In this document: positions 1 to 9,159 of the stretch, piece by piece
Layout of the letters: every line of letters starts with the position of its first letter
How positions within the stretch are numbered: the first letter of the stretch is position 1
IMG/VR virus record: IMGVR_UViG_2671181028_000018
Source of the DNA: a virus
Lineage: Duplodnaviria; Heunggongvirae; Uroviricota; Caudoviricetes
DNA: 9,159 nt
Reading direction: 5' to 3' (one strand)
Made by a program: the position numbers and the translations under genes
The notes under the pieces: generated by a model
Told to the model about the DNA's origin: nothing
The model's database searches: none
Seen by the model: the letters and a program-made list of their open reading frames with translations, nothing else

Positions 1-98
1 TCGTCGCCAGCTTCAATGGCTGTGGCTACAGCCACAGCGCCTTCTTCCCTTGTTGCCAGTTCGTCAGGAATAGCGGCGCAAATAAAGACTTTACTCAT
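1..98 (-). CDS. Hypothetical protein, N-terminal part only (gene runs off the left edge of the window)
   Basis: Minus-strand ATG at 98..96 (forward 'cat'), GAGG about 10 nt upstream (forward 'cctc' 109..112). Frame is open to position 1, translating MSKVFICAAIPDELATREEGAVAVATAIEAGD... Same orientation as the other leftward early genes. Function not recognised. Confidence 0.4.
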   Translation of the reverse strand, partial: MSKVFICAAIPDELATREEGAVAVATAIEAGD

Positions 99-377
99 TT
101 TGTTTTAACCTCATGACAGATTTAAGGATGAATAAATCCCTGCCATTGCTGGCATTTTTAATCCGTTGGTATGGCGTTAATATGGCTGGCGGGTTATCCA
201 GCCGGCGTTTCGTTATTCAGGTACAGCGATACTTTTTTAACGGGAGGCATTCACCGGGGATTTTTTGTTCGTCCCTTACCTGAATGCAGGATGACTTACT
301 GTCATAAATTCCGGTAATCACATTTTGTGGCTCACCCGTTATAAGAAAAACGGTCATCACCAGTGCAAACGCTGAAG

Positions 378-566
378 TCACTGCTGTTCTCCGATAATAC
401 CAAGTTCAAGAAGGGCAATTCTGGAAAGTATGGAATTATCATTGAGAAGATAAGGTTCATATTTTCTCATCTTAATGGCATCTTCAGTAAACTCCCGGTT
501 ACTGAGCAGAACACCAATATCAAAACAACCTTCAGACGTATTAACGTTTGGTAATAACGTTTCCAT
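378..566 (-). CDS. Hypothetical small protein (62 aa), uncertain
   Basis: Internal start of the 378..671 minus ORF: ATG at 566..564 preceded by GAGGA with a 7-nt spacer (forward 'tcctc' 574..578). Translation METLLPNVNTSEGCFDIGVLLSNREF... No recognisable family; overlaps competing plus-strand ORFs; locally AT-rich. Confidence 0.25.
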   Translation of the reverse strand: METLLPNVNTSEGCFDIGVLLSNREFTEDAIKMRKYEPYLLNDNSILSRIALLELGIIGEQQ

Positions 567-1133
567 TATCGCGTCCTCAACAATGAATTTTGTGATGCAG
601 TGCCTGGTGCCTCCAGGTGACGTTAACCAGTTAACAATTAACGCCGGATACAGAGAATCCACCCATAACACTGTTTTTGGTTTTAACTGTTCCGCGTGCG
701 CTCAGCCGCATTCACCGCATCACAAAATTCACTTTAAAAAGGGCGGCAGAGCAGTCACGGAGTAAAACTGATACCGCCAAACGTCACCAGAAAATTGATA
801 ACAGAGGGCGTTGCAGCGGGGTTGTCACTTAAGCGTATGGTCAACCTGACAACCCGGTGTCCTCAACGGGGAAGAAATAACCCCGCCATACTTACCGCCG
901 CGCCATTTCGCGGAGTGCCACAACCGGAAGCGCACGGTCGACGAAAATTTAACGACAGGCTATCTATGAACCAGCAACCTCGCCGTGCGCTTTCGCGTTA
1001 TGCTCTGACTTTTCAGAGAAATATCCTTTCAGTAAACTGTCAGTGCCGGATGTTCACCCGTGTCCGGCGCACGCACTCCACTTTACCCGTGGAGAACTCC
1101 TTAATTACCAACCTTAGCTTCGTTGGTTAGCTA

Positions 1134-1352
1134 TTAACGCGGGTATGTAATCATGCTGGCAATGCTTAATGCCGCTGCTTTTTCCAGATTGGTGATATCC
1201 TGCTCCAGAGCGGACAGATTTTCAGCCTGCTTAGCCCTGGCTTCATTGGCCCATTTCAGATCCTGCGCTGCATTAATTTTCTGGTGCATCCACTCATAAA
1301 GTTCATCATCGGTATAGTCTGGCGCGATGATGACGGGTTCTCGTTTCTGCAT
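1134..1352 (-). CDS. Hypothetical phage early-left protein (72 aa)
   Basis: ATG at 1352..1350 with a strong RBS (GAGGA, 6-nt spacer). Translation MQKREPVIIAPDYTDDELYEWMHQKINAAQDLKWANEARAKQ... Lies 29 nt downstream of the preceding leftward gene, so operon-like packing. Confidence 0.6.
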   Translation of the reverse strand: MQKREPVIIAPDYTDDELYEWMHQKINAAQDLKWANEARAKQAENLSALEQDITNLEKAAALSIASMITYPR

Positions 1353-1381
1353 ACTGATTCCTCGCGGTGCTGTTTCGCTTA

Positions 1382-1510
1382 TCAGCCGTTAGATTTTGCC
1401 GAGCTGGAAAGCGCCTGTTTAAATTCGCTGAAGCTGAGAGCTTCTTCGCCTTCGGCAAGGCCTTCGAAGTATTCTTCGTAAGCCTTTTCCATGATTGTGT
1501 CGAAATCCAT
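1382..1510 (-). CDS. Hypothetical small acidic protein (42 aa)
   Basis: ATG at 1510..1508, stop TGA at 1384..1382. Translation MDFDTIMEKAYEEYFEGLAEGEEALSFSEFKQALSSSAKSNG, strongly acidic. Its start sits 1 nt after the stop of the upstream gene (TGA-t-ATG), with GGTGGG just upstream serving as a possible RBS. Not in the ORF track because it is under 60 aa. Confidence 0.45.
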   Translation of the reverse strand: MDFDTIMEKAYEEYFEGLAEGEEALSFSEFKQALSSSAKSNG

Positions 1511-1511
1511 A

Positions 1512-1748
1512 TCACCCACCTGAATTTCTTTCCAGCCAGCGACGCGCTCCAGATTCGGTTTTAAACGTTTTGCTTTTGGTATACGTCATCGCGGTGAACG
1601 TACCGTCCTGGTTGGGGAACACGCCACATACCAGAGATTCGCTGTTGCCAAGATCGATAGTATCCATGCTGACCTCATTTCCCCTTAACGCCGGGGTAGC
1701 GGAACAAAAACCTGCTGCATAGTTATTAAAGTTGAACCCTGCCGTCAT
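1512..1748 (-). CDS. Hypothetical phage early-left protein, first gene of the leftward operon (78 aa, or 51 aa from an internal start)
   Basis: ORF-track ORF. Two plausible starts, each with an RBS: ATG 1748..1746 (GAGG, 9-nt spacer) and ATG 1667..1665 (GAGG, 5-nt spacer; product MDTIDLGNSESLVCGVFPNQDGTFTAMTYTKSKTFKTESGARRWLERNSGG). Size and position resemble the small ydaF/ydaG-type genes next to Rac-like repressors, but sequence identity was not verified. Confidence 0.45.
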   Translation of the reverse strand: MTAGFNFNNYAAGFCSATPALRGNEVSMDTIDLGNSESLVCGVFPNQDGTFTAMTYTKSKTFKTESGARRWLERNSGG

Positions 1749-1848
1749 GTTCTTACGCCTCGGGCTGGCTACTTAACCCCTGACCACTGCCTGGTAACTC
1801 GAGGTATTGCCCTGTATTGTGTGGGACGGGATGGGTTGGTATGGGAAA

Positions 1849-1877
1849 ACTATAGGAAATGCCTAATTACTTGTCAA
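1849..1877 (-). promoter_or_regulatory. pL-like leftward early promoter
   Basis: Read on the minus strand: -35 TTGACA (1877..1872), 17-nt spacer AGTAATTAGGCATTTCC, -10 TATAGT (1854..1849). An operator site lies inside the spacer and another abuts the -35. Points toward the leftward small-gene operon. Confidence 0.6.
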
Positions 1878-1915
1878 TAGGCTATGCCTAATAATTTGGG
1901 CGCGACCTAATAGGT
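1853..1915. promoter_or_regulatory. OL-like operator cluster (three sites about 25 bp apart)
   Basis: TAGGAAATGCCTA (1853..1865) and TAGGCTATGCCTA (1878..1890) both fit TAGG-N5-CCTA. A third dyad, ACCTAATAGGT (1905..1915), sits at the same spacing but with the half-sites in swapped order. The 21-bp stretch 1871..1891 is an exact reverse complement of 2516..2536. Confidence 0.6.
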
Positions 1916-1949
1916 GATGGTTTGTGGGAGAGGTAGTAGGAGTTAACTA

Positions 1950-1971
1950 ACGGGAACTAGGAATTTCCCGT
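1950..1971 (-). terminator. Hairpin downstream of the repressor gene, possible weak terminator
   Basis: 7-bp stem ACGGGAA / TTCCCGT with an 8-nt loop, 15 to 36 nt past the repressor stop codon. No clear U-tract on either strand, so termination efficiency is doubtful. Confidence 0.25.
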
Positions 1972-1985
1972 CGGACCATATAAGT

Positions 1986-2462
1986 TTAAGTTCCTGTCTT
2001 GGTGATGTTCTGGCTTTTCCGTTTTGATTCTTGATTTTTCAGATAGTTAGCTACCTTCATTTCCATTGCGGCAATGTAGGCGCGAACGTCATGATCAACC
2101 CAACTAGGCTCCGTAGCATTTCCAGATAAGAGGAAAGCCACAATTGCTCTTTTTTCATCAGAGGCGGCTTGATAAAGGCTGTTTATGTCTAAAAGTTCAC
2201 TTTTTGTATCTGAAGTGGATGGGGTTGGTATGGGGTATTCGTTAAGCCCCCAATGCTCTGGACCAACCACATCAGAAAAGAAACGCCATAGTTCTGGAAG
2301 TTTGTCTTTACTTATCGAACCTTTCTTAATCCAGTCATGGATTGATGGTGGTTGGACTTTGAAATGACGTGCGATTTCCGCCTTTGATTTGACGGCTCCT
2401 GATGCAATTTTTTTGTTAATGGCCTGCTCTATCGCTCGGCCTAAGTCTTTACCACTAAGCAT
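1986..2462 (-). CDS. Prophage repressor, HTH type without a peptidase S24 domain (RacR-like, 158 aa)
   Basis: ORF-track ORF. N-terminal HTH-like segment KSKAEIARHFKVQPPSIHDWIKKG. No LexA/CI-type autocleavage motif seen. Divergent from the cro-like gene and flanked on both sides by operator clusters. AGGAG lies 11 nt upstream of ATG 2462..2460. Confidence 0.8.
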   Translation of the reverse strand: MLSGKDLGRAIEQAINKKIASGAVKSKAEIARHFKVQPPSIHDWIKKGSISKDKLPELWRFFSDVVGPEHWGLNEYPIPTPSTSDTKSELLDINSLYQAASDEKRAIVAFLLSGNATEPSWVDHDVRAYIAAMEMKVANYLKNQESKRKSQNITKTGT

Positions 2463-2491
2463 TGCTTAATAGTCTCCTATGCGCATCGCGT

Positions 2492-2555
2492 TAGGCAATC
2501 CCTACTCTCGATGTGTTAGGCATAGCCTATTGACAATTGTATTAGGCTAAGCCTA
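2492..2555. promoter_or_regulatory. OR-like operator cluster (three sites about 25 bp apart)
   Basis: TAGGCAATCCCTA (2492..2504), TAGGCATAGCCTA (2517..2529) and TAGGCTAAGCCTA (2543..2555), all TAGG-N5-CCTA. The third is part of a 15-bp dyad TTAGGC-TAA-GCCTAA with perfect 6-bp arms. Confidence 0.65.
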
Positions 2556-2559
2556 ATAT
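2530..2559 (+). promoter_or_regulatory. pR-like rightward early promoter
   Basis: -35 TTGACA (2530..2535), 18-nt spacer, -10 TAATAT (2554..2559). The -10 overlaps operator 2543..2555 and the -35 abuts operator 2517..2529. Predicted transcript start is about 20 nt before the ydaS-like ATG. Confidence 0.6.
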
Positions 2560-2586
2560 TGTTGCGTGTTTTTTGGAGTTCATTCG

Positions 2587-2910
2587 ATGAAAAAAGATAA
2601 CTATTCATTCAAACGAGCTTGTGCTGTTGTCGGTGGGCAATCAGCAATGGCTAGGCTTTTAGGTGTATCTCCTCCAAGCGTAAATCAATGGATCAAAGGT
2701 GTACGTCAGTTGCCTGCTGAGAGATGTCCTGCGATTGAACGAGCAACAAAAGGTGGTGTCCTGTGTGAAGAACTTCGTCCTGATGTTGATTGGACATACT
2801 TACGACGCTCGTCATGTTATTCGCAGAATATGTCGATGAAGCAACCAAATGACGAAAACGATCATACCCGAAGCATCAAGAGGCAAATGATTCATGAAAA
2901 TCAAACATGA
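2587..2910 (+). CDS. ydaS: Cro-like HTH regulator of the YdaS family
   Basis: ATG 2587 with GGAG 8 nt upstream. The ORF track's 2566 start is a GTG upstream of the predicted transcript start. Motif SFKRACAVVGGQSAMARLLGVSPPSVNQWIKGVRQLPAERCPAIERAT is characteristic of YdaS-type proteins as I recall them. First gene after pR, divergent from the repressor. Confidence 0.8.
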   Translation: MKKDNYSFKRACAVVGGQSAMARLLGVSPPSVNQWIKGVRQLPAERCPAIERATKGGVLCEELRPDVDWTYLRRSSCYSQNMSMKQPNDENDHTRSIKRQMIHENQT

Positions 2911-3319
2911 GCACATCCGCATGGCGATGAATGCCTGGGCATACCCTGATGGTGAGAAAGTTCCTGCAGCTGAAATAGCCCGGACTTATTTCGAACTGGG
3001 GATGACGTTCCCTGAACTGTACGACGACAGCCATCCGGAAGCCCTGGCCCGTAATACACAGAAAATTTTCCGTTGGCTGGATAAAGACACCCCTGATGCT
3101 GTTGAAAAAATTCAGGCTCTGTTACCGGCGATCGAAAAGGCAATGCCGCCTCTGCTGGTGGCCCGTATGCGCAGTCACAGCTCTGAGTATTACCGGGAGA
3201 TTGTCGAACGGCGGGATCGGCTGGTGAAGGATGTCGACGATTTTGTTGCGTCAGCGGTTGTTTTGTATGACCAGATGAATCGCGGCGGCCCGGCAGGGAA
3301 TGCTGTGGTGATGCACTAA
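2894..3319 (+). CDS. ydaT: YdaT-family protein (CII-like regulator, historically called a toxin)
   Basis: ATG 2894 with AAGAGG 10 nt upstream; overlaps the ydaS-like gene by 17 nt. Begins MKIKHEHI..., 141 aa, immediately downstream of the ydaS-like gene as in the Rac immunity region. Confidence 0.75.
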   Translation: MKIKHEHIRMAMNAWAYPDGEKVPAAEIARTYFELGMTFPELYDDSHPEALARNTQKIFRWLDKDTPDAVEKIQALLPAIEKAMPPLLVARMRSHSSEYYREIVERRDRLVKDVDDFVASAVVLYDQMNRGGPAGNAVVMH

Positions 3320-3341
3320 AAGCACGGTGTTCGGGGGTTTT

Positions 3342-4304
3342 ATGAGCAGCAAGCTTCATGGTCTTGTCTGGGAAGGGTGCGCCTTCACCGGCATGATCTT
3401 ATCCAGGGTGGCGGTTATGGCCCGTCTTGCAGACTACAGCAATGACGAGGGTGTGTCATGGCCTGCCATTGAAACTATCCGGCGTCAGATCGGTGCAAGA
3501 AGTGAATCCACAGTGAAATCGGCTATTGCAGAACTGGCGAAAGAGGGCTGGCTGACGAAGGAAGAGCGTAAGGTCGGTGGGCGTAATGTAAGCAATATCT
3601 ATCGGCTTAATGTGGAAAAACTCGAAGCAGCAGCTGCGGCGGCGCGTGAGTCATATAAACCGAAAAGAAAAATTAGCCCGGCAAAAAATGACCAGTTAAC
3701 AGTTGACCCGTCAAATATTGCCCCCTCAACGGTTGACCCGTCAAATTTTGATGGATCAACTGTTGATAAAAAACTGCCGATTAGGGGGGCGATGATTGAC
3801 CCCGATCCGTCAGTATTAAAACCTGATCCGTCAGATAAAAGATCTTCTTGTCCGGACGCTTCGCAACCGGACCCGCAGACGGCTGAACAGGATTTTTTAA
3901 CCCGACACCCTGACGCGGTTGTGTTCAGTGCGAAAAAACGCCAGTGGGGAAGTCAGGAAGATTTGGTGTGCGCACAGTGGATCTGGGGACGAATCGTGAG
4001 TCTTTACGAGCAGGCGGCCAGCTATGATGGCGAGATCACTAGACCGAAAGAACCCAACTGGACAGCATGGGCCAATGACGTTCGCACAATGCGGATGCTG
4101 GATGGCAGAACTCACAGACAAATTTGTGAAATGTTTGGGCGTCTCCAGCGGGATTCGTTCTGGGTAAAAAACATCATGAGTCCGGCAAAACTCCGGGAAA
4201 AATGGGATGAACTGGTTATCCGCCTGGGGCGTTCGCCTGCGCAGCGTTGCGTGAATCACATTTCTGAACCGGACACTGAAATTCCGCCGGGCTTCAGGGG
4301 GTAA
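3342..4304 (+). CDS. Replication-initiator-like protein with N-terminal winged-helix/HTH domain (lambda O / YdaU position)
   Basis: ORF-track ORF 3327..4304; preferred start is ATG 3342 (GGGGG 4 nt upstream) rather than GTG 3327. N-terminus LVWEGCAFTGMILSRVAVMARLADYSNDEGVSWPAIETIRRQIGARSESTVKSAIAELAKEGWL looks like a phage replication-protein HTH. A repeat-encoded linker (TVDPSN... PDPS...) separates it from the C-terminal domain. Confidence 0.7.
   Translation: MSSKLHGLVWEGCAFTGMILSRVAVMARLADYSNDEGVSWPAIETIRRQIGARSESTVKSAIAELAKEGWLTKEERKVGGRNVSNIYRLNVEKLEAAAAAARESYKPKRKISPAKNDQLTVDPSNIAPSTVDPSNFDGSTVDKKLPIRGAMIDPDPSVLKPDPSDKRSSCPDASQPDPQTAEQDFLTRHPDAVVFSAKKRQWGSQEDLVCAQWIWGRIVSLYEQAASYDGEITRPKEPNWTAWANDVRTMRMLDGRTHRQICEMFGRLQRDSFWVKNIMSPAKLREKWDELVIRLGRSPAQRCVNHISEPDTEIPPGFRG
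3694..3834 (+). repeat. Iteron-like direct repeats inside the replication-initiator gene (candidate origin)
   Basis: GTTGACCCGTCAAAT occurs exactly twice (3702..3716 and 3732..3746, period 30 bp); the core TTGAC-CC-GTCAA is a near-dyad. GATCCGTCAG occurs twice (3804..3813 and 3825..3834, period 21 bp). A more A/T-rich stretch follows (3834..3850). Confidence 0.4.
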
Positions 4305-4344
4305 GTGTTAATTTCTGGTCATGAGGTAACTTTCAGGAGGGCTT

Positions 4345-4767
4345 GTGGCAAAAGTTTTTACACAAGAAGAGCGGGAAAAAATTAAAGGGCAGGTTGTTGA
4401 ACTCGTACGCCAGAGTGGGCGCGAGACGTTACGACAACTGGAAACTAAAACTGGGGCAACAAGATATCTGATGAGCGTTCTGGCCAGAGAGCTGGTTGCC
4501 AGTGGCGATGTATACAATTCTGGCTACGGGTTATTCCCGTCTGAACAGGCTCGTAAAGACTGGCAAAATGCCCGCAAAAAACTCTCAAGGGCAAAGCTGA
4601 AGAAACCATCTGCGGTTGATCCGGACCTTATCTGGTCATTACCTGATGGAGAAATACGTCGTTACGACAGGCATCATAATATAATTTGTACTGAGTGTCG
4701 TAAAAGCGAAGTTATGCAGCGCATATTGTCGTTTTATCAGGGGAATGTTCGGTATTTATTAAAGTGA
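4345..4767 (+). CDS. Hypothetical protein (140 aa), function unknown
   Basis: ORF-track ORF with a GTG start at 4345 and AGGAGG 4 nt upstream. Basic, with a Cys/His-containing C-terminus (HHNIICTECRK). Sits where a helicase-loader partner would be expected, but no DnaC/P-like motifs seen. The 3' end becomes A/T-rich. Confidence 0.5.
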   Translation: MAKVFTQEEREKIKGQVVELVRQSGRETLRQLETKTGATRYLMSVLARELVASGDVYNSGYGLFPSEQARKDWQNARKKLSRAKLKKPSAVDPDLIWSLPDGEIRRYDRHHNIICTECRKSEVMQRILSFYQGNVRYLLK

Positions 4768-5076
4768 CGAGATTAAAATGCATTAGTTAAGATGTGAATT
4801 GACATTTTGTGGCACAGGATAGAGCTATCGTGGTTGTCCGCTTTGTGCCAGAAGCGGAAGTTAGAAATTATCTGCCAACCGATAAGATGGCTGCCTAAGT
4901 CGTAGCGATTCAGCACTGTTTTAGCGGCGCTCGATTGCAAAGTCGTGCTTTGCTGACTTGCGATTGTGCTCTTTACGAGCAAAGCTTTCAGGTATAGTAA
5001 GTGCTAACTGTAGTGTAAAATTATAGGGATAGATGAAGAAAACAACGAGGCTTTAGCTAATCTTTGCAGTTGTGTC

Positions 5077-5085
5077 TGCTATAAT
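5077..5085 (+). promoter_or_regulatory. Extended -10 promoter candidate for the NTPase gene
   Basis: TGcTATAAT (TG at 5077..5078, TATAAT at 5080..5085) matches the extended -10 consensus; no good -35 at 17-bp spacing. About 80 nt upstream of ATG 5167, which has AAGGG 6 nt upstream. Confidence 0.35.
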
Positions 5086-5166
5086 AAGGCGAAATTTTAT
5101 CTGCATGATTTTGTTTGATTAACTCCGAAAGCCAGCTCTCTCGGTGAAGATTGGGAAGGGATATCA

Positions 5167-8100
5167 ATGAGTGATGATAGCTATAAATTTCAAAAGTTAA
5201 CGCCGTTCAGCGATGTTGAGCTGGGTGTATATAAAAATGCGATAGATTTTGTTTTTGCCAATAACGATCTAAAAAATGTTGCGATATCAGGGCAATATAG
5301 CGCAGGAAAAAGTAGTCTTATCGAATCCTATAAGAAAAGTCATTCAAATATAAAGTTTGTTCATATCTCACTTGCTCATTTCAGATCGATTGAGGAAGCT
5401 GAAACTAATGAACCAAGTAAAGATATAAATGAAACCGCGTTAGAAGGTAAAGTTCTTAACCAGTTAATTCACCAAATTAATGCTGATGATATTCCCCAGA
5501 CACATTTTAAAGTAAAGAAAAAAATAAAAACTAACAACATTGTGATAAACACCATCTTTACGGTGTTATTTATCGCCATGATACTACATATCACGCTATT
5601 TAATAAGTGGGAAAAGTTTGTTTCACTTTTATCTGAAGGTAATATAAAGACACTACTTACATTATCAACTAAATACGATACGCTTTTAATTAGTGGGTTT
5701 ATATGTACTATCCTATCTTGTATTTTCATTTACAAGTTAATAAAAACCCAAAAGAATCGTAATGTTCTTAAGAAAATAAATTTACAGGGTAATGAAATAG
5801 AGATTTTTGAAGAAAGTAACGAGTCTTATTTCGATAGATATTTAAATGAAGTATTGTACCTTTTCGAGAACGTTGATGCTGATGCCATTGTTTTTGAAGA
5901 CATGGACCGTTTTAATAGTAATAACATCTTTGAACGTCTTCATGAGGTTAACAGACTGGTTAATATTCAACGGGACACAGCAGGGCACAAGAAATCGACG
6001 TTACGTTTTATTTACTTGCTTCGTGATGATATCTTCATTTCGAAGGATAGAACCAAATTCTTTGATTATATCATTCCAGTTATTCCTGTTGTTGATAGTT
6101 CTAACTCTTACGATCAGTTTATCACACATTTTGATGGTGGTGGTATTCTCAAGTTGTTCAATGAAAGATTTCTACAAGGGATGTCTTTATATATTGATGA
6201 TATGAGAATATTGAAGAATATTTATAACGAATTTCAAATTTATTATAACAAATTAAACACGACAGAACTTGACTGTAATAAAATGTTGGCCATTATTGCC
6301 TATAAGAATATTTTCCCAAGAGATTTTAGTGAGTTGCAACTTAATCAAGGTATGGTTTATACCATATTTAGTGAAAAAGACAACCTTATTATTGAAGAAA
6401 TAAAGAAAATAGAAAAAGATATTAGAGATAGAAAAAAAGAGATTGAGGCAATCAATGATGAAATACTCAACTCTAGTCAGGAGGTTGATGCTATATACGA
6501 TAAGGAATTATCTAGATATAATAATCATCCTCACTATAATCAGGCTGAGAAAGCTGATATAGCAAAGAGAAGGGCGGCTAGAAAAGAAAGTGTTGAAAAT
6601 AAATTTAATGGTAAAATAGAAGAAATTAATGAGCTTATATCAAGATCAAGAGAAAGTTTGGTTGATTCTAGAAACAAAAGACTTAAAGAAGTAATAACTA
6701 GAGAAAACATTGATGAAATATTTAAACTCACCTATACCAATGAAATTGGAGAGGAAAGAGACTTTAATGAAATAAAAAGCAGTGAGCATTTTGACTTGCT
6801 TAAATACCTTATTCGTGATGGTTATATTGATGAAACCTATACCGACTATATGACCTATTTTTATGAAAATAGCCTGAGTCGAATTGATAAGATGTTTTTA
6901 CGCAGCATTACCGATCAAAAAGGCAAAGAGTTCACTTATCAACTCAAGAACCCCAAGCTGGTCGTTGCCCGCCTTCGAGAAGTGGATTTTGAACAGGAAG
7001 AGGCGCTTAATTTTGATTTATTAGCTTATCTGCTTCAAACGCCAGCCCAGGTAAACTTAATAAAACGTTTATTCAAACAACTAAGAAAAGATAGAAGAGT
7101 TGAGTTTATTCGTGGTTACTTTGAAACTGAGAGGGCTCAGCCTGTCTTCATTAATCGATTAAATACACAGTGGCCTGAGTTTTTTTCTTATGCGCTGACA
7201 GAGAGTGAATTTTCTGCTGATTGGGTTAAACTCTACTCTATAGGCACGTTTTATTATTCTGCCAATGACGCCATCGAGGCCATTAATATTGATGATTGTC
7301 TGACTGATTACATCTCTGATTCGGCAGGTTATTTAGCAATATCAGAACCGAAGGTTGACAAATTAATTAGTGGTTTTAAGTTGCTTAACGTCTCTTTTGT
7401 CAGTATTAAATTTGAAAACGCAAATAAAGTACTCTTTGATGCGGTTTACCAGCATTCACTTTATGATATTAATTTTTCCAACCTGACCTTAATGCTGAGT
7501 AAGGTTTACACGCTTAATAGTGAAGATGATATTCGCCATAAGAACTATACACTAGTGATGTCACAACCTGATTCTCCCTTGGCTAGTTATGTTAATAACC
7601 ATATTAGGGACTATCTGGATATGGTTTTATCTAGTTGTGATGGTTCAATCGTGGATGATGAATCCATTGTTTTATCCGTTCTTAATAATGAGGGAATATC
7701 TGATGAACAAAAAGGCCAGTATATAAACGCTTTGCAAACTTTCGTGACATCTCTGAGTGAGGTTGAGAGCGAATCTTTATGGTCATCTTTGTTGGATAAA
7801 GATAGAGCAGTGTGCTCTGAGGAAAATATTGTCTCTTATTTTGAACATGTTGATGGACTGGATGACTCACTTATCGAATTTATCAATAGAACTGATGTAG
7901 ACCTGAATTTTCAAAATATTAATATTGATAACGAGCTTAAAGGTAAATTATTTAAATCGATTGTTATCTGTAATGATTTATCAAATGATAAATATGAAAA
8001 ATTAATTTGCTCACTAAATATTATTTGTAAAACATCCTTTAGCGCTAGTAATATCGCGAGTGATAAGTTCAAAATATTAGTGGATAAAAATATTATTCGT

Positions 8101-8799
8101 ATGAATGTTGCGCCACTTAATTTCATACGAGATAACTATTCAGAGCAACTTTCCTATTATATTCATAAGAATATCAGGGCATACGTTGAATTAATGACGA
8201 TTGATAACTTTATTTTGGATGAGGCTATATCAATACTTTCTTGGAAAGTTGATGATGATTTGAAAGTTAAGCTACTCGAGTTTGTTAAAACTCCGTTGGC
8301 TATTTATAGTAAGAATTACTCTCAGGTCGTTAATGACTATATTTTAGAAAATAATTTTAAACCAGATGAACTTCTAATCTTGACGTCATCTTATAAAACT
8401 TGGGGAACCTCTACTCAGTCGCTCATCTTGAGTCGAGCAATACAGGATATATCAGCATTGATAGCAAGTCCTAATGATGTTTCTGAACCGTTACTAAAAA
8501 ACCTGTTTGTCGCAGAGGGACTGAATATGCAGAATAAAATAGCACTGCTAATCGCTTTGTTGCCGGGTAAGGATTTGAGTAAGACGACTTGCAAAGAGTA
8601 TCTTGATCTGCTTGGTTTATCGGAGTTCAGTAAAATTTTGGGGCGAGGCAAACCTAAAATTGAAGTTGATTCAACTAATCAAAGTTTATTAACAGCATTA
8701 AGAGATAACCACTTCTTCTCTGATTTTGAGGTGGATAATGAAAATCCCACTTATTATAAAATAACAAGGCGGCGCTCTATGTTTGGCTCAGATACATAG
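5167..8799 (+). CDS. Large P-loop NTPase with transmembrane insertion in the NTPase domain (KAP-type / YobI-like / Tmn-like), 1210 aa
   Basis: ORF-track ORF. Walker A GQYSAGKS (5290..5313). Two hydrophobic helices between the Walker motifs: IVINTIFTVLFIAMILHITLF (about 5536..5601) and LLISGFICTILSCIFIYKLI (about 5680..5745). Walker B IVFEDMDR (5887..5910), matching the hhhhDDxDR form typical of KAP NTPases. A Lys/Glu-rich coiled-coil-like stretch (roughly residues 400 to 520) and a long C-terminal region without recognisable motifs follow. Codon usage is strongly A/T-biased, unlike the flanks. Confidence 0.9.
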   Translation: MSDDSYKFQKLTPFSDVELGVYKNAIDFVFANNDLKNVAISGQYSAGKSSLIESYKKSHSNIKFVHISLAHFRSIEEAETNEPSKDINETALEGKVLNQLIHQINADDIPQTHFKVKKKIKTNNIVINTIFTVLFIAMILHITLFNKWEKFVSLLSEGNIKTLLTLSTKYDTLLISGFICTILSCIFIYKLIKTQKNRNVLKKINLQGNEIEIFEESNESYFDRYLNEVLYLFENVDADAIVFEDMDRFNSNNIFERLHEVNRLVNIQRDTAGHKKSTLRFIYLLRDDIFISKDRTKFFDYIIPVIPVVDSSNSYDQFITHFDGGGILKLFNERFLQGMSLYIDDMRILKNIYNEFQIYYNKLNTTELDCNKMLAIIAYKNIFPRDFSELQLNQGMVYTIFSEKDNLIIEEIKKIEKDIRDRKKEIEAINDEILNSSQEVDAIYDKELSRYNNHPHYNQAEKADIAKRRAARKESVENKFNGKIEEINELISRSRESLVDSRNKRLKEVITRENIDEIFKLTYTNEIGEERDFNEIKSSEHFDLLKYLIRDGYIDETYTDYMTYFYENSLSRIDKMFLRSITDQKGKEFTYQLKNPKLVVARLREVDFEQEEALNFDLLAYLLQTPAQVNLIKRLFKQLRKDRRVEFIRGYFETERAQPVFINRLNTQWPEFFSYALTESEFSADWVKLYSIGTFYYSANDAIEAINIDDCLTDYISDSAGYLAISEPKVDKLISGFKLLNVSFVSIKFENANKVLFDAVYQHSLYDINFSNLTLMLSKVYTLNSEDDIRHKNYTLVMSQPDSPLASYVNNHIRDYLDMVLSSCDGSIVDDESIVLSVLNNEGISDEQKGQYINALQTFVTSLSEVESESLWSSLLDKDRAVCSEENIVSYFEHVDGLDDSLIEFINRTDVDLNFQNINIDNELKGKLFKSIVICNDLSNDKYEKLICSLNIICKTSFSASNIASDKFKILVDKNIIRMNVAPLNFIRDNYSEQLSYYIHKNIRAYVELMTIDNFILDEAISILSWKVDDDLKVKLLEFVKTPLAIYSKNYSQVVNDYILENNFKPDELLILTSSYKTWGTSTQSLILSRAIQDISALIASPNDVSEPLLKNLFVAEGLNMQNKIALLIALLPGKDLSKTTCKEYLDLLGLSEFSKILGRGKPKIEVDSTNQSLLTALRDNHFFSDFEVDNENPTYYKITRRRSMFGSDT

Positions 8800-8820
8800 C
8801 ATTATGTATTTTTCTACAGT

Positions 8821-8848
8821 TTGGGCACTTTTATAGTGCCCAATTTTT
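8821..8848 (+). terminator. Rho-independent terminator of the NTPase gene
   Basis: Perfect 9-bp stem TTGGGCACT (8821..8829) / AGTGCCCAA (8835..8843), 5-nt loop TTTAT, then TTTTT (8844..8848); starts 22 nt after the TAG stop (8797..8799). Confidence 0.65.
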
Positions 8849-9159
8849 ACGCTGAAACTTACGCAGATAATCTGACTTTTTCCCAGTTGACGAGTACACC
8901 TAGGTGTTCGTGAAGCCCTCAGTGTGTTGGGACAGATGCGAGCGTCCGCTCTTCGCTCAAAGCGGCCTAGAAGGTTAGCTTGCGTCGGACTTGGCGTATT
9001 TAAAGAAGTGCTGGTGGTGACTGGTTGTTGTGTTCCATTTCTACAGAACAAAATCACAGAAACTATACCCAATAGTTGGATTTGCCCCTATATTTCCAGA
9101 CATCTGTTATCACTTAACCCATTACAAGCCCGCTGCCGCAGATATTCCCGTGGCGAGCG

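Follow-up and report, generated by a model that had tools for sequence, protein, structure and literature searches.

The immunity region of the Rac prophage has been dissected in E. coli K-12 since 2017, so the type of switch described here is already known. The K-12 allele was studied by EMSA, ChIP-qPCR, GFP reporter, DNase I footprint, primer extension and reporter mutagenesis, and purified K-12 RacR was found to shift and footprint the repeats of the right arm and to repress the promoter PydaS (PMC5700373, PMC9638921). The start of PydaS was mapped and mutation of its -10 abolished activity; three racR promoters (PracR1-3) were mapped as well, of which PracR3 is the main one and yields a leaderless mRNA (PMC9638921). 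The PydaS promoter region is protected first, at the lowest RacR concentration, and a further footprint lies just upstream of the racR start codon, at PracR3, where operator O3 was assigned (PMC9638921). RacR is an octamer by size exclusion and has a C-terminal domain unlike that of CI; the authors who reported the octamer interpreted it as one dimer on each of the four right-arm sites and not as a loop (PMC11014345). PydaS is weak in K-12 even without RacR and is also under the control of OxyR and a reverse promoter (PMC11879457), showing that the switch is not a simple copy of that of lambda.

Two further systems are close enough to be compared. Prophage CP-933P of O157:H7 carries a PaaR2/YdaS/YdaT switch with PR, PRM, PRE and PL/OL (PMC8630535) and has a YdaT box at the end of ydaS (PMC9986795). 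The short Gifsy-type repressors GfoR and GtgR are controlled by LexA-regulated antirepressors (PMC3121763).

We analyzed a stretch of 9,159 nt of phage DNA (the window), for which a preliminary description had proposed a lambda-like immunity switch at 1849-2559, with six dyad operators in two inverted arms around a non-cleavable repressor. [quoted passage not shown] Its features are as follows.

1849 to 1877, minus strand: pL-like early-left promoter, TTGACA at 1877..1872, spacer of 17 nt, TATAGT at 1854..1849, 11/12 consensus
1853 to 1865, no strand: OL1, dyad TAGGAAATGCCTA, exact motif, within the pL spacer and overlapping the -10
1878 to 1890, no strand: OL2, dyad TAGGCTATGCCTA, abutting the pL -35, in the 21-nt perfect inverted repeat common to OR2
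1897 to 1909, no strand: one-mismatch dyad TGGGCGCGACCTA, overlapping the palindrome, newly noted here
1905 to 1915, no strand: palindrome ACCTAATAGGT, two back-to-back half-sites, centre 26 nt from the 1878 site
1986 to 2462, minus strand: racR, 158 aa, N-terminal HTH domain, disordered linker (about residues 74-86), helical C-terminal domain
2456 to 2468, no strand: OR4, weak dyad TAAGCATTGCTTA over the racR ATG, identical in K-12, not in the preliminary description
2471 to 2476, minus strand: -10 counterpart of the K-12 leaderless racR promoter PracR3, GAGACT here versus GAGAAT in K-12
2492 to 2504, no strand: OR3, dyad TAGGCAATCCCTA, from the exact motif and the K-12 alignment
2517 to 2529, no strand: OR2, dyad TAGGCATAGCCTA, abutting the PydaS -35
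2530 to 2559, plus strand: pR (PydaS), TTGACA at 2530-2535, spacer of 18 nt, TAATAT at 2554-2559, 10/12 consensus
2543 to 2555, no strand: OR1, dyad TAGGCTAAGCCTA over the pR spacer and -10
2587 to 2910, plus strand: ydaS-like cro analogue, 107 aa, Pfam YdaS_toxin (3.8e-30) and P22_Cro (1e-08), 85% identical to K-12 YdaS
2887 to 2904: YdaT-box-like repeat ATGATTCATGAAAATCAA, one mismatch to the box
2894 to 3319, plus strand: ydaT, cII analogue, CP-933P allele, YdaT_toxin (8.2e-11), PDB 8bt1 (E 1.2e-88), 31% identical to K-12 YdaT

A motif scan of the window recovered all five TAGG-N5-CCTA sites proposed earlier as exact TAGGNNNNNCCTA matches (1853, 1878, 2492, 2517 and 2543), while shuffled windows contained 0.10 on average and none of 200 shuffles reached five. 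RacR dimers would bind these 13-bp dyads, with the consensus (A/T)TAGGC-N3-GCCTA(A/T). The reported 21-bp inverted repeat is likewise present, 1871-1891 and 2516-2536 being complementary over all 21 nt (100%), and a second inverted pair of arms (1853-1866 and 2491-2504) is complementary at 86%. Sites are spaced centre to centre by 25 nt on the left and by 26 and 25 nt on the right, and the arms lie 639-690 bp (about 0.65 kb) apart. The count of six operators has to be amended: the five canonical dyads stand, the sixth is a palindrome and not a canonical dyad, and the right arm has four dyads instead of three.

The repressor shares 92% identity with K-12 RacR across the full 158 aa, scores 246.8 bits with the NCBIfam equivalog NF049929 (cut-off 200) and is annotated as racR in RefSeq. 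It had been described as short and lacking an S24 autopeptidase, in agreement with all three analyses made here. Pfam gave no match to S24 (PF00717) at E values up to 10. The AlphaFold model, computed from an alignment of 43 sequences (pLDDT 81.8; a single-sequence model had a pLDDT of 49.9 and was unusable), is entirely helical, whereas the S24 fold is rich in beta strands. No S24 structure was found among the 203 Foldseek matches to this model, the best of which were HipB, the N-terminal domain of lambda cI (1lli, probability 0.92), ClgR and C proteins, all with E values of at least 0.2. HTH profiles matched only below the Pfam threshold, a sequence search of the PDB returned no meaningful homologue of solved structure, and Foldseek found no match for the C-terminal domain alone. 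Published work takes the same view of RacR (PMC11014345, PMC3121763). The lack of an S24 autopeptidase means that the switch would not be flipped by RecA-stimulated self-cleavage. In relatives of 226-235 aa the same N-terminal domain, with 86% identity across residues 1-77, is joined to Peptidase_S24; their sequences diverge from RacR after residue 77, and in both arms these fused repressors have the same operators.

The right arm is 93% identical to the intergenic region of K-12 Rac, with the half-sites and both PydaS hexamers invariant; the mapped K-12 promoter has the same TTGACA/TAATAT (PMC9638921). RacR of the window would likewise bind the right-arm repeats and repress PydaS through them. 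OR4 corresponds to the published K-12 operator O3 (PMC9638921) and reads TAGGCAATGCTTA in distant relatives. OR3 is an extra copy of the Rac-type loci of Escherichia, since the distant relatives have two intergenic sites and the site at the ATG. OR1 to OR4 would cover PydaS, the pR analogue, together with the racR promoters and start codon, by which RacR would silence ydaS, ydaT and the replication genes and limit its own synthesis. No convincing maintenance promoter had been recognized beforehand. The racR promoters do have a weak consensus, but they are not absent, since PracR1-3 are mapped in K-12 (PMC9638921), and the earlier blank reflects this weakness.

Near-consensus promoters pointing outward over both arms had also been predicted, and a promoter scan of 1600-2800 located both as the only two promoter-like sites. 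The leftward one, TTGACA-17-TATAGT, lies over the second operator cluster (1853, 1878) beyond the repressor operon. Its predicted start is at about 1842, toward the ydfA-like, ydfB and ydfC genes and DicF. OL1 and OL2 would bracket the -35 and overlap the -10 of this pL analogue, which in this phage would drive the ydfA-like/ydfB/ydfC/DicF/dicB operon. Downstream of racR homologues with 58-92% identity (K-12, vB_EcoS-683R6, E. ruysiae, Mixta, a Pseudomonadota MAG, Proteus, Achromobacter and KpF5) the layout is seen again: two dyads spaced by 25 bp flank TTGACA, and the -10 lies over the distal one. The arrangement OL2, -35, OL1, -10 is conserved in at least nine independent loci. OL1 is kept in K-12, phage 683R6, E. 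ruysiae, KpF5, Mixta, Proteus and Achromobacter. The flanks of the unit are unrelated among the loci of these relatives, and in some of them the unit is 1.4-2.3 kb away. Exact motif matches in the relatives sit in the operator clusters flanking racR; the single exception, in Proteus, is found a short way upstream of the OL pair. In a heteroimmune relative the leader and genes of the left arm are shared as far as about window position 1845, past which another repressor and other dyads (TACCCATRGGTA) follow, again spaced by 25 nt; repressor and operators are replaced together there.

An opposing reading takes the left arm for an inert duplicate of the right-arm unit, with the leftward genes transcribed only by read-through from the racR promoter and kept in check by Rho. 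A Rho-dependent terminator, trac, is indeed described in racR, and the silencing of kilR was attributed to it without invoking pL (PMC4150792). The first 40 nt past the predicted pL start are rich in C and poor in G (17 C, 4 G), so Rho clearly could act on this leader, and there is no published map of a pL start site. In K-12, however, depletion of RacR derepresses the left-arm Rac genes (PMC6765115; bioRxiv 10.64898/2026.09.06.749655): when racR is lowered by CRISPRi or by a C protein, ydaG, ydaF, kilR, racC and other left-arm genes rise 40-70-fold or more. Read-through from the racR promoter would predict the reverse, and an independent leftward promoter repressed by RacR would fit. Further evidence against an inert duplicate is the invariant layout across genera amid differing surroundings, the same arrangement at the S24-type locus and the 11 of 12 consensus positions matched by pL. 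Moreover, a terminator-like hairpin expected to close the repressor operon precedes the left arm in KpF5 and one Achromobacter locus. We regard the inert duplicate as very unlikely; Rho termination and pL are not mutually exclusive mechanisms. The cross-genus comparison gives good support for the left arm as a conserved functional unit with predicted promoter activity, corresponding to the leftward promoter and operators of a RacR-type switch. No description of this arm (OL2, -35, OL1, -10) was found in the open-access literature on Rac-type switches, and as far as that literature goes the left operator/promoter unit of RacR-type phages appears to be undescribed so far.

The palindrome at 1905-1915 had been counted as the sixth operator, at the same spacing of roughly 25 bp. 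Palindrome and spacing are confirmed; an operator geometry is not, because a dimer that fits TAGG-N5-CCTA could not engage half-sites placed back to back (CCTA-A-TAGG). Six Escherichia variants all keep the block ACCTAATAGGTGATGG unchanged amid flanks that vary. The dyad at 1897-1909, 19 nt from OL2, was considered as a canonical OL3 and rejected, since its left half varies among the Escherichia variants (TGGG, TGAT, TGAG, TAAG) while ACCTAATAGGTGATGG does not. It is close to evenly balanced whether the palindrome is a RacR operator at all; it may instead be bound by YdaS or by a protein of the host, or act in the 3' end of the racR transcript as an RNA or terminator-related element. The asymmetric extension of the invariant block argues for a function other than RacR binding, as does the distribution of the palindrome, which is conserved only within Escherichia and is missing from the distant relatives, two of which have a terminator-like hairpin in its place. 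On the other hand, the palindrome holds two 6/7 matches to the published monomer motif ATTAGGC and, at 26 nt from OL2, keeps the phase of the other sites. The RacR model has a flexible linker, and single half-sites are counted among the protected boxes in K-12 (PMC9638921). No intrinsic terminator was found after racR within 1600-2800, and an Rfam scan detected no RNA family at 1849-2559, the sole match in the window being DicF, elsewhere.

Divergent from racR, the cro-like ydaS is followed by the cII-like ydaT. The repeat at 2887-2904 gains weight from its position only, since the YdaT-box count is not above chance (2 matches versus 1.19 expected in the window). These two genes also bear on a different interpretation of the locus, a toxin-repressor or atypical toxin-antitoxin module in which RacR silences YdaS and YdaT and the repeats are an autoregulatory operator of the antitoxin type. 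The Pfam family names (YdaS_toxin, YdaT_toxin) point in this direction, and racR of K-12 is essential unless ydaS-ydaT is deleted (PMC5700373, PMC5700377). Nevertheless, the order of the genes, the divergence of the promoters and the further set of operators past the repressor match a lambdoid immunity region, and the genetic context is a phage early region; YdaS resembles Cro by its P22_Cro match, and YdaT, for which a structure is solved, is a cII analogue that binds DNA. The same module occurs in the deposited temperate phage genomes KpF5 (Klebsiella) and vB_EcoS-683R6, and the toxin-antitoxin interpretation is disputed in the literature (PMC5917428, PMC8630535, PMC9986795, PMC11879457). 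We give it hardly any credence.

For the immunity switch, the mirror-image arms and the octameric state of RacR in solution make a lambda-style OL-OR loop enclosing racR plausible. Induction would proceed through loss or inactivation of RacR by a route other than RecA-stimulated self-cleavage. The activity of pL, its repression, the looping and the induction route are what we infer for this locus. An exact LexA box (CTGT-N8-ACAG) is absent from the window, where one-mismatch matches number 3 versus 2.5 expected. The 17.9 kb of the DEC9B prophage contain one relaxed match to the LexA pattern, which is the same as the window site at 1370-1385, and no antirepressor gene was found in either. IS elements have truncated the prophage that carries the switch to a remnant, which may leave only a few genes under the control of the switch.

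Beyond annotation the significance is slight, a known switch having been recovered from raw sequence. What is gained is a full operator map of this allele with the left arm included, which would explain the derepression of kilR, racC and recET (here DicF and dicB) when RacR falls. A second gain is the coupling of one DNA-binding module and its operators to either an autopeptidase-free or an S24-domain repressor. Tentatively, and as a possibility that we rate somewhat below even, the undescribed OL unit may pair with OR via the RacR octamer in a loop of about 0.65 kb around racR, and the RacR DNA-binding domain with its operators may form a portable 'immunity cassette' with at least three C-terminal solutions (helical oligomerisation, S24 autopeptidase, almost none). 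Phages of the same immunity would then differ in their inducibility by DNA damage. This is relevant to Rac-type prophages without an obvious SOS link and to how they are induced.

Compared with lambda, the locus shares the divergent repressor and cro, dyads about 2.3-2.5 helical turns apart over two outward early promoters, a second operator set past the repressor operon, an octameric repressor with a leaderless mRNA, and a cII-type activator downstream. The arms of lambda are 2.3 kb apart, those of the window about 0.65 kb. Sequence similarity is lacking, the C-terminal domain of RacR is predicted to be helical whereas that of the lambda repressor is an S24 peptidase, the right arm has four sites, one of them on the start codon, and no N gene follows pL. 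In addition, YdaS is reported not to repress racR (PMC9638921).

With the short Gifsy repressors GfoR and GtgR, RacR and DicA have been placed in a group of about 150 aa judged unlikely to self-cleave (PMC3121763). The Gifsy systems differ in that neither the window nor the 17.9 kb of the DEC9B prophage yielded an antirepressor gene or a LexA box.

CP-933P likewise has an octameric repressor without the peptidase motif of RecA-dependent autocleavage, and shares four evenly spaced right-arm repeats, a leaderless repressor mRNA and a separate PL, with -35 and -10 identical to those of PR and with operators of its own past the repressor operon (PMC8630535). YdaT is essentially the identical protein and the box is again at the ydaS/ydaT junction. 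Repressor and operators are unrelated, CP-933P having GTTTAGTAA-type repeats where the window has TAGGC-N3-GCCTA, and the paaA2-parE2 toxin-antitoxin genes of its repressor operon have no counterpart in the window.

The closest system is Rac of K-12, with racR, ydaS-ydaT, operators O1-O3/O4, PydaS and PracR1-4. It differs in the YdaT allele (31% identical; CP-933P type here), in the replication genes (HTH_36 and DUF977 here, ydaU, ydaV and ydaW in K-12), in the left-arm genes (Qin-type ydfA/ydfB/ydfC/DicF/dicB here, ydaG/ydaF/sieB/kilR in K-12), in the -10 sequences of PracR3 (GAGACT for GAGAAT) and PracR2 (AGTAAG, not conserved here), and in the site of the prophage, which is next to potC here and in ttcA in K-12. 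Common to both are RacR (92%), YdaS (85%) and the intergenic region (93%), along with the four right-arm dyads including the site over the racR ATG, the PydaS hexamers, both left-arm dyads, the palindrome and the pL hexamers.

The window is 100% identical to an E. coli DEC9B prophage adjoining potC, and its central gene is racR according to the RefSeq annotation. An allele query was covered to at least 80% in 530 complete E. coli genomes. The genes and the small RNA considered here are:

741-792, minus strand: DicF antisense sRNA (Rfam RF00039, 76.7 bits, E 5e-16)
1986-2462, minus strand: racR, 158 aa, 92% identical to K-12 RacR (NCBIfam equivalog NF049929, 246.8 bits, cut-off 200)
2587-2910, plus strand: ydaS, cro analogue (Pfam YdaS and P22-Cro families; 85% identical to K-12 YdaS)
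2894-3319, plus strand: ydaT, cII analogue, practically the CP-933P protein of solved structure 8bt1 (E 1e-88)
5167-8799, plus strand: gene of a 1210-aa protein; YobI-like P-loop NTPase domain (Pfam, 8e-123)

The YdaT protein is only 31% identical to K-12 YdaT. Judged from the sequence, these gene identities and the DEC9B match mark the window as a mosaic lambdoid prophage with Rac immunity specificity. The lambda-like immunity switch proposed in the preliminary description is supported with minor corrections and matches the published Rac model; the feature is real and belongs to a known system, being one allelic variant of the Rac immunity region.

The operators were located with a motif scan. 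The motif TAGGNNNNNCCTA has exactly five matches in the 9159-nt window, at 1853, 1878, 2492, 2517 and 2543, confirming both the number and the coordinates of the TAGG-N5-CCTA sites reported earlier, while in 200 dinucleotide shuffles the mean was 0.10 matches and the count never reached five. The exact 21-nt inverted repeat described between the two arms was also recovered (1871-1891 and 2516-2536), and a second pair (1853-1866 and 2491-2504) is 86% complementary. Dyad centres are spaced by 25 nt in the left arm and by 26 and 25 nt in the right arm. Both arms have the same layout, with one dyad in the promoter spacer overlapping the -10, one abutting the -35 and further sites upstream. A promoter scan of 1600-2800 returned only two sites, the two outward promoters that had been predicted with a perfect TTGACA -35 and a -10 over the operators. 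Promoters and additional sites are:

1877..1849, minus strand: predicted left promoter pL (TTGACA, 17 nt, TATAGT; 11/12 consensus)
2530..2559, plus strand: PydaS, the pR analogue (TTGACA, 18 nt, TAATAT; 10/12 consensus)
2456-2468: OR4, TAAGCATTGCTTA, the fourth dyad of the right arm, overlapping the start codon of racR
1905-1915: palindrome ACCTAATAGGT, with a centre-to-centre distance of 26 nt to the dyad at 1878

The three right-arm dyads described previously stand, and OR4 completes the set; its counterpart in distant relatives reads TAGGCAATGCTTA, and in K-12 one RacR operator has been placed on the racR ATG (PMC9638921). For K-12 PydaS a single start was mapped, with TTGACA and TAATAT hexamers, and for K-12 racR three, the strongest being leaderless with the -10 GAGAAT (PMC9638921). 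The counterpart of this -10 (PracR3) reads GAGACT in the window (2476..2471), and the PracR2 -10 (AGTAAG) is not conserved. The statement that no maintenance promoter is convincing therefore holds with respect to the consensus, which the K-12 maintenance promoters fit poorly, but not as evidence of absence, since racR promoters are mapped in K-12. A hairpin (ACGGGAA...TTCCCGT, 1950-1971) lies directly past the racR stop codon and is kept in shifted form in K-12 (ACGGAA...TTCCGT); it has no T-run and is therefore not a canonical intrinsic terminator.

The proposed sixth operator at 1905 was retained in part: the palindrome and the spacing of about 25 nt are present, but its half-sites stand back to back, and a TAGG-N5-CCTA-type dimer could therefore use one at most. 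Six Escherichia variants with differing flanks share an unchanged 16-nt block, ACCTAATAGGTGATGG, and an overlapping one-mismatch dyad (1897-1909) has a left half that varies among these variants. The element is absent from the compared relatives outside Escherichia, two of which have a terminator-like hairpin where the palindrome would stand.

The left arm was investigated by comparison, as no sites or promoter between racR and ydaG were found described in the open-access Rac literature, and according to one Rac paper the RacR regulon lacks a detailed characterisation. Homologues of racR (58-92% identical) were fetched from E. coli, E. ruysiae, Mixta, Proteus, Klebsiella, Achromobacter, Nitrosomonas, Aeromonas, MAGs and the phages vB_EcoS-683R6 and Klebsiella KpF5. 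Exact motif matches in these loci fall within the clusters on either side of racR, except for one in Proteus, which is just upstream of its OL pair. The left-arm unit, consisting of ATTAGGC-N3-GCCTA, TTGACA, N5, ATTAGGC-N3-NCCTA and (A)TA(G/A)T, is found beyond the repressor operon in at least nine independent loci with unrelated surroundings. In KpF5 and Achromobacter it is 1.4-2.3 kb away, similar to lambda, where OL stands beyond rexAB; a cargo gene comes before it in KpF5, and in both KpF5 and one Achromobacter locus it stands after a terminator-like hairpin. In the complete temperate KpF5 genome (OR327748.1; 1320-1357 and 1428-2582) about 1.4 kb separates the OL pair from the RacR-type repressor, with a DUF450 gene and the hairpin in between, an order resembling lambda cI-rexAB-OL. 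In one heteroimmune E. coli prophage, similarity to the window extends over the left-arm genes and the leader and stops at about 1845; a different repressor follows, with its own dyads, TACCCATRGGTA, spaced by 25 nt at OL and 24 nt at OR. Repressor and operators thus co-vary, and the module boundary lies at the predicted pL start. The comparative sequence evidence strongly supports the predicted left operator/promoter unit.

Upon racR knock-down with C protein or CRISPRi, ydaG, ydaF, kilR, racC and other left-arm genes are up-regulated 40-70-fold or more (PMC6765115; bioRxiv 10.64898/2026.09.06.749655). Read-through from the racR promoter cannot explain this derepression; an independent RacR-repressed leftward promoter can.

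The predicted pL leader (1780-1845, minus-strand transcript) is C-rich and G-poor in its first 40 nt (17 C, 4 G) and looks like a Rho loading site. A query with 1780-1990 matched 3,702 E. coli genomes, 1,086 over most of its length; partial matches among those listed cover the leader only (about 1780-1843), with no annotated gene beneath, and the one inspected adjoins a different immunity region. A 13-nt direct repeat, GGGTTGGTATGGG, occurs exactly at 1833-1845 in the leader and at 2222-2234 in racR, where it encodes the inter-domain linker (YPIPTP); by rough estimate, chance would seldom produce such a repeat within 900 nt. DicF is located downstream of the ydfA-like (1512-1667), ydfB and ydfC (1134-1352) genes; in DEC9B, dicB is found past the end of the window. 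Thus, a Qin-type division-inhibition operon appears to be placed under a Rac-type pL and RacR, not DicA.

In the rightward region, the N-terminal 440 aa of the 1210-aa protein are matched (4.9e-67) by the PADLOC model 'Tmn', taken here to be the Tiamat defence system. The GC content of its gene is 30-34%, compared to about 48% in the rest of the window, and in DEC9B IS2 and ISEsa1 transposase genes come after it. The gene is likely anti-phage defence cargo inserted in the early-right operon. A YdaT-box-like repeat, ATGATTCATGAAAATCAA (2887-2904), with one mismatch to TTGATT-N6-AATCAA, spans the ydaS end and ydaT start, the position of the footprinted OM site in CP-933P, whose ydaT allele the window carries; by analogy it suggests a PRE-like establishment promoter nearby.

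RacR had been described as a short repressor without an S24 autopeptidase. Pfam gave no S24 match even at E up to 10, and the AlphaFold model (43-sequence alignment; pLDDT 81.8) contains helices only, joined by a linker (about residues 74-86) that is disordered. Foldseek against the PDB found no S24 peptidase, and its matches, to Xre proteins and the lambda cI N-terminal domain, were all weak, bearing out this description. The homologue search also yielded 226-235-aa proteins (P0101, P0102, P0114) in which Peptidase_S24 is joined to an N-terminal domain of RacR type (residues 1-77, 86% identity). In the relative locus L018, the same TAGG-N5-CCTA operators are located upstream of such a repressor (P0102, 2501-3208) at 2435, 2460 and 2495, and a downstream pair 25 nt apart (3973, 3998) follows a terminator-like hairpin. 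One immunity specificity therefore exists in nature in both a cleavable-type and a non-cleavable-type version. No convincing LexA box was found in the window or in 17.9 kb of the DEC9B prophage, and a published list of short repressors with possible antirepressor control includes RacR (Lemire et al., 2011; PMC3121763).

In the proposed mechanism, RacR dimers would occupy OR1 (2543) and OR2 (2517) to block PydaS, as well as OL1 (1853) and OL2 (1878) to block pL; at higher concentration OR3 (2492) and OR4 would be filled, limiting racR itself. Loss of RacR would fire both early operons, rightward ydaS-ydaT and the replication genes, leftward the ydfA-like/ydfB/ydfC/DicF/dicB genes. Lambda-like OL-OR looping would be plausible, because RacR forms octamers in solution and the mirror-image arms are separated by 639-690 bp.

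The right-arm intergenic region is 93% identical to that of K-12 Rac, and none of the half-sites or PydaS hexamers differs between the two. In K-12, three GCCTAA/TTAGGC repeats, RacR EMSA complexes, ChIP enrichment and reporter repression were reported (Krishnamurthi et al., 2017; PMC5700373), and RacR footprints defined the operators as (T/A)TAGGC-N3-GCCTA(T/A) (Wisniewska et al., 2022; PMC9638921). A follow-up in 2023 counted four inverted repeats, found the RacR octamer by size exclusion and modelled a lambda-CI-like N-terminal domain with an unrelated C-terminal oligomerisation domain (PMC11014345); in 2025, YdaT was assigned a cII-like role and a PRE-like reverse promoter was reported (PMC11879457). 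The related prophage CP-933P was shown to possess a separate PL that has OL sites, and its octameric repressor lacks the RecA-autocleavage peptidase motif (PMC8630535). The preliminary interpretation is therefore essentially the published model. Our sequence comparisons add only modestly to it: the conserved left operator/promoter unit, and a RacR DNA-binding module shuffled among different C-terminal domains.

Follow-up and report, generated by a model that had tools for sequence, protein, structure and literature searches.

Organization of the locus

The window analysed here, a stretch of 9,159 nucleotides, is the early region of an Escherichia coli lambdoid prophage. Positions 1900-3400 match the annotated chromosomes of E. 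coli DEC9B and ML775 with 100% identity, and the gene layout follows that annotated by RefSeq in the identical DEC9B locus. Upstream of the window, this chromosome carries potD-potC, followed by integrase, excisionase and exonuclease genes. The left part of the window is read from the minus strand and holds dicB (378-566), the small RNA DicF (741-792; 76.7 bits in Rfam compared with a gathering score of 48), ydfC (1134-1352), ydfB (1382-1510) and a DUF1391 gene (1512-1667, also matched by the Pfam model of that name). The gene for the CI-like repressor RacR (1986-2462) is on the minus strand as well. Read from the plus strand are the orthologue of ydaS (2587-2910), encoding a Cro-like helix-turn-helix (HTH) regulator that RefSeq names “HTH protein”, and a ydaT allele of the CP-933P type (2894-3319; 141 amino acids), named “toxin YdaT family protein”. 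The sequence-only reading had described these two frames as ydaS-like and ydaT-like, and RefSeq has the identical two coding sequences in the DEC9B locus. The pair is followed on the same strand by a gene in the lambda O position for an HTH replication-initiator-like protein of CP-933P type (3342-4304; Pfam HTH_36, 2.1e-06), which has 14 nucleotide differences from the 963-nucleotide orthologue of the CP-933P-type locus, by a DUF977 gene (4345-4767), and by a gene for a hypothetical protein of 1210 amino acids (5167-8799). An IS2 element lies downstream of the window.

The DEC9B prophage has a frameshift in the Q antiterminator gene, a truncated tail-tip gene and insertions of IS2 and ISEsa1. 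The host prophage, which is integrated next to potCD, is therefore probably defective, and because of the frameshifted Q and the insertions, there may be no productive lytic cycle left for the switch described below to control.

RacR, its operators and the flanking promoters

The repressor scores 246.8 bits against the NCBIfam equivalog model NF049929 (TransRepsrRacR; cut-off 200) and is 92% identical to K-12 RacR, and the intergenic region between racR and ydaS matches its K-12 counterpart at 93% identity. A promoter scan places a pR-like promoter, PydaST, at 2530-2559 on the plus strand (TTGACA-18-TAATAT, 10/12 matches). Its hexamers and spacing are identical to those of the mapped K-12 PydaST, which is a very strong promoter (PMC11879457). 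For K-12, the RacR operator consensus (T/A)TAGGC-N3-GCCTA(T/A) and the O1-O3 layout have been published (PMC9638921). The pattern WTAGGC-N3-GCCTAW has seven matches in the window, compared with 0.89 expected, and none of 200 shuffles reaches seven. All but one of these matches fall into two clusters of three, at 2491-2556 and 1852-1910.

By consensus pattern and K-12 layout, the OR-like cluster as a whole spans 2456-2556. It contains two predicted RacR operators that are perfect palindromes, one between the -35 and -10 hexamers of PydaST (2542-2556) and one abutting the -35 hexamer (2516-2530), together with a predicted site of weaker match (2491-2505) and a degenerate one around the racR ATG (2456-2471). 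Two repeat families (D1 and D2) with a spacing of 25-26 nucleotides run through the cluster. The proposal of a pR-like promoter covered by operators ahead of the gene pair is thus borne out by TTGACA-18-TAATAT with its perfect RacR-consensus palindromes, and the gene order is that of Rac and CP-933P.

The second cluster lies on the other side of racR. Here, the promoter scan finds a pL-like promoter on the minus strand (1877-1849; TTGACA-17-TATAGT, 11/12 matches), and the operator pattern identifies three RacR-type operators (1852-1866, 1877-1891 and 1896-1910). This promoter/operator region (1849-1910) is conserved in K-12 Rac. A 21-nucleotide perfect inverted repeat (I1), consisting of an OR operator plus the -35 hexamer, joins the two clusters. 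Downstream of the pL-like promoter is the leftward operon DUF1391-ydfB-ydfC-DicF-dicB (378-1667, minus strand), and a simple terminator scan, which gives a weak negative, found no minus-strand terminator-like site between pL and dicB. DicF and DicB, known from the Qin dicB operon, are division inhibitors directed at FtsZ.

YdaS

The ydaS frame runs from the ATG at 2587, which is preceded by GGAG 8 nucleotides upstream, to a stop at 2910, and encodes 107 amino acids. The protein matches Pfam PF15943 (YdaS_toxin) with E=3.8e-30 and 103.9 bits (cut-off 30), and also the P22_Cro family (1e-08); its nearest solved structures are Cro proteins (3bd1, 2.8e-10). It shares 85% amino-acid identity with K-12 Rac YdaS (E=2e-63), but only 40% with CP-933P YdaS, in a local stretch of 58 residues. 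Compared with K-12, ydaS lacks 12 nucleotides upstream of the position where the K-12 TGA stop has become CGA. As a result of this change, YdaS is 13 codons longer and extends through the YdaT-box to overlap ydaT. The overlap is 17 nucleotides in the window, whereas the two genes are separated by a 22-nucleotide gap in K-12 Rac and overlap by 4 nucleotides in the CP-933P-type locus. Overlapping frames had been proposed as part of an order shared with Rac; the overlap is real here, but it is not common to K-12 Rac. The C-terminal extension through the YdaT-box and the translational overlap, both absent from K-12, could alter the coupling of the two genes.

YdaT and the YdaT-box

YdaT matches Pfam PF06254 (YdaT_toxin; 8.2e-11, 42.6 bits, cut-off 21), and among solved structures PDB 8bt1, which is CP-933P YdaT (E=1.2e-88), and 3c4r (E=9e-80). 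It is 95% identical to the CP-933P-type copy of O157:H7, with 7 substitutions, and only 31-33% identical to K-12 Rac YdaT (E=4e-15). The gene order in the O157:H7 comparison locus is a ParE-family toxin, a RelB-family antitoxin, a hypothetical protein in the paaR2 position, ydaS and ydaT. The similarity of both window proteins to YdaS and YdaT is genuine, since the alignments to Rac and CP-933P are far above chance. In the three-way alignment, Arg60 and Trp61 of the recognition helix α3 are invariant, with Arg57 as the K-12 counterpart of Arg60, and the importance of the conserved Arg and Trp has been described (PMC9986795, PMC11879457). CP-933P YdaT has the same recognition-helix region (ARNTQKIFRWLDK), in which Phe59 corresponds to His56 in K-12. 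From the literature on near-identical parts, YdaT would be a CII-like tetrameric transcription activator of the POU/HTH type.

A candidate binding site, the YdaT-box, is located at 2887-2904 as an inverted repeat ATGATT-N6-AATCAA (ATGATTCATGAAAATCAA), with the ydaT start codon in the spacer. It differs at one position from TTGATT-N6-AATCAA, the first base being A and not T. The latter is the OM operator of CP-933P, which occupies the same position (PMC9986795), while the letters of the window box are identical to those of the DNase-footprinted YdaT-box of K-12 Rac (PMC11879457). In degenerate form the pattern is not rare, as 61 of 200 shuffles of the window give at least two matches at no more than two mismatches; because these statistics are weak, it is the position of the box and its exact identity with the footprinted K-12 site that support it.

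In K-12, binding of YdaT to the box stimulates PracR4, a promoter within ydaS, by as much as 29-fold, and racR expression rises (PMC11879457). Sequence reading and alignment to K-12 suggest a counterpart of this PRE-like reverse promoter at 2677-2709 on the minus strand. The -10 hexamer TACGCT is kept (2682-2677), whereas the proposed -35 is CTGACG, compared with TTGACG in K-12. The hexamers are 21 nucleotides apart in the window and K-12 alike, and the distance from the promoter to the YdaT-box is 178 nucleotides, compared with about 190 in K-12. On a reporter carrying the Rac YdaT-box and PracR4, CP-933P YdaT activates as strongly as Rac YdaT (PMC11879457, Fig. 3C). The combination used in that reporter, CP-933P YdaT together with the Rac YdaT-box, occurs naturally in the window. 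A further target of YdaT in K-12 is the intergenic region between racR and ydaS, but the CP-933P protein leaves the paaR2-ydaS region of its own prophage unbound (PMC11879457), so that part of the K-12 circuit may be missing here.

A chimera of Rac and CP-933P parts

The window was mapped by blastn against K-12 Rac and the CP-933P-type locus, together with three-way and pairwise alignments. The best match of positions 1-1352 is the CP-933P-type left arm (87% identity), that of 1680-2917 is K-12 Rac (86% identity, gaps included), and that of 2888-4302 is again the CP-933P type (96.5% identity). The crossover from K-12 Rac type on the left to CP-933P type on the right falls in the interval 2888-2917, which comprises the YdaT-box and the first eight ydaT codons (MKIKHEHI) and is common to all three loci. 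As judged from the alignments, the locus is a natural chimera, in which racR, the operators, ydaS and the YdaT-box are of K-12 Rac type, and the body of ydaT and the downstream replication gene are of CP-933P type. Purifying selection acts on all three regulatory genes, with dN/dS values of 0.10 for racR, 0.18 for ydaS relative to K-12, and 0.06 for ydaT (range 0.06-0.18).

Two uniform descriptions of the locus were considered and rejected. An assignment to K-12 Rac throughout fails because the DNA alignment collapses after about 2917-2929 and YdaT has the low identity to K-12 given above. An assignment to CP-933P throughout fails because the repressor is RacR and not PaaR2, YdaS is similar over only 58 residues, and the paaA2-parE2 cassette is absent.

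Part of the 1900-3400 stretch is present in 3495 of 5426 complete E. coli genomes. The hybrid racR-ydaS-ydaT arrangement, counted as genomes covering at least 80% of window positions 1900-3400, is found in 529 of the 5426 (~10%). This number is similar to that of genomes with the K-12 arrangement (554), among which laboratory derivatives of K-12 are numerous. Among phages, the isolate vB_EcoS-683R6 has a K-12-type racR-ydaS-ydaT, and phage Tritos has a left arm of the same dicB/DicF type and a related YdaT allele (ydaT DNA 81% identical to the window) behind an unrelated CI/Cro pair. The chimera is an instance of ordinary lambdoid modular exchange.

Proposed working of the switch

We read positions 2587-3319 as the cro/cII-equivalent pair in the immunity region of a Rac-immunity lambdoid E. 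coli prophage, operating by the RacR/YdaS/YdaT switch mechanism, and put the probability of this reading at roughly 0.85. RacR would bind the TAGGC-N3-GCCTA operators interleaved with PydaST and thereby keep the bicistronic ydaS-ydaT transcript silent, and it would probably also repress the pL-like promoter on its other side. A drop in RacR would allow YdaS, acting as a Cro-like HTH protein, and YdaT to be made. The YdaT tetramer, with its POU-type HTH, would then bind the YdaT-box spanning its own start codon, and box-bound YdaT would activate the reverse, PRE-like promoter inside ydaS that is directed toward racR, which would constitute a CII-like loop promoting lysogeny. Toxicity, if any, would be a by-product of mis-expressed switch regulators and not a dedicated toxin function.

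The reading as a Cro/CII-like switch is well supported. YdaS and YdaT were assigned as analogues of Cro and CII by Casjens (2003) and Jobling (PMC5917428). K-12 YdaS promotes prophage excision (PMC11014345), and both the CII-like role of CP-933P YdaT and the bistability of the CP-933P immunity region have been described (PMC8630535, PMC9986795). The view that YdaT is a CII equivalent, also put forward from the sequence, agrees with work published for exactly the CP-933P allele type (PMC9986795, PMC8630535). We infer that the regulatory roles known from parts 85-100% identical to those in the window operate in the chimera too.

Comparison with known systems

The locus belongs to the already known RacR/YdaS/YdaT family of immunity modules, and all testable defining features of the family are present. 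One of its closest known systems is the module of the cryptic K-12 Rac prophage (b1356-b1358), with which it shares RacR (92%), YdaS (85%), the intergenic region (93%), the hexamers and spacing of PydaST, the identical YdaT-box, the conserved pL/OL region and the gene order. It differs in YdaT, where the low identity (31-33%) results from the allele switch after about codon 8. In addition, the -35 hexamer of the window reverse promoter is off by one base, ydaU/ydaV follow downstream in K-12 but HTH_36 and DUF977 genes here, the left arm carries kilR in K-12 but DicF/dicB here, and the window prophage adjoins potCD and is not integrated at the Rac site.

With CP-933P/Sp12 of O157:H7, the locus has in common YdaT (95%), the O-like gene (14/963 nucleotide differences), a left arm of the dicB/ydfC type and a YdaT operator at the ydaS/ydaT junction. 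It differs in having RacR where CP-933P has PaaR2, in the absence of the paaA2-parE2 toxin-antitoxin cassette, in its YdaS (only 40% over 58 residues) and in the first base of the YdaT-box, which is A and not T.

The arrangement also resembles lambda cI-cro-cII with its PR, PRM and PRE promoters. In both, a repressor gene and a divergent cro-like gene with tripartite operators are followed by a cII-like activator gene and replication genes, and the activator drives a reverse promoter toward the repressor gene, an analogy that has been drawn before (PMC8630535, PMC11879457, PMC5917428). The proteins themselves are different. [quoted passage not shown] With respect to the comparison with lambda, CP-933P PaaR2 has no RecA-cleavable domain (PMC8630535). 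The site for YdaT consists of an inverted repeat, some 180-190 nucleotides away from the promoter, whereas lambda has direct repeats flanking the -35. The switch would thus work like that of lambda without useful homology to it.

Proposed toxicity and dependence on RacR

The sequence-only reading had gone further and proposed possible conditional toxicity for the ydaS/ydaT pair, which would render the repressor gene effectively addictive to the host. On this account the pair would be conditionally toxic cargo, whose derepression kills or filaments the cell, so that racR cannot be lost while both genes are intact. The background that it cited from K-12 is accurate, as racR can be deleted there only together with ydaS and ydaT (PMC5700373). 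Knock-down of racR in K-12 leads to death and filamentation through both genes, with YdaS as the main killer (PMC5700377), and a 2026 preprint gives the same picture (10.64898/2026.09.06.749655). The YdaS of the window shares 85% identity with its K-12 orthologue, with conserved promoter and operators, and growth defects were seen when CP-933P YdaS was overexpressed for a long time (PMC8630535). The toxicity of Rac YdaS is nevertheless disputed: it was described as toxic in 2017 (PMC5700373, PMC5700377) and as non-toxic in 2023, when a second laboratory found YdaT to be the sole toxic factor (PMC11014345). The same study found that the toxicity of K-12 YdaT depends on rcsA and is relieved by its inactivation, and that depletion of RacR also triggers excision of the prophage, which rescues the cells (PMC11014345). 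YdaT in the window, however, is the CP-933P allele, overexpression of which has no toxic effect (PMC8630535) and which cannot switch on the rcsA promoter of the host (PMC11879457, Fig. 7C). Moreover, regulators of the Cro/CII type are often harmful when overproduced, yet are not toxins (PMC5917428). By sequence identity and the literature, the window does not carry a YdaT allele capable of rcsA-dependent filamentation or death, and toxicity of this allele is unlikely. Addiction is thus plausible only through YdaS. The claim was carried over from K-12, is weakened here and is not supported as stated, and we regard conditionally toxic cargo as a doubtful description of the pair. The Pfam and RefSeq names suggest a type II toxin-antitoxin pair, which is extremely improbable. 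Apart from those names (“YdaS_toxin”, “toxin YdaT family protein”), only the compact, overlapping two-gene layout speaks for it, whereas both proteins are DNA-binding HTH regulators, single deletions of ydaS or ydaT in K-12 are viable, and co-expression brings no neutralisation (PMC5700377, PMC5700373, PMC11014345). This interpretation has been explicitly rejected for CP-933P (PMC8630535) and by Jobling (PMC5917428), and a PADLOC search gave no match for YdaS or YdaT. We reject it likewise, on the experimental literature and the HTH character of both proteins.

Loss of RacR could also be harmful for reasons unrelated to ydaS and ydaT, because a pL-like promoter with RacR-type operators heads the DicF/dicB operon, a route that the sequence-only reading had not taken into account. 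The near-consensus pL with its three operators and its 21-nucleotide perfect inverted copy of OR sequence, the score of DicF, the annotation of dicB in the identical locus and the outcome of the terminator scan are all in keeping with harm arising mainly from this leftward operon. Against this, transcription from pL to dicB would have to extend over 1.3 kb and is a prediction, and kilR, the corresponding leftward inhibitor of K-12, does not account for the essentiality of racR there (PMC5700373). We consider this route unlikely to be the main one. Within the preferred reading of the pair as Cro/CII-like regulators, a tentative proposal is that the essentiality of RacR depends on the allele, such that the chimera, recombined within the conserved 25-30 bp formed by the YdaT-box and the ydaT N-terminus, has a YdaT that keeps the CII-like feedback on racR but has lost the cross-talk with host rcsA behind the lethality of K-12 YdaT. 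If so, strains with the chimera would tolerate loss of RacR, or suffer only via YdaS or DicF/DicB, and the “addiction” of K-12 would be an accident of one allele and not a property of the module.

Implications

Detailed genetic, biochemical and structural studies of the racR-ydaS-ydaT switch are available for K-12 Rac and CP-933P, and its operators and promoters have been published. The natural Rac/CP-933P chimera, and what it implies for an allele-dependent “addiction” to RacR, are not explicitly described in the literature searched. Beyond correct annotation, the finding matters little, but it does call for caution, since neither the labels “toxin YdaS” and “toxin YdaT” nor the essentiality of K-12 racR are automatically transferable to genomes with the hybrid locus. 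YdaT alleles that are only some 30% identical to each other reassort without regard to the repressor/Cro pair and do not affect the host alike, and the hybrid locus provides a natural test of whether the “addiction” to RacR depends on the YdaT allele.

The ydaS/ydaT junction

The recombination point at which K-12 Rac-type sequence gives way to the CP-933P type (the latter as in the O157:H7 locus) lies at window 2888–2917, within the conserved YdaT-box, the inverted repeat whose spacer holds the ydaT start codon, and the first eight ydaT codons. The YdaT alleles are only ~30% identical to one another, and the short YdaT-box/ydaT-start regulatory site seems to serve as a homologous linker for swapping them between immunity regions. 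Compared with K-12, the TGA stop codon of ydaS is changed to CGA in the window and 12 nt are deleted upstream (window 2865–2910), and because of these two changes YdaS acquires a 13-residue C-terminal extension, with translation continuing through the YdaT-box to end inside ydaT. Such an overlap does not exist in K-12, where the two genes are separated by a 22-nt gap, and in the CP-933P-type locus the overlap is 4 nt.

The window's ydaT differs from the O157:H7 CP-933P-type ydaT at 37 nucleotides, 26 of which lie within the gene's first 130 nt (window 2894–3023, ydaT nt 12–129). In many genomes the match to the window begins only at 2987. Both observations hint at an additional small mosaic patch inside the 5′ part of ydaT.

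A counterpart of PracR4, the reverse promoter inside ydaS that reads towards racR, is located on the minus strand at window 2677–2709. The hexamers described for K-12 are TTGACG and TACGCT (PMC11879457), but the −35 hexamer in the window is CTGACG. The spacing is 21 nt in both, an unusually wide gap for a sigma-70 promoter.

Accessory genes and state of the prophage

The 1210-residue ORF on the plus strand at window 5167–8799, named "hypothetical protein" in RefSeq, occupies a moron position, with a DUF977 gene on one side of it and an IS2 element on the other; its G+C content (0.29–0.36) is much lower than that of its neighbours (~0.44–0.54). In Pfam it matches the YobI-like P-loop NTPase (E=8e-123), and among the PADLOC models for anti-phage defence it matches "Tmn" (E=4.9e-67). 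It looks like a prophage-borne defence gene.

In the chromosomal copy that extends past the window (L003, NZ_CP074760.1 2176000–2216000), the prophage is inserted beside potCD, not at the K-12 Rac site. Downstream of the window it carries relBE and hokD, and the T3SS effector genes NleG and EspW are also present. The Q antiterminator is frameshifted, a TerB-family gene has an internal stop, and the tail-tip gene is truncated; this effector-carrying lambdoid prophage is probably defective.

The leftward operon

Window 1849–1910 holds, on the minus strand, a near-consensus leftward promoter (TTGACA-17-TATAGT) together with three RacR-type operators that overlap it. This promoter heads a Qin/CP-933P-type operon, DUF1391-ydfB-ydfC-DicF-dicB (window 378–1667, minus strand), in which the DicF sRNA (window 741–792, minus strand) scores 76.7 bits with Rfam. 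DicF and DicB are division inhibitors. Since the operators overlap the promoter heading the operon, both inhibitors are apparently placed under control of RacR, the CI-like repressor, in the window. Loss of RacR could thus be harmful for an alternative reason, through DicF and DicB.

What the first reader, a model, noticed from the sequence alone, without database searches (positions are those of the whole stretch)
3694..3834. Iteron-like direct repeats inside the replication-initiator-like gene: candidate origin of replication
An exact 15-mer GTTGACCCGTCAAAT appears twice 30 bp apart and GATCCGTCAG twice 21 bp apart, all inside the linker-coding part of the initiator-like ORF and followed by a more A/T-rich stretch. 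In lambda, the origin iterons lie inside the O gene between its two domains; this looks like the same arrangement. The repeats also encode the repetitive peptide linker (TVDPSN...), so selection acts at both DNA and protein level.
Basis: partly seen in the sequence, partly recalled or inferred. Interest (0 to 1): 0.55.

Follow-up and report, generated by a model that had tools for sequence, protein, structure and literature searches.

The report
Replication origin inside prophage initiator gene
The repeats are real and almost certainly form the replication origin of an E. coli lambda-like prophage, sitting inside its own initiator gene as in phage lambda; this is a well-supported but fairly ordinary new example of a textbook arrangement.

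Summary
GTTGACCCGTCAAAT occurs at 3702 and 3732, and GATCCGTCAG at 3804 and 3825.

These repeats belong to a larger array of 12-bp dyad-symmetric sites (TTGA-SSSS-TCAA) in strict 15-bp phase from 3688 to 3777. After the array come two invariant GATCCGTCA sites, a modestly A/T-rich stretch and a conserved inverted repeat (GTCCGG-N11-CCGGAC).

All of this lies in the part of gene 3342-4304 that codes a predicted disordered linker. The gene product has a winged-helix N-domain. Its C-domain is homologous to that of lambda O (39% identity, E 5e-26).

Three results show that selection acts on the DNA rather than the peptide:
- Across eight lineages from six genera, synonymous codons are retained at 0.64-0.97 in the linker against 0.35-0.55 in the folded domains, although amino-acid identity is lowest in the linker.
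- In other genera the site occurs in both orientations in the same register, coding DPS or EGS.
- Sister initiators with other N-domains but the same C-domain carry their own 23-bp dyad repeats, which are out of reading frame.

The lambda-like origin reading is supported, but no binding or replication assay exists. The A/T-rich element is weaker than lambda's and no P gene follows. I rate this a new member of a known kind, of moderate interest.

The parts
3342..4304 (+). Replication initiator gene (320 aa), lambda-O-like; the candidate origin lies inside it
   Evidence: ORF. PHROG 391 'replication initiation O-like' matches over the full length, E 1.5e-114. The DNA is 100% identical to a gene in E. 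coli DEC9B annotated as helix-turn-helix protein, sitting next to racR, a ydaS-like gene and ydaT.
3342..3653 (+). Codes the N-terminal winged-helix DNA-binding domain (aa 1-104), the presumed site-recognition module
   Evidence: Pfam HTH_36 at aa 25-71, E 2e-6. AlphaFold2 gives pLDDT 71-87 with a helix-turn-helix plus beta-hairpin layout. Foldseek finds only generic winged-helix regulators and DnaD-N, with weak E-values of 5e-3 to 3e-2.
3666..3845 (+). Codes the disordered linker (aa 109-168) that holds all the repeats
   Evidence: pLDDT is below 50 over residues 109-145 and 147-163. This is the most length-variable part of the 30-sequence protein alignment.
3688..3777 (.). Iteron array: six 15-bp registers. 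Good 12-bp sites at 3703-3714 (TTGACCCGTCAA), 3718-3729 (TTGCCCCCTCAA), 3733-3744 (TTGACCCGTCAA) and 3748-3759 (TTGATGGATCAA). Degenerate copies at 3688-3699 and 3763-3774.
   Evidence: The same array in the same register occurs in Erwinia, Edwardsiella, Salmonella, Morganella, a metagenome contig and phage SfIV, with sites in both orientations.
3781..3807 (.). Two further degenerate sites: TTAGGGGGGCGA (3781-3792) and TTGACCCCGATC (3796-3807)
   Evidence: Read from the sequence. Homologous positions in other genera read TTAAGGGGTCAA followed by TTGACCCCGATC.
3804..3813 (.). First GATCCGTCAG site (variant of the core TGAYCCGTCA; contains a Dam GATC)
   Evidence: The nine bases GATCCGTCA are invariant in all eight lineages compared.
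3825..3834 (.). Second GATCCGTCAG site
   Evidence: It is invariant in all eight lineages, while the spacer between the two copies varies in sequence and length (18, 21 or 24 bp).
3810..3849 (.). Modestly A/T-rich stretch (68% A+T), the candidate unwinding element, overlapping the second GATCCGTCAG
   Evidence: It occupies the same position as the A-rich stretch in types B and C and as lambda's 80% A+T element.
3850..3872 (.). Conserved inverted repeat GTCCGG-N11-CCGGAC at the junction with the C-domain module
   Evidence: Read (I8). It is conserved at synonymous sites in all eight lineages and is also present in initiator types B and C. Lambda has a palindrome in the equivalent place.
3678..3887 (.). 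Extent of nucleotide-level constraint, my estimate of the whole origin
   Evidence: The same-codon fraction is 0.64-0.83 over 3678-3767 and 0.88-0.97 over 3768-3887, against 0.35-0.55 in the two folded domains. Single-codon columns number 31 of 45 here against 21 of 190 elsewhere, Fisher p 1.4e-14.
3885..4241 (+). Codes the C-terminal domain homologous to the lambda O C-domain (aa 182-300)
   Evidence: BLASTP against lambda O aa 171-277 gives 39% identity, E 5e-26. hhalign gives probability 99.6%. pLDDT is 78-94.
4239..4301 (+). Codes the C-terminal tail ...EPDTEIPPGFRG, which resembles the last 21 residues of DnaT
   Evidence: NCBIfam NF002770 (DnaT) positions 159-179 of 179, E 0.004, far below the family cut-off. 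This tail type goes with the absence of a lambda-P gene downstream.

Best explanation
Window 3678-3887 is the origin of replication of a lambdoid (Rac/Qin-like) E. coli prophage, embedded in its own initiator gene.

Proposed mechanism, all steps inferred:
1. The initiator's N-terminal winged-helix domain, probably as dimers, binds the 12-bp dyad-symmetric sites TTGA-SSSS-TCAA packed at 15-bp intervals (3688-3777).
2. It also binds the two conserved GATCCGTCA sites (3804, 3825).
3. The resulting nucleoprotein complex destabilises the adjacent moderately A/T-rich DNA (3810-3849), which is bounded by the conserved GTCCGG-N11-CCGGAC repeat.
4. The lambda-O-type C-terminal domain and tail then bring in the host replicative helicase. 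No lambda-P gene follows here, so this presumably goes through host DnaC-DnaB.

Because the site period is 15 bp (five codons), the array reads through as a repetitive peptide (TVDPSN...) in a disordered linker. That peptide repeat is a by-product.

What is shown here: the anatomy, the homology of the C-domain, nucleotide-level constraint, and covariation of the repeats with the N-domain type. What is inferred: binding, unwinding and helicase recruitment.
For: - Homology and position. The C-domain is homologous to the lambda O C-domain. The repeats lie just upstream of it in a predicted disordered linker, at the same relative gene position as lambda's annotated iterons.
- Nucleotide-level selection. 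In a codon alignment of eight lineages (E. coli x2, Erwinia, Edwardsiella, Salmonella, Morganella, a metagenome contig, phage SfIV), identical residues keep the identical codon at 0.64-0.97 within 3678-3887, against 0.35-0.55 in the folded domains. Amino-acid identity is lowest in this same stretch. The column test gives Fisher p 1.4e-14, and pairwise tests give p 1e-4 to 2e-4.
- Orientation. In Edwardsiella, Salmonella, Morganella and the metagenome contig, the register holds TTGACCCCTCAA (codes DPS) or its exact reverse complement TTGAGGGGTCAA (codes EGS). A peptide repeat cannot explain this, but a symmetric DNA site can.
- Covariation. Initiators with the same C-domain but other N-domains carry their own repeats at the same place. 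Type B has five copies of CATCGGGTCAAAATGACACGATG at 23-bp spacing. Type C has four copies of CCGCAAAC.AGAATGCGG at 23 bp. Both are dyad-symmetric and out of reading frame.
- Clustering. The sites cluster only in this stretch in every locus examined.
- Invariant pair. GATCCGTCA x2 is invariant while the spacer between the copies varies.
- Viable phages. Isolated phages SfIV and vB_EcoM-689R6 carry the sister initiator with the same core TGACCCGTCA array.
- Copy-number variation. In-frame polymorphism of -15 and -30 bp among E. coli parallels the iteron-number variation in Stx phages (PMC7466680).
Against: - No experiment shows binding or origin activity for this initiator type, and I found no paper naming these motifs.
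- The A/T-rich element is weak: 68-70% A+T against 80% in lambda.
- The N-domain is not the lambda O N-domain family; only HTH_36 matches.
- No P or DnaC-like gene follows in this window. IS elements lie nearby in the 100%-identical DEC9B copy, so this particular copy may be inactive.
- The 15-bp spacing of 12-bp sites is tighter than in characterised iteron origins.
- High conservation of 3840-3880 could partly reflect its role as a recombination junction between modules.
Confidence: 0.8

Rival explanations
1. The repeats are only a peptide-level feature. A low-complexity disordered linker expanded by slippage, and the DNA itself has no function.
For: The repeats lie in a predicted disordered linker. 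The period of 15 bp is a whole number of codons. The linker varies in length by multiples of five residues.
Against: Synonymous sites are far more conserved in the linker than in the folded domains, while the peptide is less conserved. The unit appears as its reverse complement in the same register, coding a different peptide. Sister initiators and lambda itself have out-of-frame repeats at the same place.
Confidence: 0.04
2. The DNA is constrained, but as something other than an origin. It could be a conserved junction that promotes recombination between N-domain and C-domain modules, or a set of operator sites through which the initiator regulates its own operon.
For: The 3843-3875 segment is shared almost unchanged by initiator types A, A', B and C, exactly where the modules are exchanged. 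Mosaic breakpoints map to window 3804-3835.
Against: A junction sequence explains the shared GTCCGG..CCGGAC block. It does not explain type-specific arrays of dyad-symmetric sites that change with the N-domain. No promoter-like site lies in 3300-4400. In lambda the equivalent sites are the proven origin.
Confidence: 0.1
3. The constraint acts on the mRNA or on single-stranded DNA as a structured element, such as a hairpin that slows translation between the two domains.
For: The strand 3680-3885 folds much better than shuffles: -69.4 kcal/mol, z -4.46, 0 of 200 shuffles as good. A 33-nt imperfect inverted repeat spans 3698-3764 (I1).
Against: The proven lambda origin gives an even stronger signal, z -7.25, so the foldability is the expected by-product of tandem dyad-symmetric sites. 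Copy number, order and orientation of the units differ between lineages, so no single fold is conserved.
Confidence: 0.03

Closest known systems
Phage lambda ori within gene O (four iterons, A/T-rich region, palindrome)
   Same: The initiator has two domains with a homologous C-domain (39% identity, E 5e-26). Dyad-symmetric repeats lie in the linker-coding middle of the gene at the same relative position. They are followed by an A-rich stretch and an inverted repeat. The region shows excess single-strand foldability.
   Different: The N-domain belongs to another family (HTH_36, not Phage_rep_O). The sites are 12 bp at 15-bp spacing, in frame, and occur in either orientation in relatives, whereas lambda has 19-bp iterons at 20-24 bp. 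The A/T-rich element is weaker (68-70% against 80%). No P gene follows. The tail is ...GFRG instead of lambda's ...DWIYGVDL type.
Stx phages 933W and P27 (lambda-type ori with six iterons; PMC7466680)
   Same: The number of iterons varies between relatives and adds or removes residues in the initiator linker. Here the variants are -15 and -30 bp.
   Different: Those phages have the lambda-type N-domain and lambda-type iterons. Binding and replication were measured there, not here.
Shigella phages SfII and SfIV, E. coli e14-like phages, and K-12 CPS-53 yfdO (sister type A' initiators)
   Same: The same family across the full length (57% identity). They share the core TGACCCGTCA in 15-bp phase, the GATCCGTCAG pair, the inverted repeat, the GFRG tail and the lack of a P gene.
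   Different: The flanks of the unit differ (TCTGACCCGTCAAAA, coding SDPSK). The pair spacing is 24 instead of 21 bp. The records annotate the gene only as 'primosomal protein' or 'replication protein O', with no origin feature.
Rac prophage of E. coli K-12 (oriJ, YdaU)
   Same: The neighbourhood is the same: racR, a ydaS-like gene and ydaT, then the replication gene. Rac is reported to have an active origin, oriJ (PMC3945230).
   Different: K-12 YdaU is a DUF1376 protein followed by the DnaC-like YdaV. It belongs to a different initiator family, so oriJ is not this element.

Membership tests
Lambdoid O-type initiator with the origin inside its gene | C-terminal domain homologous to the lambda O C-domain | tested here: met
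   BLASTP gives 39% identity over 119 aa, E 5e-26. hhalign gives probability 99.6%. PHROG 391 'replication initiation O-like' matches the full length.
Lambdoid O-type initiator with the origin inside its gene | N-terminal domain of the lambda O type (Pfam Phage_rep_O) | tested here: not met
   Pfam gives only HTH_36 and a sub-threshold DnaD_N match. BLASTP finds no alignment between the N-terminal halves. The domain is a different winged-helix module, so the protein is an O-family member by its C-domain only.
Lambdoid O-type initiator with the origin inside its gene | Array of at least three dyad-symmetric repeats in the linker-coding middle of the gene | tested here: met
   Four good and four degenerate 12-bp sites plus two GATCCGTCA sites lie in 3688-3834. 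The linker is defined by pLDDT. The repeat finder recovers lambda's four iterons as a control.
Lambdoid O-type initiator with the origin inside its gene | Repeat sequence follows the N-domain type, not the C-domain | tested here: met
   Types A/A', B and C share the C-domain but have different N-domains and different repeats.
Lambdoid O-type initiator with the origin inside its gene | Repeats constrained as DNA, not as peptide | tested here: met
   Shown by synonymous-site conservation, by sites in both orientations, and by out-of-frame repeats in sister types.
Lambdoid O-type initiator with the origin inside its gene | A/T-rich unwinding element next to the repeats on the C-domain side | tested here: inconclusive
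   Region 3810-3849 is 68% A+T and 3743-3782 is 70%, against 80% for lambda's 40-mer. The position is right but the composition is weak.
Lambdoid O-type initiator with the origin inside its gene | Partner helicase-loader gene (lambda P) immediately downstream | tested here: not met
   The next gene is a DUF977/Ren-like gene. Relatives with a ...WENTL or ...WEDVL tail do have a Phage_lambda_P gene downstream. Viable phages SfIV and 689R6 also lack one.
Lambdoid O-type initiator with the origin inside its gene | Initiator binds the repeats and the fragment supports replication | not testable with these tools
   This needs EMSA or footprinting and an origin-plasmid assay.
Plasmid-type iteron origin (RepA, pi, TrfA class) | Direct repeats of 17-22 bp in one orientation at about 22-bp spacing, outside the rep gene, with DnaA boxes | tested here: not met
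   The sites are 12 bp at 15-bp spacing, inside the gene, and in both orientations in relatives. DnaA-box-like matches are not enriched: 12 found against 10.7 expected. The features listed for this class come from my own knowledge.
Rac oriJ / YdaU (DUF1376) replication module | Initiator of the DUF1376 family followed by the DnaC-like YdaV | tested here: not met
   K-12 ydaU is annotated as DUF1376 with ydaV downstream. The window protein is HTH_36 plus a lambda-O C-domain, with no loader gene.

The most novel reading that the evidence does not exclude
This may be a distinct origin design within the lambda O family. Short 12-bp palindromic sites, usable in either orientation, are packed every 15 bp (about 1.4 helical turns, so neighbouring sites face opposite sides of the helix). 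They would be read by a non-lambda winged-helix domain. The origin would fire without any phage helicase loader, because a DnaT-like ...GFRG tail plugs the initiator directly into the host helicase-loading machinery. The conserved GATC-bearing GATCCGTCA pair next to the unwinding element could add Dam/SeqA control.
Probability: 0.25. Interest if true: 0.5.

Novelty: new member of a known kind. Interest (0 to 1): 0.35.

Why it matters
This initiator type, at 80% coverage or more, is present in 1515 of 5426 complete E. coli genomes. Sister types sit in Shigella serotype-converting phages and in K-12 cryptic prophages. None of the records examined annotates an origin.

Knowing the origin and its recognition sites has three uses. 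It lets one predict which prophages can still replicate. It allows the design of origin-specific incompatibility or interference tests. It also explains a puzzling 'peptide repeat' as a shadow of DNA sites.

The method may be useful for annotation more widely. A profile of synonymous-site conservation mapped the origin to about 200 bp without any experiment. The link between tail type and presence of a P gene gives a testable handle on how O-type initiators choose their route to the helicase.

Tried and rejected
- Link to Rac oriJ/YdaU: rejected, because K-12 YdaU is DUF1376, a different family.
- IMG/VR scan: it returned 80 loci that were all 99-100% identical, so it was useless for comparison.
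- DnaA boxes: not enriched.
- Promoter and terminator scan of 3300-4400: no promoters, and one terminator-like site on the minus strand at chance level.
- RNA-structure reading: z is -4.46, but the proven lambda origin gives -7.25, so this is a by-product of the dyad-symmetric sites.
- PDB sequence search with the family profile: nothing meaningful.
- Foldseek against the PDB: only generic winged-helix hits at E above 1e-3.
- Literature search for the motif strings and for SfII/SfIV origins: no relevant paper. A search for yfdO found nothing on replication.
- A synonymous-site positive control on lambda O relatives: not run. Available relatives are either at least 95% or at most 61% identical in the N-domain, so they probably differ in iteron specificity.
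- Role of DnaT's extreme C-terminus: not defined in the paper read.

Full report
**What the window is.** The window is 100% identical over this gene to a prophage in E. coli DEC9B that sits next to potC. The gene order is dicB, DicF, ydfC, racR (1986-2462, minus strand), a ydaS/cro-like gene (2566-2910), a ydaT-like gene (2894-3319), the initiator (3342-4304), a DUF977/Ren-like gene (4345-4767) and a 1210-aa YobI/Tmn-like NTPase (5167-8799). The initiator matches PHROG 391 'replication initiation O-like' over its whole length (E 1.5e-114). In Pfam it matches only HTH_36 at residues 25-71. Copies covering at least 80% of the gene occur in 1515 of 5426 complete E. coli genomes.

**The observation.** The 15-mer pair is the longest local direct repeat in the window, and no simulated sequence out of 300 reached that length. 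The 10-mer pair alone is not unusual.

The repeats are part of a larger pattern. Tandem Repeats Finder gives periods of 15 and 30 over 3677-3766. In a 15-bp register the units read ATGACCAGTTAA, TTGACCCGTCAA, TTGCCCCCTCAA, TTGACCCGTCAA, TTGATGGATCAA and TTGATAAAAAAC. So the unit is a 12-bp site with symmetric ends, TTGA....TCAA, and a G/C-only centre. Sites with at most one mismatch occur nowhere else in the window. Two degenerate copies (3781-3792 and 3796-3807) and the GATCCGTCAG pair follow. The pair is a variant of the same core, TGAYCCGTCA.

**The protein around the repeats.** An AlphaFold2 model built on 30 homologues shows three parts:
- a winged-helix N-domain (residues 1-104, pLDDT 71-87);
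- a disordered linker (residues 109-168, pLDDT below 50);
- a helical C-domain (residues 178-297, pLDDT 78-94).

The linker corresponds to nt 3666-3845, so every repeat lies in it. The C-domain is homologous to that of lambda O: 39% identity over 119 residues, E 5e-26, and hhalign probability 99.6%. The N-domain has no detectable similarity to lambda O. Structurally it resembles generic winged-helix DNA binders, but the scores are weak.

In lambda the four annotated iterons occupy gene nt 349-433 of 900, just upstream of the homologous C-domain. Here the repeats occupy gene nt 347-493 of 963.

First, I made a codon alignment of eight lineages: the window, a second E. coli allele, Erwinia tracheiphila, Edwardsiella, Salmonella, Morganella, a metagenome contig and Shigella phage SfIV. 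I asked how often identical residues keep the identical codon.
- In the two folded domains the fraction is 0.35-0.55.
- Over 3678-3767 it is 0.64-0.83.
- Over 3768-3887 it is 0.88-0.97.
- Amino-acid identity is at its lowest in this same stretch.

Columns in which all lineages use a single codon number 31 of 45 in the linker against 21 of 190 elsewhere (Fisher p 1.4e-14). Pairwise tests give p of about 1e-4 to 2e-4. Recent transfer does not explain this. The two GATCCGTCA copies are invariant, while the spacer between them differs in sequence and length (18, 21 or 24 bp).

Second, in Edwardsiella, Salmonella, Morganella and the metagenome contig, the same register holds either TTGACCCCTCAA, which codes Asp-Pro-Ser, or its exact reverse complement TTGAGGGGTCAA, which codes Glu-Gly-Ser. 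The two peptides are unrelated, but the DNA site is the same one turned round. That is what a symmetric protein dimer would tolerate.

Third, initiators with the same C-domain but different N-domains carry their own repeats at the same place.
- Type B (E. albertii, E. ruysiae and others) has five copies of CATCGGGTCAAAATGACACGATG at 23-bp spacing.
- Type C (Citrobacter) has four copies of CCGCAAAC.AGAATGCGG at 23 bp.

Twenty-three is not a multiple of three, so successive copies fall in different reading frames and give no peptide repeat, just as in lambda (spacing 20, 24 and 23 bp). Repeat type therefore follows the DNA-binding domain, which is the hallmark of an initiator and its own origin. 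The mosaic breakpoint seen against phage genomes falls right after the repeats, at query nt 463-494, which is window 3804-3835.

**The rest of the origin.** In every type the repeats are followed by an A-rich stretch and then the block CTTCT(T/C)GTCCGGAcGCTtCGCAACCGGAC. This block contains the inverted repeat GTCCGG-N11-CCGGAC (window 3850-3872) and is conserved at synonymous sites even between types. Lambda has the same order: iterons, A/T-rich region, palindrome.

The A/T-rich element here is weak. Region 3810-3849 is 68% A+T and 3743-3782 is 70%, against 80% in lambda. Four GATC sites lie in 3754-3844, against 2.4 per kb in the window as a whole.

**Mechanism proposed.** Dimers of the N-domain would occupy the phased sites and the GATCCGTCA pair. 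The complex would open the adjacent A/T-rich DNA. The lambda-O-type C-domain would then recruit the helicase. All of these steps are inferred by analogy with lambda, whose origin, iterons and A/T-rich tract in the middle of O are experimentally established (PMC7466680).

The window has no P or DnaC-like gene after the initiator. Neither do the isolated phages SfIV and vB_EcoM-689R6, so such a gene is not needed next to this initiator type.

**Rivals.**
- A purely peptide-level repeat is contradicted by the three results above.
- A recombination junction could explain the conserved 3843-3875 block. It cannot explain type-specific arrays of symmetric sites.
- An RNA or single-strand structure is suggested by a fold z-score of -4.46. 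The proven lambda origin scores -7.25, so this follows from having symmetric sites in tandem.
- DnaA boxes and promoters are not enriched.

**Comparison and novelty.** By its C-domain and by the architecture of its origin, this is a member of the lambdoid class with the origin inside the initiator gene. It differs from lambda in five ways:
- the family of its N-domain;
- the site design (12 bp every 15 bp, either orientation, in frame);
- a weaker A/T-rich element;
- the lack of a P gene;
- a tail resembling that of DnaT.

It is not the Rac oriJ/YdaU module, which uses a DUF1376 protein. I found no paper describing these sites, and the records examined annotate no origin. I therefore rate it a new member of a known kind, well supported by computation and untested at the bench.

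Noticed in passing
window 4239-4301; L003, L102, L103, L104 (genes after the initiator); L099, L105: The initiator's C-terminal tail tracks the presence of a helicase-loader gene. Homologues ending ...WENTL...WEDVL or ...IENDL (like lambda O's ...DWIYGVDL) are followed by a Phage_lambda_P gene in L102, L103 and L104; L003 has an unscanned 240-aa gene in that position. Homologues ending ...P(P/A)GFRG, which resembles the last 21 residues of DnaT (NCBIfam E 0.004), have no P gene; these are the window, SfIV, L096 and L105. One E. coli allele (L094) has the GFRG tail followed by a DnaC-like ATPase. This suggests two alternative docking motifs for helicase recruitment.
   Followed up: partly
L005 3333-3370; L013 3384-3422; L011 3358-3403: Initiator types B and C have different iterons. 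Both nevertheless share a second short repeat (ACAGAGAATAC / ACAGAGATTAC, period 12 or about 23-24 bp) in the A-rich stretch between the iterons and the conserved GTCCGG..CCGGAC block. It may be part of the unwinding element rather than an initiator site.
   Followed up: no
window 3754-3844: Four Dam sites (GATC at 3754, 3804, 3825 and 3841) lie within 90 bp, against 2.4 per kb in the window. Those at 3804 and 3825 lie within GATCCGTCA and are invariant in all eight lineages; the one at 3841 is conserved in six of the eight, not in SfIV or L105. Methylation or SeqA control of the origin is conceivable.
   Followed up: partly
L094 2501-3433; L095 2501-3448 (E. coli alleles of the window gene): There is in-frame copy-number polymorphism of the repeat array among E. 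coli. One allele lacks 30 bp (two 15-bp registers) and another lacks 15 bp. Protein clusters of 303-329 residues suggest further variants.
   Followed up: partly
window 5167-8799 (+): A 1210-aa YobI-like P-loop NTPase (Pfam E 8e-123) matches the PADLOC defence protein Tmn (E 5e-67). It sits directly after the replication module, where a relative (L094) carries a DnaC-like gene and a DUF1627 gene. It is probably an anti-phage cargo gene.
   Followed up: partly
window 741-792 (-): The DicF small RNA (Rfam RF00039, 76.7 bits) lies in this prophage, upstream of the dicB homologue annotated at about window 378-566.
   Followed up: no
L098 2324-3031 (E. coli K-12 DH1, CPS-53 prophage): The K-12 cryptic prophage CPS-53 keeps an N-terminally truncated pseudogene of the sister initiator (yfdO). 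Its repeat array and GATCCGTCAG pair are still intact, so it is an origin without its DNA-binding domain.
   Followed up: partly

Follow-up and report, generated by a model that had tools for sequence, protein, structure and literature searches.

What is the long AT-rich block that follows the replication genes of an Escherichia coli prophage, how did it come to be there, and did it cost the prophage part of its replication module? The window analysed is the whole stretch of 9,159 nt. Its host element is a Rac/Qin-type lambdoid prophage, as indicated by RacR, YdaS, YdaT, an HTH/DnaD_N replication protein and DUF977. The features discussed below are collected in Table 1.

The AT-rich block and the slot that holds it

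The sequence-only reading had described the segment from about 4770 to 8850 as more A/T-rich than its flanks. Computed GC contents agree, with 33.7% for 4768-8850, 47.6% for 1-4767 and 48.2% for 8851-9159 (two-proportion z = 13.5). In non-overlapping 300-nt windows, values range from 26 to 38% within the block and from 39 to 54% in the flanks, with no overlap (Mann-Whitney p = 1.3e-5). The codons AAA, AAT, ATT, GAT and TTA, said to dominate the coding sequence, make up 25% of the ORF and 15.6% of the neighbouring phage genes, and the GC3 of the ORF is 30%. The island is thus real, with ends other than those first proposed. As 4768-4985 is of ordinary composition (45.4% GC), the first ~200 nt of the proposed interval are not AT-rich and the AT-rich core narrows to 4986-8850 (33.0% GC). 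Maximum-likelihood change points fall at ~4980 and ~8880, and the mobile unit, as delimited by the sites analysed below, spans 4845-8951 (~4.1 kb).

The block contains one real ORF, and the RefSeq record likewise annotates no other CDS there. It is preceded by a leader of 399 nt and followed by a terminator with a 9-bp stem (8821-8843; DNA fold -10.3 kcal/mol, z = -5.3), in line with the single gene, ~400-bp leader and strong terminator originally noticed. The candidate promoter motif TGnTATAAT is kept in nine of nine contexts, among them an Enterobacter copy of 88% identity; it is a consensus match only, and a standard -35/-10 promoter scan did not pick it up. Promoter, Shine-Dalgarno and terminator sequences are all conserved over the nine contexts. 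The leader is better conserved (94.5-97.2% identity across contexts) than third codon positions (91.6%), and its GC-normal frame is 96% conserved across genera, above synonymous sites. The R-like repeat that ends this frame (4959-4985) is 70% identical and alone is not significant. The cassette (4845-8951) would form one transcription unit, in which an extended -10 promoter and a conserved 5' leader precede the single ORF and an intrinsic terminator follows it. Together, these data support a compositionally foreign single-gene insertion (33% versus 48% GC) that is autonomous in transcription by its predicted signals.

Table 1. Features of the window, with positions counted from its first nucleotide
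Feature	Position	Strand	Basis or remark
DUF977 gene (ydaW/lygF/'Ren-like')	4345..4767	+	Pfam DUF977, E = 8.5e-30
L site, imperfect palindrome GTCCGCTTT-GTGCCAG-AAGCGGA	4836..4858	+	Pattern match, 0 expected by chance in the window
GC-normal frame of the cassette leader	4859..4985	+	4845-4985 = 48.9% GC; ends in a weak R-like copy
Candidate extended -10 promoter TGcTATAAT	5077..5085	+	Sequence reading
Shine-Dalgarno-like GGGAAGGG	5153..5160	+	7 nt ahead of the ATG; conserved
Predicted YobI/Tmn-family transmembrane P-loop NTPase, 1210 aa	5167..8799	+	Pfam, PADLOC, hhalign
Walker A motif GQYSAGKS, aa 42-49	5290..5313	+	G47/K48 align to Tmn-25 G66/K67
Two predicted transmembrane helices, aa ~122-146 and ~170-193	5530..5745	+	Hydropathy peaks
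Predicted intrinsic terminator, stem-loop TTGGGCAC-TTTTATA-GTGCCCAA then TTTTT	8821..8850	+	Conserved in 9/9 contexts
GC-normal 3' frame of the cassette	8851..8943	+	8851-8951 = 51.5% GC
R site, imperfect palindrome GTCCGCTC-TTCGCTCA-AAGCGGC	8944..8966	+	Pattern match
Conserved non-coding right flank, upstream of hokD in uninterrupted prophages	8952..9077	+	E. coli genome comparison
End of an IS2 copy in the right flank	9078..9159	-	Strain-specific; homology to other prophages stops at 9082

The cassette lies just downstream of the Rac-like replication block, as the sequence-only reading had it. The last conserved gene of that block, coding for DUF977, forms the left flank of the slot and is intact, and it is conserved in prophages with other cargo. 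The right flank occurs in 1263 of 5426 E. coli genomes irrespective of cargo and is followed by hokD in CD45, UTI89, 99COLEC and A20; here it runs into IS2, whose transposase CDS is annotated from position 9088 on. Alignment with related prophages located the slot and revealed other occupants: between DUF977 and hokD, other prophages and phages carry SMODS+SLATT, QueH, hypothetical genes, an acetyltransferase or ~230 bp only. The last case is that of strain A20, where no gene lies between L and R and the slot is nearly empty; the cassette thus separates genes that are near-adjacent in related phages. In ML775, the slot holds other cargo without an L or R site, and the break falls within DUF977. 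Because the slot flanks are conserved in prophages with other or almost no cargo, the cassette replaces accessory cargo and not core genes. We consider it very probable that the AT-rich block is an accessory cassette, or 'moron', in a variable DUF977-hokD cargo slot, carrying a Tmn/YobI gene as an exchangeable unit bounded by L and R.

A different account was that the insertion displaced or truncated ancestral replication genes, notably the helicase loader, and left the module crippled. The window indeed lacks a DnaC-like gene (ydaV), as had been pointed out, and the related PCP06238 harbours ydaV (DnaC-like ATPase) and DUF1627 between its replication gene and DUF977. However, that position maps to ~4308-4336 of the window, ~500 nt upstream of the cassette and ahead of DUF977. 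The DUF977 gene, itself undamaged, separates the initiator-like gene from the cassette, and neither flank of the slot is disrupted. ML775, 99.5% identical over 1-4746, is devoid of the cassette and has the same loader-less module, so the absence of the loader is independent of the cassette. In the isolated phages Evi, Tritos and mEp460 and in many prophages, a 'replisome organizer' is likewise followed by DUF977, with no loader. Displacement of a loader is thus highly improbable, and the low GC does not reflect disruption of phage genes.

The cassette gene and its relatives

The gene was found in 32 of 5426 complete E. coli genomes, in single copy in each, and it is 92-100% identical across Escherichia, Shigella, Klebsiella, Serratia, Yersinia, Pectobacterium, Enterobacter and Morganella. 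Its GC content is ~33% in hosts of 39-62% GC: the enterobacterial clade lies 17-28 GC points below its flanks, compared with a median of 6 points in other hosts. The next relatives belong to Firmicutes, with 40-55% identity and collinearity from end to end. As the family is AT-rich everywhere and its nearest non-enterobacterial members are those of Firmicutes, these comparisons indicate that the low GC of the gene reflects its origin in a low-GC lineage.

The predicted product matches the full 363-position profile of Pfam YobI-ATPase (PF20693) over residues 22-398, with 410.9 bits for a cut-off of 27 bits (E = 8e-123). An hhalign comparison with a plasmid Tmn ('anti-phage transmembrane ATPase') extends the homology from residues 5-1185 of the query to 22-1245 of Tmn, including the C-terminal proximal and distal helical arms (Prob 100, E = 5e-57, 1116 columns). 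The homology of the arms, which are highly diverged from those of the tested Tmn, is remote: BLAST and the PADLOC HMM reach the N-terminal third only. BLAST similarity to characterized Tmn is restricted to residues 4-403 (overall identity ~21%), the PADLOC Tmn match (E = 4.9e-67) covers only about a third of the profile length, and no model was matched in an NCBIfam profile search of the 1210-aa protein.

G66 and K67 of Tmn-25, to which the Walker A residues align, are needed for defence (PMC13001434), and D245 of the Walker B motif (IVFEDMD, aa 241-247) aligns to D276. The 1210-aa protein retains each of the nine NTPase residues at which mutation eliminates Tmn-25 defence (PMC13001434). Across 63 family members, Y231, D245, R248, N266, K297, F298 and R347 show 100% conservation. 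R472 and L777 are conserved too; F506 is left unaligned, and Y541 pairs with R469. The two predicted membrane helices, placed by a hydropathy estimate and not by a dedicated topology predictor, fall between Walker A and Walker B, inside the NTPase domain. By homology, the product is thus a full-length YobI/Tmn-family member of a divergent clade. The published Tmn census excluded matches whose profile coverage was below 50% (PMC13001434), so with its coverage of about a third the gene probably falls outside it. It adds to the family a divergent, prophage-borne clade whose recent spread takes in at least eight enterobacterial genera.

Tmn/YobI is a known single-gene anti-phage system, for which activity, a decameric membrane complex and a phage-protein trigger are known for clades I and VIII only (PMC13001434). 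We infer the defence activity, trigger and physiological outcome of the present protein from these relatives. Its P-loop domain, split by the two membrane helices and followed by ~800 residues of helical 'arms', would most likely make it a sensor-effector NTPase in the inner membrane of the lysogen. The C-terminal arms would recognize a protein of the infecting phage and ATP turnover would increase; the cell, driven to a non-productive state, would stop phage spread.

The cassette ends and the movement of the cassette

A search of the junctions for repeats and target sites turned up the specific boundary sites L and R. They are ~23 bp long and consist of a conserved 7-9-bp core (GTGCCAG in L, TCGCTCA in R) flanked by inverted arms of 7 bp, and the two types always occur in the order L then R. 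The L site is predicted to form a DNA hairpin (-6.7 kcal/mol, z = -3.3); the arms of L/R sites do not covary, and hence a hairpin function stays putative.

In every foreign context, homology to the window extends from 4835/4841 to 8950/8968, with identity falling to 74% at the 5' arm of L and to 66% at the core and 3' arm of R. At L, the crossover lies between 4844 and 4845, such that the 5' arm varies with context and the core and 3' arm move as part of the cassette; prophages with other cargo diverge immediately 3' of L. At R, it lies at ~8951/8952: the 5' arm accompanies the cassette unchanged, and the core and 3' arm are context-dependent or lost beside an IS. Break points inside L and R, at the same arm/core boundary, were found in ten contexts across six genera. 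The island is also known with a BCCT transporter in place of the cassette, its break lying within L, and a second cargo obeys the same break rule. In viral contigs, we identified 43 L...R pairs with 33 distinct cargos. The L...R cargos (at least 33 others) are mostly AT-rich and often defence-related, with CBASS, DarG, TIR and PDC candidates. In 14 of 15 composites, the start of R precedes that of L by exactly 42 nt. A small tyrosine recombinase is encoded in just 1-2 of 130 loci, and none is linked to the sites.

The L/R pairs suggest a two-site cassette-exchange system. Most likely, the segment between L and R would be replaced by paired crossovers, L with L and R with R, in the conserved cores. 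For a trans-acting site-specific recombinase as the exchange enzyme, the chances are close to even; for exchange by short-homology recombination, they are slightly below even. Only tentatively do we propose that L and R are heterospecific targets of a trans-acting recombination system that would swap cassettes among prophages, islands and plasmids across Enterobacterales, and, with similar caution, that the fixed R-42 nt-L composite would join neighbouring cassettes.

Alternatively, ordinary homologous or relaxed (Red/RecET-type) recombination alone might account for the exchanges, with L and R as passive 'linker' patches, for instance insulators or RNA stem-loops. This explanation has a substantial probability, short of one half. 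E. coli prophages share the block 4242-9082 (DUF977, cassette and right flank) at 99.3% and differ in their upstream modules, which is lambdoid mosaicism, and the prophage codes for a large RecE-type exonuclease. Furthermore, the sites have no associated recombinase gene, their arm variants assort independently, and plain homologous recombination would also place crossovers in the only sequence that is shared. Nevertheless, the shared patches are just ~23 bp long and of fixed architecture, and passive patches fit poorly with the constant order of two site types, with the regular spacing of the composites and with a break at one and the same arm/core boundary in so many contexts. As for the gene, a YobI-family ATPase might have a role other than anti-phage, in prophage addiction or exclusion or in a housekeeping-like process inherited from Firmicutes, its AT-richness being that of recent horizontal cargo. 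The divergence of the C-terminal arms from tested Tmn and the non-defence cargos found in the slot or between L and R (QueH, a HAD hydrolase, a glyoxalase and the island BCCT transporter) are consistent with such a role, and we know of no demonstrated function for B. subtilis YobI. We deem it unlikely, however, given the full-length homology, the conservation of all catalytic residues required for Tmn defence and the wealth of known defence genes in L...R cassettes. In other genomes, moreover, the gene adjoins an ABC-three-component system, a NACHT gene and methylase and HNH genes.

Comparison with known systems

Like the Tmn of clades Ia/Ib of Enterobacteriaceae (Tmn-25; Wu et al. 2026 preprint, PMC13001434), the cassette encodes a single-gene YobI-like P-loop NTPase whose Walker A and B motifs flank two predicted membrane helices and whose C-terminal arms are long and helical. 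It differs in size (1210 versus ~1270 aa) and sequence, and in location: those clades reside on F-type or IncI plasmids, whereas the present one is found in prophage slots and chromosomal islands. It resembles B. subtilis YobI and the Firmicutes YobI family (PF20693) in its length of ~1200 aa, AT-rich gene and collinearity, but the Firmicutes loci are devoid of the L/R-bounded, GC-normal frame of the enterobacterial clade.

Phage morons as defined by Juhala and Hendrix, extra DNA of deviant composition that lies among conserved phage genes and brings a promoter and terminator of its own, are a close parallel. So are the defence hotspots of P2-like phages and P4-like satellites (Rousset et al. 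2022, PMC9122126), in which related elements carry differing, often defensive cargo. In contrast with both, the slot described here lies between DUF977 and hokD in Rac/Qin-type lambdoid prophages, and its cargo ends are defined by sequence and common to islands and plasmids of other genera.

Three known types of element were considered and rejected. An integron gene cassette does not fit, as L is followed by GTTAGAA with no inverse core and no RYYYAAC/GTTRRRY boxes, and the 33-kb locus has no intI. The Xer site dif is GGTGCGCATAA-TGTATA-TTATGTTAAAT, 28 bp with XerC and XerD arms about a 6-bp centre; by inspection, the 7-bp arms of L/R (GTCCGCT/AGCGGAC) are unlike those of a dif/pdif module. 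In an IS200/IS605-type element, subterminal hairpins would lie wholly within the element and the cleavage sites outside them, but here the breaks fall inside both palindromes, and the L 5' arm and the 3' portion of R are part of the context.

The cassette ends matter more than the gene, since they are reproducible, defined by sequence and common to dozens of mostly defensive cargos. They provide a simple sequence handle for new cargo genes and a concrete, testable hypothesis for the movement of defence genes between mobile elements. In integron attC cassettes and Acinetobacter pdif modules, as here, short imperfect palindromes delimit cargo units, with or without a promoter, that recur in many contexts, arrays have a composite site between units, and defence cargo is common; they have one site per unit, whereas L/R cassettes have two different ones. 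If the exchange reading is true, L and R would represent a natural form of two-site 'cassette exchange' that parallels integrons and pdif modules, with a cargo largely of anti-phage defence.

Composition and provenance of the AT-rich block

The AT-rich island that a sequence-only reading had placed at positions 4768-8850 was borne out, with refined limits. GC content is 33.7% in that segment, compared with 47.6% at positions 1-4767 and 48.2% at 8851-9159 (z = 13.5 for inside versus flanks). When non-overlapping 300-nt windows were considered, the 12 inside the block had 26-38% GC and the 15 outside 39-54%, with disjoint ranges (Mann-Whitney p = 1.3e-5). Likelihood change points of composition were found near 4980 and 8880, and as the 218 nt directly 3' of the DUF977 gene have 45% GC, the AT-rich core corresponds to 4986-8850, at 33.0% GC. 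The codons reported by the same reading to dominate the coding sequence (AAA, AAT, ATT, GAT and TTA) account for 25% of the ORF and 15.6% of the adjacent phage genes. A single ORF fills the block, in keeping with the claim of exactly one gene, and no other RefSeq annotation is present there. The terminator and T-run that follow the gene are strong, as had also been proposed. Minus-strand ORFs at 4773-4982 and 8788-9072 span the cassette ends, match no family and are unannotated, and we rejected them as spurious.

A standard -35/-10 scan detected no promoter in the leader, and a candidate extended -10 element was spotted there by eye and by conservation. The leader also harbours a short stem just 5' of the Shine-Dalgarno sequence, which pairs perfectly over 7 bp in cassette copies elsewhere (CCGAGAG...CTCTCGG); a role as regulatory hairpin is conceivable.

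The window corresponds to positions 2167911-2177069 of Escherichia coli DEC9B (NZ_CP074760.1), aligning from end to end at essentially 100% identity (99.97% in a local re-alignment), and is part of a lambdoid prophage whose integration site adjoins potC. Genes in this region run in the order int, xis, exonuclease, dicB, DicF, ydfC/B/A, racR, ydaS-like, ydaT, HTH/DnaD_N replication protein, DUF977, the large ORF and IS2. A search of the whole window against Rfam at E <= 1 returned DicF and a weak STnc100 match only, and nothing in the leader or in the L and R sites described below. The last ~20 residues of the replication protein weakly match the C-terminus of the primosomal protein DnaT (NCBIfam E = 0.004), and its homologues are labelled 'primosomal protein I' in phage records.

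Features of the window and their positions
Feature	Position	Strand	Description
dicB	~378-566	-	
STnc100-like match	534-743		weak, under its Rfam gathering score; adjoins DicF
DicF antisense sRNA	741-792	-	Rfam 76.7 bits, E = 5e-16
Replication protein gene	3327-4304		
L site	4836-4858		GTCCGCTTT-GTGCCAG-AAGCGGA
5' UTR stem	5124-5143		CCGAAAG...CTCTCGG
Large ORF	5167-8799		1210 aa
Terminator	8821-8843		stem, followed by T-run
R site	8944-8966		GTCCGCTC-TTCGCTCA-AAGCGGC
IS2, window part	9078-9159		right flank of the cargo slot

Of 5426 complete E. coli genomes, 32 have the gene, in a single copy each, and 31 of these copies are at least 99% identical. At the protein level, 92-100% identity was found in Shigella, Klebsiella, Serratia, Yersinia, Pectobacterium, Enterobacter and Morganella. 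No phage record of the collection carries the gene at the DNA level. We looked across hosts for the same gene with host-like composition and found none, the enterobacterial copies always being at ~33% GC regardless of host GC. The next relatives, in Clostridia and Bacilli, are 40-55% identical over the full length; their genes have 30% GC, only ~6 points under their own flanks. The composition of the block is thus explained by a gene that descends from a low-GC lineage and has spread recently.

Limits of the cassette and its cargo slot

Alignment with related prophages, which had been suggested for locating the junctions, revealed that prophages with other cargo are homologous to the window up to a palindrome on either side and diverged in between. 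These two related imperfect palindromes, L and R, are each composed of a 5' arm, a core and a 3' arm, and the chance expectation of their pattern in the window is zero. Outside prophages, the cassette begins and ends at the same palindromes: on an E. coli island next to an ABC-three-component system, on an island near ldtA, on Klebsiella and Yersinia islands and in a Serratia chromosome. Blastn end points in eight foreign contexts fall at 4835-4841 on the left and 8950-8968 on the right, and a Logan contig represents a tenth context with the same junction pattern. Taken together, six non-identical copies match the window at 74% within the L 5' arm, then at 95.5% beginning with the L core, 94.5-97% over the leader, 94.9% over the ORF and 96.7% through to the R 5' arm; immediately past that arm the figure falls to 66%. 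These drops in identity indicate that the L 5' arm and the R core and 3' arm belong to the context. The moving unit is 4845-8951, an exchangeable cassette, and the insertion had been called rightly. Comparison of the leaders of different cassettes revealed nothing common beyond the L site.

In the Klebsiella and Yersinia copies, an IS element directly follows the R 5' arm and replaces the rest of R: an IS110-family transposase gene starts there in Klebsiella (L020:11784-13051) and an rve-type IS in Yersinia (L026:11790-13003). Elements of this sort may target R for insertion. The island that carries the cassette in strain 2018-02-2CC has a BCCT transporter and a DUF2254 protein instead in NCTC11121 and on a plasmid, and homology between the two versions stops after GTCCGCTTTGTGCCA. 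DEC9B harbours a third L-like site ~3.2 kb past the window end (L001:24379-24405), with the same arms and a different core (GTCCGCTAAGAGCAAGAAGCGGAAGTTGG). This GAGCAAG-core variant also comes after the R site in E. coli A30 and Serratia oryzae.

The right-hand non-coding stretch of the slot (~8952-9082) was found in 1263 of the 5426 E. coli genomes. We compared prophages that share this stretch and the DUF977 gene and differ in the cargo in between: two unknown genes in UTI89, SMODS and SLATT in 99COLEC, unknown genes in Combat13F7, several units including a small tyrosine recombinase in YJ1, an acetyltransferase in the isolated phage Evi, and only ~230 bp with no gene in A20. In PCP06238, QueH lies behind a degenerate L site and the conserved right-hand stretch is absent. 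Next comes hokD in uninterrupted prophages; in DEC9B, IS2 is inserted at ~9078 (L001:21088-23930), followed by an ISEsa1 fragment, and parts the cassette from a block of ydfW, flxA, relBE and hokD. Twenty E. coli copies of the cassette occupy the slot, and the immunity and replication modules of the prophages concerned are of at least three different kinds; the remaining copies are elsewhere.

The proposal that the cassette displaced a helicase loader proved wrong. PCP06238 is 98.5% identical to window 455-4308 and then carries, between the replication gene and DUF977, ydaV (a DnaC-like ATPase) and DUF1627, about 1.5 kb that the window lacks at ~4308-4336. The place of the loader is thus upstream of an intact DUF977 gene. 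Moreover, ML775, 99.5% identical over 1-4746, has neither cassette nor loader, and the loader-less arrangement recurs in many prophages and phages of the 'replisome organizer + DUF977' type.

Generality of the L and R sites and mobility

A 76-nt composite, R then L, is present in 1578 of the 5426 E. coli genomes, 850 of which contain 80% or more of it; none of the records among the matches listed annotates it. R starts exactly 42 nt before L in 14 of 15 composites, only three phage records of the collection contain the composite, and Rfam gave nothing credible for it. A degenerate L pattern matched at least 120 viral contigs, some possibly by chance, at least ~73% of the matches carrying unselected flanking features; an earlier pattern with a fixed AAGTT tail had given nine loci, probably mostly chance. 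An R site lies 565-5856 nt downstream of 43 L sites, compared with ~0.1 expected as estimated from the degeneracy of the R pattern. The 42 usable intervals fall into 33 cargo clusters, mostly of 33-40% GC, whose largest proteins include a CBASS cyclase with E1-E2, SMODS, a TIR effector, DarG, the PADLOC candidates S06, S35 and S51, AAA_13, RelA_SpoT, a trypsin-like protease, DUF3800, a HAD hydrolase and a glyoxalase. A second cargo, known in two contexts, follows the same junction rule as the cassette. Only 26 of 127 L sites are found after a DUF977 gene, and L and R are thus not peculiar to this slot. An operon for a TonB-dependent receptor and an ABC transporter is flanked by R-L composites in UTI89 (L107) and SYNB1934 (L108), so that the cargo between such sites also includes units of several genes with no role in defence. 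Many Logan short-read contigs with the protein measure no more than 4.16-4.6 kb, little besides the cassette with a few extra bases, as would be expected if assemblies broke at the repeated L and R sites.

For mobility, we favour paired exchange of L with L and R with R. Crossovers within the sole shared sequence would equally be expected from homologous recombination, and a dedicated enzyme behind the exchange is conceivable but somewhat doubtful. No recombinase linked to the sites was found at 130 L-site loci. A 200-aa tyrosine recombinase, consisting of the catalytic domain only, lies within L/R arrays in a Nissle-derived strain (L108:2339-2941) and in the YJ1 slot (L109:7047-7649); its gene occurs in 863 of the 5426 genomes and is rare at other L-site loci (one or two of the 130), and we dropped it as a candidate. 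The predicted circle or tandem junction, in which the R 5' arm would abut the L core, was absent from the viral contigs, and the ML775 cargo has neither L nor R. The stems showed no covariation (C/G 183, C/A 52, T/G 32, T/A 2), so a hairpin function of L and R is putative. The cassette ends, defined by palindromes and recurring across genera, are what merits follow-up.

Relationship of the cassette protein to Tmn

The protein matches the Pfam YobI-like P-loop NTPase over the entire profile (E = 8e-123), and the PADLOC Tmn model over profile positions 27-474 of 1273 only (E = 4.9e-67). Tblastn against plasmids identified, on F-type and IncI plasmids, the 'anti-phage transmembrane ATPase', ~28% identical and aligned over residues 4-403 only. 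No NCBIfam model and no PDB sequence matched. Using hhalign, we compared an alignment of 63 family members with a plasmid Tmn protein of 1273 residues (L112), in which every residue reported for Tmn-25 is present at the numbering of Wu et al. (PMC13001434). The homology extends from one end to the other (Prob 100, E = 5e-57, 1116 columns aligned, 21% identity). Tmn-25 loses its defence when any of nine NTPase-domain residues is mutated (Wu et al., PMC13001434), and all nine, here G47, K48, Y231, D245, R248, N266, K297, F298 and R347, are present and invariant in the family. Walker A is separated from Walker B by two hydrophobic helices, at residues ~122-146 and ~170-193. Together, the end-to-end homology, conserved residues and helices show that this is a genuine but divergent Tmn/YobI-family protein.

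Tmn forms a decamer in the membrane, with C-terminal arms that recognise a protein of the phage, RIIB in the case of T2; binding raises ATP turnover and drives the cell into plasmolysis, which blocks phage spread (Wu et al., PMC13001434). By homology, the cassette protein would act along the same general lines, in response to another trigger. The object is of an ordinary kind, a defence moron in a prophage hotspot, and its product adds a new and divergent member to the Tmn family.

Follow-up and report, generated by a model that had tools for sequence, protein, structure and literature searches.

The open reading frame (ORF) at positions 5167-8799 of the 9,159-nucleotide stretch of DNA analysed here (the window, E. 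coli DEC9B NZ_CP074760.1 2167911-2177069) probably codes for a Tmn-type single-protein defence of the YobI family. It would be a moron of a lambdoid prophage, expressed in the lysogen from its own upstream region and acting as Tmn-25 does (probability about 0.78). Tmn is a known single-gene anti-phage defence that was validated experimentally (Millman 2022; Wu et al. 2026). Judged by its sequence, the ORF is a divergent low-GC lineage within the known Tmn/YobI anti-phage family. A previous reading of the DNA letters, the sequence-only reading, had called the gene a candidate anti-phage system with a layout that also matches Tmn. Profile searches uphold the Tmn/YobI identity, while the word candidate is too cautious for the family, since Tmn is validated in other lineages.

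The sequence-only reading had proposed that Walker A, two strongly hydrophobic helices and an EDMDR Walker B follow one another in the 1,210-amino acid protein, and this order was recovered in a hydropathy scan and in an AF2 model (Table 1). The only two hydropathy peaks above 1.6 in the whole protein are found in windows starting at residues 122-130 and 170-175 (19-residue Kyte-Doolittle scan). In the model (mean pLDDT 81.5) both transmembrane helices come after the Walker A strand/helix and before the Walker B strand. This two-helix membrane hairpin splits the NTPase, and both Walker motifs are therefore expected to be cytoplasmic. The NTPase region gave Foldseek matches to ORC/Cdc6 AAA+ cores with a probability of 1.0. 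It is followed by a proximal arm of the coiled-coil type, made of long helical hairpins and a small mixed region, and by a C-terminal solenoid modelled with a pLDDT of about 90. Foldseek matches of this distal arm are HEAT/ARM proteins, including BRAT1, CAND1, PP2A-A and importins. The relative placement of the domains in the model is uncertain because its pTM is 0.47. The C-terminal ~800 residues, within the region for which a sensor or effector part had been suggested, are a coiled-coil plus a HEAT/ARM-like solenoid, the organisation described as the sensor in the Tmn literature. A search with the distal arm only as query showed that it is common to 1280 representative proteins, in almost all cases at the C-terminus of proteins of ~1200 amino acids.

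Table 1. Features of the ORF, its expression signals and the unit that carries it (positions in the window).
Feature	Position	Strand	Remark
Transferable unit	4835..8967	+	332 bp upstream + gene + 168 bp downstream
Left boundary palindrome, L type	4836..4859	+	GTCCGCT-TT-GTGCCAG-A-AGCGGAA; type shared by L..R units of prophage contigs, at their left end
Extended -10 promoter-like element TGCTATAAT	5077..5085	+	Read from sequence; no good -35
Shine-Dalgarno-like GGGAAGGG	5153..5160	+	6 nt before ATG
ORF encoding 1210-aa membrane-anchored ATPase (predicted)	5167..8799	+	ATG start
NTPase domain	5230..6360	+	Pfam PF20693 profile positions 1-363 of 363, 410.9 bits
Walker A GQYSAGKS, residues 42-49	5290..5313	+	G47/K48 = G66/K67 of Tmn-25
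Transmembrane helix 1, residues 122-143	5530..5595	+	Hydropathy peak and helix in model
Transmembrane helix 2, residues 170-196	5674..5754	+	Hydropathy peak and helix in model
Walker B EDMDR, residues 244-248	5896..5910	+	D245/R248 = D276/R279 of Tmn-25
Proximal arm, residues about 399-604	6361..6978	+	Model helices 404-501; hhalign
Distal arm, residues about 605-1200	6979..8766	+	All-alpha solenoid, putative trigger sensor
Intrinsic-terminator-like hairpin and T-run	8821..8853	+	
Right boundary palindrome, R type	8944..8967	+	GTCCGCT-CT-TCGCTCA-A-AGCGGCC

The profile searches that the sequence-only reading had proposed as a check agreed with the Tmn/YobI assignment. The Pfam YobI-ATPase profile (PF20693) matches residues 22-398 over its full length with E=8.3e-123, its bit score standing against a cut-off of 27. 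The PADLOC Tmn model PDLC02220 matches in two stretches with E=4.9e-67, judged by E-value; the best stretch aligns residues 9-439 to profile positions 27-474 of 1273, or 35% of the model. Identical copies carry the RefSeq name 'YobI family P-loop NTPase', and an NCBIfam search of the protein gave nothing useful. The nearest relatives outside enterobacteria are Fusobacterium and Ruminococcus proteins. Bacillus subtilis YobI, which we take to be the namesake of PF20693 with about 1200 amino acids, is of the same length class and is related to the DEC9B protein via the Pfam family matched over its full profile. To our knowledge B. subtilis YobI is uncharacterised and has no known function.

Tmn-25 is a protein of E. 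coli ECOR25 that belongs to clades Ia/Ib in a set of 785 Tmn sequences divided into ten clades, and its trigger is the T2 protein RIIB (Wu et al. 2026). Two plasmid proteins, WP_064055658.1 and WP_001144732.1, stood in for it (clade I). The accessions considered for placement among the ten clades are WP_048228060.1 and WP_032241071.1. The DEC9B protein and Tmn-25 are both single-gene systems of about 1200-1270 amino acids carried by mobile elements, in which Walker A, two transmembrane helices and an EDxDR Walker B are found in the same order, followed by a proximal arm of the coiled-coil type and a distal arm built as an alpha-solenoid. Identity is 25.6% over residues 4-612, and BLAST found no similarity to Tmn-25 beyond these residues, the distal arm included. 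All nine essential residues of the Tmn-25 NTPase are kept: G47, K48, Y231, D245, R248, N266, K297, F298 and R347 correspond to Tmn-25 G66, K67, Y262, D276, R279, N297, K325, F326 and R374, respectively, each of which abolished defence when mutated (Wu et al. 2026, preprint).

The arms are more divergent. The proximal arm of the DEC9B protein is about 45-60 residues shorter than in Tmn-25 and lacks most of the alpha/beta insert; the Tmn-25 proximal-arm residues F506 and Y541/R544 align with Y451, A460 and R472 in a gapped, poorly aligned stretch. The gene of DEC9B type has a GC content of 33% and a prophage or chromosomal location, while the Tmn-25 type is found on F-type plasmids. In hhalign a 60-sequence profile matched plasmid Tmn with 100% probability and E=8e-58 over 1117 columns, and the proximal arm alone matched the clade-I pair with E=1.3e-11 and 97% probability. 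The distal arm alone gave a weak hhalign match (probability 24%); its profile scored 25-27 bits on the C-termini of the plasmid (clade-I) Tmn proteins against at most 2.9 bits for 200 shuffles. By these scores the proximal and distal arms are homologues of the plasmid Tmn arms.

Wu et al. (2026, preprint) described Tmn as a decamer that binds a phage trigger, consumes ATP, exports Mg2+ and causes plasmolysis, with a structure map of Tmn-25 at 11.6 A. By likeness to Tmn-25, the oligomeric state, trigger and ion export of the 1,210-amino acid protein are putative. Its protomers would assemble into a membrane ring, with arms in the cytosol that bind an early-infection protein of the phage; this binding would switch on ATP hydrolysis, so that ATP is drained, Mg2+ is exported and the cell undergoes plasmolysis. 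Since divergence is greatest in the distal arm, the trigger of the protein, and hence its phage range, probably differ from those of Tmn-25 (T2 RIIB). The DEC9B-type Tmn keeps the catalytic core and has a different sensor arm, which makes it a ready test of whether the arms set trigger specificity. It also tests the generality of Mg2+ export and plasmolysis across the family.

A different output is conceivable. The layout of the protein, a P-loop NTPase whose Walker A and B motifs are separated by two transmembrane helices, is also that of the KAP NTPases (PF07693), and the F-plasmid member PifA is the older worked example of phage exclusion by such a protein (cited in Wu et al. 2026). The DEC9B protein might then act like PifA and, on sensing phage, depolarise or permeabilise the membrane, leak nucleotides and kill the cell in a classical abortive infection, instead of Mg2+ export with reversible plasmolysis; the divergence of its arms would permit another output, and other ions might be exported by Tmn homologues, as Wu et al. 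(2026) themselves suggest. This PifA-like action is unlikely. The Pfam KAP_NTPase profile has no match to the protein even at E<=1, while YobI-ATPase is matched end to end, the residues tied to Mg2+ and nucleotide handling in Tmn-25 are all kept, and Tmn-25 causes neither depolarisation nor leakage (Wu et al. 2026). Tmn is moreover grouped in the YobI family, distinct from KAP (Wu et al. 2026). With this grouping and the missing KAP_NTPase match, the KAP-family likeness noted in the sequence-only reading is retained for the layout alone and not for family membership. The Tmn-25-like action preferred here also recalls Avs/STAND sensors, in which binding of a phage protein to a repeat-containing sensor region is coupled to an NTPase switch, and Avs4 is among the weak Foldseek matches of the protein. 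In contrast to Avs/STAND proteins, the Tmn-type protein has no separate effector domain, is membrane-embedded and would form another oligomer, and no STAND family HMM matched it among the Pfam results.

The expected prophage location was confirmed. The ORF is flanked on one side by the DUF977 gene, which belongs to the replication module, and on the other by the hokD/nin/Q region; the lambdoid prophage encodes an integrase and an excisionase of its own. The promoter-like element proposed upstream of the gene is real as a sequence because TGCTATAAT is present and invariant in three genera, including the Klebsiella and Serratia copies. It is weaker evidence than was implied: a sigma-70 consensus scan of positions 4768-5166 found no -35/-10 promoter. 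Folding of the upstream region 4860-5175 as RNA gave no sign of a structured leader (z=+0.41), and DicF is the only Rfam match in the window. The proposed terminator was recovered as a 9-bp stem with five G-C pairs at 8821-8843, 22 nt past the stop codon and followed by TTTTT. The Klebsiella and Serratia copies keep its stem and loop unchanged, and the T-run is one T shorter in Serratia.

The gene is compositionally foreign, as the sequence-only reading held, with a GC content of 0.328 (GC3 0.303) against 0.475 for window positions 1-4834. A GC of 0.33 would favour H-NS silencing, and the gene might be an inactive passenger, acquired horizontally and silent or non-functional in E. coli. IS elements disrupt a few of the E. 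coli copies, and one copy in a viral contig has a shortened ORF. Such a passenger role has very little probability, however, as the 3.6-kb ORF is intact at >=99% identity in at least 29 of the 32 complete E. coli genomes that carry it. The ORF is also under purifying selection, with dN/dS of 0.18-0.27 in comparisons with four other genera, and conservation of its upstream region exceeds that of synonymous sites.

The gene travels in a 4.13-kb unit that is self-contained and mobile between unrelated contexts. This unit forms a single blastn block of 93-97% identity with loci of Klebsiella, Serratia, Yersinia, Pectobacterium and Morganella, while the flanks are unrelated among these loci. The block ends at 4835-4840 on the left (5011 in Morganella) and at 8950-8967 on the right. 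Six different neighbourhoods, which include prophage, genomic island and plain chromosomal sites, have only the unit in common, with its upstream region and terminator conserved and no conserved operon partners. Among 5,426 complete E. coli genomes the ORF is carried by 32, and the unit is present in at least six genera, so that this Tmn may affect host range in phage therapy.

Mobile-element carriage in every context seen would also suit a conflict protein directed against non-lytic targets (plasmids, satellites, superinfecting lambdoid phages) or a stabiliser of the carrier element, and most YobI-family proteins are uncharacterised. Such a role is quite improbable, since every Tmn family member tested, a handful of variants, protects against lytic phages, and genuine anti-phage genes are the cargo of neighbouring cassettes of this type.

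The organisation of the gene in a unit bounded by the palindromes L and R is a less ordinary by-product of this analysis and is apparently undescribed. The related but distinct consensus sequences are GTCCGCT-nn-GTGCCAG-n-AGCGGAC for L and GTCCGCT-nn-TCGCTCA-n-AGCGGAC for R; in both, inverted arms of 7 bp enclose an asymmetric spacer of 10 bp. L...R units are found in strict order in enterobacterial prophages and chromosomes. They span 0.4-6 kb with 1-4 genes on either strand and occur in arrays, with an R-18 nt-L junction between one unit and the next. Their cargo is very diverse and often includes defence genes, which dominate in prophages; half of the sampled prophage cargo proteins (n=20) had no PADLOC match. 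The slot occupied by the Tmn gene in DEC9B holds an AbiH cassette in another E. coli strain. A clean single-palindrome empty allele was not found in 5,426 E. coli genomes with a synthetic junction of the flanks as query, and the closest approach to an empty site is seen in strain A20, where a 218-bp filler separates L from R.

It can be proposed tentatively, with somewhat more doubt than confidence, that the Tmn gene is one cargo of a general cassette system of Enterobacterales, apparently undescribed, whose L and R sites serve cassette exchange. The sites would fit protein-bound recombination sites, a natural analogue of recombinase-mediated cassette exchange, because they combine inverted arms with an asymmetric spacer, because each unit has two non-identical sites, because units replace one another at the same prophage slot, and because compensatory changes in the arms are lacking. 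Alternatively, L and R could be portable short homologies for phage Red/RecET-type recombination. If they truly are exchange sites, the transfer of single, recombinase-less defence genes among prophages, islands and chromosomes would be accounted for, and L...R would become a simple sequence handle for mining new defence genes.

A structural hairpin or attC-like reading of the sites was dropped as favourite. DNA folding gave z-scores of about -3.3 and -3.4 for L copies and of -0.30, -0.77 and -2.14 for R-type sites, none of the latter convincing, and no covariation was seen between the arms. Arm position 4 varies independently on each side (T/A was seen 5 times against about 6 expected under independence), which favours the absence of selection for a hairpin. 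The IS200/IS605 or REP/RAYT reading was also dropped as favourite for the lack of arm covariation and of a Y1 transposase match; approximate query sequences of IS200 TnpA and of E. coli RAYT had no tblastn match in 2.3 Mb of loci. A search of the L/R junctions with Rfam gave nothing even at E<=1.

The units share with integron gene cassettes short conserved sites, a small size of 1-4 genes, diverse cargo, arrays and unrelated contexts. They differ in having two different sites per unit, R-18 nt-L junctions and cargo on either strand. An integron cassette was rejected as the junction consensus lacks RYYYAAC/GTTRRRY boxes and each junction has two distinct palindromes; the loci examined showed no integron integrase. 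Acinetobacter pdif modules are comparable units delimited by short sites and with diverse cargo. Full-text literature searches found no description of palindrome-bounded defence cassettes, the nearest analogy being the PeSL 'mobile regulatory cassettes' of T4-type phages (PMC2839356), in which short sites also delimit small mobile units. L and R differ from PeSL in that they are not promoters. The resemblance of CGCTCTT inside R to the lambda nut boxA, and that of a segment inside L to the shufflon sfx core GTGCCAA, were judged coincidental, as the consensus around them does not match.

The window holds one long open reading frame, with an ATG start and 1210 codons, whose product has a Walker A motif (GQYSAGKS, residues 42-49) and an EDMDR motif of the Walker B type (residues 244-248). 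A hydropathy scan of the whole protein gives only two peaks above 1.6, at about residues 122-143 and 170-196. Both transmembrane helices lie between the Walker A and Walker B strands in an AlphaFold2 model of residues 11-1210 (60-sequence alignment, 36-97% identity; mean pLDDT 81.5, pTM 0.47). The sequence-only reading had described this layout, and its motifs, their order and the inserted helices are all confirmed. The Tmn/YobI-like assignment also holds. The Pfam profile YobI-ATPase (PF20693) is matched over its entire length by residues 22-398 (E=8.3e-123), the PADLOC Tmn model matches with E=4.9e-67 and has its best stretch in the N-terminal 440 residues, and identical proteins are named 'YobI family P-loop NTPase' in RefSeq. 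Membership of the KAP family is not supported, KAP_NTPase being absent from the Pfam matches even at E<=1.

Tmn is an experimentally validated single-gene anti-phage defence whose phylogeny comprises ten clades from 5,915 genomes (Wu et al. 2026, preprint). Tmn-25, the studied protein of E. coli ECOR25, is a decameric complex in the membrane that is switched on by RIIB of phage T2, leads to ATP depletion, Mg2+ export and plasmolysis, and acts in synergy with Gabija and Septu (Wu et al. 2026, preprint). It was represented here by the F-plasmid protein WP_064055658.1 ('anti-phage transmembrane ATPase', 1273 aa), which has all mutated Tmn-25 residues at the published numbering. BLAST aligns residues 4-612 of the window protein to it (25.6% identity, E=5e-55) and nothing further on. 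In a four-sequence alignment the window protein keeps G47, K48, Y231, D245, R248, N266, K297, F298 and R347, the counterparts of all nine NTPase-domain positions at which mutations of Tmn-25 destroyed its defence (Wu et al. 2026, preprint). Three proximal-arm positions of Tmn-25 land in a gapped stretch of that alignment because the window protein lacks most of the insert carried by clade I. Profile comparison with two plasmid Tmn proteins gives a probability of 100% for the full length (E=8e-58), E=1.3e-11 for the proximal arm alone and a probability of just 24% for the distal arm alone. A deeper distal-arm HMM scores 25-27 bits, collinearly, on the plasmid Tmn C-termini versus at most 2.9 bits on 200 shuffled controls. 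From these comparisons the window protein is a member, though a distant one, of the Tmn family along its whole length.

The AlphaFold2 model shows long helical hairpins at about residues 404-501 and an unbroken series of short helices at about 605-1180, with pLDDT near 90. Foldseek against the PDB relates the N-terminal part to ORC/Cdc6 AAA+ cores and the C-terminal part to HEAT/ARM solenoids (BRAT1, CAND1, PP2A-A, importins). A search with the distal arm (query 620-1210; E<=0.001) retrieved 1,280 cluster representatives, almost all of them proteins of 1,150-1,300 aa matched at the C-terminus, so this arm is conserved as an integral component of the family.

What was observed in this analysis is the architecture, together with conservation of the catalytic and coupling residues, a predicted insertion into the membrane and the self-contained nature of the transferable unit. 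By analogy with Tmn-25, protomers would assemble into a ring whose arms bind an early phage protein; this trigger would switch on ATP hydrolysis, followed by Mg2+ export and plasmolysis, and ATP-sensing defences might be activated too. Since the arms are the divergent part, the trigger is probably different from that of Tmn-25. Abortive infection by membrane depolarisation, as for PifA, is an unlikely mode of action, and a conflict role against non-phage targets slightly more so. The earlier view of the gene as a Tmn/YobI-type defence candidate is correct in its essentials. With a predicted defence role, the gene adds a divergent new member to a known defence family and can be named from public HMMs, so it is of modest interest alone; the more worthwhile part is its delivery in a cassette organisation bounded by palindromes.

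The window is identical to positions 2167911-2177069 of E. coli DEC9B (NZ_CP074760.1). The reported prophage location is upheld by Rac/Qin-like lambdoid neighbours (exonuclease, DicB, DicF RNA, YdfC, RacR-type repressor, YdaS/YdaT-like genes, replication organiser, DUF977), by the IS2 and then relBE/hokD/nin/Q region past the gene, and by an integrase and excisionase 8 kb to the left. The gene is compositionally foreign, as had been noted: the GC content of its coding sequence is 0.328 (GC3 0.303) versus 0.475 for the 4.8 kb upstream. Of the control signals attributed to it, the terminator-like hairpin stands while the promoter is softer than claimed, amounting to an extended -10 element, and a sigma-70 scan of the 400-bp gap upstream of the gene found no promoter. 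Between genera, the 322 nt preceding the gene share 94-98% identity, despite dS of 0.08-0.16 in the gene, which suggests a constrained regulatory region; RNA folding of this stretch was not significant (z=+0.41), and Rfam matched nothing in it.

Features of the window
Feature	Coordinates	Strand	Remarks
Cell-division-inhibition module	378-2462		Typical of Qin/Rac-like prophages; dicB, ydfC, DUF1391 gene, RacR-type repressor, DicF
DicF sRNA	741-792	-	Rfam 76.7 bits
Tmn unit	4835-8967		4.13 kb
L palindrome	4836-4859		GTCCGCT-TT-GTGCCAG-A-AGCGGAA; block start
Putative regulatory region	4845-5166		322 nt
Extended -10	5077-5085		TGCTATAAT; read from sequence
Shine-Dalgarno-like	5153-5160		GGGAAGGG; read from sequence
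Tmn/YobI-type gene	5167-8799	+	1210 codons
Terminator-like hairpin and T-run	8821-8853		Downstream of gene
R palindrome	8944-8967		GTCCGCT-CT-TCGCTCA-A-AGCGGCC; block end
IS2 copy	9083-9159		Starts about 115 nt past R; homology to other prophages stops at 9082

Among 5,426 complete E. coli genomes, 32 carry the gene, in each case on the chromosome, and 31 of these copies are at least 99% identical. Klebsiella, Serratia, Yersinia, Pectobacterium, Enterobacter and Morganella have proteins with 92-97% identity, and comparison with four of these genera gives pairwise dN/dS of 0.18-0.27, slightly higher in the distal arm, which indicates purifying selection; that the gene is an inactive passenger is very improbable. 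A few E. coli copies are broken by IS elements, and such interrupted or shortened copies suggest occasional loss of function. The gene match is split in strains D1 and NN5, overlapping annotated IS elements (ISEc8; IS5-family elements), and interruption is hinted at in H55 and H59, where the match is annotated as two or three separate features, each a 'hypothetical protein'. The longest ORF of the Tmn unit in viral locus L062 has 1,123 aa instead of 1,210; L118 is listed with it among the copies bearing on loss of function. Outside Enterobacterales the nearest full-length relatives, 36-52% identical, are from Fusobacterium (one in F. vincentii, L005 5974-9696), Cetobacterium, Ruminococcus and gut metagenomes. 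This and the 33% GC suggest that the gene was imported recently, across phyla, from a low-GC lineage.

Comparison of the window with loci of other genera by blastn yields a single block, from 4835, 4836 or 4840 to 8950-8967, with 93-97% identity and unrelated flanks; these boundaries go beyond the earlier claim. The block is ended by palindromes, L on the left and R on the right. In E. coli it lies in a lambdoid prophage, in Klebsiella in an island that also holds HNH and methylase genes, IS110 and an integrase accompanied by AlpA, and in Yersinia in an array; the Serratia, Pectobacterium and Morganella copies occupy ordinary chromosomal sites. IS elements are found in or beside R in the Klebsiella and Yersinia copies: Klebsiella has an IS110-family element (L006 11784-13051), with homology breaking off at 8950 within R, and Yersinia an rve-type element (L012 9790-11003). 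In E. coli 503025 the prophage slot that lies between the DUF977 gene and hokD is occupied by another L..R unit, whose two genes encode an AbiH-family protein and a 463-aa protein (L016 5236-7925), and in strain A20 by the 503025-type unit minus its genes, with a 218-bp filler (L015 3236-3505). No clean empty slot was found among the 5,426 E. coli genomes.

One pattern fitting L and the reverse complement of R retrieved at least 120 stretches from IMG/VR. Where the pattern did not impose spacing, and among the matches listed, R is followed by L at 15-18 nt in 15 of 18 cases (0-18 nt in 8 of 8 in mirrored orientation), L is followed by R at 339-4,084 nt in 23 cases (18 mirrored), and other orders are nearly absent. 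The order in the listed matches from enterobacterial prophages and chromosomes is thus strict: L..cargo..R-18 nt-L..cargo..R. A stricter junction pattern with 24 specified bases, for which we calculate a chance expectation of about 0.02 in 596 Gb, retrieved at least 120 stretches from species genomes; all named organisms among those listed are Enterobacterales, with sites on chromosomes and plasmids. The consensus of 72 examples reads A-n-GTCCGCT-nn-TCGCTCA-n-AGCGGAC for the R half, then CTTnAGCTCnnTnAnnTn, then GTCCGCT-nn-GTGCCAG-n-AGCGGAC for the L half.

The cargo is diverse. The 54 units among the listed IMG/VR matches, two of them the Tmn unit, fall into 39 unrelated sequence clusters, and the viral and species-genome matches listed together give 134 units in 110 unrelated clusters. 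PADLOC matched 10 of 20 cargo proteins taken from distinct clusters. Five matches are strong, four of these near full length: DRT RT_UG17 (5e-155), PD-T7-1 (7e-157), PDC-S25 (2e-144), PDC-S35 (1e-69) and CBASS E1-E2 (2e-249). Pfam domains in the cargo include TIR_2, GmrSD_N, SIR2_2, the CAP12/Pycsar TIR domain, DUF3800, DUF4365, HNH_2 and, weakly, HEPN/RES. Chromosomal units among the matches listed also carry transporters, hydrolases and regulators; some long 'units' may be mere chromosome between unrelated sites.

Other units moved likewise. Loci L072, L095 and L126 share a 1,032-nt unit with L128 at 99.7% identity, the flanks being unrelated on both sides, and a 794-nt unit is present in one viral and one genomic locus with unrelated flanks. 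Two contigs of one Phytobacter ursingii genome share a 917-nt unit with 99.6% identity (L138 6962-7878, L158 3994-4910); its left flanks are unrelated and its right flanks too short for comparison. No recombinase gene was found inside L..R units, IS200 TnpA and RAYT are absent from the 2.3 Mb of loci, and Rfam gave no match at the junctions. Among 121 distinct junctions listed (L138-L257), the sequence of the 7-nt arms is conserved, without compensatory change. Their position 4 reads C/G in 60, C/A in 23, T/G in 19 and T/A in 5, the last against about 6 expected under independence. The independent variation on the two sides argues for putative half-sites of a sequence-specific protein and against a hairpin under selection. 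The site grammar and the shared boundaries are observations. The hypothesis preferred here is that L and R are two heterospecific sites enabling exchange of the intervening segment; alternatively, they could be short portable homologies used by phage recombinases. Full-text literature searches gave no description of palindrome-bounded cassettes, though they are perhaps known under another name; the nearest analogy is the PeSL cassettes of T4-type phages (PMC2839356).

The chromosomal array of Yersinia kristensenii (L012) has at least four L..R units including the Tmn unit, with junctions at 972/997, 4747/4778, 5627/5669 and 14564/14606; its other cargo is mostly without Pfam match (825-aa, 330-aa and His_Phos_1 proteins). 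A degenerate L-like site directly follows R of the Tmn unit in Serratia liquefaciens, and past it lie two genes, one of 103 aa and the other a stand-alone gene of thymidylate-kinase-like type; this segment (L009 11913-13316) may be another accessory unit.
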